Below are positions 1 to 64,000 of a stretch of DNA of 64,000 nt, piece after piece (positions within the stretch are counted from its first letter, which is position 1; every line of letters begins with the position of its first letter). The stretch is from IMG/VR virus record IMGVR_UViG_2740892441_000001. The stretch is one strand, 5' to 3'. Source of the DNA: a virus. Lineage: Duplodnaviria; Heunggongvirae; Uroviricota; Caudoviricetes. The notes under the pieces were generated by a model. That model made no database searches. It saw nothing but the letters and a program-made list of their open reading frames with translations, and was not told the DNA's origin. The position numbers and the translations under genes are program-made.

Positions 1-2
1 TG

Positions 3-164
3 GACGCTGGCTATACTCAAGCCAACCAGTTGATCAATCTTTGCGAACGTCTCGGACTTGTTGAAAAAGTCAAAGGAGCTGGGAGCGCAAAAGCTGGTAC
101 TCAGCAATATCGCTTTATCAAGAATGATTTCTACAATTATCTAGCTGATGCTTTCAAAGCGTAA
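3..164 (+). CDS. hypothetical protein, 3-prime fragment (gene starts upstream of window)
   Basis: Open frame from window edge to TAA at 162-164 (53 codons, no start codon in window); followed by hairpin and RBS of next gene. Confidence 0.3.
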   Translation, partial: DAGYTQANQLINLCERLGLVEKVKGAGSAKAGTQQYRFIKNDFYNYLADAFKA

Positions 165-211
165 TTAATGGAATCAAGCGCCCACTATGGGCGCTTTAAA
201 GGAGCTTTAAA

Positions 212-415
212 ATGGTCAGCTATGACAAGATCCGCGCGGAATATCGCGCAAAGTATCGCGCTTACAAACTGGAATTAATCGATGATTTGATCGCGCAACG
301 CGACCAATTAAATTTTACGTTTTCTGATTTGCTTAACAGCAAGCGAGATTGCAAGCGCAAACGTGAATATTTACGTTTAAGCGCATTAATCGGAAAACTT
401 CAAAATTCTATTTAA
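212..415 (+). CDS. hypothetical small basic protein
   Basis: 67 aa ORF; AAGGAG-type RBS about 8 nt upstream of ATG; same RBS as next gene. Confidence 0.45.
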   Translation: MVSYDKIRAEYRAKYRAYKLELIDDLIAQRDQLNFTFSDLLNSKRDCKRKREYLRLSALIGKLQNSI

Positions 416-435
416 TTTTTTTAAGGAGCTTAATC

Positions 436-663
436 ATGTTTGTTCTTATCGCTGGCGTTAACGTCCACAATGAATATTGTGTTAATGATATTGCTGGGAT
501 CGCTGGTTACGCTGGATCTGTTGAGCTTATAGATGAAACGACGCGCAAAATTGACTTATTGAGCGACCAGGAGCGAAAAAAAGCAGACGTGAACGACGCT
601 GATATATTTTTAATGTTAAAAGCGTTTGTAGAAATGGGATTTGAAATCAGTTTACATAAATAA
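436..663 (+). CDS. hypothetical small protein
   Basis: 75 aa ORF; TAAGGAG RBS upstream; followed by intrinsic terminator hairpin. Confidence 0.5.
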   Translation: MFVLIAGVNVHNEYCVNDIAGIAGYAGSVELIDETTRKIDLLSDQERKKADVNDADIFLMLKAFVEMGFEISLHK

Positions 664-668
664 AATCG

Positions 669-692
669 AGCGCCCACTATGGGCGCTTTTTT
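669..692 (+). terminator. rho-independent terminator (GC hairpin AGCGCCCACTATGGGCGCT + T-run)
   Basis: Perfect inverted repeat followed by TTTTTT; same hairpin also at about 176-196. Confidence 0.6.
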
Positions 693-713
693 CGTTTCCA
701 ATACTCCCACCAT

Positions 714-739
714 AACGCGCCATCATTGGCGCGTTTTTT
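714..739 (+). terminator. rho-independent terminator (AACGCGCC..GGCGCGTT + T-run)
   Basis: Inverted repeat followed by TTTTTT. Confidence 0.55.
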
Positions 740-1144
740 ATTGTCTTTAACTCACTCCAACAACATAAAAATAAGCGCCAAAATAACGCCATAGACGCGA
801 TTTTATATCCTCGCCAGTACATACCCATTACTTAACACATTAACGCGCTTAAAACGCGTTATATTGCGCTATAGAGTATGGTTAATCGTTGGCTTTTAGT
901 CTTGCTTTATGATCCGCGTTTATTTGTCGGCGCGGATCGGCATTTTGTTTTGTTCCGTATCCGCTCGCGTATTATGTGCGCGTGATTTTTCACATAATCA
1001 CACCACTTAATCACGTATGTGATTATGCTACGAAAGAAATCTGGATGTCTCAGGCGACGAAAGTCATCATAATTTTCCCCGCTCACCTGTCCGACAACCG
1101 CTGGTTGGATTCAACCAGCTTCCCGATGTTTTTTCTATATAAAG

Positions 1145-1235
1145 GCGAATGCAGCCGTTTCCCGAAAAAATCCTGGCCGTTTCCCGTCGGCTCATGAATG
1201 CGTTCCTCGCCGTTTCTGAAAATTTCCCTGCGGCA
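1145..1235. repeat. three direct copies of GCCGTTTC(C)CGAA-like motif
   Basis: Motif recurs as a 6-copy array at about 4785-4910. Confidence 0.4.
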
Positions 1236-1279
1236 GCTGGTGGCTATAGAGAAAGGGCCGTTTCTGGCCCTCTTCTCAG

Positions 1280-1762
1280 TTACACGCCATCAAGGATGTG
1301 GATGCGGTTGCTTGCGTATACATTCAGCATAAAGTTAGCGCAAAACAGTTTCCATGTATCAACGCCAGCGGTATACGTAATGTTTTTGCATTTAATCGCA
1401 TTGTTGGCGATCCGCATCCCCTGCGATACTGCTTCATCGTCGGAAAATTTGAACGACGATTGAGTTTTAATCCAGACAGAAATCTGCGTAGCGAACTCAA
1501 TCAGCTTGGACTGGCAGAATCGCCCGGAGCGCACCGGAAAGACGAACGTTCCGAATCCAGAATTTACCACATACGCTTTCTCAAATACCCGCGAGTAACG
1601 ACGATTGCCAATGATGTCGCGTGCAATAATGCATTTTTCTTGTGCTGACAGTTCTACCGTCTCATTGTCGCGCCATGCACCAAGTACTCGTTTTTCAATG
1701 TCAGAGAACGTTACAGCGATATTGCCATGTGCGGGTGCGTTTACAGTAGCGATAAAATTCAT
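1280..1762 (-). CDS. hypothetical protein
   Basis: 160 aa ORF; AAGGAAA RBS before ATG; conserved promoter-like motif immediately upstream. Confidence 0.55.
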   Translation of the reverse strand: MNFIATVNAPAHGNIAVTFSDIEKRVLGAWRDNETVELSAQEKCIIARDIIGNRRYSRVFEKAYVVNSGFGTFVFPVRSGRFCQSKLIEFATQISVWIKTQSSFKFSDDEAVSQGMRIANNAIKCKNITYTAGVDTWKLFCANFMLNVYASNRIHILDGV

Positions 1763-1783
1763 GATTATTTCCTTATCGTAAAT

Positions 1784-1830
1784 AACAAATTGTTTTCTTG
1801 TTGGTGTTAATTATCGTTGTACGAATAAGG
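1784..1830 (-). promoter_or_regulatory. conserved early-promoter-like motif (minus-strand reading GATAAT-AACACCAA-AAGAAAACAATTTGTT)
   Basis: About 40 bp element recurring upstream of at least 10 minus-strand genes; contains GATAAT -10-like hexamer and AACAA.TTGTT palindrome. Confidence 0.35.
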
Positions 1831-1844
1831 CGTCAAAGTGGAAA

Positions 1845-1932
1845 GTTGCGGTAGCCGGACGGGAACAGGTGGGTTTTTCGGTTGCCTGGAGGTAAGAGGT
1901 TGGTGTTTTTAGCCTGCGGGAAACAGGATGGT
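1845..1932. repeat. about 80 bp repeat element (GGTAGCC..AGGTGGGT..TTTTCGGT..GCCTG..AAGAGGTTGGT..GTTTTT), second copy at 5505-5590
   Basis: Two copies alignable by eye; each looks like an internal tandem duplication of a ~30 bp unit. Confidence 0.4.
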
Positions 1933-1937
1933 CATTT

Positions 1938-1961
1938 AAGGCCACCAATGCTGGTGGCCTT
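1938..1961 (-). terminator. hairpin AAGGCCACC-AATGC-TGGTGGCCTT, putative terminator or processing site
   Basis: Same hairpin family at 2409-2432, 11238-11258 and 15421-15441, always between a gene end and the next promoter motif. Confidence 0.35.
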
Positions 1962-1966
1962 AGTCT

Positions 1967-2248
1967 TTAGTGGAGCAGACCGATGTCGATGGTATCCCCT
2001 GAATCCCCCACACGGATCATCAGCATGGCGAAGGCGTTTAGTGGATAACTGGCGTGCCATTCAGGGAAGCGGTCATCTCGCATGAAGTCGGCAATGTCGT
2101 AAACGCAGCCCTCAAAGTGGAAGAATCGCGTGCTTACCTGCTCGTCATATTCCACATGATCCATTTCTTGCTGTTCTGTTTCCGGCAAGTCCAGCCATGA
2201 TTCAAGGAATACATTTTGTGCTTTAGGGGTAATGGTGAAATCAGTCAT
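1967..2248 (-). CDS. hypothetical protein
   Basis: Start moved to internal ATG with GAGGA RBS; the longer track ORF would read through the promoter motif. Confidence 0.4.
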   Translation of the reverse strand: MTDFTITPKAQNVFLESWLDLPETEQQEMDHVEYDEQVSTRFFHFEGCVYDIADFMRDDRFPEWHASYPLNAFAMLMIRVGDSGDTIDIGLLH

Positions 2249-2267
2249 GAGCATATCCTCACTGCGT

Positions 2268-2325
2268 AAACATATTGTTTTCTTGTTGGTGTAATTATCG
2301 CAGTGTAGATAAGGCATAAAAGAAG
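2268..2325 (-). promoter_or_regulatory. conserved early-promoter-like motif
   Basis: AAACATATTGTTTTCTTGTTGGTGTAATTATCGCAG matches the recurring motif. Confidence 0.35.
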
Positions 2326-2583
2326 TTAATACAGGCTGAATACACAAGAAAGGTTCTGGAAGTTGATAGCCAGGTTTCAAACTAACCTTCGGTTATTAAA
2401 AGTCATTTAAGACCACCAATGCTGGTGGCCTTAATAATTATCGCCCGATTACGCTAAGGATCTTTTCCTCAACTGATTTGTTGTTGCGACTAAACTGCCT
2501 TGCGTATCTGATGACAGAAGAGGCGTTTTGCTTTCTGACCATCTCGGCTCTTTCCTTCAGGCGTTTCTTGAAATCGCCCATAT

Positions 2584-2976
2584 TTACCACCAGGCGCAGA
2601 ACGTCAGTCTGTTATTGTGAAAGTCGTAATTATTAATCAGCTCTTCTACAAGTGCTTTCAACTCCCCCACGTCACGCCAGTAATCTTCGTCATAATCCAT
2701 GCTGCCAAAGTAAAAACCTCCAGTCGGCTCGAACTCATCCTGAGTAGGCAGAAGGGCTTCGCAATTACTCTCGTTGAGACGAATCAGAGTAGCCTTTAGA
2801 GCGCAAAGATCATTCTTTGTAATTTCTAAAAATTTAAAACTATCAACTTTGCCTACGTTCCGATTCACCCACCCAACAAGCGCATTAAACTTATAAAAAT
2901 AGCCTACTTCCTTTCTGGCTGCTTCGTTATTCAGATCGTTTTTTGGCTGCGTCTCGATATAGATATCAAGTCCCAT
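2584..2976 (-). CDS. hypothetical protein
   Basis: 130 aa ORF with AAGGAAA RBS. Confidence 0.55.
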   Translation of the reverse strand: MGLDIYIETQPKNDLNNEAARKEVGYFYKFNALVGWVNRNVGKVDSFKFLEITKNDLCALKATLIRLNESNCEALLPTQDEFEPTGGFYFGSMDYDEDYWRDVGELKALVEELINNYDFHNNRLTFCAWW

Positions 2977-3100
2977 GATGGTTTCCTTATTAAGTATTAA
3001 GTTGCTTCAGTGAAAGCATTTTCACAAATCAGATAAGGCAGAAAACAAATTATTATCGGGCATAAGAAAATGGCGCGGTTTACGCGCCATTTAAAGAGGA

Positions 3101-3496
3101 TTAAGCGAATACGCTTTCAGGGATTAAGGTATCAGCAGGAATGCCGGATGTAATACGCAGACCGTACTGGCCAATCCAGGTGGTGCTGGTGTTCAGGCTG
3201 GAGGCGAATACGGAATTAACCATATTCATCATGGTTTCAAACACCTCTTCATCAACCTGGCGGAAGTAGTTCTCGATTTTCAGCAGCAGCGGGTCAGTTG
3301 CATCGAGAATGGACTGGTATTGAGTCGCGTACTCGCCGCCGGAGGCATCACCTTTACGCACGATCGTACTGGCCTGTACTTCGGCACCAGTTTCGGTGTT
3401 GTACGTAACAACGGTGATTTTTGCCACATTCTTACCTTCGGCGGTTTCAGAGGCATAGTAAACATCAACTGTCAGTTTTTCGCGTTTAACGGTCAT
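3101..3496 (-). CDS. hypothetical protein
   Basis: Start refined to internal ATG with GGAGAG RBS (131 aa). Confidence 0.5.
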   Translation of the reverse strand: MTVKREKLTVDVYYASETAEGKNVAKITVVTYNTETGAEVQASTIVRKGDASGGEYATQYQSILDATDPLLLKIENYFRQVDEEVFETMMNMVNSVFASSLNTSTTWIGQYGLRITSGIPADTLIPESVFA

Positions 3497-3539
3497 TTCA
3501 CTCTCCGTAGTGTATTGGTTATTTTTATATTCTATGATC

Positions 3540-3555
3540 GTAAGTATGTACTTAC
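3540..3555. promoter_or_regulatory. palindrome GTAAGTA-TG-TACTTAC (operator-like motif B)
   Basis: Member of dispersed ATAAGTA-N-TACTTAT palindrome family. Confidence 0.3.
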
Positions 3556-3560
3556 AAAAC

Positions 3561-3588
3561 AAAAAAGCCCCGTAAGGATGGCGGGGCT
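3561..3588 (-). terminator. rho-independent terminator (GCCCCG..CGGGGC with U-run on minus strand)
   Basis: GC hairpin adjacent to A-run on plus strand; lies just downstream of gene 3623-3934. Confidence 0.5.
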
Positions 3589-3622
3589 GTCGTACTGTCG
3601 ACTAATTACCACTTGCACATTA

Positions 3623-3934
3623 TCAGGCTATTGCCATCACTGATGCTCTCTGAATCTCTTGCTGGGCCACGCGGTTAACTTCCATCAAAGCCAGTTCGAG
3701 CTGATGTTCCGGCCACATTCTTTGAAACGCCATCCAGCCTTTTCCACGCTGGCGGCGAACATTCATTACATAACGAGTAAAGGTGTTTTTATCGAAAGAC
3801 ACCGCTGTTTCACGGAACAGACGAATAGAGGTTCCATTGGCAACGATGTCCAGCAAAGTTAATTGAGCAACCAGCGCAGGCTTCTCTTTTCTCTTCTGGT
3901 CTTTGTCCAGACCAAGAACCAATGATTTTTTCAT
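3623..3934 (-). CDS. hypothetical protein
   Basis: Start refined to ATG with GGAG RBS (103 aa); promoter motif upstream. Confidence 0.45.
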   Translation of the reverse strand: MKKSLVLGLDKDQKRKEKPALVAQLTLLDIVANGTSIRLFRETAVSFDKNTFTRYVMNVRRQRGKGWMAFQRMWPEHQLELALMEVNRVAQQEIQRASVMAIA

Positions 3935-3945
3935 CACAACTCCGT

Positions 3946-3986
3946 AAACAACTTGTTTTCTCAATGGCGTAAATAATACCAGTAAG
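3946..3986 (-). promoter_or_regulatory. conserved early-promoter-like motif
   Basis: AAACAACTTGTTTTCTCAATGGCGTAAATAATACC. Confidence 0.35.
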
Positions 3987-4087
3987 AAAACGGCTACAAA
4001 GCATATTGATCAGGTGCATGAGCGATATGCAGGTTCTTCCCTGCGGCTATAGAGAAATTAAGCCAGCAATGCTGGCTTTGGTTGGGG

Positions 4088-4417
4088 TTACTCGAATACT
4101 TCAAGAAACTCCTGAACGTCCCAATGCTGGACGAGGTGAAGATAGACCTTAGAAATCACGTCATTTTCGCTATCGCATGTGAAGTAGTACTTCTGGCTGC
4201 GGTTGTATGTGTCCACACAAAATTCGCTCATATCCATAAAGTCAGCATCTTCACCCATGTCGCAAATCATCAAAGCAGGTGCGTCATCACGAGTCATCAG
4301 CTCAAGCACCCACCGCGAATTGATCAGAGTGGAAGACCAACCTTCTAACTCATAAAACTGATCAAACTCTTTTTGAGTTAATTTCTTGATTTGGTTGATG
4401 TCGATATTTGCAAACAT
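4088..4417 (-). CDS. hypothetical acidic small protein
   Basis: 109 aa, D/E-rich; promoter motif upstream. Confidence 0.5.
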   Translation of the reverse strand: MFANIDINQIKKLTQKEFDQFYELEGWSSTLINSRWVLELMTRDDAPALMICDMGEDADFMDMSEFCVDTYNRSQKYYFTCDSENDVISKVYLHLVQHWDVQEFLEVFE

Positions 4418-4429
4418 AAATCAATCCTT

Positions 4430-4478
4430 AAACAACATGTTTTCTTATTGGTGTTATTATCGCAATAACGCATAGGCG
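4430..4478 (-). promoter_or_regulatory. conserved early-promoter-like motif
   Basis: AAACAACATGTTTTCTTATTGGTGTTATTATCGCAATAACG. Confidence 0.35.
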
Positions 4479-4784
4479 AAAAAGGATTTTATTCCGGTGA
4501 ATGTGGTTTTGGCAGTGAGTTTTCAGGTTCAGTACCGAGTACACTTTTTACATTATTCTGATTTAGTAGCCGAAGGTGGCTGGTGGGCAGAATAATCATC
4601 TCCCCGAAAACCTACTGAAATCGATTGTGACCCGCTGACTGTCTGGCACAATTACGCTGTAGTTGGGCATTCAGAGGGAATCCAGCGGTAAGTAAGTTCG
4701 CCTGCACGTGAGCGCCTCTCTTCTTCCCGCACATTACAGGTGGATAGCCGCAACTCTCCCTCTCGCTATACCGGTACGCCGCCG

Positions 4785-4910
4785 TTCCTGAACCGGCATC
4801 GAGCCTTTTCCCGAAATCCACACAGGCAACTCGACCGTTTCCCTGAAAACCTCCAGCCGTTCCCCGAAGGCAACCCAGCCGTTTCTGTAGCGGGATGCAG
4901 CCTTTTCCCT
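4785..4910. repeat. six tandem ~20 bp repeats (A)GCCGTTTCCC(T)GAA
   Basis: Direct repeats visible by eye; same motif at 1145-1235. Confidence 0.5.
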
Positions 4911-5089
4911 GTATGGACCGAAGGCTGACCGTAGGGGTGTTACGGGGGATAAAATCAGTAGTTGAATAAATACGAAAAAGGAGGCGACACCCCTCCTTCC
5001 CTCCCCACTTATACATACCTGGCTTCTTCGCTATGCATGTTGTGTTTTCTTCGTGTTTTATCTGTTTCAACCTCTCTATAGGCGTTAAT

Positions 5090-5500
5090 GCTCACTCCTT
5101 CCAGAACGTTCTATACGGCAACTATTTCTGTTGGTGAATTGGGTGTGTTGTTTTCTCTGTCGGTGTATGTGGTTTCGTTCGTTTTGCGGTGGTTCTTCTA
5201 TAGGGTGTTCTCGTCGTTTTGGTGATTGTTCTTCTCCGTCTATGGAGTAATGGCAGGTGGGCGATTCCTTTCGTTATTGTGTTTGAGTTGTTTGTCTGGA
5301 GTGCGTGAAGGGCTTTTGTAGTTATTCGTGTATTGGGTAATGGCGTTTCCCGTGATTGTTCTGTTTCGTGTCTTTTGGGATTGAAGAATCCTTGCGGTAA
5401 CAGGCTTCGTTGGGGTTTCAGTGATTCTGGTGTTTCTTCGCTGTTTGGGTAATGGCGTGTCGTGGGTATCGCGCGTATGAATGTTTTCGGATTGCCTGTG
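5090..5500. repeat. G+T-rich low-complexity tract (plus strand), ORF-free
   Basis: Extreme strand compositional skew; the only ORFs are low-complexity minus-strand artefacts. Confidence 0.45.
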
Positions 5501-5504
5501 AAAG

Positions 5505-5590
5505 TTAGGTTGGTTGTCCGGTAGCCTGGGAAGAAGAGGTGGGTCTTTTCGGTAGCCTGCCATAAAGAGGTTGGTTGTTTTTGGGAATGG
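5505..5590. repeat. second copy of the ~80 bp repeat element seen at 1845-1932
   Basis: Alignable by eye to 1845-1932. Confidence 0.4.
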
Positions 5591-5980
5591 CATATGCGTT
5601 ATTTAGTTGTTTTGTTATGCCTGAAAATAAGTTGTTTATATGGTTATGTAACGCAACGGGAACGATTTTGAGCGTGTGTTTTTGTTGGTAGTGTGTTGGG
5701 TCGTCTGTGGTGAAAATTGGACGCTGTGGCGCTGTCTGCTGCGTAGGATTGCGGGTATAAGAAGTAATGTGTGAAAACGTCAATTTTTTAGACCAAATCG
5801 GGTGAAAGCGTTGACGTTTCGTTGATCTGTTATTCAGTTGTTTTCTTGTTTGTATAAACAACTATAACCTATTGATATTTAAGGGTGTGATTGCAGGTAT
5901 GGAAGGGGAGTAGTGGCGATCAACGGATTCTTATAGAAAAGAATCAAATTGTGACCGCCATTATCAATAAGTTGCAACCG

Positions 5981-6550
5981 TTAGTTGTTCAGATAAACAT
6001 TTGGAACACGGACGTAGAAGTTCCTGTCACCGGTAAGTTCCAGAGTAATGTTAATGTCATTACCATTGTCTAGTGTAGCCGTTGCTCTATAGAACTTATC
6101 CGTCACCTTGTCCTCTATTGTCACCTTCATACATTTTGGTGCAGTCGAACCGTTATTCTCTTTCAGAATAGTTGTCACGAGAGGGCAGGCTGCTTCTTCA
6201 AGAGCAACCTCGTCCTTGTGTGGGATGCCGATGAAGATAATCCAAGCCAGCGACGCAACGATTATGATAAATGGCACTCTGCTGCCTTTTGTAATAGTCG
6301 CGCGCTTCCAGAGATAGACAGGCAGGAGGAATACCCCCCATAGAATTGAAGGTGGTTCACAGCCAGACTCCGATAGAGCCATTCTGTCAGCTACTAACAA
6401 ACCGATGGTAGTTACACCCCCAATTATAATAGCGTAATTGGTATACTCTTCCGGCAATACTCCAAAGAAGAAAGGCATGAACGCTAGAATCCACGCATAA
6501 ATGTTATTCAGAGGTTTTGTTTGTTGGTTCTGGGTTTCCATCACATCCAT
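5981..6550 (-). CDS. hypothetical membrane protein (several hydrophobic segments)
   Basis: 189 aa with multiple hydrophobic stretches. Confidence 0.5.
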   Translation of the reverse strand: MDVMETQNQQTKPLNNIYAWILAFMPFFFGVLPEEYTNYAIIIGGVTTIGLLVADRMALSESGCEPPSILWGVFLLPVYLWKRATITKGSRVPFIIIVASLAWIIFIGIPHKDEVALEEAACPLVTTILKENNGSTAPKCMKVTIEDKVTDKFYRATATLDNGNDINITLELTGDRNFYVRVPNVYLNN

Positions 6551-6702
6551 TCCATCACATAAAAATCGCTTTTATATATTATCAATTTTCTCACTTGTAT
6601 AACCTAAATACGCATCCGTTTATCAATCCACCTTCCACAAACATCAGCTTTGGCTATGAAAAATGACAATCTCAAAGTGAAACCATTATCATAGGATAAC
6701 GA

Positions 6703-6888
6703 TTAGATGAGATGGTCTAATTCATCATCTATCATCGCTTTAACACTTGAGTCATTAACCCCGTATTGATTTATGAGCCGTTTCAGCTCCGGTGAAAACT
6801 GAAGGTAGATATCGTGGGCGTTTTTCACTGTAGGTTCAACGCCACGCATTTCAAGCGCCTTTAGTAGATATGAGTCTTCTTTAAGCAT
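6703..6888 (-). CDS. hypothetical small protein
   Basis: 61 aa ORF in operon context. Confidence 0.35.
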   Translation of the reverse strand: MLKEDSYLLKALEMRGVEPTVKNAHDIYLQFSPELKRLINQYGVNDSSVKAMIDDELDHLI

Positions 6889-6924
6889 AAATTCTCCGTT
6901 ATCTAGTATGAAGCGATTGCCGGA

Positions 6925-7233
6925 TTACCATTGCCAGCACTCAAGCCCTTCAACGACCGGTGCGCCACAATCAAAATGTACAGAGTCAAAGCCTACATCA
7001 AGTACTTTCTGAATGTTCGCAATCGCGCCCTCGGATATACCATATCGACGCAACTCATCTTTCCAGTCATCGTCCTGTAACCCGGCGTGGACAATGCAAC
7101 CGTACTCAATTTGTGAAACCCAATCCAGCTCATTGCTTGCGATCATGAATCGGCGAGCATCTTCCTCTGATGTATGAGATGAGCTGATCAATGCCACCTG
7201 GTAGGCTTGGGTAATGTTCAACATTTCAACCAC
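6925..7233 (-). CDS. hypothetical protein
   Basis: 102 aa ORF; promoter motif pair immediately upstream. Confidence 0.5.
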   Translation of the reverse strand: MVEMLNITQAYQVALISSSHTSEEDARRFMIASNELDWVSQIEYGCIVHAGLQDDDWKDELRRYGISEGAIANIQKVLDVGFDSVHFDCGAPVVEGLECWQW

Positions 7234-7238
7234 TCCGA

Positions 7239-7303
7239 AACAATTTGTTTTCTTATGTGGCTTATTATCTCAATCAACAAAAGGCAGAAAACAAATTGTT
7301 TTA
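7239..7303 (-). promoter_or_regulatory. two adjacent copies of the conserved promoter-like motif; the hairpin that usually follows is missing where host-like DNA begins
   Basis: AAACAATTTGTTTTCTTATGTGG...AAAAGGCAGAAAACAAATTGTTTT. Confidence 0.35.
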
Positions 7304-7337
7304 GGGTTTGTTAAAGTCAGAAGGGATTGTGTCTATA

Positions 7338-7372
7338 TGAAAATGCCCAGCGTATTGCCGGGCATTGTGAAG
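7338..7372 (-). terminator. metG terminator hairpin (AATGCCC..GGGCATT + U-run on minus strand)
   Basis: GC stem followed by TTTT on the metG sense strand just after the stop codon. Confidence 0.5.
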
Positions 7373-7385
7373 AATGGTTGCTTAA

Positions 7386-9419
7386 TTACTTAACCTGGTG
7401 GCCAGGTTTAGCACCAGCATCCGGGCTTAACAGGAAGATGTCTTTCCCGCCGGGGCCAGCAGCCATCACCATGCCTTCGGAGATACCGAAACGCATTTTA
7501 CGCGGAGCCAGGTTAGCCACCATAATGGTGTGACGGCCAATCAGTGCCTGTGGGTCTGGATAAGCGGAACGGATGCCTGAGAAGACATTGCGTTTTTCAC
7601 CGCCGAGATCCAGCGTCAGGCGCAGCAGTTTGTCAGAACCTTCAACAAAGTCTGCGTTTTCGATCAGCGCCACGCGCAGGTCAACTTTGGCAAAGTCGTC
7701 AAAGGTGATGGTTTCCTGAATCGGGTCGTCTGCCAGCGGGCCAGTAACTGGCGCGGCAGTAGCTTTCACTTCTTCTTTAGACGCTTCCACCAATGCTTCC
7801 ACCTGTTTCATGTCGATACGGTTATACAGTGCTTTGAACGGATTCACTTTATGGCCCAGCAGCGGTTGCTGGATACCATCCCAGGTCAGTTCTGTATTCA
7901 GGAATGCTTCTGCACGTTCAGTCAGTTTCGGCAGTACCGGCTTCAGGTACGTCATCAGCACGCGGAACAGGTTAATGCCCATAGAGCAAATCGCCTGCAG
8001 ATCGGCATCGCGTCCTTCCTGCTTCGCCACCACCCACGGAGCCTGTTCATCGACATAGCGGTTAGCCAGGTCAGCCAATGCCATGATTTCACGGATAGCT
8101 TTACCAAATTCGCGGCTTTCCCATGCTTCGCCAATCACTTCAGCGGCATCAGTAAAGGTTTTGTACAGTTGCGAGTCAGCCAGTTCGCTTGCCAGCACGC
8201 CGTCAAAACGCTTGTTGATAAAGCCTGCATTACGGGAGGCCAGGTTAACCACTTTGTTCACGATATCGGCATTCACGCGCTGAACGAAATCCTCCAGGTT
8301 GAGATCGATATCATCAATGCGCGAAGAGAGTTTCGCAGTGTAGTAGTAACGCAGGCTGTCGGCGTCAAAATGATTCATCCAGGTGCTGGCTTTAATAAAG
8401 GTGCCGCGAGACTTGGACATCTTCGCGCCGTTCACCGTCACATAGCCGTGAACAAACAGGTTGGTCGGCTTGCGGAAGTTGCTGCCTTCCAGCATGGCAG
8501 GCCAGAACAGGCTGTGGAAGTAAACGATATCTTTACCGATGAAGTGGTACAGCTCGGCGGTGGAGTCTTTCTTCCAGTATTCATCGAAGCTGGTAGTGTC
8601 GCCGCGCTTGTCGCACAGATTCTTGAAGGAACCCATGTAGCCAATCGGTGCGTCCAGCCAGACGTAGAAATATTTACCCGGCGCGTTCGGAATTTCAAAA
8701 CCGAAGTAAGGTGCGTCGCGGGAGATATCCCACTGTTGCAGACCAGATTCAAACCACTCCTGCATTTTGTTTGCCACCTGCTCCTGCAACGCACCGCTGC
8801 GGGTCCATGCCTGCAACATTTCGCTGAAAGAGGGCAGATCAAAGAAGAAGTGTTCAGAATCACGCATTACCGGCGTAGCGCCAGAAACTACCGATTTCGG
8901 CTCAATCAGTTCAGTCGGGCTGTAGGTCGCGCCGCAAACTTCACAGTTATCGCCGTATTGATCTGGCGCTTTACATTTCGGACAGGTGCCTTTCACAAAA
9001 CGATCCGGCAGGAACATGCCTTTTTCCGGGTCGTACAACTGAGAGATAGTGCGGTTTTTAATAAAACCGTTCTCTTTCAGGCGAGTATAGATAAGCTCAG
9101 ACAGCTGGCGGTTCTCTTCGCTGTGCGTCGAGTGATAGTTGTCATAGCTGATGTTAAAGCCTGCGAAATCAGTCTGGTGTTCCTGGCTCATTTCGCCAAT
9201 CATCTGTTCCGGTGTGATACCAAGCTGCTGTGCTTTCAGCATGATCGGCGTACCGTGGGCATCGTCGGCGCAGATGAAGTTGACCTCGTGGCCGCGCATT
9301 CGCTGGTAACGGACCCAGACATCAGCCTGGATGTGCTCCAGCATATGGCCGAGGTGGATTGAGCCGTTAGCGTACGGCAGCGCGCACGTCACCAGAATTT
9401 TCTTCGCGACTTGGGTCAT
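7386..9419 (-). CDS. metG: methionyl-tRNA synthetase
   Basis: 677 aa translation matches E. coli MetG along its length as recalled from memory ([31 protein letters not shown]...KPGHQVK); start set at the MTQVAKK ATG, upstream extension of the track ORF judged spurious. Confidence 0.95.
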
Positions 9420-9576
9420 AGTAGGCATTACTTCTTTGTAGTGAAAAGGGGCTTGATAGTAACAAAATGGCCTTATGTCTGCCATGTGATAACAGCATTT
9501 CTCATAAATGATTAAATGTCGTAGCTGGAGTACACTACAAGGCGACAATTGCGCAAATTAAAATAAAGGAGACGGG

Positions 9577-10677
9577 ATGAGCGAGTCCAAATCGCCGGAT
9601 GCCCTGAGAGCAATGGTAGCCGGTACGCTGGCTAATTTTCAGCACCCAACCCTGAAGCACAACCTGACTACGCTTAAAGCGTTACACCATGTTGCGTTGA
9701 TGGATGACACACTGCATGTCGAACTAATCATGCCTTTCGTGTGGAATAAGCCTTTTGAAGACCTGAAAGAGCAATGTAGTGGTGATCTGCTCCGTATCAC
9801 TGGCGCAAAGGCTATCGACTGGAAGCTGTCGTACAACATTGCCACGCTTAAGCGCGTCAAAAACCAACCAGGCATTAATGGCGTTAAGAACATCATCGCC
9901 GTCAGCTCAGGCAAGGGCGGTGTAGGCAAATCGTCCACAGCAGTAAACTTGGCACTGGCGTTGGCTGCTGAAGGTGCGAAAGTTGGTATTTTGGATGCCG
10001 ATATCTACGGTCCATCAATTCCAACCATGCTGGGTGCGGAAAACCAACGTCCAACCTCACCGGACGGTACTCACATGGCACCTATCATGTCTCATGGCCT
10101 GGCAACCAACTCTATTGGTTATCTGGTCACCGACGACAATGCAATGGTGTGGCGTGGACCGATGGCCAGCAAGGCGTTAATGCAGATGTTGCAGGAAACT
10201 CTATGGCCTGATCTGGACTATCTCGTTCTCGATATGCCGCCGGGCACTGGTGATATTCAATTGACGCTGGCGCAGAACATTCCTGTAACTGGTGCTGTTG
10301 TGGTAACTACGCCGCAAGATATCGCGCTGATCGATGCGAAGAAAGGCATTGTGATGTTCGAAAAAGTCGAAGTGCCGGTACTGGGTATCGTCGAAAACAT
10401 GAGTGTGCATATTTGCAGTAACTGCGGTCATCACGAGCCAATTTTTGGCACCGGTGGCGCACAGAAGCTGGCCGAGAAATACAACACGCAGTTGTTAGGC
10501 CAAATGCCACTTCATATCTCTCTTCGTGAAGATCTGGATAACGGAACACCAACCGTTATTAGTCGTCCAGATAGCGAATTTACGGCTATTTATCGTGACC
10601 TCGCAGATCGCGTTGCTGCCCAAATGTATTGGCAAGGTGAAGTAATACCTGGCGAAATCGCATTCCGCGCAGTGTGA
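9577..10677 (+). CDS. apbC: Fe-S cluster carrier ATPase ApbC/Mrp
   Basis: 366 aa; strong match to enterobacterial Mrp/ApbC (P-loop SSGKGGVGKS, CSNCGHHEP motif); divergent from metG as in enterobacterial chromosomes. Confidence 0.93.
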   Translation: MSESKSPDALRAMVAGTLANFQHPTLKHNLTTLKALHHVALMDDTLHVELIMPFVWNKPFEDLKEQCSGDLLRITGAKAIDWKLSYNIATLKRVKNQPGINGVKNIIAVSSGKGGVGKSSTAVNLALALAAEGAKVGILDADIYGPSIPTMLGAENQRPTSPDGTHMAPIMSHGLATNSIGYLVTDDNAMVWRGPMASKALMQMLQETLWPDLDYLVLDMPPGTGDIQLTLAQNIPVTGAVVVTTPQDIALIDAKKGIVMFEKVEVPVLGIVENMSVHICSNCGHHEPIFGTGGAQKLAEKYNTQLLGQMPLHISLREDLDNGTPTVISRPDSEFTAIYRDLADRVAAQMYWQGEVIPGEIAFRAV

Positions 10678-10680
10678 TAA

Positions 10681-10704
10681 AAAGGTGGTGCAATGCACCA
10701 CCTA
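10681..10704 (-). terminator. hairpin GGTGGTGCA-ATG-CACCACC with U-run on minus strand (terminator for humD-like gene)
   Basis: Stem-loop followed by TTTTTT on minus strand; T-run overlaps the apbC stop, marking the right junction of the host-like block. Confidence 0.45.
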
Positions 10705-10714
10705 AACAGTTCTC

Positions 10715-11104
10715 CTACATCACAGGACAATCATCAAACTCGCCACTTCTTGCGTCGTTGATAATGTGAGTGATCACACCAAACACGGCATTGCTGCCCG
10801 TGCATCCATCATCATCCTTTGGCAATGCTTCCTTCTTACCAGTTCTTAAATCCTCCAGATGCTGACGTGGATACTTCCGGTATCTTTTTACGCGATATTC
10901 CCCATCCAGAGCACATACAAGAAGAGATCCATCAACAGGAGTGAGTGAGGAATCGACCACCAGCAATGCACCCTGCAATATTCCCTCACGATGATGACTA
11001 TCAGCCGCCCTCATGAAGTAGGTCGCTGAAGGATGTCTAATTATCTGCTGATCAAGAGAAATACGGCTCTCTGCATAATCCGCCGCAGGAGATGGGAAGC
11101 CCAT
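10715..11104 (-). CDS. humD: UmuD'-like S24-family protein lacking the cleavable N-terminal arm (HumD-like)
   Basis: Starts M-GFPSPAADY, aligned to Gly25 of E. coli UmuD (the RecA-mediated cleavage point); in-frame stop 5 codons upstream excludes an N-terminal arm; Ser and Lys of the S24 dyad retained; LexA box upstream. Confidence 0.7.
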   Translation of the reverse strand: MGFPSPAADYAESRISLDQQIIRHPSATYFMRAADSHHREGILQGALLVVDSSLTPVDGSLLVCALDGEYRVKRYRKYPRQHLEDLRTGKKEALPKDDDGCTGSNAVFGVITHIINDARSGEFDDCPVM

Positions 11105-11122
11105 AGCGTTTTCACCTCAAAA

Positions 11123-11142
11123 TACTGTTTATATATACAGTA
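11123..11142. promoter_or_regulatory. LexA (SOS) box TACTGTTTATATATACAGTA
   Basis: Near-perfect CTGT-N8-ACAG palindrome about 20-40 nt upstream of the humD-like start. Confidence 0.65.
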
Positions 11143-11208
11143 TACATGAAAGAAACCCACTTAGTGCAACCGATCGAGACTCTTCACCAAACAAAAATAT
11201 TTTTCTCA

Positions 11209-11258
11209 AATAAGAAAAGGCAGAAAACAAATTGTTTAAGGCCACTAGTTGTGGCCTT
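11209..11258 (-). promoter_or_regulatory. promoter-like motif plus hairpin (AAAAGGCAGAAAACAAATTGTTT + AAGGCCAC..GTGGCCTT)
   Basis: Same composite element as at 15399-15441. Confidence 0.35.
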
Positions 11259-11274
11259 AATGGGGGAGGGGTGC

Positions 11275-11799
11275 TTATTGGCTATGGCTAAAAATCAAAT
11301 GAGACACTTCATGTGGTTGTAGCTCGTCAAGATCCGGGGCCACAAAACCTTTTCCGAAAGACTTCACAAGTGATTCACCAGCCGCATCATTGTCACCTAT
11401 TACGCGAAAGTCATACGGCAGCATTGCCAGTTGACGACGTAATCCTGCTGAGAAAGTCGAACCTAACAGCGCCCACGAATTTCCGCCCGCGTTGTGCACT
11501 GCTGCACTTTTAAAAATCGACTCAGTTATCCATATCGGTCCATCTTTTAAAGGAAGATAGGTTCCCCATAGTAGCTGTCTGCCGTGCGCTCGTGTGAAAT
11601 ACCGGGCCATCTTCGGATTGCTATGCTGCTTAGGAGCGCCTGGTCTGTATGTCTGATACCCGGCCAACATCCCATCAAACCTGTATAGAGGGAACGTAAC
11701 AACTCCTTCGCTTTCATCGATCCACTGTCTATATGGATGCACATCATGGCGGTAGTTGCGAGTTAGCAAATGAGCTTCCAGCTTTCCAAATTTGGTCAT
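11275..11799 (-). CDS. Toprim-like domain protein (tentative)
   Basis: Start refined to ATG with GAGGGA RBS; conserved Glu and VIGDNDAAGE (DxD) motif resembling Toprim. Confidence 0.4.
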   Translation of the reverse strand: MTKFGKLEAHLLTRNYRHDVHPYRQWIDESEGVVTFPLYRFDGMLAGYQTYRPGAPKQHSNPKMARYFTRAHGRQLLWGTYLPLKDGPIWITESIFKSAAVHNAGGNSWALLGSTFSAGLRRQLAMLPYDFRVIGDNDAAGESLVKSFGKGFVAPDLDELQPHEVSHLIFSHSQ

Positions 11800-11812
11800 A
11801 ACTTCGCATCCC

Positions 11813-12667
11813 TCATAACACTTCCCATTTATCACCATATTTCTCCATAGCTCTTAGCCAGTAAACATGGCCACTAGGCATAGTGATGTGAGGCTCGCCA
11901 AACTCTTCTCCATGCACATCAAAGATGTCCCCAACAGAGAATTGGGGGATTTCTACGCCGTTTTCACCTATATGCGTAATTCGTATACGTTTCGGTTGAA
12001 ATTGTCCACCTTTGAGCGAGTTGTTCACTGCTCTGGCAATTTTCTCCCGCAATTGCTGCGTTACGTGGTACTGAACCGCAATATCCCGCAACTCGTTCAC
12101 CAGTTCTCTAATCTGGTGATCTTTAAGCTCATTATTTGGGTGATGGGCAACAACTCTGGTTAATTCACCCTTGTCTTTTGCTCTTACGTATGCAGCTCTT
12201 GTGCATTCGACCCATGTATTACCGCCTACATTAACTTCGTAGATTAGGCTGGACTTATCTGTCAATTCGGAACAAATACGGGCCGTGGTCTGGCAACTAG
12301 AGCATTCGCAGTTATCGCGGAAACCGTGGTCTACTGGCTGCGGTTTCACATCATCAACTTTTTCTACCCTATTGGAATTTAAATACTTCGAAGCCTTGCT
12401 ATGCCAATCGCTGGTTTTAGGATCTTGTCCATCCATCAAACGCCAGGCTTCAGCGATTAACTCATAACTAGTGACTGTAGCTTCCTGCGCATCACCAATA
12501 AGTCGTGTAATCTCTCTTTCAAGCCGACCGCCTAGCTCTGTTTTAGTGCAATGTTCTGACCAATCGCCAGCCTCAAGCAGCGCGAGAATGCTTAAAATAT
12601 CGTCCAATAGAACGGTAGTATTATCGACTTCCTTCTGAAACTCACCGGCTACTGATTTATGCATCAT
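11813..12667 (-). CDS. hypothetical protein with Cys cluster
   Basis: 284 aa ORF; CECSSC motif; operon with flanking genes. Confidence 0.5.
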   Translation of the reverse strand: MMHKSVAGEFQKEVDNTTVLLDDILSILALLEAGDWSEHCTKTELGGRLEREITRLIGDAQEATVTSYELIAEAWRLMDGQDPKTSDWHSKASKYLNSNRVEKVDDVKPQPVDHGFRDNCECSSCQTTARICSELTDKSSLIYEVNVGGNTWVECTRAAYVRAKDKGELTRVVAHHPNNELKDHQIRELVNELRDIAVQYHVTQQLREKIARAVNNSLKGGQFQPKRIRITHIGENGVEIPQFSVGDIFDVHGEEFGEPHITMPSGHVYWLRAMEKYGDKWEVL

Positions 12668-12966
12668 TCGTCATCCTCATCCGAGTCATCCTCATCACAG
12701 GATGAGAGTAGTGGGTTAGTCATTCGCCCTACTTGAGTGGCGTAGCCACGCCGACAGAGATTGCGCAGCACACTGTATATTTCGAACATCTCGGTTCGTT
12801 CATCGCCAACATCAAGCTCAGATGCTATAGCGTGGCATTCAGTCGCGAGAGCCGATATTTTCTGAAATAACTCTGCTTTATTCACTCTTAGACTCCTGCG
12901 GAGGTTCTGGTAGCGGCATCCAGTGAGTTGCTTGCTCAATACCATTACCCGGCTTAATCGTTGCAT
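12664..12966 (-). CDS. hypothetical protein (start uncertain)
   Basis: 100 aa ORF whose 5-prime end overlaps the upstream gene in another frame; true start may be internal. Confidence 0.25.
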   Translation of the reverse strand: MQRLSRVMVLSKQLTGCRYQNLRRSLRVNKAELFQKISALATECHAIASELDVGDERTEMFEIYSVLRNLCRRGYATQVGRMTNPLLSSCDEDDSDEDDE

Positions 12967-13612
12967 CTCCGCGCCGAAAGGTGCTTCCGGTATAGCGTGC
13001 GGAGCATATTAGCGGTTCAACCAGAGAGCTATCGAAATTCACCGAAATAAGCACGTTCTGGCCCTTTTCAGGCATTCGCTCACTACAGCTTATCCAACCA
13101 TCCGGAGTTACCGGATTGTTGCCAGCCTCATACGCGACCCTTATCCAGTGCATAAGCATTTCAGTACTTACACATCCACAATCAACATCAATTTTGTCAT
13201 GCTGCTGTTCCAGCCATTGCTCAAAAGTTAACTTGTAAGTTTGGCTTACAGGTTTGGCTTCCAGTTCTGCTATGTGATTTTTGGCTGATTCCAACTCAAT
13301 CGACAATTTTTCCAACTGCTCTTTATGATTTTTATATTCCTGATATGCGTGCCAAGACTGACCTTTGCGCACACTATCAGTGATATCAGCAACCTGCTCT
13401 GGTGTTAGCGTGGTCAGTGGCTGTGCTGGAAAAATCATCACTTGCCCGGCATCCCAATCAAAACCCGCCTGAATTGACTGAACCTCAACTGATGGTGTTG
13501 AACCGATGCGACCAGGCGAATGAACAACGATCGTTACATCCATATCGCGACGATGGCTGTGGTTGTTGGACAAAATACGATTCACCGACTCAGAAAATTT
13601 GGAAAATTTCAT
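12878..13612 (-). CDS. hypothetical protein with DUF551-like C-terminal motif (tentative)
   Basis: Start set at MKFSKF ATG forming an ATGA overlap with the upstream stop; C-terminal HWMPLPEPP-type motif. Confidence 0.45.
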
Positions 13613-13935
13613 GCTGACCCCTCTTTCTCTCCCCGGATAATTCTGTTGCACACATCCACACACTCGTCGCAGATGAAAACGGCGTCCCCAGCAATTAACT
13701 TTTTGACGGCGTACTGGGATTTGTTGCAGAAGCTGCAACAAAGTGTTCGCCTGGCTGATAAGGATGGAGCGCCAGATGTCAGCCGCTCCATATCGTTCTT
13801 GCGACGCAATATCACACGGCTGAACTCAACCAGTTTCTCCGGGGATATCTCCTCCTCCTCCGTAGCGAGCGTCTCTAGTCGTTCGAGTATGTGGAAGGCT
13901 TTTTCCTGGGTAATTGCAGAATGCGATGTGGTCAT
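13609..13935 (-). CDS. small protein with ClpX-type C4 zinc-binding domain
   Basis: C-terminal [31 protein letters not shown] closely resembles the ClpX N-terminal zinc-binding domain (LYCSFCGKSQHEVRKLIAG..YICDECVDLC, recalled from memory); no AAA+ module follows. Confidence 0.55.
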
Positions 13936-13936
13936 C

Positions 13937-14548
13937 TCACTCTCCTTTGATGCGAATGCCAGGGGCGCGTGGCACATTAACTTCCACGATGCGCACTGTT
14001 GGTTTGTACATCTCAATCGCTGTCAGCCAGTCAGCTCCTGTCATGCGCTTTTCCGCATCGCCATTAGTCCACTGAACCGGTACACCAATAGCCTTCATCG
14101 CGATTTCTATTTCCCCGGCAATGGCGCTTTTTCCGCAACCAGTAAAACCAGATACAACGACCAGAACTTCACCTTTGGCTGGTTTTATTTCCCGTGCTTC
14201 CAGTTCTGCAATGCGCTTACTTCCATCCGAGATAACGCCCTCGTAATACTCACGCTGCTCGTTGAGTTTTGATTTTGCCAACTCCAGTTGTTTTGTTAGT
14301 TCTGCAATACGACAAACATCGTTGATACGCGTTTCCTCTAATGCGTTGCTCTCATCCAGTAGCGCCAGCACGGTTTCTGGTCCGGCCAGAAATTTGAAGG
14401 CGTTGAGGGCATCAATATCAACACCGCTATCTTTAAGTTCCTGTTCGCTTATCAGATCATCATCAACTGGCAACATTAACAGGCGTTCCATTGCCGGAAT
14501 TGCACGCTCTGCCGCCTCACGCAGTGCCTGATAGTCAATCTTGCTCAC
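13937..14548 (-). CDS. hypothetical protein, paralogous module shared with 14545-14988, short Walker-A-like GFTGCGKS
   Basis: 203 aa; shares VLALLDE..LE.T.I..CRI.EL segment with the adjacent gene. Confidence 0.5.
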
Positions 14549-14988
14549 TGGATGACTCCTTTACGAAGCAGTTCAGCAATACTTACGCATATCTCTGCGC
14601 CTCTAATCAGCCCCGGAACGTTCTTGTTTGGCCCAACTTCACCATCAACAAAATCAATCATCGCGTTACGAGCCATATCCACGCCCTGCGCACGTACTTC
14701 AGCCAGAAAAGCATCGGTAGCTGGAGTTTCGCTGTGGTGCAGGGCATCGTTGATAATCATTGCAGCAACTCCGGCCTGCCCTGCATCCGTGACCGACACA
14801 TGCTCAAGAGTTACGGCCATTGCGTGTTTCAGCCCAGCGTTCTCTGCCACCAGCGCAGCGAGATTAGTCTCAAGCTCTGAAATTCGGCACGTGGCATCAA
14901 TATTTGTGTCCTCCAGCCGCTTAATTTCATCCAGTAGTGCCAGCACATCCTGCGGATGCTCTTCGACCTCTTCAAATTCTTCTTCCAT
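14545..14988 (-). CDS. hypothetical acidic protein, paralogous module shared with 13937-14548
   Basis: 147 aa; 4-nt overlap with downstream gene. Confidence 0.5.
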   Translation of the reverse strand: MEEEFEEVEEHPQDVLALLDEIKRLEDTNIDATCRISELETNLAALVAENAGLKHAMAVTLEHVSVTDAGQAGVAAMIINDALHHSETPATDAFLAEVRAQGVDMARNAMIDFVDGEVGPNKNVPGLIRGAEICVSIAELLRKGVIQ

Positions 14989-15022
14989 ATATCACCTCAA
15001 ATAAGTGGTTTGCTGCCTGAGC

Positions 15023-15352
15023 TTATTTTGCTTTGAGCAACTTCATCGCTTCGTCAATGCGTGATTGTGTCCCTGCGTTTGGCTCCACTACCTGAAGGCG
15101 GCGGGCATCTTCAAGAAGTTTCGCAATCATTTCTTTAAGTACTTCGTTATCGTTATTCATGAGCGTGCTCCTGTCAGTTAGCTTTGAGTAACGCGCCGCG
15201 ATTTGCATCTCCACGGTTCCGTCATGCAATGCAACAATCTCTCGGACAGCAACCGGGTGGTTGATGTAGTCTTCGCCGGTATATTTTCTTTTCTGACCAA
15301 CGCCACCATGAGCGCCAGCGGCGAACATATGAGCTTCGGAAATACTAGACAT
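15023..15352 (-). CDS. short HD-domain protein resembling the N-terminal half of Mesh1/SpoT-type (p)ppGpp hydrolases (tentative)
   Basis: AHGGVGQKRKYTGEDYINHPVAV...ALHDGTVE matches the H...HD signature; only 109 aa. Confidence 0.45.
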   Translation of the reverse strand: MSSISEAHMFAAGAHGGVGQKRKYTGEDYINHPVAVREIVALHDGTVEMQIAARYSKLTDRSTLMNNDNEVLKEMIAKLLEDARRLQVVEPNAGTQSRIDEAMKLLKAK

Positions 15353-15360
15353 TCTTAACT

Positions 15361-15441
15361 CCGTTGTTTTCTAGTTGTGGTTATTTTCACAAATAAGAAA
15401 AGGCAGAAAACAATTTATTCAAGGCCACAACTTATGGCCTT
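15361..15441 (-). promoter_or_regulatory. promoter-like motif plus hairpin
   Basis: TTGTTTTCTAGTTGTGGTTATT...AAAAGGCAGAAAACAATTTATTC AAGGCCA..TGGCCTT. Confidence 0.35.
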
Positions 15442-15471
15442 TATTTATTCATGCCGAAGGATTTGTAGCGT

Positions 15472-15852
15472 CTAATTGCCGGATAAAATGGGGTGAGGTG
15501 CTTGCCAGTAGGCCCCACCGTTCCATGTGAACCCCATGCGAATAAGAGTGTTTATTGCGGCTTTGGTAGACTCCGATTCGACACTGGCTTTTCGAAACTC
15601 TTGAACCTCTTTCGCCAACTTGTATGTAATTGTGCAGGGGACGATTGCAGCCCAGCCTTTCTCATGACTGTTAATGACCATCTGGATGTGACCATCCAGA
15701 ATAGGTTGATCAGGCATGTTATTGAAAACGTCTGCCTGTTTTTGAATGTGAAGAAAAAGCCTTGCCAGCTCCATTTGCTCACTACGAGACAAGGGATTAT
15801 CAAGAGGGCTTTTTGCAAAAGCGGCTATACGCTGTGCGTCAATGCCAAACAT
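15472..15852 (-). CDS. hypothetical protein
   Basis: 126 aa ORF, start/stop overlap with upstream gene. Confidence 0.45.
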   Translation of the reverse strand: MFGIDAQRIAAFAKSPLDNPLSRSEQMELARLFLHIQKQADVFNNMPDQPILDGHIQMVINSHEKGWAAIVPCTITYKLAKEVQEFRKASVESESTKAAINTLIRMGFTWNGGAYWQAPHPILSGN

Positions 15853-16556
15853 CAGCGCACCTCACCATCTTTATGGCTGGAGTTAACTTCCGCCATTAAA
15901 TGTCTGACGTAATCGACAAGAGAGCCACCTGGTGGAATCTGGCATTCCTCAACTAACTGGAAGTAGATATCAGCAGCATTACGTGTATTGCTACCCGCGC
16001 ATATTCTTTCTTCCCGAAGTGCATGAAGCTCGTTGATCAAACGGTCACACTCTCCGTTACGCTGATCCACAACAGCCTCAAGTTCTGCGACGCGTTCACC
16101 TGGCGTCTTACCTTCTTTGCGTTGGATGGTAACGACGAAATCGCCCATTTCAGGGACGTTGTAATCCAGCTCAAGGTAGTTTTTGGCACCGCTGCGGACG
16201 AACTCACCCGCGAACATGGTGGCGAACATCGCAGAGGCCATTGTGCCGTTGAAAAGTGACTCCAGATCTAACGGAGTCCCGGCAGCCAGAGCCTCTTTTG
16301 CTGTATCCATTGCATCCATGAACCGATCAAACTCATTGGCGCGCTTTTCCAGGTCTTTCCATTGCTCGCTCCAACGTTTGGCAACGAAGTCTATGAATGT
16401 TTTCGCGGATTCATCAAAATCCCCCTCAAACTTAACGATGCCTTTATCAATAATGATCTGGCCTACCGCATCCTCTGCATAACCTTTCAATGTAAACTTG
16501 AAAGGAAAATCGGAATGGCCTGTGACGTTAAAATGCTCTAACTGGAGGTTGCTCAT
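15852..16556 (-). CDS. hypothetical protein
   Basis: 234 aa ORF. Confidence 0.5.
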   Translation of the reverse strand: MSNLQLEHFNVTGHSDFPFKFTLKGYAEDAVGQIIIDKGIVKFEGDFDESAKTFIDFVAKRWSEQWKDLEKRANEFDRFMDAMDTAKEALAAGTPLDLESLFNGTMASAMFATMFAGEFVRSGAKNYLELDYNVPEMGDFVVTIQRKEGKTPGERVAELEAVVDQRNGECDRLINELHALREERICAGSNTRNAADIYFQLVEECQIPPGGSLVDYVRHLMAEVNSSHKDGEVR

Positions 16557-16617
16557 GTGTTTTTCTCTTATCGTTTAGTTACTACATTCTTACACAAATT
16601 AAGTAAGTATTTACCTA

Positions 16618-18303
16618 TTATTTAACGCGTTTGAAAACGTATACGCTGACTGTGATCCCGGTATCTTCAAACTCGTTGGTAAACGACTTCCCTTTGGCAT
16701 AAACGTAATTATCCATCGTCATCCAGCTCAGGATTGGCGCAGTGCCCGGCAATACTGCTACAAGACGCCCGCCGACTTTCAGATGCCCCAGCGCAGCCAG
16801 CGTGTGCTCTCTATGACGACCAAGCGAGTACGGCGGGTTCATAACGATTTTGTCGAACTGATAACCTGCGTTGTCCTCAGACCACTTTATGAAGTCACAG
16901 CAAATCGTGTTCGTATACCCTTTTCCACGCAGGATATCAGCGAAGAGAGGTGCGATTTCTATGCAGGTAACATCTTCCAGATCGGCGTTAATATAGGCCA
17001 GAAGATCCCCACGTCCGGCTTGAGGCTCCAGCAGCTTCTCACCAGGCTTCAATTCAGTGGCTCTGGCAACGTACTCAGCAATCAAGCGTGGGGTAGGGTA
17101 GAACTGGTGTGATTTTGTATCCGGTATTAAACCGGTAGCCACAATCGTATTTAGCGTATGGCCGATGTCATACGGGAACTGCCAGTGCTTTTTCTCCTGC
17201 ACGCCGCCAATGAAGCTCAGTGTGCGCTCAAGCTCTTCCACCTGCGACTTCTGGAGAGCTGAATCAGAGAAGTACCATACGCCTTTGTCTTTGCTCAATC
17301 GCCCGTCACGAAGCGCAGTGCGAACCGGCACGGAGATCGTCTTCTGGATTAAACCGAACTGCTTTGGTGCCCGTGTTTTTGGCGCAGTTCGGCATGGCGA
17401 GGGGATTGCAGCAGGCATACTGTAAGCCAGCACCTCATTCAACTTCCAGGCCACGTCAGGATGTATTTCAAAGTGAACGTTGCCGTTCTTGAACATCTTC
17501 ACGCGCATCAGATTTCCATCGACGTTCATCCAGTCACCGGTCTGGCAGTCGTTTGCCCTATACGCAGCTGATAGCACCTCAGCAGTGCGGTTGATGGTAA
17601 TAAATTCTTTGTGCGCGAAGAAATGAAGCAAGACACGCAGATCGTCGATGTAGTCCTCTTTGCGATAGTTCACGCTAACGCTGTCCCGCCAGAAATCAGA
17701 AATGCAGTCAGCGATTATCAGACGCTCGCTGAAACCGTTTGTCTTATTTGTCTTGTGCGCAGGACTCAGCGCCTTAAACAAGCCATACACGCGCTCAGAG
17801 AGATATTTGTGCCTGTCATTCAGCAAATTAAGCATCGTGGGTATGACCGTTTCTGCTTTGAACTCCGGTACACCAACGAACTCTTTAACCTTCATCTGGT
17901 AGCCGGTTCTGTCGGTTTTGATGACTTCCTGTTTGCCCTCTATAAACTGCTCGCGCCACTCATCTCGACGGGAAGCTGGCATGATCAGCAAAACGTTAGT
18001 CATGTCCGTGACCTTCCTCCAGTACTCGGCCCAAATATTCTGTTTCACCCATTCCAGATCGACTTTATCCAGCCAAGCTCGATTCAAACGTGAGCGTTCT
18101 TCATCTGGTCGGTGGTTCAGTTGCAGCAGGCGATTAATCATGTTGTGGCGTTCGTCGCCATAAACGAAGTCGTGAACCTGGTACATGAAAGCGATCTCTT
18201 TCTCGCACTCGGCCACAATTTCGTGGATGACGTTCATTTCCTGCCGATAGTCGATAGCAGTGTTTGAGTTGGCATCGTCGATGATGGAAAGGGCTGTATT
18301 CAT
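16618..18303 (-). CDS. N6-adenine DNA methyltransferase, gamma-class motif order, with about 400 aa N-terminal region
   Basis: C-terminal FYPTP...LLEPQAGRGDLL...VMNPPY (motifs I and IV as in TaqI-like N6A MTases); no adjacent restriction gene recognised. Confidence 0.6.
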   Translation of the reverse strand: MNTALSIIDDANSNTAIDYRQEMNVIHEIVAECEKEIAFMYQVHDFVYGDERHNMINRLLQLNHRPDEERSRLNRAWLDKVDLEWVKQNIWAEYWRKVTDMTNVLLIMPASRRDEWREQFIEGKQEVIKTDRTGYQMKVKEFVGVPEFKAETVIPTMLNLLNDRHKYLSERVYGLFKALSPAHKTNKTNGFSERLIIADCISDFWRDSVSVNYRKEDYIDDLRVLLHFFAHKEFITINRTAEVLSAAYRANDCQTGDWMNVDGNLMRVKMFKNGNVHFEIHPDVAWKLNEVLAYSMPAAIPSPCRTAPKTRAPKQFGLIQKTISVPVRTALRDGRLSKDKGVWYFSDSALQKSQVEELERTLSFIGGVQEKKHWQFPYDIGHTLNTIVATGLIPDTKSHQFYPTPRLIAEYVARATELKPGEKLLEPQAGRGDLLAYINADLEDVTCIEIAPLFADILRGKGYTNTICCDFIKWSEDNAGYQFDKIVMNPPYSLGRHREHTLAALGHLKVGGRLVAVLPGTAPILSWMTMDNYVYAKGKSFTNEFEDTGITVSVYVFKRVK

Positions 18304-18406
18304 AATTGCACCATTAAGAAGTGATTTGTTTAATGGTGCAATTATTTCAAAAATGAAAAGGTACTAAATAGAAATAAACAGGCAATCCTTCAAATAAAGG
18401 CATTGG

Positions 18407-19305
18407 CTAATCATACTTGGAGGTATTTATCACCAGAATTTTGTTTGTATAAATCTTCTTAATATCCCATGTGACATTACCGGAATACCATTGACCGTTA
18501 TATACTTGGTTTCCAGTTGCACCTGTCATTGTTACATAGACAGGTCTGTCGTAATCGGTTCGTCTATAGTTATATACCCCAACCATAGCAGGCATTACCG
18601 CACATGGATACCCCATATCTATTGTAAATTGAGGGTCAGAAATAGTGATAAGTTTCGCATCAAGGGGCATCATCTCACCGTGATACACCATTGCGCCTGC
18701 GCTGTTATACATGGCAATGCCATAGCCAGAATGTGGTAACACCATATCAGAAAAAGCATAAACTGTTATTGTTCCGGGGCTACCATTTACCTGATGCAAT
18801 CTGAGAGCATTGTATCCGTTACTATGCTCATGAATAAACATCATGTTCGCCTTATTACTGCTTTTTATGAAAAAAAAACATGATTTGTTTGATGGGATTG
18901 ATGTTTGAAAAACAGAACCTTTAGATGTAGACATTGTCCCTTTATTAATCAGATTTTGCGGAGTAAATTCTGGACTCATCCACAAACTTCCATCTGATTG
19001 AGTAATTGACATCCCGAACATAATTATCCCCAGTATGTGTATATGTAAGAACCAAGCCCTGTATATAAATTTGACCAACTAACCGTATTTCCATTAATTG
19101 TCACTGTTGGAATAGGTAAATCGATATAGTTGTCGTTGTTAAGAGGCATCAGTGACCATACAGCATGTAGCGATTTACCCGGTGGTGGATTGGAGTACGT
19201 CTTAGAGCCTGATGACGCCGTAAATCGATCAAGAAAAAAAATAGGTGTAAGGAAGCCTGTAACGTTAATTCCTTTATTGTTGTAAATCCCTGTACCGTAT
19301 GCCAT
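18407..19305 (-). pseudogene. AT-rich N/Y/G/T-rich ORF split by a frameshift (two overlapping ORFs 19024-19305 and 18407-19078)
   Basis: Markedly lower GC than neighbours; A-homopolymers at the ORF overlap. Confidence 0.35.
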
Positions 19306-19359
19306 TTTTCATCCTTGTTTTTATCAACATAATATGGCCGATCATGCGGCCATATCAGA

Positions 19360-19929
19360 TCAATTAGAGCTTTGAAAGGCTTTGTGTGGCTGTGTTGCGA
19401 GGTTATGTCGATGACTTAACTCACGCATCATGTCTTCAAGGCGACTCTTTGTGTCGTCGAGTTGATCAGCCATTGCTCCCAAAAGCTGACGAACGGCCAT
19501 CGGATCGTCGCTGTTTAGTGATGGCATTTTATAACCCGCCTGAGAAGACATCAGATTGAACGCAGACATCAACATCGTTAGAGAGGATTTAAGCCCGGCA
19601 ATTTCACGATCTTTGCTGGCAATAATCGTCTCACTTTTGTTACCGTCATGAGTTCCTTGAGTCTCGCTCACCATATCCAAAGTCGCTTGCAACTTATCAG
19701 CTCTCTCTTTTTCAGCAAGGTAATGAACACCGAAATGATGTGCTAAAGCTACAACCTGAGTTGGTTCTTCAAAGGTGGAATTAAAATTAAGTACTGTAAA
19801 CAGTCTCTCAAATATGGAAACGTCTTCTGTTCCCCGAACAATGCCTAACATTTTGACAAGTTCATTAGCATCCATTTCTTCGAATAGGGCGTTTTGTTCA
19901 TCAGCTATTGCTTTGCATTTCTCGCACAT
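19360..19929 (-). CDS. hypothetical protein
   Basis: 189 aa; promoter motif upstream. Confidence 0.5.
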   Translation of the reverse strand: MCEKCKAIADEQNALFEEMDANELVKMLGIVRGTEDVSIFERLFTVLNFNSTFEEPTQVVALAHHFGVHYLAEKERADKLQATLDMVSETQGTHDGNKSETIIASKDREIAGLKSSLTMLMSAFNLMSSQAGYKMPSLNSDDPMAVRQLLGAMADQLDDTKSRLEDMMRELSHRHNLATQPHKAFQSSN

Positions 19930-19947
19930 GTGTTTTCCTTAATGCTT

Positions 19948-19995
19948 AAACAAGTTGTTTTCTTATTGGCTTTATTGTGATGTGACATAAAAGGG
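19948..19995 (-). promoter_or_regulatory. conserved early-promoter-like motif
   Basis: AAACAAGTTGTTTTCTTATTGGCTTTATTGTGATG. Confidence 0.35.
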
Positions 19996-20226
19996 GAGCA
20001 AGCTAAACGTAAAGGTGCAAACTCTCTATTTCGGTCAACGAAACACAAGGGCCAAATGGCCCTTGTCATTAACACGTTGCTTTACGGACTAGCGGATAAG
20101 CGAAGTAGATCGCCAGACCAATGAGGACGCCATCAGAAATGACAGACATCATCTTTCCCGTAAAATCCACCAACACCGCCATCACCAGAAGAGCAATGAC
20201 GGTCACAAGCCGGAATCTCTCAAGCA

Positions 20227-20652
20227 TTAGAGATAAGCATCCAGTGACAACTGAAGCGCCTGGGCGATCTTTTTCAGCGCCAGCTCTTCTGGTTCATCAA
20301 TGCCGTCTTGGTCGGCAATATCAAGGCACAGACACAGTACATCTACTGCATCATCAGTCCCGGCCACATCCGCCAGCTCACGTAAAGCCTGGGCATTAGC
20401 ACGGCGCGGTGAGGCTTCGTATTGAGCGCGGATATTGGCGCTCATCTGGGCAATCTCACCAGCAAAAGGAGAAAATGCAGGCAGAGCTGCAATTGTTTTC
20501 TCAAGAATGGAAATTTCTTTTGCGTCACATGTACCGTTGGCATAGGAGATCATGTACCCGCCCCACACGGTGGCTTCAACCGCATCACGGTTCTCCATTT
20601 TTTTGACTTCGATAACTGCTTTACGAGTTTTCTTTTTGAAGAAACCTAACAT
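20227..20652 (-). CDS. TerB-like domain protein (tentative)
   Basis: C-terminal DQDGIDEPEELALKKIAQALQLS resembles the TerB signature. Confidence 0.4.
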   Translation of the reverse strand: MLGFFKKKTRKAVIEVKKMENRDAVEATVWGGYMISYANGTCDAKEISILEKTIAALPAFSPFAGEIAQMSANIRAQYEASPRRANAQALRELADVAGTDDAVDVLCLCLDIADQDGIDEPEELALKKIAQALQLSLDAYL

Positions 20653-20745
20653 GTGTTTTCCTTTTGTTATTTGTCAAAACAAGTTGTTTTCTAGTTAAAT
20701 AAATTGCTTACGCAAAGACGGTCAATGCATAGGCACTAACAGCCG

Positions 20746-20937
20746 TCAGAAATAACCAAGTACCGAACCAACTGGAAAAACAAAAATCCCAACTACACGA
20801 GCCAAGGTCATGCCAGCCTGAAACTGGAGATCACCAGAGCAAACAAGTTTTATAATGTTCGATACCCAACCGGCGGCCATGAGGCCAGAATTGCCAGCCA
20901 AATTTTTCCAAAGTGATTTGAAAACCAGTTCATACAA
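20746..20937 (-). CDS. hypothetical small membrane protein
   Basis: 63 aa hydrophobic ORF. Confidence 0.3.
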   Translation of the reverse strand: MYELVFKSLWKNLAGNSGLMAAGWVSNIIKLVCSGDLQFQAGMTLARVVGIFVFPVGSVLGYF

Positions 20938-20942
20938 CCGCC

Positions 20943-21437
20943 TTAGTCACAGCATGATCCTGAGTAACTGGATGAACTTGAGGTATCGCATCCACCGCCA
21001 TCCCATCCAGAGTGACAGGACGCTCCACTGGAGTGGTGGTAATTGTCGTCGACGAAGGTGTGGTGATGGATGAATCCGGCATCAAAAGGCTCTGACCGGC
21101 TGGAACGGCTACCGTCGCCAGTGAAACTATAATGAGAACGTAGGCCATTGGTTTCAGCCTCTTTCTTTGAAAATTTTCCATCCGAACGGTCCTTGTTATT
21201 TTTCTCCTTCACTAAAGGCCGTGCATTTTTCGCTTCACATGAAGAACTGGAGGTTACAATCGCCCCCACGTTCGCAACAACTGACGCTTGCTTATCTAAA
21301 CGTGCCTTCAGCACCAGAACGGTAGTTTCCAATTCATCAAGACGTGACAGAAGGCGACCGCTAAATAATTCGGCCAAAATTTGACGTAAAGAACGAGGGC
21401 GTTTAGTTGCAGGAGTTAAAAAAAATTGACGTGCCAT
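20943..21437 (-). CDS. hypothetical protein (3-prime part low-complexity, may be out of frame)
   Basis: 164 aa ORF; overlapping alternative ORF 20930-21181 has a signal-peptide-like segment. Confidence 0.3.
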   Translation of the reverse strand: MARQFFLTPATKRPRSLRQILAELFSGRLLSRLDELETTVLVLKARLDKQASVVANVGAIVTSSSSCEAKNARPLVKEKNNKDRSDGKFSKKEAETNGLRSHYSFTGDGSRSSRSEPFDAGFIHHHTFVDDNYHHSSGASCHSGWDGGGCDTSSSSSYSGSCCD

Positions 21438-21582
21438 ATGGACTCCATCCAGTGTCAGAAAGAGTTGCGGCTGGCGATTGCCAGCCGCCTTTCTCGTTCC
21501 ATCCTGGAACTGTGTCTTACCGACACATTGTCATCCTGACGCCGATAAGATACATGATTTAAAATGATAGGTAAACACTTAC

Positions 21583-22176
21583 TTACTGCTTGTTATAAAC
21601 AAAACCAATATCTTTCTTGTGAGGCATATCTGCTGCGGAAAAAGCTGCGATCTTCGCGAGTCGATCACATATTTCATTTTCACGATGCCCGGCGTGACCT
21701 TTAACCCACTTCCAGCGAACATTATGTCGACTTGCGGCCTCATCCAGACGCTTCCACAGATCAACATTCTTTACCGGTTTTTTGTCAGAAGTCATCCATC
21801 CATTGCGTTTCCAGAATTTCATCCACTGTGTCATGCCGTTTTTCAGATACTGGCTATCAGAGTGCATAATAACGTTGCATGGATATTTCAAACGCTCCAG
21901 CCCGATAAGTGCCCCCATCATCTCCATGCGGTTATTGGTGGTGCTATGAAAACCATCTGAGAACTCGCGTTCCTCACCACGATACTGGAGAACTATACCG
22001 TAACCGCCCGGGCCACCCGGATTTTTAAGGCAAGAGCCATCACTGAAGATTTTCACGGTTTTAAGCTGGGGATTGAACTCTACGACAGGCGTTGTGGGAT
22101 TGGTGCGGGGAGAATTTTTGTTTTTGTCTTTTTTGCGAGTTTTTGCTTGCGACCGGGCTGGTGTCTTCGACGTCAT
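21583..22176 (-). CDS. rnhA: ribonuclease HI
   Basis: [10 protein letters not shown]...[11 protein letters not shown]...HSDSQY...[12 protein letters not shown] matches RNase HI; start set at ATG after AGGAG RBS. Confidence 0.75.
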
Positions 22177-22756
22177 ATAAACTCCTGAATCAAGCGCCGC
22201 GCCGTTTTTTCCTCGCGCGTGCGCACACACGTGCGTGTAATAATTATTAAAATAAACAAATTACTTCCCAGTACAGGTTTTTATAAACCTGAACTGAACG
22301 AACGAAGTGAGTGAAGTTCACCTCGAACGAAGTGAGAGGTTGTCTTTTCAGGTAATACTCTCCCAGGGAGGTGAGTATAAAATTCCTCACCAACCTGGTC
22401 GTTTCATAACCTGAAAAGCTATGGTCTAAGTCTACTGCCAGCTTAGACTTGGGAAGTTATGGATGACAGCACCCCAGAACCGAGATCTTCCCACACTTTA
22501 TGAAGGGGAGTACTGGATTCAACCTCTCGAAACACCCCAGACTCGACAATCATAAAGTGACCCTTGTCTCCGCTCACTTTGGTTCCCCCTTCCCCGACAC
22601 CTAAACGGCACCGGTTCTACGCTGGTAGTGAGCTTTTTTAAACCTGACGCCAGTGACGCTTACCCCCACCCATCAGGTCGAGTCTCCAGTCTACGACTGG
22701 AAACTATCAGATCTTAGCACTTACAATTCATCTTATGAATAGTTTGTACTTATCTA

Positions 22757-22987
22757 TCATTTCGATTGATTATTTTCTCGACCATGTAGTTGAACATTCA
22801 AGGCAAACACCTCGTTAATCAACTCACCTAAAAGCTGTTCAACAAGTTCGCGATGCTCCCCAAGATGCAAGCACTTAATTGCCCATTCGTACAAGTTGAA
22901 AGCCTGCTCGCGATCTTTCATCATTTCACGGGCCTGGGCCAGAAAATCGCTCTCTACGAGCGCAACGACATTAGTCGGGTATGACAT
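22757..22987 (-). CDS. hypothetical small protein
   Basis: Start refined to ATG with AAGGAAA RBS (76 aa). Confidence 0.4.
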   Translation of the reverse strand: MSYPTNVVALVESDFLAQAREMMKDREQAFNLYEWAIKCLHLGEHRELVEQLLGELINEVFALNVQLHGRENNQSK

Positions 22988-23172
22988 GTTAGTTTCCTTA
23001 AAGTGATTCATAAAATCGATTTTAAAGCGTCTGGGAAGGGGTTCTAGTGGATTCTGTAGTGATGTTCAGGTCTGGAGTCTCTGATACAAAACAGCCTGCT
23101 TCCGTATATTAATAATTAATATGTAGTTATTTATATATACAGAAGCAGGCTAATTACAGACGCCAGAACAAA

Positions 23173-23766
23173 CTAAGCAGCCTTCTTTGATGGTCTTTTT
23201 TTCCTGATCACATTCGCAGGATCATACCCTCCCAGACTTTTCATGACGTCCAAAGGGATCTTGCTTATAGAGTGCCCAGCGTCCTGACAGAATCCTCGAA
23301 AAACAACGAGCATACTGCCACCTGGGTTGATGTTTACTTCTACCTGACCCAGATTGACGTCAGGCTCGACAAACGCTACGCGGCCACCAGACAGAATAAT
23401 CGTCTCATTCGCACACTCTGTTGCACGCTCATACCACTTTGTATCTAGGGATTGAGGAATTAGCATCACTGTTGTAACTCCGCGAGCCTGCTCACGTATA
23501 GCCGCATCAATCCAGGGGGAGATTTTGGAGTAGGGTGGATTGAGGAAGGCAATTGTACCTGGCTGTCCCCATTCAGATTTCAAAGCATCACGCTCAACGC
23601 CTATGAAATTAGGCAGCTTTGCATTGTCCTTGTTGCAGGCAACGTCAACATCAAATGTCACTCCAAGATAACGTTGAATGGCAGAAAACAGCCAGTCAGG
23701 TGTTCTCCAGAGGTCACGAAGAGAGTTGTCGCGCTTTCGCTGTTTGATTTTTTCGGCTGCAATCAT
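23173..23766 (-). CDS. phage Dam-family N6-adenine DNA methyltransferase
   Basis: LWRTPDWLF...FDVDVA...AFLNPPYS signature of phage-type Dam MTases. Confidence 0.7.
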   Translation of the reverse strand: MIAAEKIKQRKRDNSLRDLWRTPDWLFSAIQRYLGVTFDVDVACNKDNAKLPNFIGVERDALKSEWGQPGTIAFLNPPYSKISPWIDAAIREQARGVTTVMLIPQSLDTKWYERATECANETIILSGGRVAFVEPDVNLGQVEVNINPGGSMLVVFRGFCQDAGHSISKIPLDVMKSLGGYDPANVIRKKRPSKKAA

Positions 23767-23777
23767 CTTCTTTCTCG

Positions 23778-23797
23778 ATAGGTAAGTAAATACCTAT
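23778..23797. promoter_or_regulatory. palindrome ATAGGTA-AGTAAA-TACCTAT (motif B) just upstream of Dam RBS
   Basis: 7-bp inverted repeat. Confidence 0.3.
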
Positions 23798-23949
23798 TTT
23801 TGCATTTGATTTTATGTCTGGCAATCAAATAAAACGCGCCAGAAATGCAAACGAGAAGCTCTCTGGCGCGTTTTTGTGGTGCTGGGTATGTGATTGGCTT
23901 ACCCAGCACTATAAAGCTCTCTATGGGCTTTATTTTCAGTAGGGGAACG

Positions 23950-24759
23950 TCATCCAATAGTGTACTCCGCGACAAACTTCTTAACGATCGGTGATTCTTC
24001 GTTCAATGTTAGATTTCCACCGCCTCTAACGGCAATTCCTGTCGCTGGAAATACAGCCATCATTTGCCCAGCCTGAGTTGACGCAGTGTTAAGCGGATAC
24101 GGTTTTTCTGGATTGCTCATTAAAGCAATCTTAATACTATTACTTGTAGCCTTCTTTTCTGTGAGAAGGTGTCTCATGGAAATTACCGTGTAAACACTAA
24201 TATCTGGACCTCCGCTAAACCAATTAAGAAGGTTTAATATCTTATCCTTTGCTTTGACAGGCGCGTTATCGTAAGCGTCTAAGAAAATATCTTTTTCTAA
24301 GCCCGCTTTATTGAAAAACGAATCATCTTTATCACTTAAAGTAAAACGAGGACCTCTTGCAGTACGAGCTTTTTTATTTGTATTGCTATCATTTGACTGT
24401 TGAACTTTTAATTCATCATTAACCTCAACACACTCTTCAACCTCAATAAATCCCAATTGTTCTGGCTCGTTTTCGGCAGCTTCAACACTTTCAGCGTTAA
24501 TTACGTTTATAGGCTCATGCGCTAACTCCAACTCATTTAAAGCAGAGCTGAAATCACCTGCTTTTTCTTCATTGAACAGTTCTTCGGCAACATCATCAGA
24601 ACTCATGGCTACGCCAGCATCTAGGCCGAGCAGCAGATCGTCAATATCATCAGTATTTTCAACCTGTGCAGCTTTTTTTACTGGTTCATCAAGTGATTGC
24701 AACATGGCTGTCAGCTCGTCCAGATCATCATTTGTCATTACATTTTCAACCGAACTCAT
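23950..24759 (-). CDS. hypothetical acidic protein
   Basis: 269 aa, D/E-rich N-terminal half. Confidence 0.45.
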   Translation of the reverse strand: MSSVENVMTNDDLDELTAMLQSLDEPVKKAAQVENTDDIDDLLLGLDAGVAMSSDDVAEELFNEEKAGDFSSALNELELAHEPINVINAESVEAAENEPEQLGFIEVEECVEVNDELKVQQSNDSNTNKKARTARGPRFTLSDKDDSFFNKAGLEKDIFLDAYDNAPVKAKDKILNLLNWFSGGPDISVYTVISMRHLLTEKKATSNSIKIALMSNPEKPYPLNTASTQAGQMMAVFPATGIAVRGGGNLTLNEESPIVKKFVAEYTIG

Positions 24760-24917
24760 GTAAGTCTCCTTCTGTTTGGTTACATTTGCGTTTCGATGGC
24801 TACATTTTGACTAAACCTATCAGGCGGAAAAGTATTAAATACAGGCAGGAAATGATTGAAAGGCGACTGTTCTTTAAAAGAAAGCCTACTTTAAACTTTT
24901 TAAAGTAGGCTTTTGTT

Positions 24918-25466
24918 TTACACAATTTCAGAGGGTAATTTAAAAAATCCGTACTTATTACGTGCCTTAAAGAAGCATTGCATCATTAAGTTTGTGTCAT
25001 ATAAGGCACTATGTGCTTTGGCATGATCGTATATAAAGCCAAGAGAGAAGGCCAACTCTTCAAGGCGGGGACGTTTACCGTCTTCTGTGGCCCACAGGGA
25101 AAATAGAGTGTCAATCAATGGGATGTCTGGAAGCGAAAAACCGTAACTTTTCAGCTCATGCCTAATAAACGGAATATCGAACGCTTCGCCGTTGTGGGCT
25201 ATCCAAATATCGGAAGAAGAGAGATACGAAGCGACAGATGAAGCGTGATCGGCTAGTAACGGCTCGGCGGCTAAATCTTCAAGACTGATGCCGTGTACCG
25301 CTTGCGCTTTCGGATCGATACTGCGACGCGGGTTGAACCGCATTGCAAAACTATCAACCATTGTCTGTGTCTCAATTTCGTACTTCACCATTGCGATTTC
25401 AATGATTTTATGGCCTGAGAGGAAATCAAGACCTGTTGATTCGATGTCCACCCCTGTAGCAATCAC
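24918..25466 (-). CDS. DnaQ-like 3-5 proofreading exonuclease (DEDDh)
   Basis: Exo motifs DIESTGL, HNGEAFDIPF, HSALYD. Confidence 0.7.
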   Translation of the reverse strand: MIATGVDIESTGLDFLSGHKIIEIAMVKYEIETQTMVDSFAMRFNPRRSIDPKAQAVHGISLEDLAAEPLLADHASSVASYLSSSDIWIAHNGEAFDIPFIRHELKSYGFSLPDIPLIDTLFSLWATEDGKRPRLEELAFSLGFIYDHAKAHSALYDTNLMMQCFFKARNKYGFFKLPSEIV

Positions 25467-26257
25467 TTTTTATCTCCTTTTACTGGTCGTTTGGACGGTG
25501 TGAAGATGGCAGCTTCAACATCCCACCCCCTCAAAATTCGCTGCGAGATAATGGTCGCAGTCAAGCCAACCTCTCTAGCCCATTCGGTAATTCGCTGAGT
25601 TCTGCCGCGACACTCGATCAGACGCTTACTATCTCGGTTGGCATACGTGTCGACGCTGGCGTTAAGCGCGCGATCTAATGGCCACCCTTTCTTGATTCGA
25701 TAGTGAAGAGTTGATGTCTGAATCCCGGCTCTTTTAGCCCATTGTGAGAGAGTCAGCTTTTCCCCCTTATGCTCCAAAATTAAGTTTGAACGCGTGTTAT
25801 TGGCCTGTTCTTCAAAAGTCGCCCATCTGCAATTTTCAGGTTCGTAGTCACCATTCACATCTTTGCGATCAAGAGACATCCCCTCTGGTCGCTCTCCCAT
25901 GTCAGCATAAAAGTTTTCAAATATTTGCCACCGCTCGCAGACTTTGATACCTCGGCCGCCATACCACTTATAGGCGTGATGGGTTGGTTTTTCACATCGT
26001 TCCCGCATACCCAGCCATATACGATAAATTGGCGTTTTACTCATACCATGAGGCTTTACGCTACGGCGATGTGCGTTGTAGACACAGCCACACGATATTG
26101 TCGCCCCGTGATTTAGCTTCCCGTAACTAACCAGGCAGGTGTTGCCGCAATCGCAGATGCAATCCCAAAGTCGCCCTTGTTTGTTTGAAATACCGGAATA
26201 TTTAAGTGCAACCAACTTTCCAAAACGTTTACCTGTTATGTCTACCGGTTGTCCCAT
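25463..26257 (-). CDS. HNH-family homing-endonuclease-like protein
   Basis: Cys cluster; DRKDVNGDYEPENCRWATFEEQANN HNH-like motif; C-terminal helix-turn-helix-like repeats. Confidence 0.55.
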   Translation of the reverse strand: MGQPVDITGKRFGKLVALKYSGISNKQGRLWDCICDCGNTCLVSYGKLNHGATISCGCVYNAHRRSVKPHGMSKTPIYRIWLGMRERCEKPTHHAYKWYGGRGIKVCERWQIFENFYADMGERPEGMSLDRKDVNGDYEPENCRWATFEEQANNTRSNLILEHKGEKLTLSQWAKRAGIQTSTLHYRIKKGWPLDRALNASVDTYANRDSKRLIECRGRTQRITEWAREVGLTATIISQRILRGWDVEAAIFTPSKRPVKGDKK

Positions 26258-26266
26258 TACTACTCC

Positions 26267-26685
26267 TTACAACTTCTTAGCGCCCTTAAGTAGTGCGCTA
26301 CGTACAAATTGAGCCGCTTTTTTCAAAGTTTCTTCACTGGTTTCACAGACAACCGGATCTTTCCACTTACCTGACGCCGTGTTGAGAATGTTGATTTGGT
26401 TGCTATCCAGACAAACAGAGACGTAAAGCACCGTGCCACCAGCCAGCATCAAATGCATAGGAAACAGAGGCTTTTTACTGCCTTCACTGAACTGAGACAT
26501 GGCGATGTTAATGCTTCACCTACTTGTGCGCCAACAAGCCCTTGCGCAATTTCGAATACGGTACGAATAGCCAGACGAGCCTCTCGATCGCTCATAAGCG
26601 ACCGGGAATGTTCGTCCGCTACACGAATCAAAGCCTCTGTTGTTTTCCGATCCAGTTCATCTTCAAGTAACATTTCACTAAACAT
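26267..26685 (-). CDS. hypothetical protein, possibly one gene split by a frameshift (ORFs 26449-26685 and 26267-26500)
   Basis: Two same-strand overlapping ORFs in different frames. Confidence 0.3.
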
Positions 26686-26746
26686 TTTTTATCCTTAACC
26701 CATTTTGAGAGTTTTATTGTCGCAATGTCGAAGAGGCGAACAATTT

Positions 26747-27391
26747 CTAATGAACGGTCACTCGGCCACAGAACCGGTTTTCTATCTTTTCTACAGCGTT
26801 ATCTAGCATTCTCATCACTGATCTGGCTCTTGCTTCAACCGTGCGATATCGGTTGGAAACGACGAAGGTTTGCAGATCCCCCCTTTGCGGATGCAGGTGA
26901 ATTTTTGTCAGTTCCCCGCACATCAACGCATCAATACGAGCGACATACAGACGGTCTAATGATGCTCGTTGTGATCGCAAGTAATCTCGCTCTGAGAGAG
27001 CGACTCCCGGGCGTAAGCCAGCAATGGCGTTAAAGTTTGAAATAGCAGTTTTGTGGCAAAACTTTTCGATATCGAGGGCTAACTCAATACATCGATCTTC
27101 ATTGGTATGGCCGACCAAATCCAACGTGTAGGCCATAACATCAGCAGGTGTGCGATCGATAACAAAGCCTTCAACACCACGCGTAAGTAGCTCTATATGC
27201 TTTGCTATTTCCATTTGAATCTGAAGCCGCTCATATAGAGGCATAGACTCACCTACTCGAACACCGAGTCGGCTCATCAAACTTCCGACACCAGCATCCA
27301 CGTAAGGGATTCCGTAATGTTTGTCGATATATTTTGCCAGGGTTGTTTTCCCACTGCCCTGAGCACCAGTGATCCCAATCCGGTAATCCAT
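26747..27391 (-). CDS. P-loop kinase, putative deoxynucleoside monophosphate kinase
   Basis: N-terminal GITGAQGSGKTT Walker A; nucleotide-metabolism gene neighbourhood. Confidence 0.5.
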   Translation of the reverse strand: MDYRIGITGAQGSGKTTLAKYIDKHYGIPYVDAGVGSLMSRLGVRVGESMPLYERLQIQMEIAKHIELLTRGVEGFVIDRTPADVMAYTLDLVGHTNEDRCIELALDIEKFCHKTAISNFNAIAGLRPGVALSERDYLRSQRASLDRLYVARIDALMCGELTKIHLHPQRGDLQTFVVSNRYRTVEARARSVMRMLDNAVEKIENRFCGRVTVH

Positions 27392-27866
27392 TACGACCTT
27401 CTGTATACGATCTGCGAAAAGCCAGGCTCTTCCTCGCTGGCTCGTTGGGTATAAGCTGTTTCAACAGGCACAAAGCCTAAGTTACGCATCATGCTTGCCG
27501 GGAAGAATGCATCGGCGTTTGGTACATCAACGCCGATGTGGGAGAGCCAAATCTCTTCAACATGCGGCATGAATAGCGAGTAAATTTGTTCCCCGCCAAT
27601 CACCCACACAGGCTCTGGTAATCGCAACACATCATCCACACCAGCAGGTAGAATCCATTTGGTACAAAGCCATGAGAGCGCGTCAAAACGAGGTTATGAC
27701 GCTCTGGAAGAGGGCGTTTGAGACTTTCCATCGTTTTACGCCCCATAACGACAGTGGCGTTTTTGGTGAGTCTCTTAAATAGCTTCAGATCGGTAGAACA
27801 ACGCCAGGGGAGTTCATTCGCTATGCCGATCTCATAGTTACGGCCAACAGCAGCGATCATCTTCAT
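27391..27866 (-). CDS. frd: dihydrofolate reductase, apparent frameshift between N- and C-terminal halves
   Basis: N-half [21 protein letters not shown]...VMGRKT and C-half [10 protein letters not shown]... match DHFR in two overlapping frames. Confidence 0.6.
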
Positions 27867-28276
27867 TTGCTCACCTCATAGATGACCGGTCGATGGTGAG
27901 AGTCGGCTAAAGCGGCACGGAGTCGAGGATCGTGCACCAGCGCAGCGATAAGCAGATCGCCTTTATGCTCCGCTAATGTGCGCTTAATATGCTTCTCATA
28001 ACTGGTGCCATTCGGTACGAGATGAAGCCAGTCATAATCAACGCCAAAATCTTTCAGCCATCGTTTAGTTGGCGCTTCAAGAGTTTCAGAGCGGCTACTG
28101 ATAAGCACCACTTCAGCCCCTGAGCGAGCAAAACCACGCAACATACGGCTGGTGGGGAAAATGAGTTCATCACCGGCAATGAGCTGGCCTGCATCCGCGT
28201 CAGATACTGATTTACGATGGCTGGCATTTGCCAGCACACCTTCAATTTCGCATAAGACATACATACCTCTTGCCAT
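27863..28276 (-). CDS. hypothetical protein
   Basis: Start set at internal ATG adjacent to thyA stop. Confidence 0.4.
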
Positions 28277-28277
28277 A

Positions 28278-29381
28278 TCACACCGCCACTGGAACCTTGA
28301 TCCACGGTAGAGGGTCATAGCCAAGAATTAAAACCTCGTCCCATTTGAAATCATCCAACTCTGACCATTCATGAGGGAAAATAACGACCGGATCTGAATG
28401 CTCTGGAGCCTGTCGTTTCATTAGCTCACACACACCTTCCATGTGGTTGTTGTACAAATGCACGTCAAAGCCAAAATGCACAAATGCACCGGCCATGTGA
28501 CCCGTAATCTTCGCGAGAAAATGAGTGAGAATGCCATAGCCAGCAATATTGAATGGCATACCAACAAAAGTGTCTACGCTACGCTGTACGAGGCAGGAGT
28601 TGAGGATGCGTTTGGGGATTCCAAGTTCATCCAGTTCAGCTTCAGTAACACTGCCGTCCATCTCCAGATCGTATAGCATCTTGGTGTAGATAGACTCGTA
28701 ACCGAGGCGACTGTGTTGAAGACCAATGTCAGTTGCCATCGTTAAACGGGTTTCAAAATCCAGCTCACGACTCCACAAAGAGAAGACAAAGTGGCAAGGT
28801 GGCAGTTTCATATCCTCAAGCTCGCCTACGTTCCATGCGTTAAGCATGATGCGACGATCGGTGGGGTTCGTGCGCAGTGTATCGACAATACGCTGTAGCT
28901 GATCGATTTCACGGGACAGCACTACGCGATCTTCACTGATACCCAGGTATCCCTCGACTTTGTACCCGCGTTCACGGAAAGTATCGATCTTGCTCAGATA
29001 TTCACTATGGCTCACGATGCGGGTATCTTCCCATCGACGCCACTGCTTACCGTAAACCGGCCCCAAATCGCCATTCTCATCGGCCCATGCATCCCAAATC
29101 TTAACGCCGTTATCCTTGAGAAATTGGATGTTGCCCGTGCCTTTCAGATACCACTCAAGTTCGACAAGTAGTGGCTTAAGATTTACCGCCTTTCCAGAAA
29201 TAAGCGGCACAGTCCCACCAGTAAGCATGTAGTAAGAGGGAACATAGCAGGTGCTTAAAGTACCAGTGCCTGTGCGATCATCAGCCTGCACGCCGCTTTT
29301 AAGCACCGTCTCAATAACTTTTGCATACGATGCGTTTGTTACCTGACCGTTCGTATGCTCTCGATTCAAAAGGAGTGACAC
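28278..29381 (-). CDS. thyA: thymidylate synthase family protein (ThyA-like with two insertions)
   Basis: DRTGTGTLS, RRIMLNAWNVGEL, LPPCH catalytic motif; GTG start with GAGG RBS; 367 aa versus about 264 for E. coli ThyA. Confidence 0.7.
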   Translation of the reverse strand: MSLLLNREHTNGQVTNASYAKVIETVLKSGVQADDRTGTGTLSTCYVPSYYMLTGGTVPLISGKAVNLKPLLVELEWYLKGTGNIQFLKDNGVKIWDAWADENGDLGPVYGKQWRRWEDTRIVSHSEYLSKIDTFRERGYKVEGYLGISEDRVVLSREIDQLQRIVDTLRTNPTDRRIMLNAWNVGELEDMKLPPCHFVFSLWSRELDFETRLTMATDIGLQHSRLGYESIYTKMLYDLEMDGSVTEAELDELGIPKRILNSCLVQRSVDTFVGMPFNIAGYGILTHFLAKITGHMAGAFVHFGFDVHLYNNHMEGVCELMKRQAPEHSDPVVIFPHEWSELDDFKWDEVLILGYDPLPWIKVPVAV

Positions 29382-29396
29382 AAAAACCTCACAAAG

Positions 29397-29412
29397 ATAA
29401 GTAATTACTTAT
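29397..29412. promoter_or_regulatory. perfect palindrome ATAAGTAATTACTTAT (motif B) upstream of thyA RBS
   Basis: 16-bp palindrome. Confidence 0.3.
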
Positions 29413-29551
29413 TCATCGTGTGAGTTTACATTCATTGAGAGAACAAGACCAGACAGATAAAAAAATGGTGGCCATAGGCCACCAAAACGAATAGTCATTC
29501 CAGAGTTTTATTACGCATGTTAAATATACACAGATAGATAACTACCTACAA

Positions 29552-30421
29552 TTATTTTTTGATCATTCCGTACATTGCTGAGGCTTTAGCTTGCTCAACA
29601 AAGGAGGATAAATCGACATCACTATAGGTTGGAGACTTCAGAATCTTTCCATCGGAAATTCGAAAACCGATCATCTTATCGGTGCCATCAGCATGGCGGA
29701 ATCCCAGATCTGAAGAGTCGTATTTGCAGTTGGCCACAGCCTGGCGACGTTCCTCAACATCAGCAGGCCATAATTTTGTCATGTTAGACCGATGAATTTC
29801 GCCAACCAGCTCGACGACATTGATACCGAGGAAATCAGCCAGTCGATAAGTCATCATGCACGCCACATAGATTTTGTTCATTACACGGCGCAGTTCCTGA
29901 ATCAGCTCAGAATCCTTAACAGTCTTCTTCTCAAGTTTATCTGCCAGCTCTTCGAGCATACATGACGCCTCACGAGCTTCCTGAAATGGCATTGCCATAT
30001 CATCGAAAACAGTGTTACCGGGCACAAAAATTGTCTGCATAAAGCGATCAATGCTCTGTTCCTGCGTGTAATAGGTCATGCCGGTAGAAATACCACCTTT
30101 GATGGAGACCATCGTACCAACACCAACGTATAAAAAGTCGGCCATTGCATCCAGCAGTTGCTCAATATCCCCATTCATTGCGGCTGGAATACCTTCCACT
30201 ACAGCTTCTTCATGAATCAGGCTTGCACGGAGACGAAGCAGCTCTGGTGTCGGCATAACGCGTCTCGGATGCTGGAAGAGTTCATGAAACTGATCGACCA
30301 TCTTGTAAATACTTTCAGTGGCTACACCATGGCCTTCATGCAACTCATATGGTTCTGGCTTAAATCCAATGAGTCGATCGGTGGCAAGTTTCAGGTGGTC
30401 AGTCAGTTTGGTAAAGTTCAT
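29552..30421 (-). CDS. putative MazG-like nucleotide pyrophosphohydrolase (tentative)
   Basis: Start refined to MNFTK ATG with AAGGAA RBS; two helical EE..D-type repeats. Confidence 0.4.
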   Translation of the reverse strand: MNFTKLTDHLKLATDRLIGFKPEPYELHEGHGVATESIYKMVDQFHELFQHPRRVMPTPELLRLRASLIHEEAVVEGIPAAMNGDIEQLLDAMADFLYVGVGTMVSIKGGISTGMTYYTQEQSIDRFMQTIFVPGNTVFDDMAMPFQEAREASCMLEELADKLEKKTVKDSELIQELRRVMNKIYVACMMTYRLADFLGINVVELVGEIHRSNMTKLWPADVEERRQAVANCKYDSSDLGFRHADGTDKMIGFRISDGKILKSPTYSDVDLSSFVEQAKASAMYGMIKK

Positions 30422-30498
30422 GCTAGTTTTGTTCCTTCTTAATTCTTGTGATCCATTGTGGCCCAGCGTTGCCAGGCCACATAATGCTTTGTATCGGT

Positions 30499-31641
30499 TT
30501 ACAGGTCTGCAAACTGGCTTAGAGAAGCCTTGTCCACGGTAGAATCGATCTGACCTACCAGATATGTGCTTTGCTCTGCCTCTTGTGGTGCAATTTGCAG
30601 TGTGTCGGTTAACAACCACTTGTTCATCCAGACCAGCGGATCTGTGGTAACTTCTGGAAATAAAGCCTTCAGGCCAAGACGATTCATAGCCAGATTGGTG
30701 CGGTATTTTACATAGGTCTTCAGAATATCCGCGTTTAAACCAATCATCGAACCGTCTTTGAAGAGATAGTCTGCCCAGTTCATTTCTTGTTCGGCGACTG
30801 ATTTCATGGTGTCGTAAATGACGTTTTCTTCATCAGCAGCAATCTCTTTCCACAATAAACCTTCGCGACCGGTACGCATGAAGCGGATCATGCGTTCAGT
30901 TCCTTCGCAATGCAGAGCTTCATCACGGGCAATAAAGCGCATAATTTTGGTGTTACCCTCAAGCAACTTCCGTTCGCCAAAGGCAAACGTACATGCAAAA
31001 CTTACATAGAAACGGATCGCCTCAAGCGCATTAATGGACACCAACGTGCGGAAAAGCTGACGGTGCAAAGGGTATGGCTCCCAGCCATATTCATTTACGT
31101 ACAGACGTTCAAACTCTTTCTCACCTAACGACTGGCGCTCGCAGGTCATCCCATAAAGCCTGTCATATTCAGCAGAGATACTGATCGCTCGGTTGATGAT
31201 TTCTTCATCCGTAACAATACCGTCAAAAACAATACTCGGATCGTCCACCATGCCACGAATAATGTGGGTGTAGCTGCGGCTATGGATAGTCTCAGAGAAA
31301 GACCACGTTTCAACCCACGTTTCCAGTTCAGGAATAGAGATAAGCGGCAGCAGAGTTGCGTTTGGGCTACGTCCCTGAACTGAATCGAGCAACGTTTGAT
31401 AACGGAGATTACTCAGGAAAATGTGGCGTTCGTGGTCCCGCAGCTTCGTATTGAAGTCGATGCGATCGCTCGAAATATCAACTTCTTCCGGCCGCCAGAA
31501 GAAAGACAATTGACGTTCAATCAACTTTTCAAAATCACGGTATTTTTGTTGATCGTAACGAGCCACGTTGACAGATTGTCCGAGGAACATAGGCTCTTTG
31601 GTTGCATCATTAGCACCCAAACGGAACGTTGAATATGACAT
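30499..31641 (-). CDS. nrdB: ribonucleotide reductase beta subunit
   Basis: Matches E. coli NrdB over its length as recalled ([36 protein letters not shown]...[15 protein letters not shown]...ARDEALH). Confidence 0.9.
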
Positions 31642-31663
31642 GTGTTTTTCCTTTTTTGATGTG

Positions 31664-31700
31664 TTTAAACAAGTTGTTATCTTATGTGTTTAAACAAGGC
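31664..31700 (-). promoter_or_regulatory. promoter-like motif upstream of nrdB
   Basis: GTTTAAACAAGTTGTTATCTTATGTGTTTAAACAAGG. Confidence 0.3.
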
Positions 31701-31741
31701 TTACAAATCAAAGATAAGGTGGGGATATACCCCACCATATG

Positions 31742-34056
31742 TCAGATTTTGCAGGCTCCGTCGCACTCATCTTCTGGCTCGACGGCTACAGCTTGCGTAA
31801 GTGGATTCTGCGCTTCGTCGTCATCACGCTTTCCTGCACCATCTCTGGTGTTGTGGTAGTAAAGCGTTTTAACTCCCATCTTGTAGGCGAGAAGCAAATC
31901 TGACAGTAGCGTCATCATTGGGACTTTATCGCCTTCAAAGCGAGAAGGGTCATAGTTGGTATTGGCTGAAATAGCCTGGTCAAAGAACTTCTGGATGATC
32001 GCCACCTTTGTCAGATAGCCGCGGTTGTCCGGCATATCCCACAGGTATTCATACTGTTCCTTCAGTTTTTCAAACTCAGGCACGACCATCTTGACGATGC
32101 CGTCCTTAGAAGATTTCACTGACACCGGGCCACGAGGCGGTTCGATGCCGTTGGTGGAATTAGTGATCTGGCTGGAAGTCTCGCATGGCATTTGTGCCGT
32201 CAGTGTGGAGTTGCGAAGGCCGTATTTTGCAATACGTTCACGCAGTTCTTCCCACGGCATCTTTAACTCAAAGTTGGTTTCGCCGCTTTCGTCTAATGAA
32301 GAACGGTAATGGTCGATCGGCAACTGACCAATTGCGTATTTGGTCTGCTCAAACCAGTCACACTCACCTTTTGCTTCAGCAAGTCGGCAGCTGGCGTCAA
32401 GAAGGTAATACTGGATAGCTTCGAACGTTTCATGCACCAGTTTATTGCCAGCGGTATCAGAATAACGAACGCCATTCTTTGCCAGGTAATAAGCAAAGTT
32501 GGTTACACCAATTCCCAGGCTACGACGAGCTTTGGCAGGCACTTCGGCTGCCTCCATCGGATAGTCTTGATAATCCAGTAACGAATCCAGTGCAGCAACG
32601 GCATAGAACGCCACCTCTTTAAGAGACTCCAGTGAACGGATGGCTCCGAGGTTAAAAGCGGATAAAGTGCATAGCGCGATCTCACCGTTCGGGTCGTCGG
32701 TAAATGCCAGTGGACGGGTGGGTAGAGTGATCTCCATGCACAGGTTTGACTGGCGAACAGGTGCAAGAGCAGGAATGAAAGCGCCATGCTCGTTAATATG
32801 ATCGACGTTCGCAATATAAATTCGGCCCGTGGACGCTCGTTCCTGCATCAGAGATGAGAACAGCTCAATGGCAGGTACTGACTTCTTGCGAATTGAATCA
32901 TCGGCTTCGTATTTATGGTACAGCTTTTCAAACAGATCCTGGTCTGTGAAGAAGGCTTCGTACATATCAGGCACATCATGCGGCTGAACAGAGTGATGTT
33001 CTCGCTTCTGACGAGTCGACGGTACATTAGACGGTTACTCATGACGCCGTAATCAAGATGGCGAACGCGGTTTTCATCAATACCACGGTTATTTTTCACC
33101 ACCAGCAGACTTTCAACCTCAAGATGCCAAATCGGGTAAAACGCTGTTGCTGCGCCACCACGAACACCACCTTGCGAACAAGATTTAACAGCCGTCTGGA
33201 AATGCTTCAGGAATGGAATAACTCCGGTATGGGTGGCTTCACCATTGCGGATCTCACTGCCCAGCGCACGGATACGGCCAAAACCAATACCAATTCCAGC
33301 ACGACGTGAAACGTAGTCGATAATTGCGGCTGAAGCTGCACTAATCCCTTTCAGACTATCGCCAGACTCAATCAGCACACAACTGGAGAACTGACGGGTT
33401 GGAGTACGGACGCCGGCCATGATTGGTGTGGGCAGAGACAGCTTGAACGTACTTGTAACGTCATAGAAACCTTTGACCATCTCCATACGTGTTTTGCCCG
33501 CGCAGTCGTCTTCCCAATTCTGGAACAGACACATGCCCACCAGCATATAGATATGTTGCGGGCCTTCGTGAATCTCACCAGTAACACGGTTTTGAACGAG
33601 GTATTTGCTTTGCAACTGCACCGTAGCTGCATAGCCAAAAAGATCGTCACGTTTCGGCTTAATGTAATTGCCGAGTTCTTCGATCTCTTCAAATGAATAA
33701 TGTGTCAGCAAATCCTTGTCATAAACGCCCTTGTTAACGTTCTTGACAATGTGTTGGTAGAAGTTCGGATAGTCGTAACGACCGAAGGCATCTTTGCGGA
33801 TTTTAAAAATGTTCAGGCGGGCAGCCACCTGCGAGTAATTTGGTGCATCTGGTGAGATCAAATCAGCGGCAGATTTAACCAAAGCCTCATGCAACTGGCT
33901 GGTGGTAATCCCATCAAAAATGCTGGTCGCAGCTCCCATTGCTACAGCGGATGCGCTTACACCACGAATGCCTTCTACGCCATACATTACGACGCGGTTG
34001 TATTTTTCTTCGGATAACGGCTCTGTTTGGCCGTTACGTTTTACGATGCTTATCAT
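31742..34056 (-). CDS. nrdA: ribonucleotide reductase alpha subunit, split by a single-base frameshift near 32975-32985
   Basis: ORFs 32848-34056 and 31742-32974 both match E. coli NrdA; restoring one C after ...TLFS reconstitutes FSPHDVPDMYEAFF. Confidence 0.85.
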
Positions 34057-34129
34057 GTATCACCAAATAAAGAGGGCCACTATATTTAGTGGCCCATGTT
34101 AATAGATAAGCACTCACCTATCAATGAGA

Positions 34130-34699
34130 TCAAATGAGAGACTTGAGAACATCGCGCACCTGGCGAAACTGATCTGTTTGCATACCGGTATGGATGGCAG
34201 CCACCGCATCAGCCAAATGTTCGTTTTTGTTCACGAGAACATCCTGTCCAGATTGCTTACGACGCAGCCACGGTGCTTTAGGGTGTTTTTTCGTAGCCCA
34301 CTGGATAATCTCTTCTTTCGATGTTGTAAGTTTATTGCCGACAAAATGTTTAATTTCGTTTGGAGTAACCTGGATCAATGGCTTATCTACGCACGCAAGT
34401 ACACCGATGCAAATACCGTAAGACGTCTGCGAACGAGAGTTTTGGCTCCCAACCGGTAGCTCACAAAAAACCATATTTGCCTTATCAATGATTGGCTTCG
34501 CAACACGCCATATTTCACTGGCACGGCGCAGATCGTCACTGTTCACACGAACGGTCTTTTTGTTACTCCCCGCTTTAGTCTCAACAAGAGTAAGGCCGTG
34601 AATCTCAAGTTCGTCCGTTTCAAGGTCTAAAGTGCCCACAGCAAGCCCAAAGTTGCTCATAGAGGGATCAACACCAACTACGCTGATTTTTTTACTCAT
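34130..34699 (-). CDS. RuvC-like Holliday junction resolvase
   Basis: N-terminal VVGVDPSMSNFGLAV and C-terminal EHLADAVAAIHTG resemble RuvC catalytic motifs. Confidence 0.6.
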   Translation of the reverse strand: MSKKISVVGVDPSMSNFGLAVGTLDLETDELEIHGLTLVETKAGSNKKTVRVNSDDLRRASEIWRVAKPIIDKANMVFCELPVGSQNSRSQTSYGICIGVLACVDKPLIQVTPNEIKHFVGNKLTTSKEEIIQWATKKHPKAPWLRRKQSGQDVLVNKNEHLADAVAAIHTGMQTDQFRQVRDVLKSLI

Positions 34700-34708
34700 A
34701 TAGTCTCC

Positions 34709-35451
34709 TTACCATGTTCCCCATAGAGGGTTTTCCAATAATCTCGCCTCCAACGAATTGGCTACTATTGCCGTTTGCAACGTTGGTTGGGGATAGTTTG
34801 CAAAGTCTGAATACTCATTTTCCTGCGTGACACGTTTATCTACGGCATGTTTAACGCCACTTGCTATGAAATGACGCATGATACCCAACAGCCTCCGACT
34901 GTCTGCACTATCGTTTGCTAAAACATGAGGGAGCTGAAGTTCGATTTCTACCATTTCTCCATACTTACCAACAAACTGTAGTTTGTCCGCACTGTACTTT
35001 TTATCCCTCCTTTGGATAAGGAAACCAGTAAAAGCATCACCTGGCGATGCCAAACTATCCACCCGCTTATTGGCAAGTCGAATAAGGTTCGTGAAAGCCA
35101 TACAGTGATGCGCCCCCATTCCCCCAAAGAATCCTTCGCTATTAATGTTAAGATCTTCAGTTTCATGGGATGCAATAAACCCAGGCCCGACGTTGGGAGA
35201 TATCCCCCCTCAACAAAAGGATTAATCAGGATCGGCGCAATACATCCAGGTGGTAGTGATTTCAAACTTTGCATCAATGGTGTCTCGGATATTAGACCAA
35301 GCAACGCGGCGAATTGTACTCCGTCAATATTGTTGCTGCCCCACAGAATACGTGGAGCCGCACCATTGGAAGTATGCCCATTGATCAGTTTTATCGACTG
35401 CATCACTGCAAATACCTGCAAAAACTGCGAGCGGCTTAATTTAAACGACAT
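34709..35451 (-). CDS. hypothetical protein, apparently frameshifted (ORFs 34948-35451 and 34709-35119)
   Basis: Overlapping same-strand ORFs; C-homopolymer at about 35205. Confidence 0.3.
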
Positions 35452-37357
35452 AGCTGCGCCCCTCTTTAACTTCCAGCGTAATAGTTTCCCGGAACCATGA
35501 CTTCATCTCTTTATGGGAGATAATCAGCACAGTACCTCGCTCGCGAGCTTTGGACTCCAGAATACCCATGAGGCGTTCAAGACCGGCTGTATCGAGTGCA
35601 TCGTCAATTTCGTCGCCGATAAACAAATCGATGTTTTTACTCGCCCGGTTACTAACCAGATCCTGCAATGCCAAAGAACACGCAATGCGAACCTTCCGCT
35701 TCTCACCACCAGAGAGGGTTTGGAACGACTTACTTGAACCTTTCTTCTGCACACTAATGTTGAATTTGTCGCGATACTCACCTTTTTTAGTGACATCCAT
35801 CGTCGACCACTCAGCAGTAATGTTCCCGTCAGACAACGTATTGAGATATTCTGCTGTGCGTGTATTCAGGAAAGGCGTAACAGACGTCAAAATATGAGAA
35901 CGCACCCCGGCAGGAGAGTAGACCTGACGAGCTTTTTCCAATAGCAACGTTTGTTCCTGAATAGCCTTCAACTCATCTTTTAAGGACTTGAAGGTAGACT
36001 TACTGGATACCAGGTTATCTTCGTGTCTGGCGATAAGAGCAATAAACGGATTAATCTCTTTTGATATACGATCGACCTCAGTACGAGCACGAGTCACAAG
36101 AGACTCAATAGCAACAACCTCCTTCTCACGATGACGCAAAGATGAGAGTTGTTTCGTAAGCTCTTCAATCCGGGCAATGATAGCCGTTACATCAGGTGTC
36201 GTTTTAACAAGGGCAGACTCAATGCTTAACGCTTTCTCAAGATTCGTTTTGTGTTTAGCCATTGCCTCTGCAAGTGTCTTCGCCTGACCAATTTCCTGAC
36301 GTGCTTGTTCAATGAAATTCTCCTTCACCGTTGATAGATCTTCTTCGCAGTAGGCTTTGCCACAAGTAGGGCATGGTGATCCCACTTTAGTACCAACCTC
36401 TTCTGCTTTGGTCTTAAAATTACGCGCACGGTTCATTGCATCAGCCTGACTATTTTCTGTAGCTTTGATGCTTGCCCGAATATCAGTTATCGCACCACGA
36501 ACTTTGAGCAACTTGGCGTCATGTTCTTCTTTTGAGGCTAACTTTTTGCGCTCACTTTCGATTGCCTTCTCGGTATCACGTATCTGTTCGGGAAGAGTGC
36601 GGATCTCAAGTTCAACTTCCGTTAACTCAACTTCGGCACTGGCCAGCCCAGCCAGGGCATCGTCATAACGTTTAGAACGCTCTTGCTCCCATGATTCAGA
36701 GGAGGCTTTCGCTGACTCAATTTCTGACTGTGTTGCCTCAATGGTCGAGATTGTCGACTCCAATTTGGTTTTAACCACATCCATACGTGCGGCAGCTGCA
36801 TTAGCTCGCTCACGAGCAATAGCGTAGGCGCGTGTCAGTCTGTCAACGCCAGCGGCTTCTTCTACGATGGTTTTGAGGTTTTTGTCGGACATTCCAGGTA
36901 AATCTGGCATAGCTTCTTGGCTCGCATAGATGGAAGCCATGAAAACCTCTTTAGATGCACCAATCAGGCGTTCAACGAACTCCTGCGTCAGCGTGTCCTT
37001 GCCTTTGGTCATGTCACCGTCTTCACCGCGGACGATCAGCCGGTTCTTGAACTCTTTGTGTTTACGGTGACGAATGATCGCGTATCTCTTGCCTTCATCC
37101 TCAACAGTCACCATTACACGACAGTTTTTCTCGTAGCCTGTAGACAGCACGTCGTCACCTTTGACTCCATGCGCAGTTTCGCCATACAGACACCACATCA
37201 GGCTGTTCATCAAAGTAGATTTACCAGCGCCATTACTTGATGCGGAACTATCATCACTATTAACACCCTGAATGAGCACTAAACCACGCTGATCTAACTC
37301 GACCTCCGCGCTGGCGATAGCCATAAAATTCTCAACCTGGAGCTTTAAAAACTTCAT
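35441..37357 (-). CDS. SbcC/Rad50-like recombination nuclease ATPase subunit
   Basis: Walker A NGAGKST, long coiled coil, CPTCG zinc hook-like motif, C-terminal LSGGEKRK signature and Walker B. Confidence 0.75.
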   Translation of the reverse strand: MKFLKLQVENFMAIASAEVELDQRGLVLIQGVNSDDSSASSNGAGKSTLMNSLMWCLYGETAHGVKGDDVLSTGYEKNCRVMVTVEDEGKRYAIIRHRKHKEFKNRLIVRGEDGDMTKGKDTLTQEFVERLIGASKEVFMASIYASQEAMPDLPGMSDKNLKTIVEEAAGVDRLTRAYAIARERANAAAARMDVVKTKLESTISTIEATQSEIESAKASSESWEQERSKRYDDALAGLASAEVELTEVELEIRTLPEQIRDTEKAIESERKKLASKEEHDAKLLKVRGAITDIRASIKATENSQADAMNRARNFKTKAEEVGTKVGSPCPTCGKAYCEEDLSTVKENFIEQARQEIGQAKTLAEAMAKHKTNLEKALSIESALVKTTPDVTAIIARIEELTKQLSSLRHREKEVVAIESLVTRARTEVDRISKEINPFIALIARHEDNLVSSKSTFKSLKDELKAIQEQTLLLEKARQVYSPAGVRSHILTSVTPFLNTRTAEYLNTLSDGNITAEWSTMDVTKKGEYRDKFNISVQKKGSSKSFQTLSGGEKRKVRIACSLALQDLVSNRASKNIDLFIGDEIDDALDTAGLERLMGILESKARERGTVLIISHKEMKSWFRETITLEVKEGRSYVV

Positions 37358-37632
37358 ATAACACCTCTGATATCGTGTGTTAGCTTTTGGCCTTCTTTCA
37401 ATCTGAACTCCGTATGCGCCGGGAAGGATCTGCGCCTCAATACGCCTTTTCTTGTTAACCTTCCAAGATAAAACGCTACGGGATTTCCTTGTGGCGGGTA
37501 GGGCTTGTGAAACATCACCGTCTGGCCTCGTTCAAGTCTTTTCATCGTGATGGCAAAGTCTCGAAAGCTCCCATAACGACTTTGCTTCACACAGCCTCCG
37601 AACTCTCCGCTTCGGTGAGGATTTCCTGACAC
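37354..37632 (-). CDS. hypothetical small protein between the sbcD-like and sbcC-like genes
   Basis: 92 aa ORF overlapping both neighbours; may be spurious. Confidence 0.2.
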   Translation of the reverse strand: MSGNPHRSGEFGGCVKQSRYGSFRDFAITMKRLERGQTVMFHKPYPPQGNPVAFYLGRLTRKGVLRRRSFPAHTEFRLKEGQKLTHDIRGVI

Positions 37633-38672
37633 AAAATATCCAATTTGCTCAGATCAAATCCGCCGTCAGTATCGTGGACAATCTTGCAATAAGCAGATAC
37701 CGACTCTCCCAGGCTATCGATTTTGCTGGTTTCAGTTGTGCTGGCTGTCCCTTCCATCATTGATGACTTACGGATGAAGTTGCACACGACACCTTTTGCA
37801 CCCATTGTTTTGAGGATGTTCTGGTACTTAATGCCTTCTTCATCGTTCTCAATTACGGCGCGGAAACGCACGTAGTTGCCGCGAATTTGGTCATCAGCAA
37901 CATCATCTTCCAGGTTAATGAATTTAGGCGCACTGGTTTCGTAGTGACTGAAACTGCCGTCCGGGTTTACGATCATGTAGCCAGCCAGAGATCCAACATC
38001 TCCCCAATTTTGATGAGTCAGTGCACCGACACTGATAACTCCAGGAATGACCTCTTTGTGGTTGTGGTAATGCCCACTAAGCACGAGACGAAAGCCGATA
38101 TCCTTTAACTCCTGCGCATCGATACCGACGTCAGGCATTGTTGGAATGGCTTTGTTAATGGATGTATGGATAACAACGTCATGATTATCACCTTCTACGC
38201 TCTTACGTAATGCTTTCAGATCGCTGATAAGCTCCGCATGATTGTTACGCCAGCTAATCAGGTGGACAGTGACATCACCAATTTTTATTGAGTGTGGGCG
38301 TTTTCCACATACGATTACCACGCCGATAGAACTCAGCGATGCTGCTGCGTTGGCGCTATATACTGAATCGTTGGTTTCAAGATCGTGATTACCGGCCAGC
38401 ATTACTACTGTCAGATCAAGCTCGTTGATAATCCACTTGTACGTTTCAGTTACGTAATGCAGAACAGAAGGGGACACAGTTCCTCGGACGTGAAATGTAT
38501 CACCGGCAACCAACATGTACTTACAACCAGCCTTCTTCATGGCGATGGCGGCTTCTTTCGTTGCTTCCAACTGTATTTCAAGTCTGGAGTTAAGCCCCTC
38601 AGCGTTCGTCGTGGAGAACGCATCCCATTTGTGGTAGTGGCAGTCAGAAATGACGCCGTATGGCAAAGTCAT
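37587..38672 (-). CDS. SbcD/Mre11-like nuclease subunit
   Basis: Calcineurin-like phosphoesterase motifs (DCHYH, GDTFH, GNHD); start refined to ATG with AAGGAAAAA RBS. Confidence 0.75.
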   Translation of the reverse strand: MTLPYGVISDCHYHKWDAFSTTNAEGLNSRLEIQLEATKEAAIAMKKAGCKYMLVAGDTFHVRGTVSPSVLHYVTETYKWIINELDLTVVMLAGNHDLETNDSVYSANAAASLSSIGVVIVCGKRPHSIKIGDVTVHLISWRNNHAELISDLKALRKSVEGDNHDVVIHTSINKAIPTMPDVGIDAQELKDIGFRLVLSGHYHNHKEVIPGVISVGALTHQNWGDVGSLAGYMIVNPDGSFSHYETSAPKFINLEDDVADDQIRGNYVRFRAVIENDEEGIKYQNILKTMGAKGVVCNFIRKSSMMEGTASTTETSKIDSLGESVSAYCKIVHDTDGGFDLSKLDILCQEILTEAESSEAV

Positions 38673-38785
38673 GTGTTTTTCCTTTGTGGTTATTTTGATA
38701 CAGATATTAAGTGTGTTTGAGAGGCGAACAATCCAGATAACACGGCCATTAAGAATGTTCACAGACACATGATTATGGCAAATTC

Positions 38786-38805
38786 ATAGGTAAGTGAATA
38801 CCTAT
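38786..38805. promoter_or_regulatory. palindrome ATAGGTA-AGTGAA-TACCTAT (motif B)
   Basis: 7-bp inverted repeat. Confidence 0.3.
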
Positions 38806-38898
38806 TTTTATGGGCAACAAAGATTTCTAGATGTTACAAGCCACTCTATAATCGCAGTCACTTAATGATGACAACCAAACGAAAAAGGAGAACTGACG

Positions 38899-39402
38899 GT
38901 GAAACGCGTAATTATAGGGACGATGGCCATTGCTCTGATCGGATGCGTACCAAAACCACCTCAAGATGAAAAGTCAGCTGGCGGGTACGTTGATATTTAC
39001 TCCACTTCAAGCGTAGCAATTGCCCAAGACAGAGCCGACAAATTGTGTGGAAGCCATGCCTATTATGTCTCTAACGACAATGATTTAACCAAAGTCATGG
39101 GTAGATACGCGCCTTCATTCCCAAAAATCAGGTTCAACTGTGATCTTGAAATGGCCGCTTATCTGGGCAGCAAAGAGGCAAAGGAGATCAAAATGAAACG
39201 CATAGAGGAAGCCTACAAGGAGATGTACAAGGCCCAATATGAGCTGAAAGAAGTGCGCCGTAAGAACGCTGATCCGAAGAAGCTGGAGTCTTACACAGAA
39301 CGCGATCCGGACGGTACTATTCGCAGCTACAGCTTCTTGAATGGCAAGTCGTGCGAATCAATCGTGTACCCAGACGGCACGGGCAAAACGACTTGTGATT
39401 AA
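38899..39402 (+). CDS. lipoprotein (signal peptide with lipobox LIGC)
   Basis: GTG start after AAGGAG RBS; N-terminal hydrophobic segment + Cys; own terminator; plus strand amid minus-strand genes. Confidence 0.6.
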   Translation: MKRVIIGTMAIALIGCVPKPPQDEKSAGGYVDIYSTSSVAIAQDRADKLCGSHAYYVSNDNDLTKVMGRYAPSFPKIRFNCDLEMAAYLGSKEAKEIKMKRIEEAYKEMYKAQYELKEVRRKNADPKKLESYTERDPDGTIRSYSFLNGKSCESIVYPDGTGKTTCD

Positions 39403-39410
39403 TTCTTCAG

Positions 39411-39436
39411 GAGCACCTCGTATGGGGTGCTTTTTA
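39411..39436 (+). terminator. rho-independent terminator
   Basis: GCACC..GGTGC hairpin followed by TTTTTATTTT. Confidence 0.55.
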
Positions 39437-39439
39437 TTT

Positions 39440-39874
39440 TGGGTCGCGAAACAGCATGTCGGCCATTTGCGAGGATTTGACGTAGCACTTTGCCATCATC
39501 GGCTGACTAGGGTTTGATGCGATCATGTCGGACACCAGCATTGACCCATAGCCTTTTCCGCGAAGCTCTTTGACAATACTGACGGCACGGAGTTCAAGTC
39601 AAGGTGCGCCAGTCGGATCGAGTGCGGCACAGAACCAGATTAGTCCTACTTTTTGTCATCAGAACGATGCAGCAGGATGTAGATAAAATGCCCGGAGTAT
39701 TGGCCCCGCTCGTTCGTCTTGATTGCCAGTCTGGTCTGCTGCTCAAAGGTTTTACCCCCCCTTTGATGTGAGGATCTCTTCGTAGAAGTGACCTTTGCGT
39801 GCGCCGTCCTCGAACTCAGCCATGATAAAAGGCATGTCTGTCACAGTTGCTGCCCTTGAATAAAATTCACTCAT
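39440..39874 (-). pseudogene. GNAT-family acetyltransferase remnant with frameshifts
   Basis: MSEFYSRAATVTDMPFIMAEFEDGARKGHFYEE in one frame and KGYGSMLVSDMIASNP in another; G7 homopolymer at the shift. Confidence 0.35.
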
Positions 39875-39930
39875 GTATTAATCCTAAAAGCCCTCAGTGT
39901 CTTTCTAATGCACCATATTTTATGCCTCGG

Positions 39931-40593
39931 TTAAACCCTGAGATTACGTTTAAAACGTCTCAGTGGCTTTTTACGCGCTGCGTTTATGCTTATGACGCCA
40001 GCTTTTGGACGTGGGTCAACAAGGTTAAGCTCTTCTTCGCTGTGGTATTCGAGGTCGAACTCACGTTTTACATGTCTGATGTAGATTGCGGTGAGCAGGC
40101 TATCTTTGGTCAGAAAGTGTCCGTAGGATTTGCGGATCACTTCTTCTACCTTCTCGATTTTCTCACCACCCATACAGAGATGATTAAACCGGCTGTGTTT
40201 CCGCAACATTTCGTCTACTGGGCCTGAGTAAACCTTGTCTACTTTCCCAAAACGGATGATTTTCCCTGTGTCTGCGGATACGAGGCAAATCAGCTTGTCT
40301 GGTGATAAACGATCTCGCCACGTCACACCTGAACGGAGTGTGTTGAAGTAGGGCGCATCCAATCCGATGATCGGTTTACGAAATGCGAGCAATGGAACGT
40401 ACCTGATACAACTATTCAAATGAAAGTTCACACCAGCCTTATCAAGTTTAATTCTGGTTTCGTAGATCGGGCACTTCGCCGCTATACCGCAGATATCACA
40501 AAGTAACTTCTGCTTATTCAGGTTGGAATTTGATTCGATAGTGTAGGAGCCGTCCTCAAGACGACGAACCCAGCGCGTGCGTTTTAGATCCAT
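39931..40593 (-). CDS. hypothetical protein with N-terminal CxxC pair
   Basis: 220 aa ORF. Confidence 0.5.
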   Translation of the reverse strand: MDLKRTRWVRRLEDGSYTIESNSNLNKQKLLCDICGIAAKCPIYETRIKLDKAGVNFHLNSCIRYVPLLAFRKPIIGLDAPYFNTLRSGVTWRDRLSPDKLICLVSADTGKIIRFGKVDKVYSGPVDEMLRKHSRFNHLCMGGEKIEKVEEVIRKSYGHFLTKDSLLTAIYIRHVKREFDLEYHSEEELNLVDPRPKAGVISINAARKKPLRRFKRNLRV

Positions 40594-40692
40594 AATCGTT
40601 TTTTCAGTAGTTATTGGCCGATGCTACGATAACTCATTAGGCATACCTTAATCTGCATTTGCCTGTTTTACTTATCCCAGTTATCCACTGGA

Positions 40693-40752
40693 TAGATCCA
40701 AATAAGAGATCCCAAGTAAGATCAAATAGAAGATCCAAAGAGATCCCCGATC
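40693..40752. promoter_or_regulatory. GATC (Dam site) cluster, six sites in about 60 bp
   Basis: GATC repeated at 10-13 bp spacing; typical of Dam-controlled origins. Confidence 0.45.
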
Positions 40753-40792
40753 GCCTCTAGCCGTTGCGGTTACTGGTCTGAAAGGGTGTTGC

Positions 40793-40900
40793 CATCCACT
40801 ATGGAGAGCAAAGAAACCTCTGTAGAGAGCTGAATAACCGCTATGAAGAGTAAAACAACCACTCTGGAGAGCTGTATATATCCACTGTAGAGAGTAGAGC
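40793..40900. repeat. iteron array 1 (about five ~21 bp direct repeats, ACCACT.T.GAGAG-type)
   Basis: Direct repeats at regular ~21 bp spacing. Confidence 0.5.
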
Positions 40901-41006
40901 ACATTGTCTTTTATGGATAACTTAATGACTTAATTCTTCATTAACATACTGATATACATAGATATATTTTAAACTCTACTCTTAGTCATGATTCTTATGT
41001 CCTTAA

Positions 41007-41015
41007 ATATCCACA
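41007..41015. promoter_or_regulatory. DnaA-box-like ATATCCACA
   Basis: 8/9 match to TTATCCACA. Confidence 0.4.
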
Positions 41016-41053
41016 GAAGAGTAGAGTTACCTGTTCTTGAAATCCTCTGATTT

Positions 41054-41062
41054 TTATCCACA
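41054..41062. promoter_or_regulatory. DnaA box TTATCCACA
   Basis: 9/9 match to consensus. Confidence 0.5.
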
Positions 41063-41171
41063 GGCCCGATCCAGTAATTCAGATCACAAAGAGAACCAAA
41101 GAGACCCATAAAGACCCAATAAGATCCCCGCCCACCTCAAACCGTTGTGCCATCTGCCTTCAGACATGATC

Positions 41172-41300
41172 GATATCCACTATAGAGAGCGAATAATCCA
41201 CTATAGGGAGCAAAGCAACCACTATAGAGAGGAGAAAAACCACTATAGACGGTAGGATAACCGCTGTGATGAGTGCTACTATCCACTGTAATCAGCAAAG
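41172..41300. repeat. iteron array 2 upstream of repA (six ~21 bp direct repeats ATCCACTATAGAGAG-type)
   Basis: Regular direct repeats ending about 35 bp before the repA start. Confidence 0.6.
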
Positions 41301-41336
41301 GCCACCAAAGCCGTCGAATAACAAGAGACATTTGGA

Positions 41337-42392
41337 ATGAGCGAAAACGGCAATAAAAACATAGCGATCGTTGAAGCATTTTCAGAAACAGATAAAAAGA
41401 CAGGCGAAGTTGTTACGTTGGTTCCTAACACTAATAACACTGTTCAGCCTGTTGCTTTGATGCGTCTGGGCCTCTTCGTTCCGACGCTGAAATCGACATC
41501 CAGAGGAAGAAAGGGGCAAATGGTCTCTATGGATGCCTCTGCTGAACTCAAACAGCTGTCTCTGGCAAAAGCCGAAGGGTACGAAGACATAAGGATCTCT
41601 GGCCTTCGGCTTGATATGGATAACGACTTTAAAACGTGGGTGGGAATAATCCACGCGTTTGCCAAACACAAGGTCGTTGGCGATACTGTCACGTTGCCGT
41701 TCGTTGAGTTTGTAAGGCTGTGTGGCATTCCGACCGCCAGGTCATCAGCGAAGTTACGCAAACGCCTGGACAGTTCGCTAAGCCGTATTGCCACAAATAC
41801 CATCTCGTTCCGTAGCAAAGGCTCTGATGAGTTTTACGTAACGCATCTTGTGCAAACGGCAAAATATAGTGTCAAGCACGATACGGTCGAACTGAAAGCA
41901 GATCCCAAGATTTTCGAACTCTACCAGTTCGACAAAAAGGTTCTTCTGCAACTCCGGGCTATAAACGAACTCTCAAGAAAAGAATCCGCTCAGGCGCTTT
42001 ATACTTTTATTGAAAGTTTGCCGCCTGATCCGGCACCAATATCACTAGCCCGTTTACGCGCCAGACTTAATCTGACAAGTCGCACTATTACTCAGAATGC
42101 GACGGTAAGAAAGGCTATGGAACAGCTGCGAGAGATAGGATATCTCGATTACACGGAAGTTAAGCGCGGAAACTCGGTCTACTTCGTCATCCACTATAGG
42201 CGGCCAAAGTTACGCCAGGCACAAATATCAACAAAAATCGATAATGATGAGACGGAATATAGCCTCCCAGATGAGAATCAAGATGACATTATCGACGTTG
42301 TGCCTGACGAAAAAGAAGGCAAAATGGTCATGTTGAGTAAAGAAGAACTGGCGCTTCTCGAAGAGTTGCGCAAGGCAAAGACTCGCAAATAG
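41337..42392 (+). CDS. repA: plasmid replication initiator RepA (P1/P7-type, iteron-binding)
   Basis: [16 protein letters not shown] and [19 protein letters not shown] resemble P1 RepA as recalled; flanked by iteron arrays. Confidence 0.8.
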
Positions 42393-42404
42393 CCCAACCA
42401 CTGT

Positions 42405-42875
42405 AGTTAGTAGTAAGGCTCACTATCCACTGTAGTGAGCCTTACTTATATCTGTAATTCGCTATCCACTATAGTGAGTATCGTTATCTGTTGATAACCA
42501 CTGTAGGCAGTAGAATGCAAATACTGAATCAAATGTTAGTGATCACTAACACTGATGAAACAAGGGCTGCGAGGTTAGTGGTCACTGGGTATCTTGGAAA
42601 ATTTACTGTCTATAGTGGTTGTTGTCGCCCTCATCTTTGAGCGTATCCACTGTGGCGAGTGGATATCCACTGAAAACAGCAAAGGCTTACTCACCATAGT
42701 GGATACCCGCTGGACATCTCACTCCAATACTCACCATAGTGGTTGTTTGATGCGAATGAAAGGCTGTCTACTCGCTACAGTGGTTAGCAGATATGTAGGA
42801 AGAGAGGACTGCAGACCACAGTGGATAATGAGCTGATACGAATGCGGTGAGCTGGCTACTCACCGCAGTGGTTGG
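42405..42875. repeat. iteron array 3 downstream of repA (about 12 copies of CCACT(A/G)TAG in both orientations)
   Basis: Same core as the upstream iterons; resembles P1 incA-type copy-control arrays. Confidence 0.6.
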
Positions 42876-42880
42876 TGCTA

Positions 42881-43093
42881 TTAGTGTATTTTCTTCAACA
42901 GGCCCCAAAGTGTTCCGGCTTTTGTAGTCAGTTTTCCTGTTTCTGGATCGTACATACGCCATTCACGCCGCTGGTGGACGATATACCCATCTTCACGTTC
43001 CAGACGCTCAAGAATGCCAGGCTGCTTGAAACCCTTAGCACGCCAGTATCCGCTTGTTTTCTCGATTTCCAGACCTGCCAGTGTTAATGCCAT
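42881..43093 (-). CDS. hypothetical small protein
   Basis: 70 aa ORF. Confidence 0.3.
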   Translation of the reverse strand: MALTLAGLEIEKTSGYWRAKGFKQPGILERLEREDGYIVHQRREWRMYDPETGKLTTKAGTLWGLLKKIH

Positions 43094-43428
43094 TATCCAA
43101 CCTCCTTGCAGTCATCGAAAAGGTAGCTTTGCTGAGAAGCGTGCACGCCATAGAAGCCCTTGTATTTGTTGTATACGAAGTGGTCTTCTCCGACGCCGGT
43201 TAATTTGCCATTACGGTTTGTGAGATATGGGGATGACAATACTCGATCGTCACGCACAACATAGAACTGGTCGCCGCTGTCTACGACCATCGCTCCATAT
43301 GGTGCTTTTATGACGTCGGTAAGAGCGCCATTCTTAACGTCGGCTACAGACATTTCACACTGATAAACAGTGGTGTCGGCCACAACGATCGAGGAAAGGA
43401 ACAACAGAGCGAATGGGATGGCCTTCAT
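43093..43428 (-). CDS. hypothetical secreted protein (N-terminal signal peptide)
   Basis: MKAIPFALLFLSSIVVA hydrophobic leader. Confidence 0.45.
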   Translation of the reverse strand: MKAIPFALLFLSSIVVADTTVYQCEMSVADVKNGALTDVIKAPYGAMVVDSGDQFYVVRDDRVLSSPYLTNRNGKLTGVGEDHFVYNKYKGFYGVHASQQSYLFDDCKEVG

Positions 43429-43643
43429 GCTGCCACCTCTTTGATTACATCAAATGCTGAATTAAATACGAGCACGATAGCCAAAGCGTTTATGACTACA
43501 TCGTTCACCGGGGAAAAGACTTTACGAATGACACCAGTGAAAATGCAGTCGATGACAAAAGCTATTGACACGATGAGTAACAAGTATTCAATAAAAATCT
43601 TCATGATAGGTAGATACTAACTTATATAAATTTTACTGTAAAC

Positions 43644-43919
43644 TCACTCAAAAGTGCTGATGCTTAAAATACGCTCAAGATGTGCGGCATCTTCATCACT
43701 GATTTGTTGAGTCTCTTCTACGTACCAACAGTTGCCGTTATGCCAACAAACACCATCATCATCAACCATCACTGAATCAGCGTCATAACCTGTATATCCA
43801 ACGAGAATACGCTGGATCAGCGCGTCAGTTTCTTCGTCGTTAAGGCCATCGGCTTTGACCATAAAAAGCGGAAACACGTCATAGACAGTGCTGGTAACGA
43901 TTCGAACTAAAACTCTCAT
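43644..43919 (-). CDS. hypothetical protein
   Basis: 91 aa; AAGGAAAAACAC-ATG initiation region. Confidence 0.5.
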   Translation of the reverse strand: MRVLVRIVTSTVYDVFPLFMVKADGLNDEETDALIQRILVGYTGYDADSVMVDDDGVCWHNGNCWYVEETQQISDEDAAHLERILSISTFE

Positions 43920-43974
43920 GTGTTTTTCCTTTTGTGGTTAGTGTTTACTTATTTTGTTAGTTATGAATAGGCGA

Positions 43975-44400
43975 TCAATCTTCTTGTTTAGGGAAAAACT
44001 GTTCAATAACTCTGTCAACGGCTGTGTCTATATGGAGTAGATGCCACACAACCATATCTTTGCTTCCCATGCCTTGTGTGAATATCACGTCATACTTACG
44101 CCATGCGCAGTGGAACCAATATGCTGAGTCATCAATTGGTAAATCCTCTCCCGCCTCTTTGAAGTATTTCAGCAGCATTGCTTGCTCTGCCGTTGGCGTT
44201 GGGCCTATTTCCTGAGCGTACATACGGATAAATCGCTGCCAGTCTGTCTCGTCGGGGGTTGGATCTGGTGGGGTCATTTCTGCGATAGCGTTTCGTAGCT
44301 GATGTGCCCAATCAGGTTCAGGAAAGCCTTTTGATACTTCATCATCAATAACATCCAGAGCCACGTTTGCGGCATCGTAGAGTTTCTTAATAGCTGTCAT
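43975..44400 (-). CDS. hypothetical protein
   Basis: 141 aa; promoter motif upstream. Confidence 0.5.
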   Translation of the reverse strand: MTAIKKLYDAANVALDVIDDEVSKGFPEPDWAHQLRNAIAEMTPPDPTPDETDWQRFIRMYAQEIGPTPTAEQAMLLKYFKEAGEDLPIDDSAYWFHCAWRKYDVIFTQGMGSKDMVVWHLLHIDTAVDRVIEQFFPKQED

Positions 44401-44416
44401 GTTTTCTTATCCTTTT

Positions 44417-44458
44417 AAACAAATTGTTTTCTTAATAAGATAATTGCGATAAAAAAGG
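44417..44458 (-). promoter_or_regulatory. conserved early-promoter-like motif
   Basis: AAACAAATTGTTTTCTTAATAAGATAATTGCGAT. Confidence 0.35.
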
Positions 44459-44481
44459 CGTCCAACTGGACGCCTGAACTT
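44455..44481 (-). terminator. rho-independent terminator (AGGCGTCC..GGACGCCT + U-run)
   Basis: Hairpin with T-run on minus strand just after the SPFH gene stop. Confidence 0.5.
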
Positions 44482-44491
44482 TTTAGGGGAG

Positions 44492-45322
44492 TTATTTCAC
44501 TGTAATGAAAGGAGTGTTAGCCCCTTGAGTCATGTACTGCGGTAACTGGCCATTCCATTTATTGATGGCTTCCAGTTCCATAACGTTCGGGTTTTGACGC
44601 AGAGCTTCACCGCGCAGACGAATGGCGTCTGCTTCTGCTTGCGCACGAGCACGGATAGCATCAGCTTCACCATTAGCCTGTTCACGTAGCATATTCGCCT
44701 CAGCTTTACGTTGTTCAACTTCCTGCTGACGTTGCAGAGTACGCTGGTTAGCCGTTACTTTGGCGTTAATAGATTCAATGACAGTTTTTGGGTAATCAGG
44801 CTTTCCAACCCATGACAGGCTCAGTACCTCAATACCAACCGGAGACATCTCTTTCTGAATATCTTTCAGTGCGTTGTCCAGCAATTGTGCCTTACCACCG
44901 TCGATAAATGAGTCAGTGGTCATACGGCTGGCCAAACGGTTTAGAGAGTCGGCAATTTTCTGACGCAGATCTGATTCGGTGATATCGTCTACGCCTTTGC
45001 GATAGGTCTGGAACACCGTAGTTACCTTGTCACGATTAACCAGATACGCAACGCCAATTTTGTGACCAATAGCAGTACCGTCACTCATCTGGAATGTGAA
45101 CGGCTCGTCGTAGGTCTTCATTTGTTTGAAGGTCGGGAATACGTAAAGTTCGGTGTTAAGACCTGTCCATTGGCGACCAACGCCAACCACTTCACCAATC
45201 CCTTTGTCTTCACCTAATTTGTTTACTTTGATGCCAACGTATCCAGGCTCAACGCGATCGCAGCCAGTAAGACCCATTGTGCAAATAGCCGCCAGAGCAA
45301 CTGCAAGTAAACCTTTCTTCAT
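44492..45322 (-). CDS. SPFH/band-7 domain lipoprotein
   Basis: Lipobox LTGC; band-7 core; C-terminal coiled coil rich in A/E/R/Q. Confidence 0.65.
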   Translation of the reverse strand: MKKGLLAVALAAICTMGLTGCDRVEPGYVGIKVNKLGEDKGIGEVVGVGRQWTGLNTELYVFPTFKQMKTYDEPFTFQMSDGTAIGHKIGVAYLVNRDKVTTVFQTYRKGVDDITESDLRQKIADSLNRLASRMTTDSFIDGGKAQLLDNALKDIQKEMSPVGIEVLSLSWVGKPDYPKTVIESINAKVTANQRTLQRQQEVEQRKAEANMLREQANGEADAIRARAQAEADAIRLRGEALRQNPNVMELEAINKWNGQLPQYMTQGANTPFITVK

Positions 45323-45325
45323 TAC

Positions 45326-45526
45326 TTACTTCTCCTTCGAATTGATGAGTGACTTTAGAAACTTACGACCTGCAATAAACCCGATCACAGGAGCACCAAA
45401 AGCAACGATGATTCCAAGCATTACGGCAATGTCGCTTTTAGCAGAGATCAGCGACGGAACCAGCAAACAGTAGATGAAAACTACAGATAGACCTGTAACT
45501 ACTGCCATAAGATAGAGTTTGATCAT
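45326..45526 (-). CDS. small membrane protein (NfeD-like partner candidate)
   Basis: 66 aa, two hydrophobic helices, immediately upstream of the SPFH gene. Confidence 0.45.
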   Translation of the reverse strand: MIKLYLMAVVTGLSVVFIYCLLVPSLISAKSDIAVMLGIIVAFGAPVIGFIAGRKFLKSLINSKEK

Positions 45527-45558
45527 GTGTTTTCCTATGTGGTTATTGTGTGCTAATG

Positions 45559-45574
45559 ATAAGTAAGTACTTAT
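45559..45574. promoter_or_regulatory. palindrome ATAAGTA-AG-TACTTAT (motif B)
   Basis: 7-bp inverted repeat. Confidence 0.3.
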
Positions 45575-45592
45575 ACATTTTCAACATACAAT

Positions 45593-45614
45593 AAAGGCGT
45601 CCGTTTGGACGCCT
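45593..45614 (-). terminator. rho-independent terminator after the recA-like gene
   Basis: AGGCGTCC..GGACGCCT hairpin + T-rich tail on minus strand. Confidence 0.45.
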
Positions 45615-45619
45615 GATAA

Positions 45620-47959
45620 TTAATCTTCTAGTTCTTCTGTTGGTGATGTCTTCTCTCGTCGGTCATCTATCGCCTGTAACGCAGCAATGATTTCAGCCAG
45701 TGGCTTCTCCCGATACATCTCGACGATCTGCGATTTGGTGTATTTCTTGTCACCAATTTCAACTCTCCCGCTGGCGTTCTTTGGCAGGTATCCTTCTTCC
45801 AGCATGTACTCGACGAGCGATTCGATAACGTCGAGGCCACGAGTAGGATCGAAGTAGAATTTCCAGGTGCATTTGCCATACGGTGGTGCAACTTTGTTTT
45901 TGATGCACTCTGCGCCTACGTCCTGACCGATCTTCTCTTTCCCATCCTTCATCACCGATGCACCGAGACGGATGCGCACAGAAGCGTAAAACTTCGGTGA
46001 ATCGCCGCCTGGAGACGTAGTAGGGTCGCCAAACATTACACCGATTTTTGTGCGAACCTGATTCAAGAAGATGATGCAGGCGTTGTATTTGCGTGCCCAC
46101 AAAGCCAGAGTAGGGAAGTTCGCACTCGTCGCACGCGCCAGTGCCGTATTGTCGTTCATGTTTAGCTGATCTTTGTCTTTGGCTGTGCCTTCAGCCATCT
46201 TTTCGAACTTCTCGGCTTTGGAGTTCGGAACCATAGACGCAAGAGAGTCAGCCACGATACAGATAGGTGCTGATTCGGGGATAAGCTCTTCATCACGAAC
46301 CAATTTAAGTATTGTGCCGATCAACTCTACAGAGTCTTCGAAGGTATCTGGCTGCTTGTATACCCACTGACCGTCATCCTCATCTGCATTCAAACCATTG
46401 GCTACAGCCAGGCCAACGTCAAAACTGTTTTCATGATCGAGGAATACCGCCAGACCATCTTGTTTTTGAGCGGAGATCATCGCTGCTGTTGCAAGGAATG
46501 TGTTGTGGCTGATAATCCCGTTAGACCAGAAAGAGTGTGTTTCCGGCATCGCTACGTCGAACGTTGGTGCTTCACCTTCCTCAATAGCCACGACTTCGTC
46601 GTAGAACAAGTTAGAGCCAATTACCGCTGCCAGTTGTGCAAACAGATGCTCGTTAAAACGATTCTTTCTGCCAATGAAGGAGACATAGATTTCTCGCAGT
46701 TTGTCTATTCCGACACGATCGCCGCGGCCAATAACGTGGTCTACCAGAGCGTAGTCTTCACGGGTGGTCTTGGTGAGCGACTCGTAGAGTGATTTCACTA
46801 AGCCGCTGATGTGCGGAACATAGCCTGAGTAAGTGCGGTCAAAACCAATGTCCCGTTTGGTTGCCACTGATAAACGTGCCGGAGATTCGAAACCAATCGT
46901 TGACAGAAAAAGGTCGTAATTAGAGCCACTGAATGACAGCCGGTAATATGTATTTTCATAACCCGCGACGTGTTTTTCAGAGATAGTTGACGTAATCCCC
47001 AGATTCAGGAGCATGAGGCGAATTTGCTGTAGCAGCAGCCCACTCGCGCTCACAACCTCAATGCAGCGACCATCATTGACGTGGCATTCCAGCTCAAAGT
47101 AGCCGCGAAGGAATGCAATTTGAGCCTCGCTATTGGCGCGACGCACACTCAACGGAACCTGCTTGCCAGCAGCTTTCTCATACTCCAGACCATATTCTTT
47201 AAAAAGCAGCGAACGCACCTCTTTGCTAAACAGCACATGGTCTTCCGAGCCGTTATGTTTTCTCGTAACTGGCATCTTGTCTGATACCAGCGAAATGAGG
47301 CGGTAGTACTCATCCTTGATGAAAGGATCTGTGTTAGAAAAATTCACTGAATTTTCAGAGGCCACGTATCCGTCAGCAATTAAATAGCCCATCAGTTTTG
47401 CGATATTGGCATCCAGGTGCTGATCGCCGAATTGATGTGTGCCAACCATTGAAGGAATCGTGTCGCCTACACTGATTTTTTCAGCATGTCGCCAGACGAC
47501 ATTACCTAAGTCGTCAACCACACGGATTGGGTGACGGAACGTAGCCTCGATATAACCGCCTGATGCCAGCTTAATACGCTTGAATTTGCGACGGTTGTTC
47601 CATGTCAGGTGTGAGGTCTTCTCTATCACGCCATTTTCATTGATGAGTCCAACGTTATGCTCTACATCGCGAGTAGTGCATGTCGCTTTGTACCCTTCAA
47701 TCTCAAACAACTCTTTCACTGTTACCATTCCACGCTCCGTCAGCAGCATGGTGTCTGCGGTAACACATTTCCCCGCACTTGGAGGACCGAATACTTCGAC
47801 GATACGACCACATGGGAAACCGCCATCGTAACGACCGGAAATCGCTTTGTTTAACGGAGGAAAGCCTGTGTCAATCCAATGAGTTACTTTCTGAATTTCG
47901 TCGTTGCTACCGATTTTCTTTTTCAGAGCAAGTGCCAGTGCGGATTTTCCTTTTGCCAT
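45620..47959 (-). CDS. recA: RecA-like recombinase interrupted by an in-frame intein
   Basis: Exteins give GPPSAGK|TFLAT (Walker A) and a RecA-like C-terminal core (IFLNQVRTKIGVMFGDPTTSPGG..KFYASVRIRL); about 357 aa without the intein. Confidence 0.8.
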   Translation of the reverse strand: MAKGKSALALALKKKIGSNDEIQKVTHWIDTGFPPLNKAISGRYDGGFPCGRIVEVFGPPSAGKCVTADTMLLTERGMVTVKELFEIEGYKATCTTRDVEHNVGLINENGVIEKTSHLTWNNRRKFKRIKLASGGYIEATFRHPIRVVDDLGNVVWRHAEKISVGDTIPSMVGTHQFGDQHLDANIAKLMGYLIADGYVASENSVNFSNTDPFIKDEYYRLISLVSDKMPVTRKHNGSEDHVLFSKEVRSLLFKEYGLEYEKAAGKQVPLSVRRANSEAQIAFLRGYFELECHVNDGRCIEVVSASGLLLQQIRLMLLNLGITSTISEKHVAGYENTYYRLSFSGSNYDLFLSTIGFESPARLSVATKRDIGFDRTYSGYVPHISGLVKSLYESLTKTTREDYALVDHVIGRGDRVGIDKLREIYVSFIGRKNRFNEHLFAQLAAVIGSNLFYDEVVAIEEGEAPTFDVAMPETHSFWSNGIISHNTFLATAAMISAQKQDGLAVFLDHENSFDVGLAVANGLNADEDDGQWVYKQPDTFEDSVELIGTILKLVRDEELIPESAPICIVADSLASMVPNSKAEKFEKMAEGTAKDKDQLNMNDNTALARATSANFPTLALWARKYNACIIFLNQVRTKIGVMFGDPTTSPGGDSPKFYASVRIRLGASVMKDGKEKIGQDVGAECIKNKVAPPYGKCTWKFYFDPTRGLDVIESLVEYMLEEGYLPKNASGRVEIGDKKYTKSQIVEMYREKPLAEIIAALQAIDDRREKTSPTEELED
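46502..47767 (-). mobile_element. intein with LAGLIDADG homing-endonuclease domain inserted in the RecA P-loop
   Basis: Begins with Cys after GPPSAGK, ends ...SHN before Thr; LAGLIDADG-like blocks LMGYLIADGYV and FLRGYFELECHV; 422 aa. Confidence 0.7.
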
Positions 47960-47961
47960 GA

Positions 47962-48234
47962 TCAGGCTCCTTTTGTTTCGTTGATTCGTTTTAAAGCGGC
48001 GGATTCGTCGAATACAATCGCATCGTGGTTAAGGAGTCTGGATACACGAGCGAGGATTTTTACGACCTGCTCGCTGACTAATCCAAACTCGCGATCTGTC
48101 GCTTTCATTCCGGCAGCGCCTAGAATTGACGGCAGTGCGATGACAGCGTACTCACCGTGATAAAAGACAATCTCTTTTGCCAGTTGGGCAGGGGTGGTTG
48201 TAGCGCCATTAATAATCGATTTAAGCATTAGCAA
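47962..48234 (-). CDS. hypothetical protein
   Basis: 90 aa ORF. Confidence 0.45.
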   Translation of the reverse strand: MLMLKSIINGATTTPAQLAKEIVFYHGEYAVIALPSILGAAGMKATDREFGLVSEQVVKILARVSRLLNHDAIVFDESAALKRINETKGA

Positions 48235-49171
48235 TACCTTTCGAATGGAAGAACAAACACTTCAAGGTCTTCAAGGAACGAACGGAAATTCAGCTCGTAG
48301 CACAGTTGCTCGAATGCTTTCACGTCACGATTGCCTTTGATTGTTTCGATTTCGGTAGGCGGAAACTTCGTCTCAATCAGGTTCATTAGCGTGATGTTTC
48401 TCTTGAACGCTTCGAGCATTCGACAGCCTGTTTTCTCGTTGAAGGCATTCTTCGCTAGTTTGTTGAAGGCGGTCTTATGGCGTCCTTTGTCAACCACGAT
48501 TGAGCCGTCGTTGATGCCGCGTACCATCGTTGCGACACTTCCCCATTCATGCAGCAGCTCTTTCGCACCGCCAGCACCAATGCCACCAACACCGCTAATG
48601 TTGTCCGATTTATCGCCTTGTAATGCTTTTGCTTCCAAAAATGCGCGAGGAGTAGCGAATCCTGTCAGCTCCGCAAATTGCTCAAAATTAACCTGCTTGT
48701 TTTTGGCGTCTTCGCGCAGGCTTACCCAGCTTACGTTTTCGCGAACTAACTGAAGCCAGTCGCTATCGCCTGTTAACAGATAGATGTGTTCAACGGTTGG
48801 CTGCGCTGCCATGCGGGATACCAGCAGCCCGGCCAGATCATCCGCTTCTGCATCTTTTGCAATGAGTTGGGTAACTCCAAGCGCGGTCATCATTTTGAGG
48901 ATGTATGGCTTCTGGATAGCAAAGCCTTCCTTCATCTTTTTCATATCAGGATCGTCGTCGCGATTTGCTTTGTAGTCCGGGTAAAAGTCGCGACGCTTGT
49001 CACTAAATCCATCCCAAAGAATCATAGGTCGGGCATGGAGGATGGAGGCATAACGACGGACGTTCTTAACAAAGCCGAAAGCAGCCTGTACTTCCATTTC
49101 GCCGTTGTGCAATTTGTCAGATTGTTGGTGGTAATAACCCAGCTATTGCCATCTACGAAGAGATAATTCAC
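48228..49171 (-). CDS. flap endonuclease / 5-3 exonuclease, apparent frameshift near 49100
   Basis: C-terminal ORF has YKANRD, EADD, GDSD, GDKSDNISGVGGIG motifs; N-terminal LFVDGNSWV is in ORF 49022-49222 in another frame; proposed GTG start with GGAAGGAA RBS. Confidence 0.7.
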
Positions 49172-49190
49172 CGGTACATTCCTTCCAAAA

Positions 49191-49216
49191 AGTAAGGCGT
49201 CCGTAGACGCCTTACT
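49191..49216 (-). terminator. rho-independent terminator after the SSB gene
   Basis: TAAGGCGTC..GACGCCTTA hairpin + TTTTT on minus strand. Confidence 0.5.
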
Positions 49217-49231
49217 GGTCACGTAATGGGA

Positions 49232-50260
49232 TTACAGAGAGTCCAGCTCTCTCAGTAGGTCATCCAGACCTTCATCTTCCGTCGCAGATGCGGCTGCTAC
49301 AGATGTCGCTGCGACTGCTTCAGACTCTTTGACTGATACTGCAACGGCAGCGGAACTTGCTTCTGGTTTAAATTCAGTTTCAACGGCACGGAGGATTTCT
49401 TCATCAACCAGACTGGTTGGTTCAGAAGCCGGTGTGTGCGCGGTTGCTACAGCCGTCGCTCCTTCTGTATGACCAGTGACAGAGCCAAATCCAGGTAGTG
49501 CCGCAGCCGATGTTTTCGCGGTTGAGGAAATTGCTGGTGCAGATGCTGCGGCAGTTGGTGCAGCGATGCCAATCAGACGACCCATAGTGCGAACTGTCGA
49601 CAGAAGACGAGTTTCATCAGCCTGATTTGCGTATGCGATCAGATCATGCTGGGTGTTCCAGAATTTATCTTCGATATCGCCTTTGTAGACTTTACGCTTA
49701 GGCGAGACGTCATATTTGGTATCGCGACCAGAGCCAGTACGTTTAATCAGGAATGCGTAGCCTTCCTCTTTGCTCAGTGGATTGCCGATATCATCAGCGA
49801 TGTCTTCGGTGATTGCTTTGCAGATATCATCGAATACAGTAGACGGCAGCTCGATTAACTGGCATTTCTCAGCATCTGCGAAATCCTCACGAGCAGAAAG
49901 AATGCCGTTGACCAGGTAGCGAGGAGTGGCACGCATTTGACCGATGCGTTCTTCCATTGCTTTGTTACCCTTGTGACGAGCGCGACCTTCCATCACCATT
50001 TCGCATAGCTGACAAGCGCGACCGTGAGTATGTTGCTCACAAATATAAGCGTTGGTTGCTTCTTTACCTTCCTCGTTCTGATACTTAACGTAGTGCATAC
50101 CGAAAGTCTGGAAGAACTTACCGTTTGGGTCGTCTTTATTCGGGAAGATGCGGATATAGTTGACGCCGTCTTTTAAGCGAGTCAGATCAACGTTGTTGCC
50201 ACGTTTGGCGGCAATGTCTTCACGAGTTTTGTTAAGCAAATCAAGTAATGTCTTAGACAT
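49232..50260 (-). CDS. putative ssDNA-binding protein (zinc-ribbon-like motif, acidic C-terminal tail)
   Basis: CEQHTHGRACQLC metal-binding-like cluster; Ala/Ser/Thr-rich linker; C-terminal EDEGLDDLLRELDSL acidic tail. Confidence 0.5.
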   Translation of the reverse strand: MSKTLLDLLNKTREDIAAKRGNNVDLTRLKDGVNYIRIFPNKDDPNGKFFQTFGMHYVKYQNEEGKEATNAYICEQHTHGRACQLCEMVMEGRARHKGNKAMEERIGQMRATPRYLVNGILSAREDFADAEKCQLIELPSTVFDDICKAITEDIADDIGNPLSKEEGYAFLIKRTGSGRDTKYDVSPKRKVYKGDIEDKFWNTQHDLIAYANQADETRLLSTVRTMGRLIGIAAPTAAASAPAISSTAKTSAAALPGFGSVTGHTEGATAVATAHTPASEPTSLVDEEILRAVETEFKPEASSAAVAVSVKESEAVAATSVAAASATEDEGLDDLLRELDSL

Positions 50261-50377
50261 GTGTTTCTCCTTGTTGTGATTTGGCCGATGGCGCTATGCG
50301 CGTTGGGCTTTCGTTCATTCGTGGCTCTTTCGAGCTGTTAAATGATAGATCAGTACTTACTTATTATCTATCAAAAA

Positions 50378-50809
50378 TCAACGGGGAGTAATAAAGCGTT
50401 CAGAGCCTAATCGCTCTAATTCAACGATGGCCATCTTTGACGCCTGAACGATCATGTCTCGGCGATGCGAAAAGGCGGCGACAGCATGTTTGTATATGTC
50501 TGCGATGTGCCGTGCTTCATCCAACTTCTGCCGTTTAGACAGATACTGTGGGTTTGTTTTAACCTTAGCGTCCAGTACAGACTCGTTGAACTTAATGCCG
50601 TTCATACTCAAGTTCTTACGCTCTGTGTCGTATAGCTTTGCTTCAACAGCTTCAAGGTTAAGTTTTGCCTCTGCGACATCTCGATCTGCCTGCGCTAGTT
50701 TTGACCCATACTCCATTAAAAGCCGTGGCTGTTTACGCCATACTTCCTCAAGGTTGTCGCGGTCGAACTCCAGATCGGCCATGATTTTAGAAAAAATATC
50801 AGTGTTCAC
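50378..50809 (-). CDS. hypothetical protein
   Basis: 143 aa ORF. Confidence 0.5.
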   Translation of the reverse strand: MNTDIFSKIMADLEFDRDNLEEVWRKQPRLLMEYGSKLAQADRDVAEAKLNLEAVEAKLYDTERKNLSMNGIKFNESVLDAKVKTNPQYLSKRQKLDEARHIADIYKHAVAAFSHRRDMIVQASKMAIVELERLGSERFITPR

Positions 50810-51017
50810 TCTAATAGGTTCCTACTTATAAAATCTGTATCAATTATATCAAACAGAGAACGGGTTTATGGCGTCATGTCAACTTTGTTCAGGGGAAGAT
50901 ATTGAGATCACCGAAGATAATTAGTTGTCTTATTTTGGTAAGCTGTGCTGACCATCTTTAGGTCACATACATGAGATGGATGGGGGTGTGGCATGAACGG
51001 ATGAAATTCAGTCGCCG

Positions 51018-51046
51018 TTGACAGATGTCAACACTGTGAATAGAAT
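51018..51046 (+). promoter_or_regulatory. sigma70-type promoter (TTGACA-17-TAGAAT) with overlapping palindrome GTTGACA-GAT-GTCAAC
   Basis: Consensus-like -35/-10 with 17-nt spacer; inverted repeat across the -35 suggests autoregulation. Confidence 0.55.
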
Positions 51047-51063
51047 ACTATTATCGGAGGCGA

Positions 51064-51288
51064 ATGAAGCAACATCCGAATAAGCATATTCAAGCAGCCA
51101 TTGACTATGCATTAAGTAAAGGCTGGATCTGGGTAGCAGCTGGTGGTGCTGCACATTGTTTTTGCAGACTGCGATGCGGTAATCCAGAAGGTGAACACAA
51201 AACTCACCAAATGAGCGTATGGTCGACTCCGGGTAATCCCGAAAACCATGCCAAACAGATCAAACGAATGGTTGATCGTTGTAAATGA
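51064..51288 (+). CDS. HicA-like toxin (tentative)
   Basis: 74 aa; KGWIWV..GGAAHCF...STPGNPENH...QIKRMV loosely follows the HicA pattern; GGAGG RBS. Confidence 0.35.
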   Translation: MKQHPNKHIQAAIDYALSKGWIWVAAGGAAHCFCRLRCGNPEGEHKTHQMSVWSTPGNPENHAKQIKRMVDRCK

Positions 51289-51348
51289 TTTCAAGGCGGC
51301 ATTAGCCGCCTTTTGCAGAAACTGTCCAACTATCTTCAAAGGAAAACT

Positions 51349-51912
51349 ATGGCGCTTTATAACTTCACTCTGACGCTCTCAGGCGTATCGTATGAGACGG
51401 AAGGACTGGAAGACGCGCTGTACCAAAACGGCTGTGACGATGCGCTAATTTGCGCATATGGAAACTCCGTCTATGTAGAATTTGACCGCGAAGCACAATC
51501 ACTTGATGCAGCTATCGCATCTGCGGTCGACAATATTGAATCAGCCGGTATCGGTGCAATTGTTGAATCCGTCGACTCGGCTCTTGTGGGCTTAAGCGAT
51601 ATCGCGGAACTGACAGACCTGTCTCGCCAGGCAGTGGCGTTGCTCAAAGACGGTAAGCGCGGAAGCGGCGACTTCCCTTGCCCTGTACAACGCATAAAAG
51701 GCCAGTCTCCTCTCTGGGATTGGGCTGATGTGGCTGAATGGCTCATGAATAACGGACGACTTAAAGAGGGCGATCAAATTGTCCAAAATGCCCGAACTTT
51801 GAGTAAATGGAATCTGGCGCTTCGAAACAGCGTCTCGAAAGATTTCAACGAAATAGAGCAAATTGCGGAGAAACTGATTAAACGCCGCAAAGATATTGCG
51901 AAATGCGCATAA
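51349..51912 (+). CDS. HicB-like antitoxin with C-terminal HTH (tentative)
   Basis: Start set at ATG after AAAGGAAAA RBS; C-terminal LSDIAELTDLSRQAVALLKDGKRG..WDWADVAEWL helix-turn-helix-like. Confidence 0.35.
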   Translation: MALYNFTLTLSGVSYETEGLEDALYQNGCDDALICAYGNSVYVEFDREAQSLDAAIASAVDNIESAGIGAIVESVDSALVGLSDIAELTDLSRQAVALLKDGKRGSGDFPCPVQRIKGQSPLWDWADVAEWLMNNGRLKEGDQIVQNARTLSKWNLALRNSVSKDFNEIEQIAEKLIKRRKDIAKCA

Positions 51913-51913
51913 T

Positions 51914-51945
51914 GATGCCCGCCAATTGGCGGGCATCTGTTCTCT
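51914..51945 (+). terminator. hairpin GATGCCCGCC-AATT-GGCGGGCATC after the two-gene cassette
   Basis: 10-bp GC-rich stem; weak T-tail. Confidence 0.4.
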
Positions 51946-52241
51946 GTAAAGGTGTCTGGCATCGTCTGGTTCGTTAACGTTTACTAAACCAATGGTGACA
52001 AAAATTAGTTATCTTTGAAAAATAAAGGTTGCATGAAAAGAAGGGGTATGCGTTAATAGCATCGTTGGTTTGCAATACAGACCTTATGTAAGCAGTTTTA
52101 GTAAAGCAGTCTCAGTTCAGTGTTATCTTCTGATTTCCCTTCTTCGTGAGTCTCCTCCTTAAGTGCCTAAGTAAGTCCCAATCTATACAGATCAAATTCT
52201 CGCCGCACTATGTGGCTCACAAAATTAAGAAGGTAATATCT

Positions 52242-52457
52242 ATGTCTAATAAAATGACTGGTTTAGTAAAATGGTTTAACTCTGATAAAGGCTTTGGCTT
52301 TATTTCTCCTGCTGATGGCAGTAAAGATGTTTTTGTACATTTTTCGGCAATTCAGAGTAATAATTTCCGCACTTTGGAAGAAGGCCAGCAGGTCGAATTC
52401 TCTATCGAGAATGGGGCTAAAGGCCCAGCAGCAGCAAATGTCGTTGCTCTAAGTTGA
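52242..52457 (+). CDS. cspA: cold-shock protein, CspA family
   Basis: [38 protein letters not shown]...[10 protein letters not shown] matches CspA-family proteins; long ORF-free leader upstream. Confidence 0.8.
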
Positions 52458-52733
52458 TTCAACGCTGATGATCCTCATTTCTACAATAACGAAGACGGTG
52501 TAAGCCTGAGTGGATAGATTTGTAGGATTGTACAAGTTGAATAAATTAGCATGGTAAGGCCATGCTAATTAAATCGACACAACGGCCAGTTTATTCCATA
52601 AAAGTGAATTGCCCATTGTGGCGAAATGCGGGGTTGCCGCATGAATAGTCAAAGGCAGAAGCTAACTGCCGGCATGGCAAAACAAAGTGCGTAAGAGGAG
52701 TGACTTCCTCAACAAGCGTCATAATTCTTTATA

Positions 52734-52757
52734 AACCCGCCAACAGGCGGGTTTTCT
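52734..52757. terminator. bidirectional terminator hairpin AACCCGCC-AACA-GGCGGGTT
   Basis: GC stem with T-run on plus strand and T-rich tail on minus strand; lies between csp and the dnaE-like stop. Confidence 0.5.
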
Positions 52758-52760
52758 TTA

Positions 52761-55700
52761 TTACTTATTTATTGTCTCCGCGATATCAGCCAGAATGGCC
52801 TCCAGTCGCTCTCCTTCTTCCGGTCGGAAGTACAGGATATTCGGGTTAAATCCGTAGAAGACGGTTGCATCAAGCTCTGGGAAGTACTCCTTACGACCAA
52901 TCAGATCTGATGGTTTACTCTTATTGTTAAATAGTGCGGTTGAACGACTACCACACGTCAAAATGTAGGTCGGACGCACCAGATTGATCTCTTCACGCAT
53001 AAAGTCGGTGAACTGGCCGATCTCGTCTTTGGTGTAGTCTTTTTCTTTGTCTTTAACCTTCTTGCAAACGCCTGTGACATAGAGATCGCCCATGCGTAAA
53101 TCTCCAGCCGTCAATAGCTTGGCCTTAAAGTCGTCGTATCCGTTCTCCATGAAGTAACCGGTTCGAGCATCATTGCCGTTCGCATTGTCCAGAATGATCA
53201 TGATTTTCGGCTTAATACCAATGCTGGGGCGGATTAGTTCATCACCTAAGCCCATTTCAGCCGCCATCCGTGTCATGAGCACGTTAATCTCAGCCGAACG
53301 TTTGGGGTTCATCTCAAACGGACGTGAGGCTTTAACTGCGTCTATGACAAGGTTTCCCATCAATTCAGCCTGGTCGCGTAGGCGCTCTGGATCAGTTGCT
53401 GGCAGACTACCTGGCTCGATGGATGCAAACGCCCCTACTTTTTGCAGCGATTCGCGCACTCGACTATTACAGGCACGTTTCTCGACAGCTTCTTCGAATT
53501 GCGCCAGTGACTCGAATTTGCCGCCAACTTTTTCTCGCGCTCTCATGATGGCTTGGCAGCCATTCTCAGAACACCCCTTCACAGCAGAGAAGGGCGCATA
53601 CAGCACCTGGCTGCCATCTTCAAGCGTGCGGATCTCGATTCGGTTAGATGACACGTTAACGTCTGGTGGCAATACGCGAATACCATAGGTCAGCGCATCT
53701 TTAACCAGCCCCTGGTGTTTATCTTCGCCAAGAATAGTGAGAGCAGCAGCGAAAAACTCTGCGGGATAATGAGTTTTCAACCACATAGATTGATAACTGA
53801 TTAAGGAGTAGGCAACAGAGTGTGATTTATTGAACTGGTAGGCACCATTTTTTTCGAATGCGGTCCAGATCTCCTTCGCTTTCATCTCTGATAGCCCTGG
53901 ATGTGACGCTGTAACGCGTACTGCGTTTATAGGTAGTTTTGCGCCGTGCTCAAGTGCCTCTTCGACAGTTTTCAGAGTTCCGTCTTCGCATTTAAAATGT
54001 TCCGCACGGTGAATGCGCTGTGTAGTGCCATCTTCCAGCTCAACGTCTATCCAGCCAGCTTGAGCCTGAACGATGAACTTCTCGCCCATGCTCTTCATTT
54101 TTTCCATGTTCTTCTTACCGATTGCGGAACGCACACCGTCAGCTTCAGCCATTGTGAAGCCGGCAAGCAATCGAGTCGCGTTCATCGTCTGTTCCTGATA
54201 GAGAATCACGCCATTTGTTTCCGCGGTAAGTTCATCAAGAACGGGGTGTAATGATTCCGGCGTCATAAAGCCTTTGGCGACAGAAACATAGTCGTCCAAC
54301 ATGCCGGATTGGATCGGGCCAGGTCGGAAGAGTGCGGTCGTGGCGACAACGGTTTTAAAGCTCATTGGCTCAATGCCACCGCCTAGATCTTTAAGCAGCT
54401 TGCGCATGGGGCCGGACTCCAGCTGGAATACGCCCTGTGTATACCCTGCAGCAAAACCATCCAGCACCTTGCGATCTTCAAGAGAAATGGCATCAAGATT
54501 GATATCTTCACCTGTGTTCTCTTTTATGTAGCGTTTTGCACTATCGAGCAAATCGAGAGTTGCCAGGCCAAGCACGTCCAGCTTAATTAGGCCCATAGCC
54601 TCGCAGTAACGCTTGTCAAATGCGATACAACGCGCGTCACCACGGCGCTCAACCGGTGTACGTTCTGTCAGAGGAACACCTGCTACAATCATCCCTGCCG
54701 CATGTCTACCAAAGCCACGCATAAGGCTTTGTAACTTGCAGGCTGCATTGAATGCATCAGGATATTTTGTTGCGTATTTGTCGAGACTTGCCAGTTGTTC
54801 GCGCAGCTCTTCCAATGGAAGGCTATCATCCTCGACGTTCTTCAGTTCTTTTGATACCGCCATATCTGCGGACTCCACACCATAAATACGAGCGGTGTCA
54901 CGTAGTGCAGAGCTGCGCCCAGGTAGGTGAAGTTCGGAATGCCTGCAACGTAATCTTCGCCGTAGCGTTCATTCAGATACTCGATCACCTCATGGCGACG
55001 TGCCTGGCTGAAGTCCAAGTCCGCATCCGGCAAGTCGAGACGCTCAGGGTTGATGAAACGCTCAAACAGAAGACCGTGACGGATTGGGTCGACGTTGGTT
55101 ATGCCTATGCACCACGCCACCAGAGAACCGGCAGAGGAACCACGACCAGGCCCGACAGGAATGCCAGTTTCACGGCTGTGATTCATCAGATCGCGTACCA
55201 TCAGGAAGTAACCACAAAATCCCAGGCGAGTCAGCGTGTTCATTTCGTACTTTAGCCGCTCAACATAAACCCTGTTCTCAGAAGCAGGTGGTGTGTATCC
55301 AAACTCTTTTGTGGTAAGACGTTTACGCAGCCCTGCAACAGCCAGTTTCATCAGCGTTGCAGGTTCGTCGTCTGCCATCTTGGGCAGTGCTGGTGGCAAT
55401 TCATGCCAGCGCCATGTGCAGGCATCGATAATGGAGTCCTGCGTTGTTGAGGCCATTGCAGCTGTTACCGGCACATCCATGCGAACGGAGAAGGCTTTAA
55501 GCGCCTCAAGGAGATGGCGACGACCATTGATGGCGTTATCTCGCTGGTGGGGGATACGCAGACGATGCGGCTGGTCGATTTTTATGTTGTTCGTAACCAT
55601 GTGCGCAATGTCTTTAATGTCTGCATCGTCGATCGATTCGTAATAAGCGGGATAGAACGCTACTGGCTCTATTTTCAGTGCGCTGGCTACTTTCATCGCT

Positions 55701-56278
55701 CGGACGTTAATCTGGTCGTAGAATGGGGTAGGGTGCGGATAAACCACGCTATAGAAGTTGTCTTTCCCGCCCGCTGTAATCAGTGAGCTTATGATTTTTG
55801 CAAAATCGTTGCGTTGGAACACGCTACCGATGTCGGAAGTGAGCAGGATGATGTTGCCTTTGGCATATGTAGAAACCAACTGTTCGAGCGAGAGACGCGG
55901 TACAAAGTAGAACTGTTCTCGTGTGTTGGCCACCGTCATTAGTTCGCAGATGTCGCGATATCCTTGCTCATTTTTAATTAGAGCGGTAAACGAGTAGTTA
56001 CGTCCCCGCTCTAATGATTCCATACATCTCATAGATTCTTTAGCAAGTTTAGCCCGGTGCTCGTATGTGGGATCATCAACGATATTTAGTTTCACACCAC
56101 AAATAACCGCCATGTCGTCACCAGCGGCACGTTGTAGTGGAATAACACTCGCAATATTCATGCTATCTGCTGAAATTACAGCGGTGTAGCCAGCTTCTCT
56201 GGCAATCTTCACCGCGTTTTCTGCTTTTAGAGCCGACTCCCCAAGTGAGAAGTCAGTTCGAACCATCAGTGCTTTCAT
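52761..56278 (-). CDS. dnaE: DNA polymerase III alpha-like (DnaE-type) polymerase, apparent frameshift near 54842-54878
   Basis: N-terminal ORF has PHP domain and GIPVGPGRGSSAGSLVAW..DPIRHGLLFERFINPER; C-terminal ORF has GLIKLDVLGLATL, GVFQLESGPM, FNKSHSVAYSLISYQSMWLKTHYPAEF. Confidence 0.8.
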
Positions 56279-56457
56279 GTGTTTTTACCTTTATGGTTTT
56301 TTTGATTTTGTCATTGGGGAAGCTACGAACTTCCCATACATCGAAATCGCAACTTCTTTTGCTGATTGGTGACAATCGGGCTTGTCTGGACATACCAGAC
56401 AAGCCTTACCAGTTTCAGAAGCAGCGATAAGAGAGCCGAAACATCCTTTACGCACGA

Positions 56458-57693
56458 TCAACCAAATATTTTTTGAACAACTTCACGAGCCGCTTGTGCA
56501 GAAGCTGAAGGGAGTTTGTTAATGAAAGAACGCTCAATACCTGTCACAAAGTCGCCTCGCATCATTCCAATCTTGGCCGACAACAAAAGTTCACGAGGGC
56601 CAATTGGCTGACTGATAAGGTGTTCTTCGTATCCATCGCGAACGATACCGGCAAACTTAACCATCTTTTCTGCGTATTCATCCACGATACCGGCATTTAT
56701 CAACATGTTGATCTCTGCCTCTTTGCTCATGTATTTCACATTCGAAACGATGCCAAAACGCGAAAAGTTCGCGGCGTTCTGGATGTTTGTACCCTGGTAC
56801 AAGCCGGTTTCATCACCAGATCCGTTCGTGTTGCCAGTGCCAATGAAAGCAAACCGTTCATGCGGAGTAATGCGACGCCATTCTGGAGTCGCCTCTTTGA
56901 TGACTAACGCTTCACCTTCCAGCACTGGCTGATACACGCCAAGAATTTGTGGAAACGCAAAGTCATATTCATCCGCGAGGTAAACCCAGCCATGCTTCAT
57001 TGCGAGCGCAAGCAAGCCAGGCTCGAAATACGTAGAGCCATCACGCGCCAGAATTTGTCCCGTAACATGTGCCTCTTCCATTGATGCTGTATGTTGGGCA
57101 CGGATCAACGGACGATTGAGCAAAGCACATAGCTGTGTAGGCAATGACGATTTGCCTGTTCCTGCATGACCCCACAAATAGCCTGGTATGCCAAGTTCAA
57201 GCATCATGAAAATGTCTTTGATCAGTTCGAAGTCGCCATATACGTATCCCTTCTTCACTTCTGGAACGAACTCTGGAAACGGCGTATTGACGTTGACGCT
57301 AACCATGAGCGGCGTCCCACGTTTTGTTCCGAGTTCTTTCACCGTTACGTTTAGCAGTTCGTGAGCTGCGACCAGATCTGTCTTGTACTCAACTGTGCCT
57401 GTGTAGCCTGGGCTACTGGTCACGCCAGATGATTTGGCCATTTCGCTTTTTTGCTCGGCACGTTTAGCTTGAATTGCATCAAGTGCCTTTTTCGATAGCG
57501 TTGGCTCATCTGGAAACTGTGTTGTGTACATTTTCAGTACGGTGTCAGGATCGGCATCTTTTACTGACTCAGGAATGCCCTCGCAATTACCATTGGCTAC
57601 ATGGGACTTAAAATAGTGAAATGATTTTCCGCACCACTTGCAAACAAGGTAATCAGAAGGATTTTTTTCATTTTGCAGTGCAGTAGTAGTCAT
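56458..57693 (-). CDS. CobS/MoxR-like AAA+ ATPase
   Basis: Walker A GHAGTGKS and AAA+ core; paired with the vWA protein. Confidence 0.65.
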   Translation of the reverse strand: MTTTALQNEKNPSDYLVCKWCGKSFHYFKSHVANGNCEGIPESVKDADPDTVLKMYTTQFPDEPTLSKKALDAIQAKRAEQKSEMAKSSGVTSSPGYTGTVEYKTDLVAAHELLNVTVKELGTKRGTPLMVSVNVNTPFPEFVPEVKKGYVYGDFELIKDIFMMLELGIPGYLWGHAGTGKSSLPTQLCALLNRPLIRAQHTASMEEAHVTGQILARDGSTYFEPGLLALAMKHGWVYLADEYDFAFPQILGVYQPVLEGEALVIKEATPEWRRITPHERFAFIGTGNTNGSGDETGLYQGTNIQNAANFSRFGIVSNVKYMSKEAEINMLINAGIVDEYAEKMVKFAGIVRDGYEEHLISQPIGPRELLLSAKIGMMRGDFVTGIERSFINKLPSASAQAAREVVQKIFG

Positions 57694-57755
57694 GCGTTTT
57701 TCCTTTGTTTTCTAATGAGCGTTCAACTTCTTATATAAATATATCATTATCTATC

Positions 57756-57771
57756 GTAAGTGGTTACTTAT
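57756..57771. promoter_or_regulatory. palindrome GTAAGT-GGTT-ACTTAT (motif B)
   Basis: Inverted repeat upstream of the cobS-like gene. Confidence 0.3.
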
Positions 57772-57788
57772 CGTTAAGGCTGTTTTGT

Positions 57789-59896
57789 TCACTTTAAAAT
57801 GATACGAGATAGTTCAGTAACTACAGATGAACCAAGACTATCAACGCTCGTTACCAGGGCATGATTTGAGTAAAATCTCTCCGGTGCGTCAGTCATGATG
57901 CCAATTGCCATCAAATCAATGTCAGTCTGCGTTTCAATTTGCTTCGCAACCGAACGCAAATGAGCGTCAAAACCTCTCCCAACAGCCCACGGCTCGCCAT
58001 CACTCAGAACAAGCATGATCTTCCTGTCCTCCATGCGACCGGAAAATAACGATGCAAGACTGGCTATGCTTTCACCATCCACGTTATTAAGAAGTGGGAA
58101 TGTGTAGCCTACGCACCCCATACGTGAGCGAACTTCGCGAGAATTTACCTTTTCATTCCAATTTTTGATGATAGGTAGCATTAAAGATTCAAAGCGAGAG
58201 AACTCATACTTGACAGCCTTAAGTTCTCCTGCCGCCATATGACTACCAAATGTAGTGAAGCCGGTGATAATGTTGGGAACATTTATTCGATCAAGGGCAT
58301 CGGCGATGGTATATGCACTTGCAAGAGCTAGTTTTATCGTTTCGCCACTCATTGAACCTGATAAATCAATCACTTGCTGAACACAGGCGTTAACGGCTTT
58401 AGATTCTTCTTTTTTACGAAACACGCGATCATCATTCATTGCTAATCTGTAGATACTAGAGCCATGAATGCGCCCCCGACGCTGGCCCGGTATAAACTGA
58501 ACTCTGTTTCTGCTTGCTATTGCACGTTCCAGGTCTTTTGCTAGCGTCGACGAAACACCTGACGAAAGATGCTTTTCAATATATTTGTCGAAGAGCTGGT
58601 TGCCTTCAGGAACGATGCGATAGCGGCTGATTGGATATCCTCCCAAATCAATATCGGAGAATGTTTTAATAAGCCGTTTGATATGGCTTCTGCCTGATCA
58701 ATCGAGCCGATGAAGTCGTATGAGCGATTGTATGGCCTGTATTCGCTTTTCGAGCTTTCTGTTAACTCGCTTTTAATCGTTTCGGATAGAGCATCTTCTG
58801 TCATGCCTCCGACTTCATCTTCTATGCTATCCAGCTCCTCTAAAGCCTCTTCCAGACTCATTTTTGACGGAGTTGGGATATCTGAAGAGCCGTCTTCTGT
58901 CGTTTTTCTTTTTTCGTGGTCAGCGGTTAATGATTCTGACGCCGCGTTATCAGAAGCATCAGAATCTGATACCTCTTTATCATTTTCTGTATCATCGAAT
59001 ATTGTTTCTGATGATTCAGAATTATCTGAATCATCACTGTTGTTATTATCATGTTTGTGCTTACTATGTGATTCTGATTTGATAGATTTGTGATTATCTA
59101 ACGATGAAGGTGTCTCATGATCTTCGTTGTCTTCATTGTTTTCTCCAGAGGCATCCGTCTGGTCAGCGTCAGAAGGATCGGAAGTTTTTCCCGGAGCTGA
59201 CTCCTTACCTTTGCTTTCACTTTCAGTGTCTTTGAGGATCTTAGCTATGGTCGCAGCCACCTTTACACAATCCTCGGTGCAAGACATGTTACGCACGGCC
59301 ACATCGATACCATATTCTTTTAATAATGAAATTGGTTTCTCAATGACAGGCCAGTATTCATCCATGAAATCTACGAACGGTGCTTGGCCATCCCAGGCTC
59401 TTACAACCGGACAGAGAAAGAAGTTTAGAAAAAGCGCGCGCTGATCTTTGCCACAATAAGCAATAGCCTCTGAAGCCTTTGGTTTAAAGACTTTTTCGAT
59501 TATAAGGCGCTGAGTTGCCATCAGATTACGTCTTGTTCCGTTAAAGACCTGACCCATTTTTCGCTCGATGAACACGTCTTCTAAGGCATTCCATAGCGAC
59601 CAGGAAGGAACGCGTCCTTTTTCTCTCATTTTGTTGGACACACGAATATCGGTAAACAAAATGTGAGCAACCTCATGATCGAGAAATCCGCGCACAGCAT
59701 TCATCAATGCCGGTGTTGCGTTATCCGGGATTGATGGGATGTTTACGAGAATTGGCTCTCCATCATCGTTATAGCGTACATAAGCGTCGTCCCCTCGTTC
59801 TGCAACAGGGATGTTTTTACCTGAAAGGAGAGCGACTACTCGTTTTACACTGTCACGGAAGTCCTGAACCTCTTTGATGGAACGTTTTTTAGACAT
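57789..59896 (-). CDS. CobT-like von Willebrand factor A protein with acidic Ser/Asp-rich linker, apparent frameshift near 58541-58646
   Basis: C-terminal ORF has MIDAS motif DLSGSM; N-terminal ORF carries an acidic low-complexity linker; the two overlap in different frames. Confidence 0.55.
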
Positions 59897-59994
59897 GGCT
59901 AATCCTTTGTTATGAAAACAAATTATTTACTAGTGTGTTTAATGTAGCACTGCGCGAACAGGGAACTAAGCCATTCGCGCAGGGAGAAGAGGGG

Positions 59995-60207
59995 TTAACA
60001 GATTCTGACGGCTAAAGACCCGGAGCCGGTATTGAGAAGCGTGAAGCGTTTGTTGTTAAGTTCGAATATAAATCCAGTTGTGTCATTCACACCAACCTGA
60101 ATCTGCTCATTCGGTAGATCGGTGAGGATGTCAGCTACACACTCATCAGCTAATTTCTGTACGTGTCCGATCTCAAGAGCGATTAGGCTGGAAATAGTGG
60201 TTTTCAT
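59995..60207 (-). CDS. hypothetical small protein
   Basis: 70 aa ORF. Confidence 0.3.
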   Translation of the reverse strand: MKTTISSLIALEIGHVQKLADECVADILTDLPNEQIQVGVNDTTGFIFELNNKRFTLLNTGSGSLAVRIC

Positions 60208-60384
60208 TCAATCAATCCATTCTAACTTATACTATGGTAAGGAATACTACTAAAATTTGTATCAATACTGAATACATTCATATCATATGAAAGTTGATTT
60301 TCTTACCTATTTTGGGCTAATTTTTCTCCGTGCAATGGCCTTTAACCGGTCTTTTAAGTGCCTATCGAAAAAAATGATAATAGC

Positions 60385-60412
60385 TTTACAACCCTAACCT
60401 TTGATGTAATAT
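60385..60412 (+). promoter_or_regulatory. sigma70-type promoter (TTTACA-16/17-TAATAT) for the HTH regulator
   Basis: -35/-10-like hexamers with suitable spacing upstream of 60459. Confidence 0.45.
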
Positions 60413-60413
60413 C

Positions 60414-60427
60414 GGTAAGCACTTACC
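60414..60427. promoter_or_regulatory. operator-like palindrome GGTAAG-CA-CTTACC at the regulator promoter
   Basis: Half-sites resemble the dispersed motif B palindromes. Confidence 0.4.
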
Positions 60428-60458
60428 AGAGAGAATTGAACGCGCAAAGGTTGTAACC

Positions 60459-60845
60459 ATGTCTGATAACAAGATTGAATTTATAGAAAGTCGCTACGCT
60501 GCTTTTATCGCAGGGTTGATTGAATCCTCACCTATGAGCCAGGCCCAGATAGCCAAAACAATTGGGTATAAAAACGCCAACAACCTTTCTTTAATTAAAA
60601 GCGGCAAAATTCCTTTGCCTATCGATAAGGTTCGTCCGCTGGCGCTGGCACTGGGTATTGAGCCAAGTCGTCTTATGATGATGGTGCTGGAAGAACGCCA
60701 ACCCGAACTCGCAGCATTTTTATACAAAGAAGGCACTGCTCCTCTTAACGAGGACGAAAAACAGGTTCTTGCTGCATATAACGAGCGATTCGGTAAAGAG
60801 AAAGGCGCATCACAAAAGGTTGTTGAGGCCATAAAGTCTCTATGA
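60459..60845 (+). CDS. XRE/Cro-CI-type HTH transcriptional regulator
   Basis: SQAQIAKTIGYKNANNLSLIKSGK helix-turn-helix; 128 aa. Confidence 0.65.
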   Translation: MSDNKIEFIESRYAAFIAGLIESSPMSQAQIAKTIGYKNANNLSLIKSGKIPLPIDKVRPLALALGIEPSRLMMMVLEERQPELAAFLYKEGTAPLNEDEKQVLAAYNERFGKEKGASQKVVEAIKSL

Positions 60846-61943
60846 AAAATTTACACGAATAAGCTCTGTTGATAGACGATCTCCCTTAAATTTGTGGTCA
60901 ATTTCGTCTAAATCCGGTTGCTCTACGATTGATGCGATGTACGTCGAGAAACTTTCTAAGGCGTCTCGCATCTCGTCCATATAATCGTGCCGGTCGTAGA
61001 CCCGATCTATCCCCTCAAGACTGTGGTTCATGATTTTACGTGATACCTCCTGGCTTATGCCTAATGCTGGGAAGTAACTACGCGCAGTACGGCGCAAATC
61101 TCGGGGTGTAAATGGCTCAAGCTCCATCAGTTCTGGTCGTTCCAGAATACGACGTAATGCCTGGGCTATTGCTACTTTAGACATAGGAAGGTCTTTCCCG
61201 ATTTTTTTATTCGAAGGCACGAGCCACTGGCTGTCTTTACCGTATTCGAACAACTCTTCAATGCATGTGCGCATTAATGTGCTTAAAGGCAGCGAATGCT
61301 CACGTGCTGACTTGTTTCTCTTGCCTTGATTCCAAACTCCACGCTTAAGATTGAACTCACTTTTTTTAGCCCGCAGTACTTCGTCAGGTCGTCTTGCTGA
61401 TACAAGACACAGCCTGGCCGCCCATTTTGTACCAGCGCACACATTGAAGTAGTCCCATACATTCCAGAACACCCATACCTCTGCGTCGGTCAGCTTCCGC
61501 TCGCGAGGCGTGGGCTTTGCGCCACCGGCAACTTTGTTTAGTGACATATCGTTTAACGGTGACACGTCTATCATCCCCTGGAAGGCGCACCAGCTAAGGA
61601 ACTGCTTCATCAGAGAGAAAACGCGGCGGCCCATAACAATTTTGCCATCCAGTATTAGTGGGTTGACCAGTTGGTTCACCATGAACCTATTAATGTCACT
61701 TACTTTTACATCGGCAATGTGCGGCAAAACATGTATCAAAATACAATGAACAGCGATCTCTGGCCGACGTCTTGTTATCAGCAGAGATAAGCGAGTGAAT
61801 AACATGAATGCGTCCGAGAATCTCATGTCATTGATAACCTGCGAGATCATAACGGCCTGCATTTGAGATGCTCTTTCGAGATACTCAATCGCTTCTTTTG
61901 AGGTGTTCTCCGCTGCGCGTGCTCTGTCAAAGCTATTTTTCAT
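60840..61943 (-). CDS. tyrosine recombinase/integrase
   Basis: C-terminal catalytic region SARRPDEV...HSLPLS...FTPRDLRRTARSYFP...NHS..GIDRVYDRHDY (R..K..H-R-H..Y pattern). Confidence 0.6.
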   Translation of the reverse strand: MKNSFDRARAAENTSKEAIEYLERASQMQAVMISQVINDMRFSDAFMLFTRLSLLITRRRPEIAVHCILIHVLPHIADVKVSDINRFMVNQLVNPLILDGKIVMGRRVFSLMKQFLSWCAFQGMIDVSPLNDMSLNKVAGGAKPTPRERKLTDAEVWVFWNVWDYFNVCAGTKWAARLCLVSARRPDEVLRAKKSEFNLKRGVWNQGKRNKSAREHSLPLSTLMRTCIEELFEYGKDSQWLVPSNKKIGKDLPMSKVAIAQALRRILERPELMELEPFTPRDLRRTARSYFPALGISQEVSRKIMNHSLEGIDRVYDRHDYMDEMRDALESFSTYIASIVEQPDLDEIDHKFKGDRLSTELIRVNFS

Positions 61944-61970
61944 ATGACAATCACCGAGTTACGCCGATGC

Positions 61971-61989
61971 ACTGTATAAGTAAACAGTA
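61971..61989. promoter_or_regulatory. LexA-box-like ACTGTATAAGTAAACAGTA upstream of the recombinase gene
   Basis: CTGT-N8-ACAG palindrome about 30-45 nt upstream of the start. Confidence 0.4.
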
Positions 61990-62125
61990 TGTTAGGCATA
62001 GATTCTTATAGGATCAAGAGTAAAAGTAACTCATTTTTACTAATGATTCCATACATAGTAGGTATGGAATCATTTAGACGTTGTTTTTTGAATTTTAAGG
62101 GAAATAGGAGTGAGTTTGGTGGGAA

Positions 62126-62150
62126 TAAAAAACGGCTCATGTGAGCCGTT
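62126..62150 (-). terminator. rho-independent terminator after the glutaredoxin gene
   Basis: ACGGCTCA..TGAGCCGT hairpin + TTTTTT on minus strand. Confidence 0.5.
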
Positions 62151-62154
62151 AAAA

Positions 62155-62400
62155 TCAGAGGGTGCTGACGTATGCAGCCAGTTCTGTGTATCCGCCAATC
62201 GGTTGGCCATCGATCAGCACCTGGGGGATAGTCTCTACCGGTTTACCAACAATTTCACTTAGTTTTTTCTTGTCGATACCGGCAGTGGTGATGTCGATGT
62301 ACTCATAATCACCGTAGCCATGTCCCTTTAGTTGCTTCGCCAGCTCGACCGCACGTTTGCAGTATGAGCAGTTATCTCGTCCGTAGATAGTGATCGTCAT
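62155..62400 (-). CDS. glutaredoxin/NrdH-like redoxin
   Basis: 81 aa; CSYC active site near N-terminus; thioredoxin-fold pattern. Confidence 0.7.
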   Translation of the reverse strand: MTITIYGRDNCSYCKRAVELAKQLKGHGYGDYEYIDITTAGIDKKKLSEIVGKPVETIPQVLIDGQPIGGYTELAAYVSTL

Positions 62401-62747
62401 TGCTTTGCCTCATGCCACTTTTGCTTCAGGAGATAGCCTTCCAGGGGCCAGATTTGATCGATAGCATCTTTTCGAGCGTACTCGCGACCAACATCAAAGT
62501 TGAAGATTTCTGGTCTTACGCACGCAGATTTTCCCGTTACGGTATATCCATTTTTGAGAACCATAACGCAGAACGTTAAGAGTTTTAACGACTCATGACC
62601 TTTGTCGATATCTGTTTTTGAATTGTAAACAGAGATGAAGTTATCCCCGTGGCTGGCATCATATGCAGTGAAATAATGTTCACTTTGAATGAGTTGTTCA
62701 ATGTGTTCAGAGGTGACTTTTAGTGGTGTGTTCTCTTTGCTGGTCAT
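62397..62747 (-). CDS. hypothetical protein
   Basis: 116 aa; GGAAGAAATA RBS; overlaps glutaredoxin start by 4 nt. Confidence 0.5.
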   Translation of the reverse strand: MTSKENTPLKVTSEHIEQLIQSEHYFTAYDASHGDNFISVYNSKTDIDKGHESLKLLTFCVMVLKNGYTVTGKSACVRPEIFNFDVGREYARKDAIDQIWPLEGYLLKQKWHEAKQ

Positions 62748-62790
62748 TATTTCTTCCTACAAAGTTCGTAGACTTGACTCTTTCAGTTGC

Positions 62791-62820
62791 AAAAAAGGGG
62801 CCGAAGCCCCTTTGAATTTT
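62791..62820 (-). terminator. rho-independent terminator downstream of the tRNA cluster
   Basis: GGGGCCGAAGCCCC hairpin with TTTTTT on minus strand. Confidence 0.55.
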
Positions 62821-62968
62821 GCGCTGAAAAAAAGTGTTGCTATGATGTTAGCAAGCTATGGTTAAGAACGTCTGCCGTAATTGTCTATCACAGCGTTGAG
62901 CGGTCTGGTTTATGTTAGCGGAGTCTTAATCGAGTTGATTAAAAGGCCAAACCGCTCAACGCTGTGTC

Positions 62969-63055
62969 TGGCGGAGAGTAATGGAATCGAACCATCATCG
63001 CTTGCGCAATGGGACGGTTTTCAAGACCGCTTGAGCACCATGCTCTCTACTCTCC
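62969..63055 (-). tRNA. tRNA-Ser(TGA)
   Basis: Hand-folded: acceptor GGAGAGT/ACTCTCC, anticodon loop CTTGAAA, long variable arm, T-loop TTCGATT, encoded CCA; 87 nt. Confidence 0.7.
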
Positions 63056-63063
63056 AATTGTGT

Positions 63064-63139
63064 TGGTGCCGGTTAACGGATTCGAACCGCTGACATCCTG
63101 CTTACAAGGCAGGTGCTCTACCAACTGAGCTAAACCGGC
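63064..63139 (-). tRNA. tRNA-Thr(TGT)
   Basis: Hand-folded: acceptor GCCGGTT/AACCGGC, D-arm GCTC-AGTTGGTA-GAGC, anticodon loop CTTGTAA, T-loop TTCGAAT, encoded CCA; 76 nt. Confidence 0.8.
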
Positions 63140-63141
63140 AT

Positions 63142-63216
63142 TGGCGATGGTGGGTGGATTCGAACCACCGACCAGTTGGTTAACAGCCAACTGCTCTACC
63201 GCTGAGCTACACCATC
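63142..63216 (-). tRNA. tRNA-Asn(GTT)
   Basis: Hand-folded: acceptor GATGGTG/CACCATC, anticodon loop CTGTTAA, T-arm GGTGG-TTCGAAT-CCACC, encoded CCA; 75 nt. Confidence 0.8.
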
Positions 63217-63978
63217 AATTCGGCACTGCCAGTATTTTTTACTCAACAGTGCCAATCGCGACGGTTTAGTTTCTGCCAGGAAACGCACCGCTACTTGCAC
63301 TTTTCGTTAGTGCCAGACGCTTTCGACTTCGCTCAATAGTAGAAGGCAAAATCTTTAAGTAGATGATGTTTCTGAGGACAGCACCTACTTTGTAATTTAT
63401 ACAATGTGATGTATGGAATCATTTGTTGTGAAAACAGGCACCAATGGCAACAGTGGTTAAACCTACACAACAATCCTGTCTTCACAACGTTGAGGCCACT
63501 ACTCCGATTGAATGTTTGCCCAACATGTTACATATCAACGCTCGCCGGTATCTCTGTGAATAGAACCTTAGAATTGATAAAAATGTAATGGCCTCAACGT
63601 TGTGTGCTGGCTAACCATACCAGCCGGGCTACGTCGCCGCTTTTTAACCCAGTATAAACGACATAATTGAACAAAATGACGTAACAGGATGGGCGGTCAG
63701 TGGCTAAGAATCCGGGAGTCCATATGGGGTTGAAAATATACCAACCGCCCATTCTGTTACTTCATCGAATAGGGCATAGTGGTTTGGCTGTCTATGCCCT
63801 ATCCTGCGTTCTGCAATCACACTCGCTCAGTGTGTCCCATTTCGGTAACGAGGCTGGAAACTGACCTCGCTGGTGTTTGGCTTATTAGGCTACTGCCAGA
63901 TAGACTTCTTCGTTTGCACTTGTATTTAAGTTCAAACAGTCGCGTCTCAACGAAAACAAAGTCATCTTATACACAAAA

Positions 63979-64000
63979 GATAAGTAAGTAAATACTTATC
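63979..64000. promoter_or_regulatory. palindrome GATAAGTA-AGTAAA-TACTTATC (motif B) at window edge
   Basis: 8-bp inverted repeat. Confidence 0.3.

Follow-up and report, generated by a model that had tools for sequence, protein, structure and literature searches.

Does the short minus-strand reading frame next to the metG-apbC genes of this element encode a UmuD-type protein that is already in processed form when it is made, is it placed under LexA control, and how would it act on an element in which no umuC was found? The gene, called humD here, was analyzed in the window, which is the whole stretch of 64,000 nucleotides under study, and in related loci and genomes. The gene and the features that define its start are as follows.

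10715..11104, minus strand: humD coding sequence, 129 amino acids and stop codon
11113..11118, minus strand: Shine-Dalgarno-like GAGGTG, 8 nt upstream of the humD ATG, read from the sequence
11117..11119, minus strand: TGA stop at codon -5 of the humD frame, from translation
11129..11131, minus strand: TAA stop at codon -9 of the humD frame, within the LexA box, from translation

Start of the reading frame at the UmuD cleavage point

Translation gave a product with the N terminus MGFPSPAADY (M-G-F-P-S-P), preceded in the same frame by ...CILYI*TVF*GENA-M. With TGA at codon -5 and TAA at codon -9, a longer HumD precursor is impossible in this sequence. In the HMMER alignments, residue 2 of HumD was paired with residue 1 of the UmuD' chain 1umu_A and residues 2-116 with residues 25-136 of UmuD in 8gmt_B, and in tblastn, residues 25-139 of K-12 UmuD matched positions 11101..10748. 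As the HMMER and tblastn registers agree, Gly2 of HumD is the equivalent of UmuD Gly25, with which processed UmuD' begins. The earlier note had claimed that the frame begins exactly at this residue and that an in-frame stop five codons upstream leaves no room for an arm-encoding extension; both statements stand, and the frame is closed by a second stop as well.

The same start was shared by humD genes of several phage types, with ATG-Gly in 90 of the 91 loci collected from P1-like, SSU5-like, P2-like, and N15-like elements. Among the best 120 of 561 cluster representatives, nearly all had the M-GFPSP start and at least 87 were HumD-like proteins of 126-130 amino acids. The Shine-Dalgarno sequence was kept as GAGGT in P1-type and pLF82-type humD cassettes. 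A miscalled humD start was considered and rejected: the longer database entries (148-223 amino acids) are 5' extensions that keep the internal M-GFPSP and read through the SOS box or a neighboring reading frame.

Identity, predicted fold, and selection on humD

The protein scored 219.8 bits with the NCBIfam equivalog model NF051876, "HumD family translesion DNA polymerase" (cutoff, 120 bits), its residues 1-129 spanning profile positions 1-129 of 129. The NCBIfam UmuD subfamily model stayed under its cutoff (87 bits versus 110), and the Pfam domain Peptidase_S24 (PF00717) was found with 37.9 bits. The best sequence match among solved structures was UmuD' (1umu_A; E value, 6.7e-23), and the UmuD-RecA complex 8gmt_B was matched as well.

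An AlphaFold2 model of HumD built from a shallow alignment, with close relatives only, reached a pLDDT of 50 and was discarded; the model from the deeper alignment had a pLDDT of 74. Its top Foldseek matches were UmuD' (1umu and 1ay9) and the UmuD-RecA complex 8gmt, with 1umu as the best match at a TM score of 0.77 normalized to the target. The predicted fold of HumD is the UmuD' type, that is, the fold of the S24 peptidase / LexA C-terminal domain.

Aligned with P1 HumD and with UmuD, the protein showed similarity to both, the match to UmuD starting at Gly25. From P1 humD, the gene of the window differed in 16% of nucleotides and 9% of residues, and the two proteins were 91% identical without gaps. 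The dN/dS ratio was 0.039 at a dS of 1.08 (Nei-Gojobori), which places humD under strong purifying selection. In the RefSeq annotation of related E. coli plasmids, the gene is named "HumD family translesion DNA polymerase". The gene of the window is very probably the P1 humD ortholog, borne by an SSU5/pLF82-type phage-plasmid as accessory cargo. The match to P1 humD and the guess that the cargo is probably of a known type, both made from a first reading of the sequence, were thus well founded: the gene type is already known through the P1 description, its own NCBI family model, and its RefSeq name.

A decaying, 5'-truncated remnant of umuDC without function would, like humD, lack both the N-terminal arm and an umuC partner. 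Such a reading is at odds with the dN/dS of 0.039, with an ATG-Gly start that several phage types share (90 of 91 loci), with the conserved Shine-Dalgarno sequence and LexA box, and with the length of 126-130 amino acids in at least 87 of the best 120 of 561 representatives. These data on selection and conservation effectively refute it.

LexA box and candidate promoter

Two overlapping features were located upstream of the humD start.

11123..11142, unstranded: LexA (SOS) box TACTGTTTATATATACAGTA, 18 nt from the ATG, found by consensus scan
11139..11169, minus strand: candidate sigma-70 promoter, with TTGCAC at 11164..11169, a 19-nt spacer, and TATACT at 11139..11144

The SOS box had been described as near-perfect and just upstream of humD, and it indeed departs from TACTG(TA)5CAGTA at a single base, and no other site in the 64 kb comes within three mismatches of the LexA consensus, the chance expectation from 100 shuffles being 0.00. 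On the coding strand the box reads TACTGTATATATAAACAGTA, one base apart from the umuDC box TACTGTATATAAAAACAGTA, which was taken from E. coli K-12 (NC_000913). In the clade defined by at least 90% identity, CTGT-N8-ACAG was present 18-21 nt 5' of the humD ATG in every one of 45 loci; the arms of the box were near-invariant, and the central spacer varied, even between loci with identical proteins. The site has the form of a LexA operator, and LexA binding and induction by DNA damage would be expected from the literature on P1 HumD.

In five of the loci (L012-L016), the encoded HumD is identical to that of the window and the LexA-box spacer and upstream flank are different, e.g., CTGTATGGATAAACAG and CTGTATGTGTATACAG; these differences point to recombination breakpoints right at the operator.

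The TATACT hexamer extends into the start of the LexA box, and TTGCAC (or TTTCAC) and TATACT were kept 19 nt apart across cassettes with otherwise different flanks. Since no promoter was called in front of humD by a consensus scan and the hexamers are known from conservation only, the promoter is one that we infer, with a weak -35 hexamer and a 19-nt spacer.

A plus-strand reading frame of 58 amino acids (11146..11322), which begins 4 nt past the box, was considered as a divergent LexA-controlled gene. It was rejected because it has no Pfam match, crosses a terminator hairpin, and is broken by a 13-nt indel in PhiR41_1, and it is regarded as spurious.

A second LexA-like box, TACTGTTTACTTATACAGTG, was noted at 61970..61989, with four mismatches and intact CTGT and ACAG arms, about 27 nt 5' of an integrase-like reading frame of 367 amino acids (60840..61943, minus strand). 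In PhiR41_1, the same second box precedes the annotated integrase.

Carrier element and position of humD at a mosaic junction

The window belongs to an SSU5/pLF82-type phage-plasmid, with 93-98% identity to Cyrano (pLF82), PhiR41_1, and CMS-2020a, and is collinear with PhiR41_1 (complete, 108 kb). The same stretch was found on non-mobilizable plasmids of about 108-110 kb from E. coli and Shigella sonnei, and of 5426 complete E. coli genomes, 200 (about 3.7%) had the metG-apbC-humD arrangement on a plasmid. The element is a common E. coli/Shigella phage-plasmid lineage. No mention of humD, umuD, or metG was found in the phage-plasmid papers searched.

Two hairpins flank the humD cassette.

10683..10703, minus strand: G+C-rich hairpin with a T-run, between humD and apbC (37-nt spacer)
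11236..11260, minus strand: terminator-like hairpin, after the toprim-domain gene at 11275..11838

Only metG and apbC (7386..10677) resembled the E. coli chromosome, at about 90%, and this similarity ended at the apbC stop codon at 10677. P1-like similarity, about 84-86% at the nucleotide level, started at the humD stop at 10715 and extended over 10716..~11172, from the coding sequence through the box to some 30 nt past it. Neither the E. coli chromosome nor P1 had a match to the 37-nt spacer that separates the convergent stops of apbC and humD. The placement of humD exactly at the right junction of the host-like block, as first proposed, can therefore be specified as 37 nt from the apbC stop.

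The hairpin in the spacer is likely the terminator for humD and possibly also that for apbC on the other strand. The hairpin at 11236..11260 separates humD from the upstream operon, whose toprim-domain gene is named after the RefSeq annotation of related plasmids. From the extent of the P1-like similarity, the unmatched spacer, and the two hairpins, humD looks like a self-contained single-gene SOS unit at a mosaic junction.

Several further features of the window were recorded. Intact metG (methionyl-tRNA synthetase) and apbC/mrp were captured exactly from stop codon to stop codon, and the metG-apbC pair is conserved in Cyrano, PhiR41_1, and CMS-2020a. At about 5100..5750, some 650 nt are G/T-rich on the plus strand and hold no reading frame of 150 amino acids or more; GC skew was +0.31 and AT skew -0.34 at positions 5001-6000, and no tandem repeats were found in the G/T-rich stretch. 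Adjacent tRNA genes for Ser(tga), Thr(tgt), and Asn(gtt) lie at 62969..63216 on the minus strand.

About 2.5 kb upstream of humD, within an ea22/eaA-like accessory block, a minus-strand reading frame of 135 amino acids (13609..14016) has a stand-alone C4 zinc finger of the ClpX type at its end (residues 93-128; PF06689; 56.9 bits). The N-domain of ClpX receives adaptors, UmuD among them, and a tie between this reading frame and humD would be pure speculation.

Proposed action of HumD with the UmuC of the host

No UmuC homolog was found by tblastn with K-12 UmuC in the 64-kb window, none was present in the entire 108-kb genome of PhiR41_1, and no umuC was located within 5 kb of humD in the 91 loci. 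As the element has no umuC, HumD would have to use the UmuC of the host.

The following course of events, as published for P1 HumD, is proposed as the most likely. In the undamaged cell, host LexA would occupy the box over the candidate -10 hexamer, 18 nt from the ATG, and repress humD. After DNA damage, RecA would be activated, LexA would cleave itself, and humD would be transcribed. HumD would be made directly in the shape of UmuD', without the N-terminal arm, and would, being born in this form, skip the slow RecA-dependent cleavage that delays the activation of UmuD. It would then dimerize and join host UmuC, together with RecA and ATP, in a Pol V-like translesion polymerase. The binding of LexA, the exact promoter, the dimerization, and the partnership with UmuC are proposed here by analogy with published P1 HumD.

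P1 HumD reportedly takes the place of UmuD' in SOS mutagenesis and binds UmuC and RecA filaments, as is said to have been described by McLenigan et al. in 1999. The statements on P1 HumD function used here follow the GenBank note and citing papers. In the P1 GenBank record, humD carries the note "functionally complements E. coli UmuD'", and a LexA site is marked where the box of the window has its counterpart.

The predicted fold would also suit a decoy or regulator of activated RecA filaments that tunes SOS signaling or prophage induction, because folds of the LexA/UmuD type dock on RecA filaments, HumD retains this fold, and its top fold matches included the UmuD-RecA complex 8gmt. The back-to-back arrangement of humD with a homolog of dinI, whose product is a RecA modulator, in P2-like and N15-like phages fits such a role, and the second LexA-like box at 61970..61989 suggests a wider SOS response of the element. 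However, dinI is absent from the window and from PhiR41_1, the role of the 91%-identical P1 protein is, according to the sources named above, UmuD'-like mutagenesis, and no repressor-cleavage circuit was identified in this analysis. We consider a RecA-directed role very improbable and retain the partnership with host UmuC.

Protease dyad and acidic C-terminal tail

Ser36 and Lys73 of HumD align with Ser60 and Lys97 of UmuD, and the window protein has the motif ADSH where UmuD has GDSM. In the close HumD family, the Ser position was occupied by Ser in 59, Thr in 42, and Ala in 2 proteins. A wider comparison was made with cluster representatives at 50% identity, comprising 49 arm-bearing and 34 born-processed proteins. 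The arm-bearing representatives kept G58 (47 of 49), S60 (44 of 49), M61 (42 of 49), and K97 (44 of 49), and the born-processed ones had Ser60 in 4, Thr in 10, and Ala in 5 of 34, with Lys97 kept in 12 and replaced by Arg in 13 of 34; all these counts are approximate, as the representatives include fragments and low-quality translations. Judged from the alignments, born-processed relatives largely lack the dyad, as would be expected if self-cleavage is not needed any more, and Ser36 and Lys73 of the window protein are probably leftovers.

The C-terminal tail of HumD, INDARSGEFDDCPVM, comprises 14 residues (116-129), is acidic, and has no counterpart in UmuD. Its motif ND.R..EFDD.P (residues 116-127) was invariant or nearly so in the close family, and the tail was more conserved than much of the rest of the protein. 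This tail was present in roughly one-half of the distant representatives of the born-processed group and was missing in 46 of the 49 arm-bearing proteins. AlphaFold2 modeled the tail at low confidence (pLDDT, about 52).

The model of HumD as a UmuD' mimic does not explain this conserved tail. The HumD type might be a separate lineage with a decaying protease site and a gained tail that binds a partner other than those of UmuD', its mechanism being unlike that of UmuD'; we regard this as rather unlikely. In that case, the partners could be, for instance, the Pol III alpha-like/epsilon-like subunits of the phage-plasmid itself, the beta clamp, or a protease adaptor.

A related explanation is that HumD acts mainly via partners other than host UmuC, with the tail as an interaction module. 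HumD might modulate the Pol III alpha-like/epsilon-like replication proteins of the element itself, or it might heterodimerize with host UmuD and shift the UmuD/UmuD' checkpoint. E. coli UmuD and UmuD' contact Pol III subunits, and PhiR41_1 encodes Pol III alpha and epsilon subunits as well as a RecA-like protein; the motif ND.R..EFDD.P, near-invariant in the close family and rare in arm-bearing UmuD-type proteins, would suit a dedicated contact. The same tail, however, occurs in P1-like, P2-like, and N15-like phages, which may not have the replication genes of this phage-plasmid, and P1 HumD is reported in the GenBank note to replace UmuD' with host UmuC. The low confidence of the tail prediction (pLDDT, about 52) also counts against this explanation. 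We hold such partners to be distinctly unlikely as the main route of action, and the UmuD'-like role with host UmuC is preferred.

Significance of the locus

As a discovery, humD of the window matters little, since the gene type has been known from P1 since 1999 and is covered by a dedicated NCBI family model. Between P1-like and SSU5-like phage-plasmids, humD and its LexA box travel together as one cassette. By analogy with P1, about 3.7% of complete E. coli genomes may hold a pre-activated Pol V accessory subunit on a plasmid, and under DNA-damaging antibiotics HumD could allow error-prone synthesis to begin sooner. For the study of Pol V, modest leads are offered by the decay of the protease site and by the conserved tail.

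Comparison with known systems

P1 HumD (humD, P1_gp103; J Bacteriol 181:7005) is also 129 amino acids long, 91% identical without gaps, and has the M-GFPSPAADY start and the C-terminal tail in common with HumD of the window. Its LexA box lies about 19-20 nt upstream, its ribosome-binding region is near-identical, and DNA homology between the two extends from the stop codon to about 30 nt past the box. The carriers differ, being an SSU5/pLF82-type phage-plasmid here and P1 there. In the window, humD is convergent with the captured apbC and preceded by a terminator and the toprim-domain gene; its P1 counterpart lies between phd-doc and the divergent lxr. Neither the P1 neighbors Lxr and Hot nor DinI were found in the window, and the annotated far-upstream PhumD promoter of P1 falls outside the DNA shared with it.

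E. coli UmuD' (residues 25-139; 1UMU, 1AY9, and 1I4V) has the same fold, as predicted for HumD, and 42% identity from Gly25 on. The equivalents of Ser60 and Lys97 are present in both, and the LexA boxes are one base apart. UmuD' arises by RecA-dependent cleavage, whereas HumD is made short directly; the N-terminal arm with a Cys24-Gly25 type cleavage site and the umuC operon, which are features of UmuD proper, are absent in HumD. Further differences of the window protein from UmuD' are ADSH for GDSM, the additional 14-residue acidic tail, and an operon without umuC.

N15 gp26, phiKO2 gp23, and the P2-like, dinI-linked HumD belong to the born-processed family, with about 70% identity and the same start and tail, and are associated with a LexA box like humD of the window. 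These copies are paired back-to-back with a homolog of dinI or follow a small additional reading frame, in contrast to the window, which has no dinI. In loci L005-L011 and L052-L091, from P2-like prophages and N15-like linear phage-plasmids, the LexA box lies between humD and dinI. In some P2-like and N15-like loci, a reading frame of 80 amino acids directly precedes humD, and some database entries fuse its end to humD.

Like HumD, the UmuD homologs MucA, ImpA, RumA, and SamA of plasmids and ICEs are encoded on mobile elements, are SOS-regulated, and serve as accessory subunits of Y-family polymerases. They retain the cleavable arm, and a gene for a cognate UmuC-type polymerase accompanies them. 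The arm-bearing proteins of the representative set keep G-D-S-M and Lys.

Follow-up and report, generated by a model that had tools for sequence, protein, structure and literature searches.

T4 PinA and T7 Gp4.5 are small phage proteins that act on the Lon protease of the host. SPO1 Gp53 is likewise a small phage protein, which re-programmes or inhibits a host ATP-dependent protease, in this case ClpC (PMC6873191). A third protease, ClpXP, governs sigma-S, proteins of SOS mutagenesis, antitoxins and the proteins with which phages lambda and Mu replicate, and its selectivity is exerted largely through the zinc-binding domain (ZBD) at the N-terminus of ClpX. The ZBDs dimerise via their C-terminal helices and two beta-hairpins (PMC5890618). 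The residues F16 and I46 of ClpX (F17 and I47 when counted from Met1) form a hydrophobic pocket for lambda O, trigger factor, SspB and RssB (PMC7804408). With numbering from Met1, L12, L13 and H23 are required for the MqsA degron, which binds the ClpX N-domain; H23 is also required for the SspB tail, and L13 and H23 are located in or near the SspB-tail site (PMC8808172). When supplied in trans, the isolated ClpX ZBD inhibits the RssB-mediated breakdown of sigma-S in vitro (PMC7226468).

Other described proteins resemble parts of these unfoldases or act on their delivery pathways. ClpC2 of mycobacteria, which is partially homologous to ClpC1, combines a dimerisation region at its N-terminus with a ligand-binding C-terminal domain and acts as a molecular sponge for binders of the unfoldase (PMC10030653). 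The anti-adaptors IraP, IraM, IraD and the prophage-encoded AppY are small and in some cases horizontally acquired, and are reported to stop the delivery of sigma-S to ClpXP while the protease active site is left untouched (PMC4428439, PMC10057817, PMC7226468). CsfB (Gin), an anti-sigma factor of Bacillus subtilis, is a small free treble-clef zinc protein that forms a ClpX N-domain-like dimer and targets sigma factors; it is approximately 20% identical to ClpX, and the authors of that study doubted that the two are related (PMC5890618).

Here we describe a phage-encoded protein of 108 amino acids in which a ClpX-type ZBD is preceded by an orphan helical domain of 62 amino acids. The gene is located in a stretch of 64,000 nucleotides (IMG/VR record IMGVR_UViG_2740892441_000001), which is referred to as the window. 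Compared to ClpX, the protein lacks the AAA+ ring, and its gene is not part of a clpP-clpX locus. Its architecture parallels that of ClpC2, with competition for ligands being putative for the phage protein. ClpC2 differs in its unfoldase and fold, in being chromosomal, in its role in antibiotic protection and in being a DNA-binding autoregulator, and has no sequence relationship to the phage protein. The anti-adaptors bind RssB via folds of their own, and none of those named above copies a ClpX domain. Gp53, PinA and Gp4.5 differ in that they act on other proteases, do not mimic a domain of their target and are encoded by lytic phages.

The original prediction, which was made from the DNA sequence, was not aware that such a protein had been described for a mobile element. 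Our literature searches turned up no functional study of the family. However, the family has already been named by its domain: the RefSeq name is 'ClpX C4-type zinc finger protein' (older records carry the name 'carboxylate--amine ligase', apparently mis-transferred), and PHROG 6797 ('unknown function') matches the protein over its full length (E=6.6e-57). The sequence family is thus already known, whereas, judging by the literature searches, the function proposed below and the wide occurrence of stand-alone ZBDs among phages appear undescribed.

Gene, operon and carrier elements

The ZBD gene (Table 1) is located within a run of at least 11 tightly spaced or overlapping minus-strand genes, which extends from approximately position 18303 down to 11275. 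The run encodes a DUF4942-type methyltransferase, several proteins of unknown function, a truncated HD-domain protein and two Ead/Ea22-like proteins, in addition to the ZBD protein, the DUF551 protein, two further proteins of unknown function and a toprim/primase-like protein. The ATGA overlap within an operon that had been read from the sequence is real and is shared with the downstream DUF551 gene, and the identical arrangement of these two genes is found in NZ_CP027369. No prominent promoter or terminator of its own was found for the ZBD gene in the gene run, where predicted sites were fewer than in shuffled sequence; terminator-like hairpins come after the toprim gene and after the HumD gene. 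The ZBD gene would be expressed from inside this long operon, which comprises early and accessory genes.

Table 1. Positions of the ZBD gene, its parts and selected surrounding genes in the window
Feature	Position	Strand	Remarks
Stand-alone ZBD protein, CDS	13609..13935	minus	108 aa, stop codon counted; start ATG 13935..13933, stop TGA 13611..13609; ORF list and sequence
N-terminal orphan domain	13750..13935	minus	Residues 1-62; two predicted helices, then disordered linker
ClpX-type C4 zinc-binding domain	13627..13749	minus	Residues 63-103; Pfam, PDB, Foldseek
Codons of predicted zinc ligands	C67 13735..13737; C70 13726..13728; C89 13669..13671; C92 13660..13662	minus
Shine-Dalgarno-like AAGGAG	13942..13947	minus	6 bases 5' of the ZBD-gene ATG; read from sequence
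ATGA overlap	13609..13612	minus	ZBD-gene stop and DUF551-gene start; sequence
DUF551 gene	12878..13612	minus	Downstream of the ZBD gene; DUF551 E=1.6e-23; ATG 13612..13610
Ead/Ea22-like gene	13937..14548	minus	Directly upstream, same operon; Pfam Ead_Ea22 E=1.1e-22; stop TGA 13939..13937, 1 base ahead of the ZBD-gene ATG
Truncated HD gene	15023..15352		One marginal PADLOC match (E=0.001), to the model of a type I specificity subunit
HumD family gene (UmuD'-like)	10715..11104		2.5 kb downstream of the ZBD gene

The 3 kb flanking the ZBD gene match approximately 690 plasmid records, most of which are non-mobilisable; those among the matches listed come from Escherichia or Shigella and measure 107-113 kb, with pECOH89 as one of them. 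Elsewhere in the window, a large ORF shows 99.7% identity to phage Cyrano, which is an SSU5-like phage-plasmid of E. coli LF82 (PMC9928086). Based on the plasmid matches and the identity of this ORF, and as judged from sequence, the window is an SSU5-like phage-plasmid. The ZBD gene has no match in Cyrano, a close relative, which shows that it is accessory and dispensable.

The gene was found in three kinds of elements: SSU5-like phage-plasmids, such as PhiR41_1 and CMS-2020a; phage D6 together with plasmids of approximately 90 kb that are probably D6/P1-like; and P2-like prophages, for example P88 and the prophage of UTI89. The carriers include phage-plasmids related to spreaders of resistance genes. 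The order in the P2-like prophages is invariably replication gene A, ParM, a StbB-like gene, the ZBD gene, variable genes and the portal gene. Matches were obtained in 220 of 5,426 complete E. coli genomes (approximately 4%), near-full-length in 110 genomes, with 106 plasmid and 127 chromosomal locations. IMG/VR contained 40 loci with the family, including the distant members L062 and L063. No family member was identified among 185,579 species-representative genomes, where clpX alone was found. The ZBD gene belongs to the accessory genes carried by temperate enterobacterial phages.

Ead/Ea22-like genes adjoin the ZBD gene also in D6 and in some of the P2-like prophages. They are frequent but commonplace in such regions, and the neighbours differ across the SSU5-like, D6-like and P2-like contexts, so that a fixed partner gene was rejected. 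A known anti-phage defence system was likewise rejected, as PADLOC-DB 2.0 gave no match for the ZBD protein; eight of the nine neighbouring proteins in the window and one P2-like locus also had no match.

The ClpX-type zinc-binding domain and the orphan region

The Pfam profile zf-C4_ClpX (PF06689; gathering score 27) matched residues 66-101 over profile positions 2-38 of 39, with 57.4 bits and E=1.3e-15. A phmmer search of the PDB retrieved the ZBD of E. coli ClpX (2ds5/1ovx) at E=7.5e-15. The alignment is ungapped, with residues 63-103 corresponding to chain positions 10-50 of 2ds5/1ovx and 28 of 41 residues being identical (E. coli ClpX 11-51). The AlphaFold2 (AF2) model, which was built on 26 homologues, contains a zinc-finger module at residues 66-105 with pLDDT values of 76-89. 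When compared by Foldseek, the predicted module was placed on 2DS5-2DS8 with an rmsd of 0.4-0.6 Å over 38 residues, at 68-71% identity and a probability of 1.00. The predicted fold is a treble clef that matches the solved ClpX ZBD.

No AAA+ module is present. The two NCBIfam ClpX equivalogs scored 42 bits (cut-off 359; model positions 4-46) and 40 bits (cut-off 371), and neither match extended outside model positions 4-48. Since the protein consists of only 108 amino acids and the scores fall far below the cut-offs, it is not a ClpX. These results confirm the original prediction of a ClpX-type ZBD without an AAA+ module, for which a profile search had been named as the check. The prediction had assigned the C-terminal 45 residues to the domain; the assignment stands, with an extent of approximately 41 residues.

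The four cysteines of the CxxC-x18-CxxC pattern (C67, C70, C89 and C92) are invariant in the 26 aligned homologues, and the same is true for F69, G83, I88, V93 and C96. The first cysteine of the CCSFC motif, C66, is not a zinc ligand; E. coli ClpX, like most of the homologues, has Tyr at this position. The hydrophobic residues of the dimer helix and hairpins are nearly the same in the phage domain (V94, V95, I99, I100, F87 and I88). Zinc binding and dimerisation in the manner of ClpX would be expected.

Residues that have been mapped to the ligand site of ClpX were compared across the family. The equivalent of F16, F69, is invariant, whereas the equivalent of I46, I99, is I, V or L in 24 of 26 distinct sequences. 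The equivalent of L13, L65, is kept in 23 of the 26 family sequences, and the H23 position is occupied by His in 17 of 26. The protein of the window has Tyr (Y75) at the H23 position and Thr (T64) at the L12 position. Thr is a natural residue at the latter position, as it occurs in the full-length ClpX sequences L064 and L065. At Y14, H23 and R49 there is agreement with E. coli ClpX, whereas the majority of the remaining ClpX ZBD fragments, a sample biased by the word-based search that yielded it, differ. Thus, based on the alignment, the experimentally mapped ligand-binding residues of ClpX are largely kept in the family.

Synonymous sites are saturated between the family and codons 12-50 of E. 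coli clpX (pS 0.81-0.95), while 23-30 of the 39 residues (59-77%) are identical. The saturation rules out a recent capture from the clpX gene of the host. Combined with the high amino acid identity, it shows that the ZBD has been held near ClpX by selection over a long time. The P88-type branch is most similar to ClpX, with the sequence AGPSVYIC and 30 of 39 identical residues. The branch of the window has AGD/E where ClpX has a near-universal AGP. Pairwise dN/dS values in the ZBD core within the family were 0.2-1.15, based on small counts, and the changes cluster at positions 12, 19, 21, 23, 24, 33, 42, 43, 46 and 47 (ClpX numbering from Met1). The fairly high values in the core could reflect an altered ligand, an arms race or a relaxation of constraint.

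The AF2 model of the N-terminal part contains helices at residues 10-25 and 32-53 followed by a disordered linker at residues 54-64, with pLDDT values of 52-68. Neither a Pfam search nor a sequence search of the PDB gave a match for this N-domain. A phmmer search with residues 1-61 against 1.84 billion representative proteins returned five matches at E<=1e-3. Four of these come from the family itself, as members or fragments. The remaining one, to a repeat protein of 650 amino acids (P0033, E=1.9e-4), most likely represents helical noise and was rejected as a relative. The description of an unrelated N-terminal region of approximately 60 amino acids was thereby upheld, with relatives confined to the family bar this one weak match. 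The motifs ER(L/M)E.LA.EE and (V/I).LRR..D are kept in the homologues, and the N-domain is under purifying selection (dN/dS 0.3-0.5), which argues that it has a function. Two amphipathic helices beside a putatively dimeric zinc domain may form an additional dimer contact or a surface for binding.

The 108-aa protein showed no Pfam or NCBIfam match to ClpXP adaptor families of the SspB, RssB or UmuD type. A conserved LRRK(N/D)D in helix 2 bears a superficial likeness to the XB motif LRVVK, without the second hydrophobic residue and in a segment predicted to be helical; an XB-like docking motif in the N-domain was weighed and found to be unsupported.

A comparison of the window with D6 revealed a difference between the two halves of the gene. 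The N-domains are near-identical (dS 0.02), whereas dS for the ZBD half is 0.18 with the C-terminal tail included and 0.09 for the core. This contrast suggests that recombination may have occurred inside the ZBD gene.

Possible action on ClpXP

The reading that we tentatively prefer is that the phage protein imitates the ClpX N-domain in trans and competes for the ligands of this domain. The phage ZBD would take hold of the short motifs by which adaptors and substrates are normally docked onto ClpX, with the XB tail of SspB, RssB, UmuD and the N-domain degrons of lambda O, MuA and MqsA as candidate ligands. N-domain-dependent clients would be held off ClpXP, and substrates that are recognised by the pore, such as ssrA-tagged proteins, would be spared. 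The orphan N-domain may add another surface for dimerisation or bring in a specific partner. Possible clients are sigma-S, together with RssB, and antitoxins whose degradation by ClpXP would activate a defence (CmdTAC, MqsA); the protection provided by CmdTAC is lost in a clpX deletion strain (bioRxiv 10.1101/2024.02.24.581848). The benefit to the phage could be the stabilisation of phage or host proteins against ClpXP, and the HumD gene lies near; it could also be a block of defences that are set off by ClpXP degradation of an antitoxin, or the exclusion of ClpX-dependent phages.

Several results are consistent with competition for N-domain ligands. According to Pfam, PDB and Foldseek the ZBD is a true one that closely resembles the domain of the host, it has been kept ClpX-like despite the saturation of synonymous sites, and the ligand-binding residues are largely retained. 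The inhibition of RssB-mediated sigma-S degradation by the isolated ZBD provides an in vitro precedent (PMC7226468), and the ClpC2 molecular sponge a precedent of the logic (PMC10030653). A decoy or adaptor role had already been put forward in the original prediction and is plausible. A gene of the HumD family is present at 10715..11104 in the window. Moreover, the ZBD gene moves as a single module among three unrelated phage backbones, with different neighbours in each, which suggests that the target belongs to the host and is not specific to a phage.

Other results fit less well. The protein of the window has Tyr and Thr at the positions of His23 and L12, although Thr is natural in full-length ClpX, and the near-universal AGP of ClpX is replaced by AGD/E. 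The dN/dS values in the ZBD core are fairly high within the family, again with small counts. A pure decoy does not explain the conserved orphan N-domain, a stoichiometric decoy would require high expression, and the gene is dispensable, as seen from Cyrano. If the preferred reading is true, the protein would be the first known viral factor to hit the docking step of ClpX through mimicry of the enzyme's own domain. The hypothesis is directly testable, since the protein is small and the reagents for ClpXP assays already exist.

The conserved second domain, with its dN/dS of 0.3-0.5, would fit the need of an adaptor. According to this alternative, which we consider unlikely, the phage protein docks onto ClpX as an adaptor or poison: its ZBD would heterodimerise with the ClpX ZBD, or otherwise occupy the ClpX ring, and the orphan N-domain placed on the unfoldase would deliver a new client for destruction or obstruct the enzyme. 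The nearly unchanged hydrophobic residues of the dimer helix and hairpins are in line with such a heterodimer. However, the hexamer holds its partner ZBDs at a very high local concentration, which the free domain must out-compete. Furthermore, no partner of the N-domain is evident, and the neighbouring genes vary between the phage backbones.

Reuse of the fold as a dimerisation or protein-binding module with a target unconnected with ClpXP, for example a regulator of phage or host transcription, is in our judgement improbable to a similar degree. CsfB illustrates the principle, being a small treble-clef zinc dimer similar to the ClpX N-domain that inhibits sigma factors (PMC5890618). Among the proteins collected, P0029 combines a ClpX-type ZBD with a C-terminal segment that by eye is helix-turn-helix-like, and the family itself shows variable surface positions and a change of the AGP of ClpX. 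However, CsfB is approximately 20% identical to ClpX, as compared to 59-77% in the 39-residue core of the phage proteins. The retention of the ligand-pocket residues despite saturated synonymous divergence is hard to reconcile with reuse of the fold for another purpose.

Less probable still is a variant in which the same decoy biochemistry serves the prophage to exclude phages that depend on the ClpX N-domain. Phage Mu, for instance, requires ClpX for the remodelling of the MuA transpososome. The gene is always located between replication gene A and the portal gene in the P2-like prophages, which is the position of tin and old in P2. An anti-phage system has been described from a P2-like phage, in its hypervariable region (bioRxiv 10.1101/2024.02.24.581848). 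However, no PADLOC model fits the ZBD protein, and the gene in the phage-plasmids belongs to an early operon (primase, methylase, Ead/Ea22) and not to an island expressed in lysogeny. Finally, a non-functional remnant or chance ORF, as might be proposed from the absence of the gene in some close relatives of the element, is hardly credible given a profile E-value of 1e-15, a good ribosome-binding site, invariant ligand cysteines, purifying selection on both halves and intact copies in 110 complete E. coli genomes and three phage groups.

Stand-alone zinc-binding domains in other viruses

A scan of IMG/VR, with contigs and ORFs taken as given, identified approximately 25 further viral contigs with small ORFs that encode a ClpX-type ZBD without AAA+. 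These are either bare domains of 54-80 amino acids or carry unrelated N- or C-terminal extensions, with lengths of up to 183 amino acids. The diversity of these stand-alone architectures argues that phages may have taken up the ZBD repeatedly, and repeated acquisition of free ZBDs would be in accordance with the preferred reading of ligand competition. It also suggests that the finding may generalise beyond one family, since many of the viral stand-alone ZBD proteins are unrelated.

A broader proposition is that free mimics of the ClpX docking domain, in temperate and lytic phages of many bacterial groups, would re-programme the host and phage targets of ClpXP. We regard this as possible, if doubtful. 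If true, it would represent a general and so far undescribed viral strategy against regulated proteolysis, with the E. coli family as a tractable first example. This family might then stabilise replication or translesion proteins, or disarm defences that are triggered by antitoxin degradation.

A survey of a database of 5.8 billion proteins was rejected as evidence for free ZBDs, because most of the matches of 50-80 amino acids looked like clpX fragments; the scan of IMG/VR took its place. In the sole context examined in this survey, that of P0065, a tig-clpP-clpX-lon locus is broken into several short ORFs.

Individual phages provide further cases. The Pseudomonas phage PP9W2 has a stand-alone ZBD of 65 amino acids in BFVD, and the T4-like Caulobacter phage Cr30 encodes one stand-alone ZBD, which is mis-annotated as a CDS of 41 amino acids. 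The small viral ZBD proteins, including the family studied here, match PHROGs 6797, 12435, 5259, 20296 and 3680, all of which are without an assigned function. PHROG 12435 is labelled 'protease', a name that has apparently been carried over from ClpX.

Small proteins with a ClpX-type zinc-binding domain in other viruses

Besides the family of the window's ZBD protein, small ORFs that encode a ClpX-type ZBD without an AAA+ module were found on about 25 further viral contigs in IMG/VR (loci L064-L092; 54-183 aa; examples in the table). The N- or C-terminal extensions of these proteins are not related to the window's ZBD family, and the PHROGs that they match (12435, 5259, 20296 and 3680) are all without a known function. 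A stand-alone ZBD ORF is also carried by the T4-like, lytic Caulobacter phage Cr30, where the deposited annotation contains only a CDS of 41 aa (positions 1636-1761 of locus L011), in which the zinc finger is halved.

Among the protein-database matches, the 133-aa protein P0029, from a 22.9-kb contig, has a stand-alone ZBD architecture unlike that of the window's protein: its N-terminal ClpX-type ZBD precedes a helical region, and its C-terminal segment (…VSWAQIGAALGISRQAAWERFG) looks like a helix-turn-helix. P0029 may be a regulator. Many of the "ZBD-only" proteins of 50-80 aa in the metagenome protein database (among P0034-P0100) resemble clpX fragments. P0065 (L010:3650-4889), the only such protein checked, is located on a 2.7-Mb contig in a tig-clpP-clpX-lon locus that is broken into several short ORFs.

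Features in the window and in related or comparable loci
Feature	Location	Strand	Remarks
Small ZBD ORFs without AAA+ module, IMG/VR contigs	L084:4001-4111; L087:4001-4102; L073:4001-4120; L077:4001-4138		Examples
Stand-alone ZBD ORF, Caulobacter phage Cr30	L011:1522-1761 (NC_025422 ~81470-81709)		72-79 aa
ParM/StbA and StbB-like genes	~3475-5714 in L002, L006, L009, L013, L014		P2-like prophages
Methionine--tRNA ligase	Window 7386-9548	-	Full-length; NCBIfam, 1017 bits
ApbC iron-sulfur carrier	Window 9577-10677	+	759 bits
HumD family protein	Window 10715-11104	-	129 aa; NCBIfam, E=8e-66
TTG-started ORF	Window 12878-13741	-	287 aa; DUF551 frame prolonged upstream across ZBD gene
Antisense ORF	Window 13520-14272	+	250 aa; overlaps ZBD and Ead/Ea22 genes
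HD-domain gene	Window 15023-15352	-	109 aa; HD_4 N-terminal part, PHROG 32391 tail
779-aa ORF	Window 45620-47959	-	99.7% identical to Cyrano ORF annotated RecA
Three clustered tRNA genes	Window 62969-63216	-	Ser-TGA, Thr-TGT, Asn-GTT

Possible recombination and overlapping frames in the ZBD gene

Compared with the homologue in phage D6 (L008:4001-4321), the N-domain half of the ZBD gene is almost identical (dS 0.02), whereas the ZBD half has diverged (dS 0.18 including the tail, 0.09 for the core alone). This contrast between the two halves is suggestive of a recombination junction where the N-domain meets the ZBD. The two ORFs that overlap the gene, one antisense and one TTG-started, are most likely mechanical; in the annotated DUF551 homologue, the start codon is the ATG within the ATGA overlap.

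In the P88-like P2-type prophages that carry the ZBD gene, replication gene A is separated from the ZBD gene by an actin-like ParM/StbA gene and a StbB-like partition gene, which is surprising in phages that integrate into the chromosome.

A candidate client and other genes of the window

The HumD gene shares its strand with the ZBD gene, from which it lies 2.5 kb downstream, and its product is a UmuD'-like subunit of translesion polymerase. Host UmuD' is among the substrates that contact the N-domain of ClpX, which makes HumD a candidate client.

The methionine--tRNA ligase and ApbC genes of the phage-plasmid are host-like housekeeping genes carried by a phage genome, and their arrangement is also present in NZ_CP027369. 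The counterpart of the HD-domain gene in NZ_CP027369 encodes 213 aa, as compared to 109 aa in the window, and the short version probably reflects either a deletion within the accessory operon or a mosaic junction there. In the 779-aa protein, residues ~61-494 are similar to SPO1-like phage helicases, some of which are annotated as intein-containing, and residues ~473-753 to RecA/UvsX; the ORF may represent a fusion or contain an intein.

Follow-up and report, generated by a model that had tools for sequence, protein, structure and literature searches.

A 109-residue HD_4 reading frame in an SSU5-like Escherichia coli phage-plasmid is very probably a recombination scar in a PaSpo-type alarmone hydrolase gene

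A 109-aa open reading frame, running from ATG to TAA at positions 15023-15352 on the minus strand of a 64,000-nt viral sequence (IMG/VR record IMGVR_UViG_2740892441_000001, the whole of which we call the window), raises the question of whether a mobile element carries a shortened but working alarmone hydrolase or only the remains of one. A sequence-only reading had recognized the N-terminal signature of RelA/SpoT-type HD domains in the product and placed the gene in an operon of unknown genes, and on both points it was correct: the product scores 30.7 bits against Pfam HD_4 (curated cut-off 27.2; E 3.1e-7), with weak matches to the SpoT/RelA NCBIfam models, and the neighboring genes are co-directional and mostly of no known function. 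Although the profile cut-off is passed, the real HD_4 similarity is limited to aa 1-53. The PHROG families divide the product in the same way, with aa 4-55 resembling the phage "phosphohydrolase" families phrog_32047 and phrog_990 and aa 68-107 resembling phrog_32391 (E 7.7e-27), a separate family of 43 aa. Against solved structures the protein aligned over aa 3-41 only (E 0.004), and a single-sequence AlphaFold2 run returned a low-confidence model (mean pLDDT 55, pTM 0.42). The parts into which the reading frame and its surroundings resolve are as follows, in the direction of the gene:

15353..15471, minus strand: ancestral intergenic region 5′ of the stump, conserved with plasmid NZ_CP027358.1 (L002) and SSU5
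15359..15362, minus strand: GGAG ribosome-binding site of the stump, 6 nt 5′ of the ATG, read from the sequence
15193..15352, minus strand: 5′ stump of a PaSpo-type small alarmone hydrolase (HD_4) gene, nt 1-160, aa 1-53, from nucleotide identity and Pfam HD_4
15193..15218, minus strand: recombination joint, from alignments of the HD gene, the lambdoid N-leader and the window
15161..15192, minus strand: lambdoid post-nutL N-gene leader, read in frame as RYSKLTDRSTL, aligning with phage SfI and P22-like prophage leaders
15023..15160, minus strand: 45-aa small lambdoid ORF (MNNDNEVLKEMIAKLLEDARRLQVVEPNAGTQSRIDEAMKLLKAK), phrog_32391 at E 7.7e-27
14731..15192, minus strand: the whole foreign insert, 462 nt, a lambdoid early-left-operon patchwork, from the local BLAST map
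14545..14988, minus strand: 147-aa Ead/Ea22-like ORF, from Pfam Ead_Ea22

The chimeric nature of the gene is evident from its nucleotide matches. When the 330-nt ORF was compared by megablast with 5,426 complete E. coli genomes, no record covered at least 80% of it, and the matches fell into two disjoint sets. One set covers nt 1-160 at 99-100% identity and consists of "HD domain-containing protein" genes on plasmids of ~110 kb; the other covers nt 119-330 at about 85% identity and consists of a "hypothetical protein" in chromosomal prophages, next to antiterminator N. Nucleotides 1-160 of the stump are 100% identical to the start of 642-nt (213-aa) HD genes on ~110-kb E. coli plasmids, and the stump retains the native start codon. 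On plasmid NZ_CP027358.1 the 642-nt HD gene is preceded, like the stump in the window, by the DUF4942, 234-aa and 126-aa genes, the whole region upstream of the stump being common to plasmids with an intact HD gene. The stump thus stands in orthologous position to the PaSpo gene, with the same flanking genes and 98.8% nucleotide identity through gene nt 160. Within the upstream intergenic region lies a 7-bp hairpin (15421-15441), which was called terminator-like on the plus strand only; a promoter and terminator scan around the ORF returned neither on the minus strand. The 109 aa are therefore made up of 53/213 parental residues, 11 residues of translated lambdoid leader and an unrelated small ORF of 45 aa. 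With a full-length parent of 213 aa against a chimera of 109 aa, it is wrong to describe the product as about 60 residues too short and missing a small internal piece, and the 56 residues beyond the stump are not HD. A frameshift was considered as the cause and ruled out, the sequence past nt 160 being non-homologous in all frames. Elsewhere in the window there is no further piece of the HD gene and no second HD_4 gene.

The full-length relative shows what the stump has lost. The 213-aa protein matches HD_4 at E 1.1e-18, with profile positions 2-133 of 156 over aa 8-135, and aligns with SpoT (7QPS, E 1.7e-13), Rel (5XNX, E 5e-13) and MESH1 (3NR1, E 1.8e-12), which makes it a clear predicted hydrolase of RelA/SpoT type. 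Its INHP (H32), AALLHDVVEDT (H56, D57) and KLADLLDN (D121) segments align with the I(L/T/N)HP, AALLHD(V/T)(I/V)EDT and KLAD segments, respectively, of SpoT, Rel and MESH1, and in MESH1 and Rel the counterparts of these four residues (MESH1 H35, H61, D62 and D122) form the Mn2+ site. The AALLHDVVED segment starts one residue past the junction at aa 53 and is absent from the chimera, in which the metal tetrad H...HD...D is reduced to the first ligand, H32 in INHP; H56, D57 and D121 are gone. The chimera shares with MESH1 (3NR1, 5VXA, 3NQW) and Rel/SpoT (7QPS, 5XNX, 1VJ7) the N-terminal helix-loop AH..Q.RK..G.PYI.HP, whereas the HD domains of those proteins are complete, span ~150-180 residues and carry an H-HD-D Mn2+ site. 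About 75% of the HD domain is missing from the chimera, which falls short of the helical core of about 130-150 residues of a full-length domain. The "LHD" at aa 42-44, which had been taken for the HD dyad, is not one: the residues aligned with it are NMR in SpoT and WHG in SSU5_099, and the position is non-conserved. That an internal segment seemed absent is probably due to this tripeptide having been read as the HD motif. An incomplete active site, named beforehand in the sequence-only reading as telling against its proposal, is thus what the alignment reveals, and a truncated but working Mesh1/SpoT-like alarmone hydrolase is unsupported, three of the four metal ligands being lost and the C-terminal half being foreign. 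Because only the first His and approximately the first quarter of the parent are kept, the chimera is predicted to be unable to hydrolyse (p)ppGpp, (p)ppApp or pyrophosphorylated tRNA, and we infer that the 109-aa product has no hydrolase activity.

The identity of the parent connects the stump to a characterized family. The 213-aa protein is 87% identical to SSU5_099 (213 aa) of Salmonella phage SSU5, the only gene named guanosine polyphosphate pyrophosphohydrolase in 100 kb of the 103-kb SSU5 record, and from that annotation SSU5_099 would be the PaSpo small alarmone hydrolase that has been tested. PaSpo of SSU5 neutralises all five toxSAS toxins tried (PMC7229694), is reported to take off the tRNA modification, a pyrophosphate, put on by FaRel2 (bioRxiv 10.1101/2024.07.05.602228) and serves to make CapRel purification possible (PMC9712102). 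SSU5_099 and its orthologues (e.g., WP_033803595.1) occupy the same locus as the stump, with the DUF4942 methylase, 234-aa and 126-aa genes upstream, and 49 of the first 53 residues of SSU5_099 are identical to the stump. They differ from it in that the stump lacks residues 54-213, including AALLHDVVED, the KLAD aspartate and the C-terminal extension, and has foreign sequence there instead. The suggested role as a mobile-element alarmone hydrolase accordingly stands for the intact family, for which it was already known through PaSpo, but not for the copy in the window, which is a remnant.

The left junction can be placed to the base. It lies in a 26-nt patch, AACCGTGGAGAT-GCAA-ATC-G-CGGCGC (aligned as AACCGTGGAGAT-nnnn-ATC-n-CGGCGC), in which 21 of the 26 positions are common to the HD gene and the lambdoid N-leader and which includes an identical 12-mer and 6-mer. 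The window tracks the HD gene through the CGGCGC hexamer (15193) and then runs on as GTTACTCAAAGCTAACTGACAGGAG. The leader that follows stands directly before N in phage SfI and before a 43-aa ORF in a P22-like prophage, and it contains an AGGAG ribosome-binding site (15168-15172) 7 nt 5′ of an internal ATG (15160). What keeps the fused frame open is a leader without stops in this frame, as is also the case in the donor type, where it forms part of a 70-aa ORF (L003, a P22-like prophage of strain E94). The in-frame fusion of stump, leader and small ORF is by chance.

The foreign DNA extends beyond the 109-aa ORF. Local BLAST, read in minus-strand order, gave the following map, in which the insert is pieced together from matches to a P22-like prophage, to phage SfI/lambda sequence near ral and to prophage ead/Ea22-like genes:

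Window 15998-15193: best match NZ_CP027358.1 (L002) 3355-4160, 98.8%
Window 15228-15023: best match the P22-like prophage (L003) 4008-4208, 84.5%
Window 15016-14937: SfI/lambda sequence near ral, 94%
Window 14955-14690: prophage ead/Ea22-like genes, 95-97%
Window 14730-14208: best match NZ_CP027358.1 (L002) 5496-6018, 98%

The 462-nt insert stands in for 1,335 nt of the intact relative (L002 4161-5495), and what was lost in the replacement comprises HD gene codons 54-213, an entire 180-aa gene and ~105 codons at the start of a 166-aa gene. A single donor covering at least 80% of window 14690-15235 was not found in the complete E. coli genomes, and the insert, judged by its separate matches, is itself a mosaic. 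At its other end the 147-aa Ead/Ea22-like ORF is also an in-frame chimera, composed of a lambdoid 5′ part and the last 61 codons of the plasmid 166-aa gene, and is the right-hand end of the same replacement. The 180-aa gene (L002 4639-5181) is conserved in SSU5-like plasmids, where it overlaps the intact PaSpo stop by ATGA, and is absent from the window; SSU5_100, with the same position and the same 4-nt overlap, is its candidate counterpart by position.

The C-terminal part of the chimera belongs to a small phage protein family. The phrog_32391 match spans profile positions 2-41 of 43, and the ORF has ~85% nucleotide identity to the gene for WP_001701111.1 (43 aa), which lies between nutL and N in a P22-like prophage. 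In L003 the order is leader, 43-aa ORF and then directly the antiterminator N gene, and the motifs 5′ of the leader there are presumably a boxA/boxB-like nutL site. Homology with the window begins downstream of these motifs. The 45 aa of the window thus share the family, the leader and the AGGAG with phrog_32391 and WP_001701111.1 but differ in lacking the nut site and the N gene, in residing on a phage-plasmid and in being fused to a hydrolase stump; 3′ of the small ORF in the window there is no N gene, an Ea22-like gene standing there instead, so that the ORF does not occupy the position between nutL and N. A tblastn comparison with phage genomes gave only distant, unannotated homologues (~67-75% aa identity) in Pectobacterium, Serratia, Aeromonas and Cronobacter phages, and neither NCBIfam nor Pfam gave a match to the 45-aa ORF; the phage homologues suggest a genuine coding gene. 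The small ORF keeps its own ATG (15160) and AGGAG as in the donor-type leader, and the 45-aa protein, translatable from that AGGAG, is likely the only part to keep a function of its own. Given the native ribosome-binding site, start codon and frame, the 109-aa protein may well be made too.

The element that carries the chimera is an SSU5-like phage-plasmid. Non-mobilizable E. coli and Shigella plasmids of ~110 kb match the 16 kb around the ORF at 95-97% identity, the locus shows synteny with Salmonella phage SSU5, and the window is 100% identical over 6.3 kb to JUDX01000018.1 (108,886 bp) of E. coli assembly GCA_001630835.1. It also encodes a RepA-type initiator, DNA polymerase III alpha, ribonucleotide reductase, a RecA-like protein, an integrase-family recombinase and a tRNA cluster. 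Several of these genes have features of their own. The dnaE-like gene (52761-56278, minus strand) is split by a frameshift near 54911-54920 into ORFs of 478 and 705 aa, the SSU5 orthologue being a single 1172-aa gene with 93% identity on both sides of the break, and is either a pseudogene or the product of a sequencing error. The nrdA-like ribonucleotide reductase alpha gene (31742-34056, minus strand) has a frameshift at ~32983 that gives ORFs of 402 and 410 aa, and is intact in SSU5 (771 aa). In the RecA-like recombinase (45620-47959, minus strand; 779 aa), ~410 aa containing Intein_splicing and LAGLIDADG_3 domains are inserted in frame, whereas the 358-aa SSU5 orthologue is without an intein. 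A full-length match to the Rfam cspA thermoregulator at 52064-52481 (plus strand; 189.7 bits) implies a putative plasmid-borne cold-shock protein gene with its 5′ UTR. The tRNA cluster (62969-63216, minus strand) consists of Ser-TGA, Thr-TGT and Asn-GTT genes, and 7386-10677 holds plasmid-borne paralogues of methionyl-tRNA synthetase (metG) and of the Fe-S carrier ApbC/Mrp, which are also present in related E. coli phage-plasmids.

Among related plasmids the chimera is real but rare, and the intact gene is far more common. At a coverage of at least 80%, 181 PLSDB plasmid records contain the intact protein, spread over Escherichia, Salmonella, Enterobacter, Citrobacter and Klebsiella, and one exact variant of it occurs on 441 contigs. 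The chimera, absent at that coverage from PLSDB, INPHARED and the 5,426 complete E. coli genomes, was read on 12 contigs, with one further variant contig, from at least 6 independent samples. These 12 contigs come from different samples assembled in NCBI, ENA and Logan, and over 6.3 kb their identity is 99.8-100%. The variant allele (P0002; L013 4001-4330) sits in a backbone that differs from the window by 2.4% and switches earlier, within the 12-mer, giving ...TVEISITARYSK...; its small-ORF segment is identical to that of the window, it has F10S at a Phe conserved in the family, and a different Ea22-like gene lies downstream. The two junctions reflect either a crossover that occurred twice in the same patch or a stump that was later converted by an intact allele. 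The occurrence of the chimera in two backbones 2.4% apart indicates that it has therefore persisted or spread and is not a one-off accident. Other broken alleles encode 139 aa (P0020, 139 contigs), 64 aa (P0021, 32 contigs) and 59 aa (P0027, 8 contigs). Like the chimera, the decayed alleles P0020, P0021, P0027, P0022 and P0023 are cut after the conserved N-terminus, but their break points and downstream sequences differ, because of which we regard them as independent events. Some of the short decayed entries may be contig-end fragments; the 180- to 183-aa proteins grouped in the cluster of the 213-aa protein are the product of the next downstream gene and were excluded from the length evidence. 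The truncated and fused alleles among P0019-P0027 suggest repeated PaSpo decay in the plasmid family, and in some plasmids (such as L001) the locus has no HD gene at all. As an accessory region it is variable and prone to decay.

On this evidence the 109-aa ORF is very probably a recombination scar in an SSU5-like E. coli phage-plasmid and thus a degraded gene, the fallback that the sequence-only reading had offered; that fallback is borne out, the cause being segment replacement by recombination rather than a frameshift. We propose that the ancestral locus would have held a 213-aa PaSpo-type small alarmone hydrolase gene of the SSU5_099 family, into which lambdoid-prophage early-left-operon DNA, with the N leader, the 45-aa ORF and the 5′ portion of a gene resembling Ea22, would have recombined. 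The left join would have formed at the 26-nt partial-identity patch inside the hydrolase gene and the right join within Ea22-like homology, with deletion of codons 54-213, the overlapping 180-aa gene and ~105 codons at the start of the gene after it, and the outcome for the element would be the loss of PaSpo. We infer the order of these events, and likewise which of the two products, of 109 or 45 aa, is made. That the ORF could instead be a minimal active hydrolase by which a mobile element acts on the stringent response or on alarmone-based defence is highly improbable: clearing the HD_4 cut-off, weakly matching SpoT/RelA models and descending from a family of proven anti-toxSAS hydrolases would speak for it, but a product with a quarter of its parent, without H56, D57 and D121, with aa 54-109 from an unrelated family and with an "LHD" not conserved even in SSU5 speaks against it.

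Recombination might also have produced something new and non-catalytic, either an N-terminally extended lambdoid protein or a stump that serves as a nucleotide- or partner-binding decoy. The frame is continuous, the native ribosome-binding site is intact, the conserved GQKRKYTGEDYINHP motif is kept in the stump, and the allele occurs in two diverged backbones and several samples, all of which would fit such a fusion. We nevertheless consider it unlikely, since the stop-free leader of the donor and a 1-in-3 chance of an in-frame result make the open frame unsurprising, the allele is rare relative to the intact gene, F10S in the variant hints at relaxed constraint, and the gene has been truncated in several other, non-homologous ways. 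An assembly or sequencing artefact that joined unrelated contigs has a vanishingly small probability; nothing specific favors it, although the dnaE-like and nrdA-like frameshifts could be sequencing errors, and the same junction recurs on all 12 contigs from separate sources and in a second allele. A recombination scar remains the reading that we prefer. Beyond it there is a slim chance that the PaSpo locus is recurrently inactivated to the advantage of the element in its plasmid (lysogenic) lifestyle, or that the fusion itself is selected; the basis for a recurrent target is the pair of crossover variants in one microhomology patch together with the several independent truncations.

The role of the intact family on mobile elements is already known, and the chimera bears on how that family is counted and on how it is lost. 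An ORF above the Pfam HD_4 threshold can be a dead remnant, and this one is not to be counted as a phage alarmone hydrolase or anti-defence gene. It also provides a base-resolution case of lambdoid prophage DNA patched into an SSU5-like phage-plasmid via short partial homology, with two in-frame chimeras as the result. If the PaSpo locus is a target of recurrent inactivation, loss of the hydrolase could be advantageous to the element as a plasmid. This plasmid lineage lacks PaSpo, a known counter to toxSAS/CapRel-type systems, and would be predicted to be more sensitive to them.

Follow-up and report, generated by a model that had tools for sequence, protein, structure and literature searches.

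Two stand-alone adenine methyltransferase genes of an SSU5-type phage-plasmid, one of them encoding a DUF4942 protein

The methyltransferase locus and its element

The window, which is the whole 64,000-nucleotide stretch of DNA that was analysed, carries two methyltransferase genes on its minus strand. Both lie within a long block of DNA-metabolism and replication genes, and the same-strand cluster around them includes nrdAB, thyX, DHFR, an exonuclease and RNase HI.

16618-18303, minus strand: gene for the DUF4942-methyltransferase protein, 561 aa (open reading frame; stop codon at 16618-16620)
23173-23766, minus strand: gene for a phage Dam-family N6-adenine methyltransferase, 197 aa (PF05869, TIGR01712 and phrog_111; WRTP at residues 20-23, NPPY at residues 76-79)
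25463-26257, minus strand: gene for a free-standing HNH homing-type endonuclease, given as context (PHROG HNH families)

The window is an SSU5-type phage-plasmid based on its DNA identity to SSU5 and Cyrano, the gene order common to both, and the presence of a plasmid replicon. Escherichia phage Cyrano is 97.4% identical to it across 9 kb, Salmonella phage SSU5 is 83% identical with the same gene order, and plasmids of ~110 kb reach ~97% identity; 710 plasmid records match the window. The two-gene methyltransferase locus spans 7.1 kb; of 5,426 complete E. coli genomes, 200 contain it. The small methyltransferase gene occurs in 742 plasmid records, of which 730 are non-mobilizable. SSU5 carries both genes and they are annotated there as methylases, SSU5_095 ('DNA methyltransferase') being the large one and SSU5_088 the small one. 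The two genes flagged in the window are conserved, previously annotated, stand-alone DNA adenine methyltransferases of a common E. coli phage-plasmid lineage.

Searches of Pfam, PHROGs, NCBIfam, PADLOC and PDB sequences matched no restriction endonuclease among the neighbours of either gene, in agreement with the first-pass annotation, which had recognized no restriction gene beside them. A cognate, co-conserved restriction gene, by which a type II R-M system would be identified, was also not found; the neighbours of family members differ between contexts. The HNH open reading frame was considered as a cognate nuclease and rejected, as it is a homing-endonuclease insertion absent from relatives: the window carries ~780 bp extra at 25097-26261 in comparison to Cyrano and pSTEC388_1, the 5' end of the adjoining exonuclease gene is divergent, and the HNH gene is missing from the SSU5 and Cyrano annotations. 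In pSTEC388_1 a 'type I restriction endonuclease subunit R' is placed ~18 kb away; no such gene (HsdR) is present in the window, where the corresponding stretch encodes an SPFH protein, an intein-containing RecA, a 5'-3' exonuclease and a gp32-like protein.

Three sequence elements lie at or near the starts of the two genes.

18304-18343, minus strand: perfect 14-nt inverted repeat abutting the ATG of the large gene (arms at 18304-18317 and 18330-18343)
23782-23796, minus strand: near-palindromic element TAGGTAnnTACTTAC, ending 16 nt upstream of the ATG of the small methyltransferase gene
23835-23870, minus strand: terminator-like hairpin CGCGCCAGA / TCTGGCGCG, with T-runs on both sides, as read from the sequence

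As RNA, the inverted repeat folds at -20.6 kcal/mol (z = -5.8; none of 200 shuffles was as stable) and would bury the likely GGUG ribosome-binding site of the large gene. The repeat is identical in Cyrano and pSTEC388_1 and only partly kept in SSU5, and the putative hairpin may serve a regulatory role. The TAGGTAnnTACTTAC element is over-represented, with 20 matches in the window where 0.68 are expected, and four of its six perfect-palindrome copies sit 23-54 nt upstream of minus-strand gene starts. The terminator-like hairpin separates the small methyltransferase gene from the 269-aa gene upstream; having a loop of 18 nt, it was not reported by the hairpin scan.

The two enzymes

The 197-aa protein matches PF05869 'Dam' (E 2.5e-38; 131.8 bits, cut-off 28.1) and TIGR01712 'phage N-6-adenine-methyltransferase' (113.9 bits, cut-off 97.05), both above their cut-offs, which bears out its initial description as a separate phage Dam-family enzyme. 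It shares its small size, its NPPY motif and its above-cut-off scores with the Dam enzymes of phages T1, VT-2/933W and HP1. Like the phage Dam family, it comes from a temperate phage of enterobacteria and has no restriction partner. No solved structure for the PF05869/TIGR01712 Dam family was found among PDB entries. By analogy with its family, GATC or a related sequence is its probable target; GATC specificity of the lineage is assumed from the Dam-family name and the VT-2 and HP1 papers, and identity to the Stx-phage, T1-type and Vibrio-phage enzymes is 28-41%. Between E. coli-type and Klebsiella-type elements the small enzyme is 84% identical, making it much better conserved than the large enzyme, which retains 62-65% identity across lineages. 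Relaxed specificity was also considered, prompted by a paper that reports small phage m6A enzymes of non-specific action, with a homologue in phiP27; it was set aside, as the phiP27 protein, at 352 aa, is not the same enzyme as the 197-aa one.

The 561-aa protein is matched end to end by phrog_6263 'DNA methyltransferase' (E 4e-299) and is 99% identical to a cluster named 'DUF4942 domain-containing protein' (1,384 member sequences). Four parts can be distinguished along its gene.

16621-17118, minus strand: C-terminal catalytic domain, residues 396-561 (motifs X, I, II, III, IV (NPPY) and V, in gamma order)
17119-17373, minus strand: small alpha/beta sub-domain, residues 311-395 (secondary structure of the models; the most variable part)
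17374-17943, minus strand: DUF4942 core, residues 121-310 (conserved like the catalytic domain)
17944-18303, minus strand: helical N-terminal region, residues 1-120 (from models; poorly conserved, identity 0.20 to distant relatives)

The gamma-order motifs are confined to the last ~165 residues, where the first-pass annotation had placed them: motif X is HQFYPTP at residues 399-405, motif I is LEPQAGRGD at 425-433, motif IV is NPPY at 489-492, and VAVLP follows at 515-519. Across the family (23 and 42 members compared), motifs X, I and IV show no or almost no variation, and 132 of 135 full-length family representatives have [NS]PP[FYW] near the C-terminus; 69 residues follow NPPY in the 561-aa protein, in comparison to a family median of 71 (range 25-88). 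The C-terminal target-recognition domain that is usual for the gamma class is absent from the 561-aa protein, and its accessory module is N-terminal instead. In M.TaqI, M.BseCI and the C. difficile orphan CamA the large target-recognition domain is C-terminal, whereas here the extra mass is the N-terminal DUF4942 portion; since M.BseCI has 544 residues and CamA 547, the initial view of the 561-aa protein as unusually large does not hold.

The predicted structure of the 561-aa protein is confident (pLDDT 82.6), and the C-terminal 150-165 residues of the model superpose on m6A methyltransferase cores and have the class I Rossmann fold. The best PDB match is M.TaqI, with an E-value of 0.16 for the single sequence, a weak similarity, and 3.9e-7 for the family profile; an M.TaqI-like activity is predicted. 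PADLOC type II methyltransferase models match at E 2e-10. When C-domains of the family are compared with Pfam, N6_Mtase is matched by 19 of 42, Eco57I by 4 of 42 and the generic MTS family, weakly, by 33 of 42.

The ~400 N-terminal residues had been described as unassigned, which is no longer so for residues 140-295, as these match Pfam DUF4942 (PF13708; E 1.6e-20, 74 bits against a cut-off of 25); the precomputed DUF4942 domain is present in all close homologues. Mean pairwise identity is 0.50 in the DUF4942 core, 0.48 in the catalytic domain and 0.30 in residues 311-395, and phrog_9133 matches residues 328-560, showing that the 311-395 sub-domain travels with the catalytic domain. The first-pass annotation had supposed that this N-terminal part probably includes target recognition; to judge from these alignments, the DUF4942 core, being so conserved, does not resemble the recognition domains of most methyltransferase families, which are variable, and target recognition there is putative. 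Neither a relative of the N-terminal DUF4942 module nor a recognizable DNA-recognition domain was found among solved structures. As the large enzyme has a TaqI-like core and lacks a C-terminal recognition domain, it would have to engage DNA through the DUF4942 module together with residues 311-395.

Probable self-methylation and other possible roles

The best explanation, which is considered probable, is that both genes encode orphan DNA N6-adenine methyltransferases performing lytic-phase self-methylation for restriction evasion. The methyltransferase genes would be expressed with the DNA-metabolism block during lytic replication or establishment of the element, and both enzymes would methylate the element's own DNA; progeny genomes would then enter their next host with protection against m6A-sensitive restriction systems in place. 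Site composition shows that restriction pressure on the element is real, as 40% of 6-bp palindromes have an observed/expected ratio below 0.5, in comparison to 0.4% of non-palindromic 6-mers (p ~9e-13). Such a strong loss of palindromic sites points to an element that relies mainly on site avoidance, so that methylation would add only partial protection. Enterobacterial hosts have a Dam of their own, and a small enzyme specific for GATC would duplicate it and confer no obvious protection in Dam-positive hosts, which argues against a protective role if that is indeed its site. Self-protection is nevertheless plausible.

A precedent exists in the orphan plasmid enzymes M.EcoGIX and M.BceJIII, which are anti-restriction m6A methyltransferases that are silent during ordinary growth and display single-strand and PolI-linked behaviour; M.EcoGIX has been shown to protect its element upon entry into a new host (PMC7736820). 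These enzymes are beta-class with a DPPY motif (PMC7736820), whereas the large protein has gamma order and NPPY, and homology to M.EcoGIX, which the name 'YdiA' on a pHCM2 protein had brought into consideration, is ruled out by this difference. A resemblance lies in the carriers, which are mobile elements: the family of the large protein occurs on >2,000 sequenced plasmids and, with 1,342 conjugative records, is abundant on conjugative plasmids too.

The Dam-type enzymes of P1 and T4, which are orphan adenine methyltransferases of temperate or lytic enterobacterial phages, act in packaging, in replication or in protection. P1, too, is a phage-plasmid; its origin is rich in GATC, and both this plasmid origin and its packaging site need Dam methylation. 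The Dam enzymes of P1 and T4 are alpha-class and belong to different protein families from the enzymes of the SSU5 group. A comparable regulatory role, in which the Dam-family enzyme, possibly together with the large enzyme, would regulate the element's own biology through origin GATC sites, packaging sites or late promoters, is rather unlikely; the layout of the replicon speaks for it.

40681-42392, plus strand: plasmid replicon, given as context (DnaA boxes at 40681-40689 and 41054-41062; Rep3-family initiator gene at 41337-42392)

The replicon is P1-oriR-like, with DnaA boxes, a Rep3 initiator, six GATC sites within 58 bp (40695-40752) and 21-bp iterons at ~40794-40900 and 41175-41300. The GATC-rich origin to which the first-pass annotation appealed therefore exists, at 40681-41300 beside the Rep3 initiator gene, but GATC is not enriched window-wide (268 sites observed and 246-328 expected). 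Regulation would also suit the small enzyme in that its family has studied members called Dam (phages VT-2 and HP1) and in that its conservation, higher than that of the large enzyme, fits a fixed target such as GATC. It is opposed by the presence of Dam in the hosts, by the divergence of the small enzyme from its Stx-phage and T1-type counterparts, and by the position of the genes, which lie 17-22 kb from the origin within a lytic-type DNA-metabolism block; no link between the origin and either enzyme emerged, and the proposal of replication control through the origin was not sustained. The regulatory and protective readings are not mutually exclusive and can both hold.

That the large protein methylates RNA (m6A or m2G in rRNA or tRNA) or protein, with the DUF4942 module recognizing that substrate, is improbable. 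The closest structural match of the model is METTL5, with many KsgA, Erm and Trm matches behind it, and weak NCBIfam matches to Erm and KsgA are also seen; the MTS family that most C-domains weakly match is dominated by RNA and protein methyltransferases, RNA enzymes stand closely behind M.TaqI in the profile search (1.3e-5 to 2.5e-5), and the large protein has no recognizable DNA-recognition domain. Weighing against an RNA or protein substrate are the nearly invariant F/Y-Y-P-T-P motif X, which at ~20 residues ahead of motif I is the N6_Mtase/Eco57I/TaqI pattern, the first rank of M.TaqI among PDB matches by both sequence and profile, and the PADLOC and PHROG matches, which are all to DNA methyltransferase families. 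The gene also lies among DNA-replication genes, and elsewhere it adjoins other DNA methyltransferases. DNA, methylated at N6 of adenine, is favoured as the substrate by these sequence comparisons, and an RNA substrate, which the first-pass annotation had set against its own reading, appears disfavoured.

It is very improbable that either methyltransferase is paired, in a cryptic R-M or other defence system, with a nuclease encoded by one of its neighbours (e.g., the 234-, 223-, 189- and 269-aa open reading frames). Sequence comparison often fails to reveal type II restriction enzymes, and several neighbours have no function assigned by Pfam, PHROGs or NCBIfam, but no neighbour accompanies the large gene throughout SSU5-type elements, prophages, IncHI2 plasmids and pND6-1, and neither PADLOC nor the solved nucleases gave a match to any of them. 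The HNH gene was inserted recently, and an element losing restriction sites under strong selection behaves as a target of restriction, not as a carrier.

DUF4942 methyltransferases across mobile elements

The DUF4942-methyltransferase family, which comprises hundreds of sequence clusters, has a fixed architecture throughout its 608 representatives, and its hosts are phage-plasmids, IncHI2-type conjugative plasmids and prophages. A second DNA methyltransferase is also present at ~28% of sampled family loci; at 65 usable loci from different species, the motif-positive flanking open reading frames include six PF05869, four PF01555 and three PF00145 proteins, as well as three Eco57I-like and two MmeI-type methyltransferases. 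On IncHI2 plasmids the large-family gene lies 2 kb from a Dam-family gene, and in prophage early regions distant relatives of the large protein adjoin other orphan DNA methyltransferases. Split versions of the family were considered and set aside, as the short DUF4942 proteins mostly end at contig edges; the one true stand-alone DUF4942 protein has no methyltransferase gene beside it.

In the literature searched on DUF4942, the SSU5 and pHCM2 methylases and the IncHI2 orphan methyltransferases, no functional work and no methylation, expression or phenotype data were found; this widespread family, whose carriers include IncHI2-type resistance plasmids, lacks experimental study there. It may be speculated, with low confidence, that the DUF4942 module represents a novel type of accessory domain for DNA methyltransferases, either replacing the classical recognition domain and giving a fixed or very relaxed target, or tethering the core to the replication or entry machinery. 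If this is true, the family would be a large anti-restriction methyltransferase class common to phage-plasmids, IncHI2-type conjugative plasmids and prophages, and one often deployed together with another orphan methyltransferase.

The finding in the window itself matters little, as orphan phage methyltransferases are routine and both genes were already annotated. The wider interest lies in the DUF4942 family, as knowledge of its target and of the role of its N-terminal portion would shed light on the passage of these elements across restriction barriers between Enterobacterales, and its characterization would fill a gap in methylome annotation.

Two methyltransferase genes on a phage-plasmid

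Both open reading frames reported in the first-pass annotation lie where it placed them, and the shorter is unambiguously a member of the phage Dam family (Pfam PF05869, 131.8 bits against a cut-off of 28.1; NCBIfam TIGR01712, 113.9 bits against a cut-off of 97).

Methyltransferase genes of the window
16618-18303, minus strand: large gene, 561 aa
23173-23766, minus strand: small gene, 197 aa

Around both genes, 9 kb share 97.4% identity with Escherichia phage Cyrano and 83% with Salmonella phage SSU5, which keep the genes in the same order, each already annotated as a methylase. Of the 710 plasmid records that match the region, almost all are classed as non-mobilizable and measure about 105-120 kb. 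In 200 of 5,426 complete E. coli genomes the two-gene locus is present at close to its full length, nearly invariably on a plasmid record; based on these matches, the window is a common SSU5-type phage-plasmid. The pairing of methyltransferases is an ordinary feature, already annotated in public records. The small gene is found only in SSU5-type records (742 plasmid records, 730 non-mobilizable), and across lineages its product is more conserved than the large protein (84% compared to 62-65%).

Both genes belong to a same-strand DNA-metabolism block with nrdAB, thyX, DHFR, 3'-5' exonuclease, RNase HI and SbcCD-like genes. A near-palindromic element, TAGGTAnnTACTTAC, with the core TA[AG]GTA-N2-TAC[CT]TA, has 20 matches in the window where 0.68 are expected. 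Five of its six perfect copies are intergenic, and four of these precede the start of a minus-strand gene by 23-54 nt, among them the copies ahead of the small gene and of a 367-aa ORF (28278-29381); the element could serve the block as an operator, promoter element or RNA hairpin.

Sites of TAGGTAnnTACTTAC in the window
3541-3554
16603-16617
21568-21582
23782-23796
29398-29411
38790-38804
45560-45573
63985-63998

Directly upstream of the small gene (23950-24759, minus strand) is a 269-aa protein with an extremely acidic N-terminal half (35 D+E and 4 K+R in the first 125 residues). It matched only PHROGs lacking a function label and has no relative in the PDB; a role as DNA mimic or anti-restriction factor is conceivable. 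A perfect 14-nt inverted repeat (18304-18343) abuts the start codon of the large gene, and its predicted RNA fold (-20.6 kcal/mol, z = -5.8) would bury a probable GGUG ribosome-binding site; the repeat is preserved in the E. coli lineage, and SSU5 retains just part of it. Just past the large gene, the near-identical phage-plasmid pSTEC388_1 carries host-type metG (methionine--tRNA ligase) and apbC (L004 16083-19374), a position held in Cyrano by Ea22/Eae-like genes.

Catalytic domain and substrate of the large protein

The proposed gamma-class order of motifs, X then I then IV, is confirmed in the large protein. Its N-terminus had been called unassigned, which is not wholly the case, as residues 140-295 match Pfam DUF4942, and phrog_6263 ('DNA methyltransferase') covers the protein end to end. 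Nor is it unusually large; 561 aa is ordinary for such an enzyme, the chains of M.BseCI and CamA having 544 and 547 residues.

Motifs of the large protein
399-405: motif X, HQFYPTP
425-433: motif I, LEPQAGRGD
447-450: CIEI
469-471: CDF
489-492: motif IV, NPPY
515-519: VAVLP

An RNA or protein substrate is improbable, although the fold itself is shared: in a confident AlphaFold model built on 23 homologues (mean pLDDT 82.6), the last 150-165 residues superpose on both DNA- and RNA-acting m6A methyltransferase cores, with KsgA, Erm and type I M subunits among the structural matches. Among solved proteins, M.TaqI gives the best sequence match to the large protein alone (E 0.16) and to a profile built from 42 family C-domains (E 3.9e-7), RNA enzymes following at 1.3e-5 to 2.5e-5. 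PADLOC returned type II methyltransferase models (E 2e-10) and the mad2 model (1.2e-15), and among the 42 C-domains Pfam recognized N6_Mtase in 19, Eco57I in 4 and, weakly, the generic MTS in 33. A nearly invariant (F/Y)YPTP about 20 residues ahead of motif I is the N6_Mtase/TaqI pattern. DNA adenine methylation is favoured by these comparisons as the likely activity.

Orphan status and possible roles

Searches of Pfam, PHROGs, NCBIfam, PADLOC and PDB sequences gave no restriction-endonuclease match for any neighbour of either gene, and no co-conserved partner was found, the neighbours being wholly different among SSU5-type elements, prophages, IncHI2 plasmids and a Pseudomonas plasmid. A cryptic restriction partner is accordingly very improbable, and we are nearly certain that both genes are orphans. 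An HNH ORF (25463-26257) with one PHROG match to 'restriction endonuclease' was rejected; the gene is missing in Cyrano, pSTEC388_1 and SSU5, and because its site (25097-26261) holds about 780 bp more than in Cyrano and pSTEC388_1 and adjoins a 3'-5' exonuclease gene with a diverged 5' part, it has the hallmarks of a free-standing homing endonuclease. A 'type I R subunit' gene about 18 kb off in a related plasmid has no counterpart here, the matching stretch encoding an SPFH protein, an intein-containing RecA, a 5'-3' exonuclease and a gp32-like protein. The RecA homologue (45620-47959, minus strand; 779 aa) is split by an intein that contains a LAGLIDADG homing-endonuclease domain (Pfam RecA, residues 484-703; Intein_splicing, 73-486; LAGLIDADG_3, 279-356).

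Other methyltransferases do accompany homologues of the large protein. On an IncHI2A plasmid, one is separated from a Dam-family gene by 2 kb and from repHI2 by 7 kb, and chromosomal relatives (Variovorax; an enterobacterium) adjoin PF01555 and PF00145 methyltransferase genes in prophage early regions. Among 65 usable loci from different species, with motif-positive flanking ORFs verified by Pfam, roughly 28% have a second DNA methyltransferase within 10 kb (6 PF05869, 4 PF01555, 3 PF00145, 3 Eco57I-like and 2 MmeI-type). The association is recurrent, not obligatory, and its enrichment only suggestive. In Pantoea septica and Enterobacter sp. (L070 6288-8969 and L076 4177-6861), a complete MmeI-type restriction-modification enzyme is encoded on the opposite strand, a few kb from the homologue.

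A regulatory or replication role, not exclusive of protection, is a less likely reading. The GATC-rich origin suggested previously exists insofar as a plasmid-type replicon with six GATC sites is present; however, GATC is not enriched window-wide (268 sites, compared with an expectation of 246 by base composition and 328 by a Markov model) and the genes are 17-22 kb away. The layout (40681-42392) recalls P1 oriR, whose function requires Dam methylation; the hosts possess their own Dam. Only by this analogy is a replication role of the small enzyme possible.

Replicon features of the window
40681-40689 and 41054-41062: DnaA boxes
40695-40752: six GATC sites, spaced 7-13 bp
about 40794-40900 and 41175-41300: two sets of 21-bp iterons
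41337-42392: Rep3-family initiator gene

A protective role is judged the more probable. As we infer their timing, role and specificities, the two orphan adenine methyltransferases would be expressed with the replication block and would methylate the element's own DNA, leaving progeny pre-protected on arrival in new hosts. The plasmid enzymes M.EcoGIX and M.BceJIII provide precedent for mobile-element orphan m6A enzymes protecting DNA on entry, although they are beta-class DPPY proteins unrelated to those of the window (PMC7736820); in E. coli ST131 methylomes, methyltransferases carried by prophages and plasmids are frequently silent at the transcriptional level and, once expressed, promiscuous (PMC4659465). 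Literature searches covering DUF4942, the methylases of SSU5 or pHCM2, and orphan methyltransferases of IncHI2 yielded no functional study.

The window strongly avoids 6-bp palindromes, 40% of which have observed/expected ratios below 0.5 compared to 0.4% of non-palindromic 6-mers (Mann-Whitney p about 9e-13); those centred on ATAT, TATA or CG (GATATC, CATATG, GTATAC, TTCGAA, TCGCGA) are not avoided. This depletion indicates that the element is under type II restriction selection, which it evades largely by site loss; methylation can only be, at most, a complementary layer. The original observation was correct and its interpretation partly supported.

Depleted palindromes (observed/expected)
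AAGCTT: 0/15.5
AGCGCT: 0/13.3
GAGCTC: 0/12.2
GCATGC: 0/11.5
GGCGCC: 0/11.9
GAATTC: 1/10.9

The large-protein family and its N-terminal module

With the module as query against 1.84 billion cluster representatives, 608 proteins were recovered at E <= 1e-3 and 414 at <= 1e-10. Among the best 150 of the 608, 135 have at least 480 aa, and 132 of these 135 contain [NS]PP[FYW], at a median of 71 residues from the C-terminus; judging from this length and position, the architecture is fixed and there is never space for a C-terminal recognition domain. In the plasmid collection, 2,251 records match the large protein, 1,342 of them typed conjugative; about 600 (SSU5-type) have at least 60% identity and about 1,650 fall below it, full-length at roughly 30% identity among the matches listed.

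Mean pairwise identity along the large protein
1-120: N-terminal helices, 0.34
121-310: DUF4942 core, 0.50
311-395: variable sub-domain, 0.30
396-561: catalytic domain, 0.48

Conservation of the DUF4942 core matches that of the active-site domain, whereas recognition domains vary in most families of methyltransferases. Residues 311-395 would be the better candidate for setting specificity, if any part does so; this stretch also accompanies the catalytic domain in phrog_9133, a larger phage protein family. Wider interest lies only in the large enzyme, which belongs to a big family that is uncharacterised and for whose conserved N-terminal module no fold relative is known.
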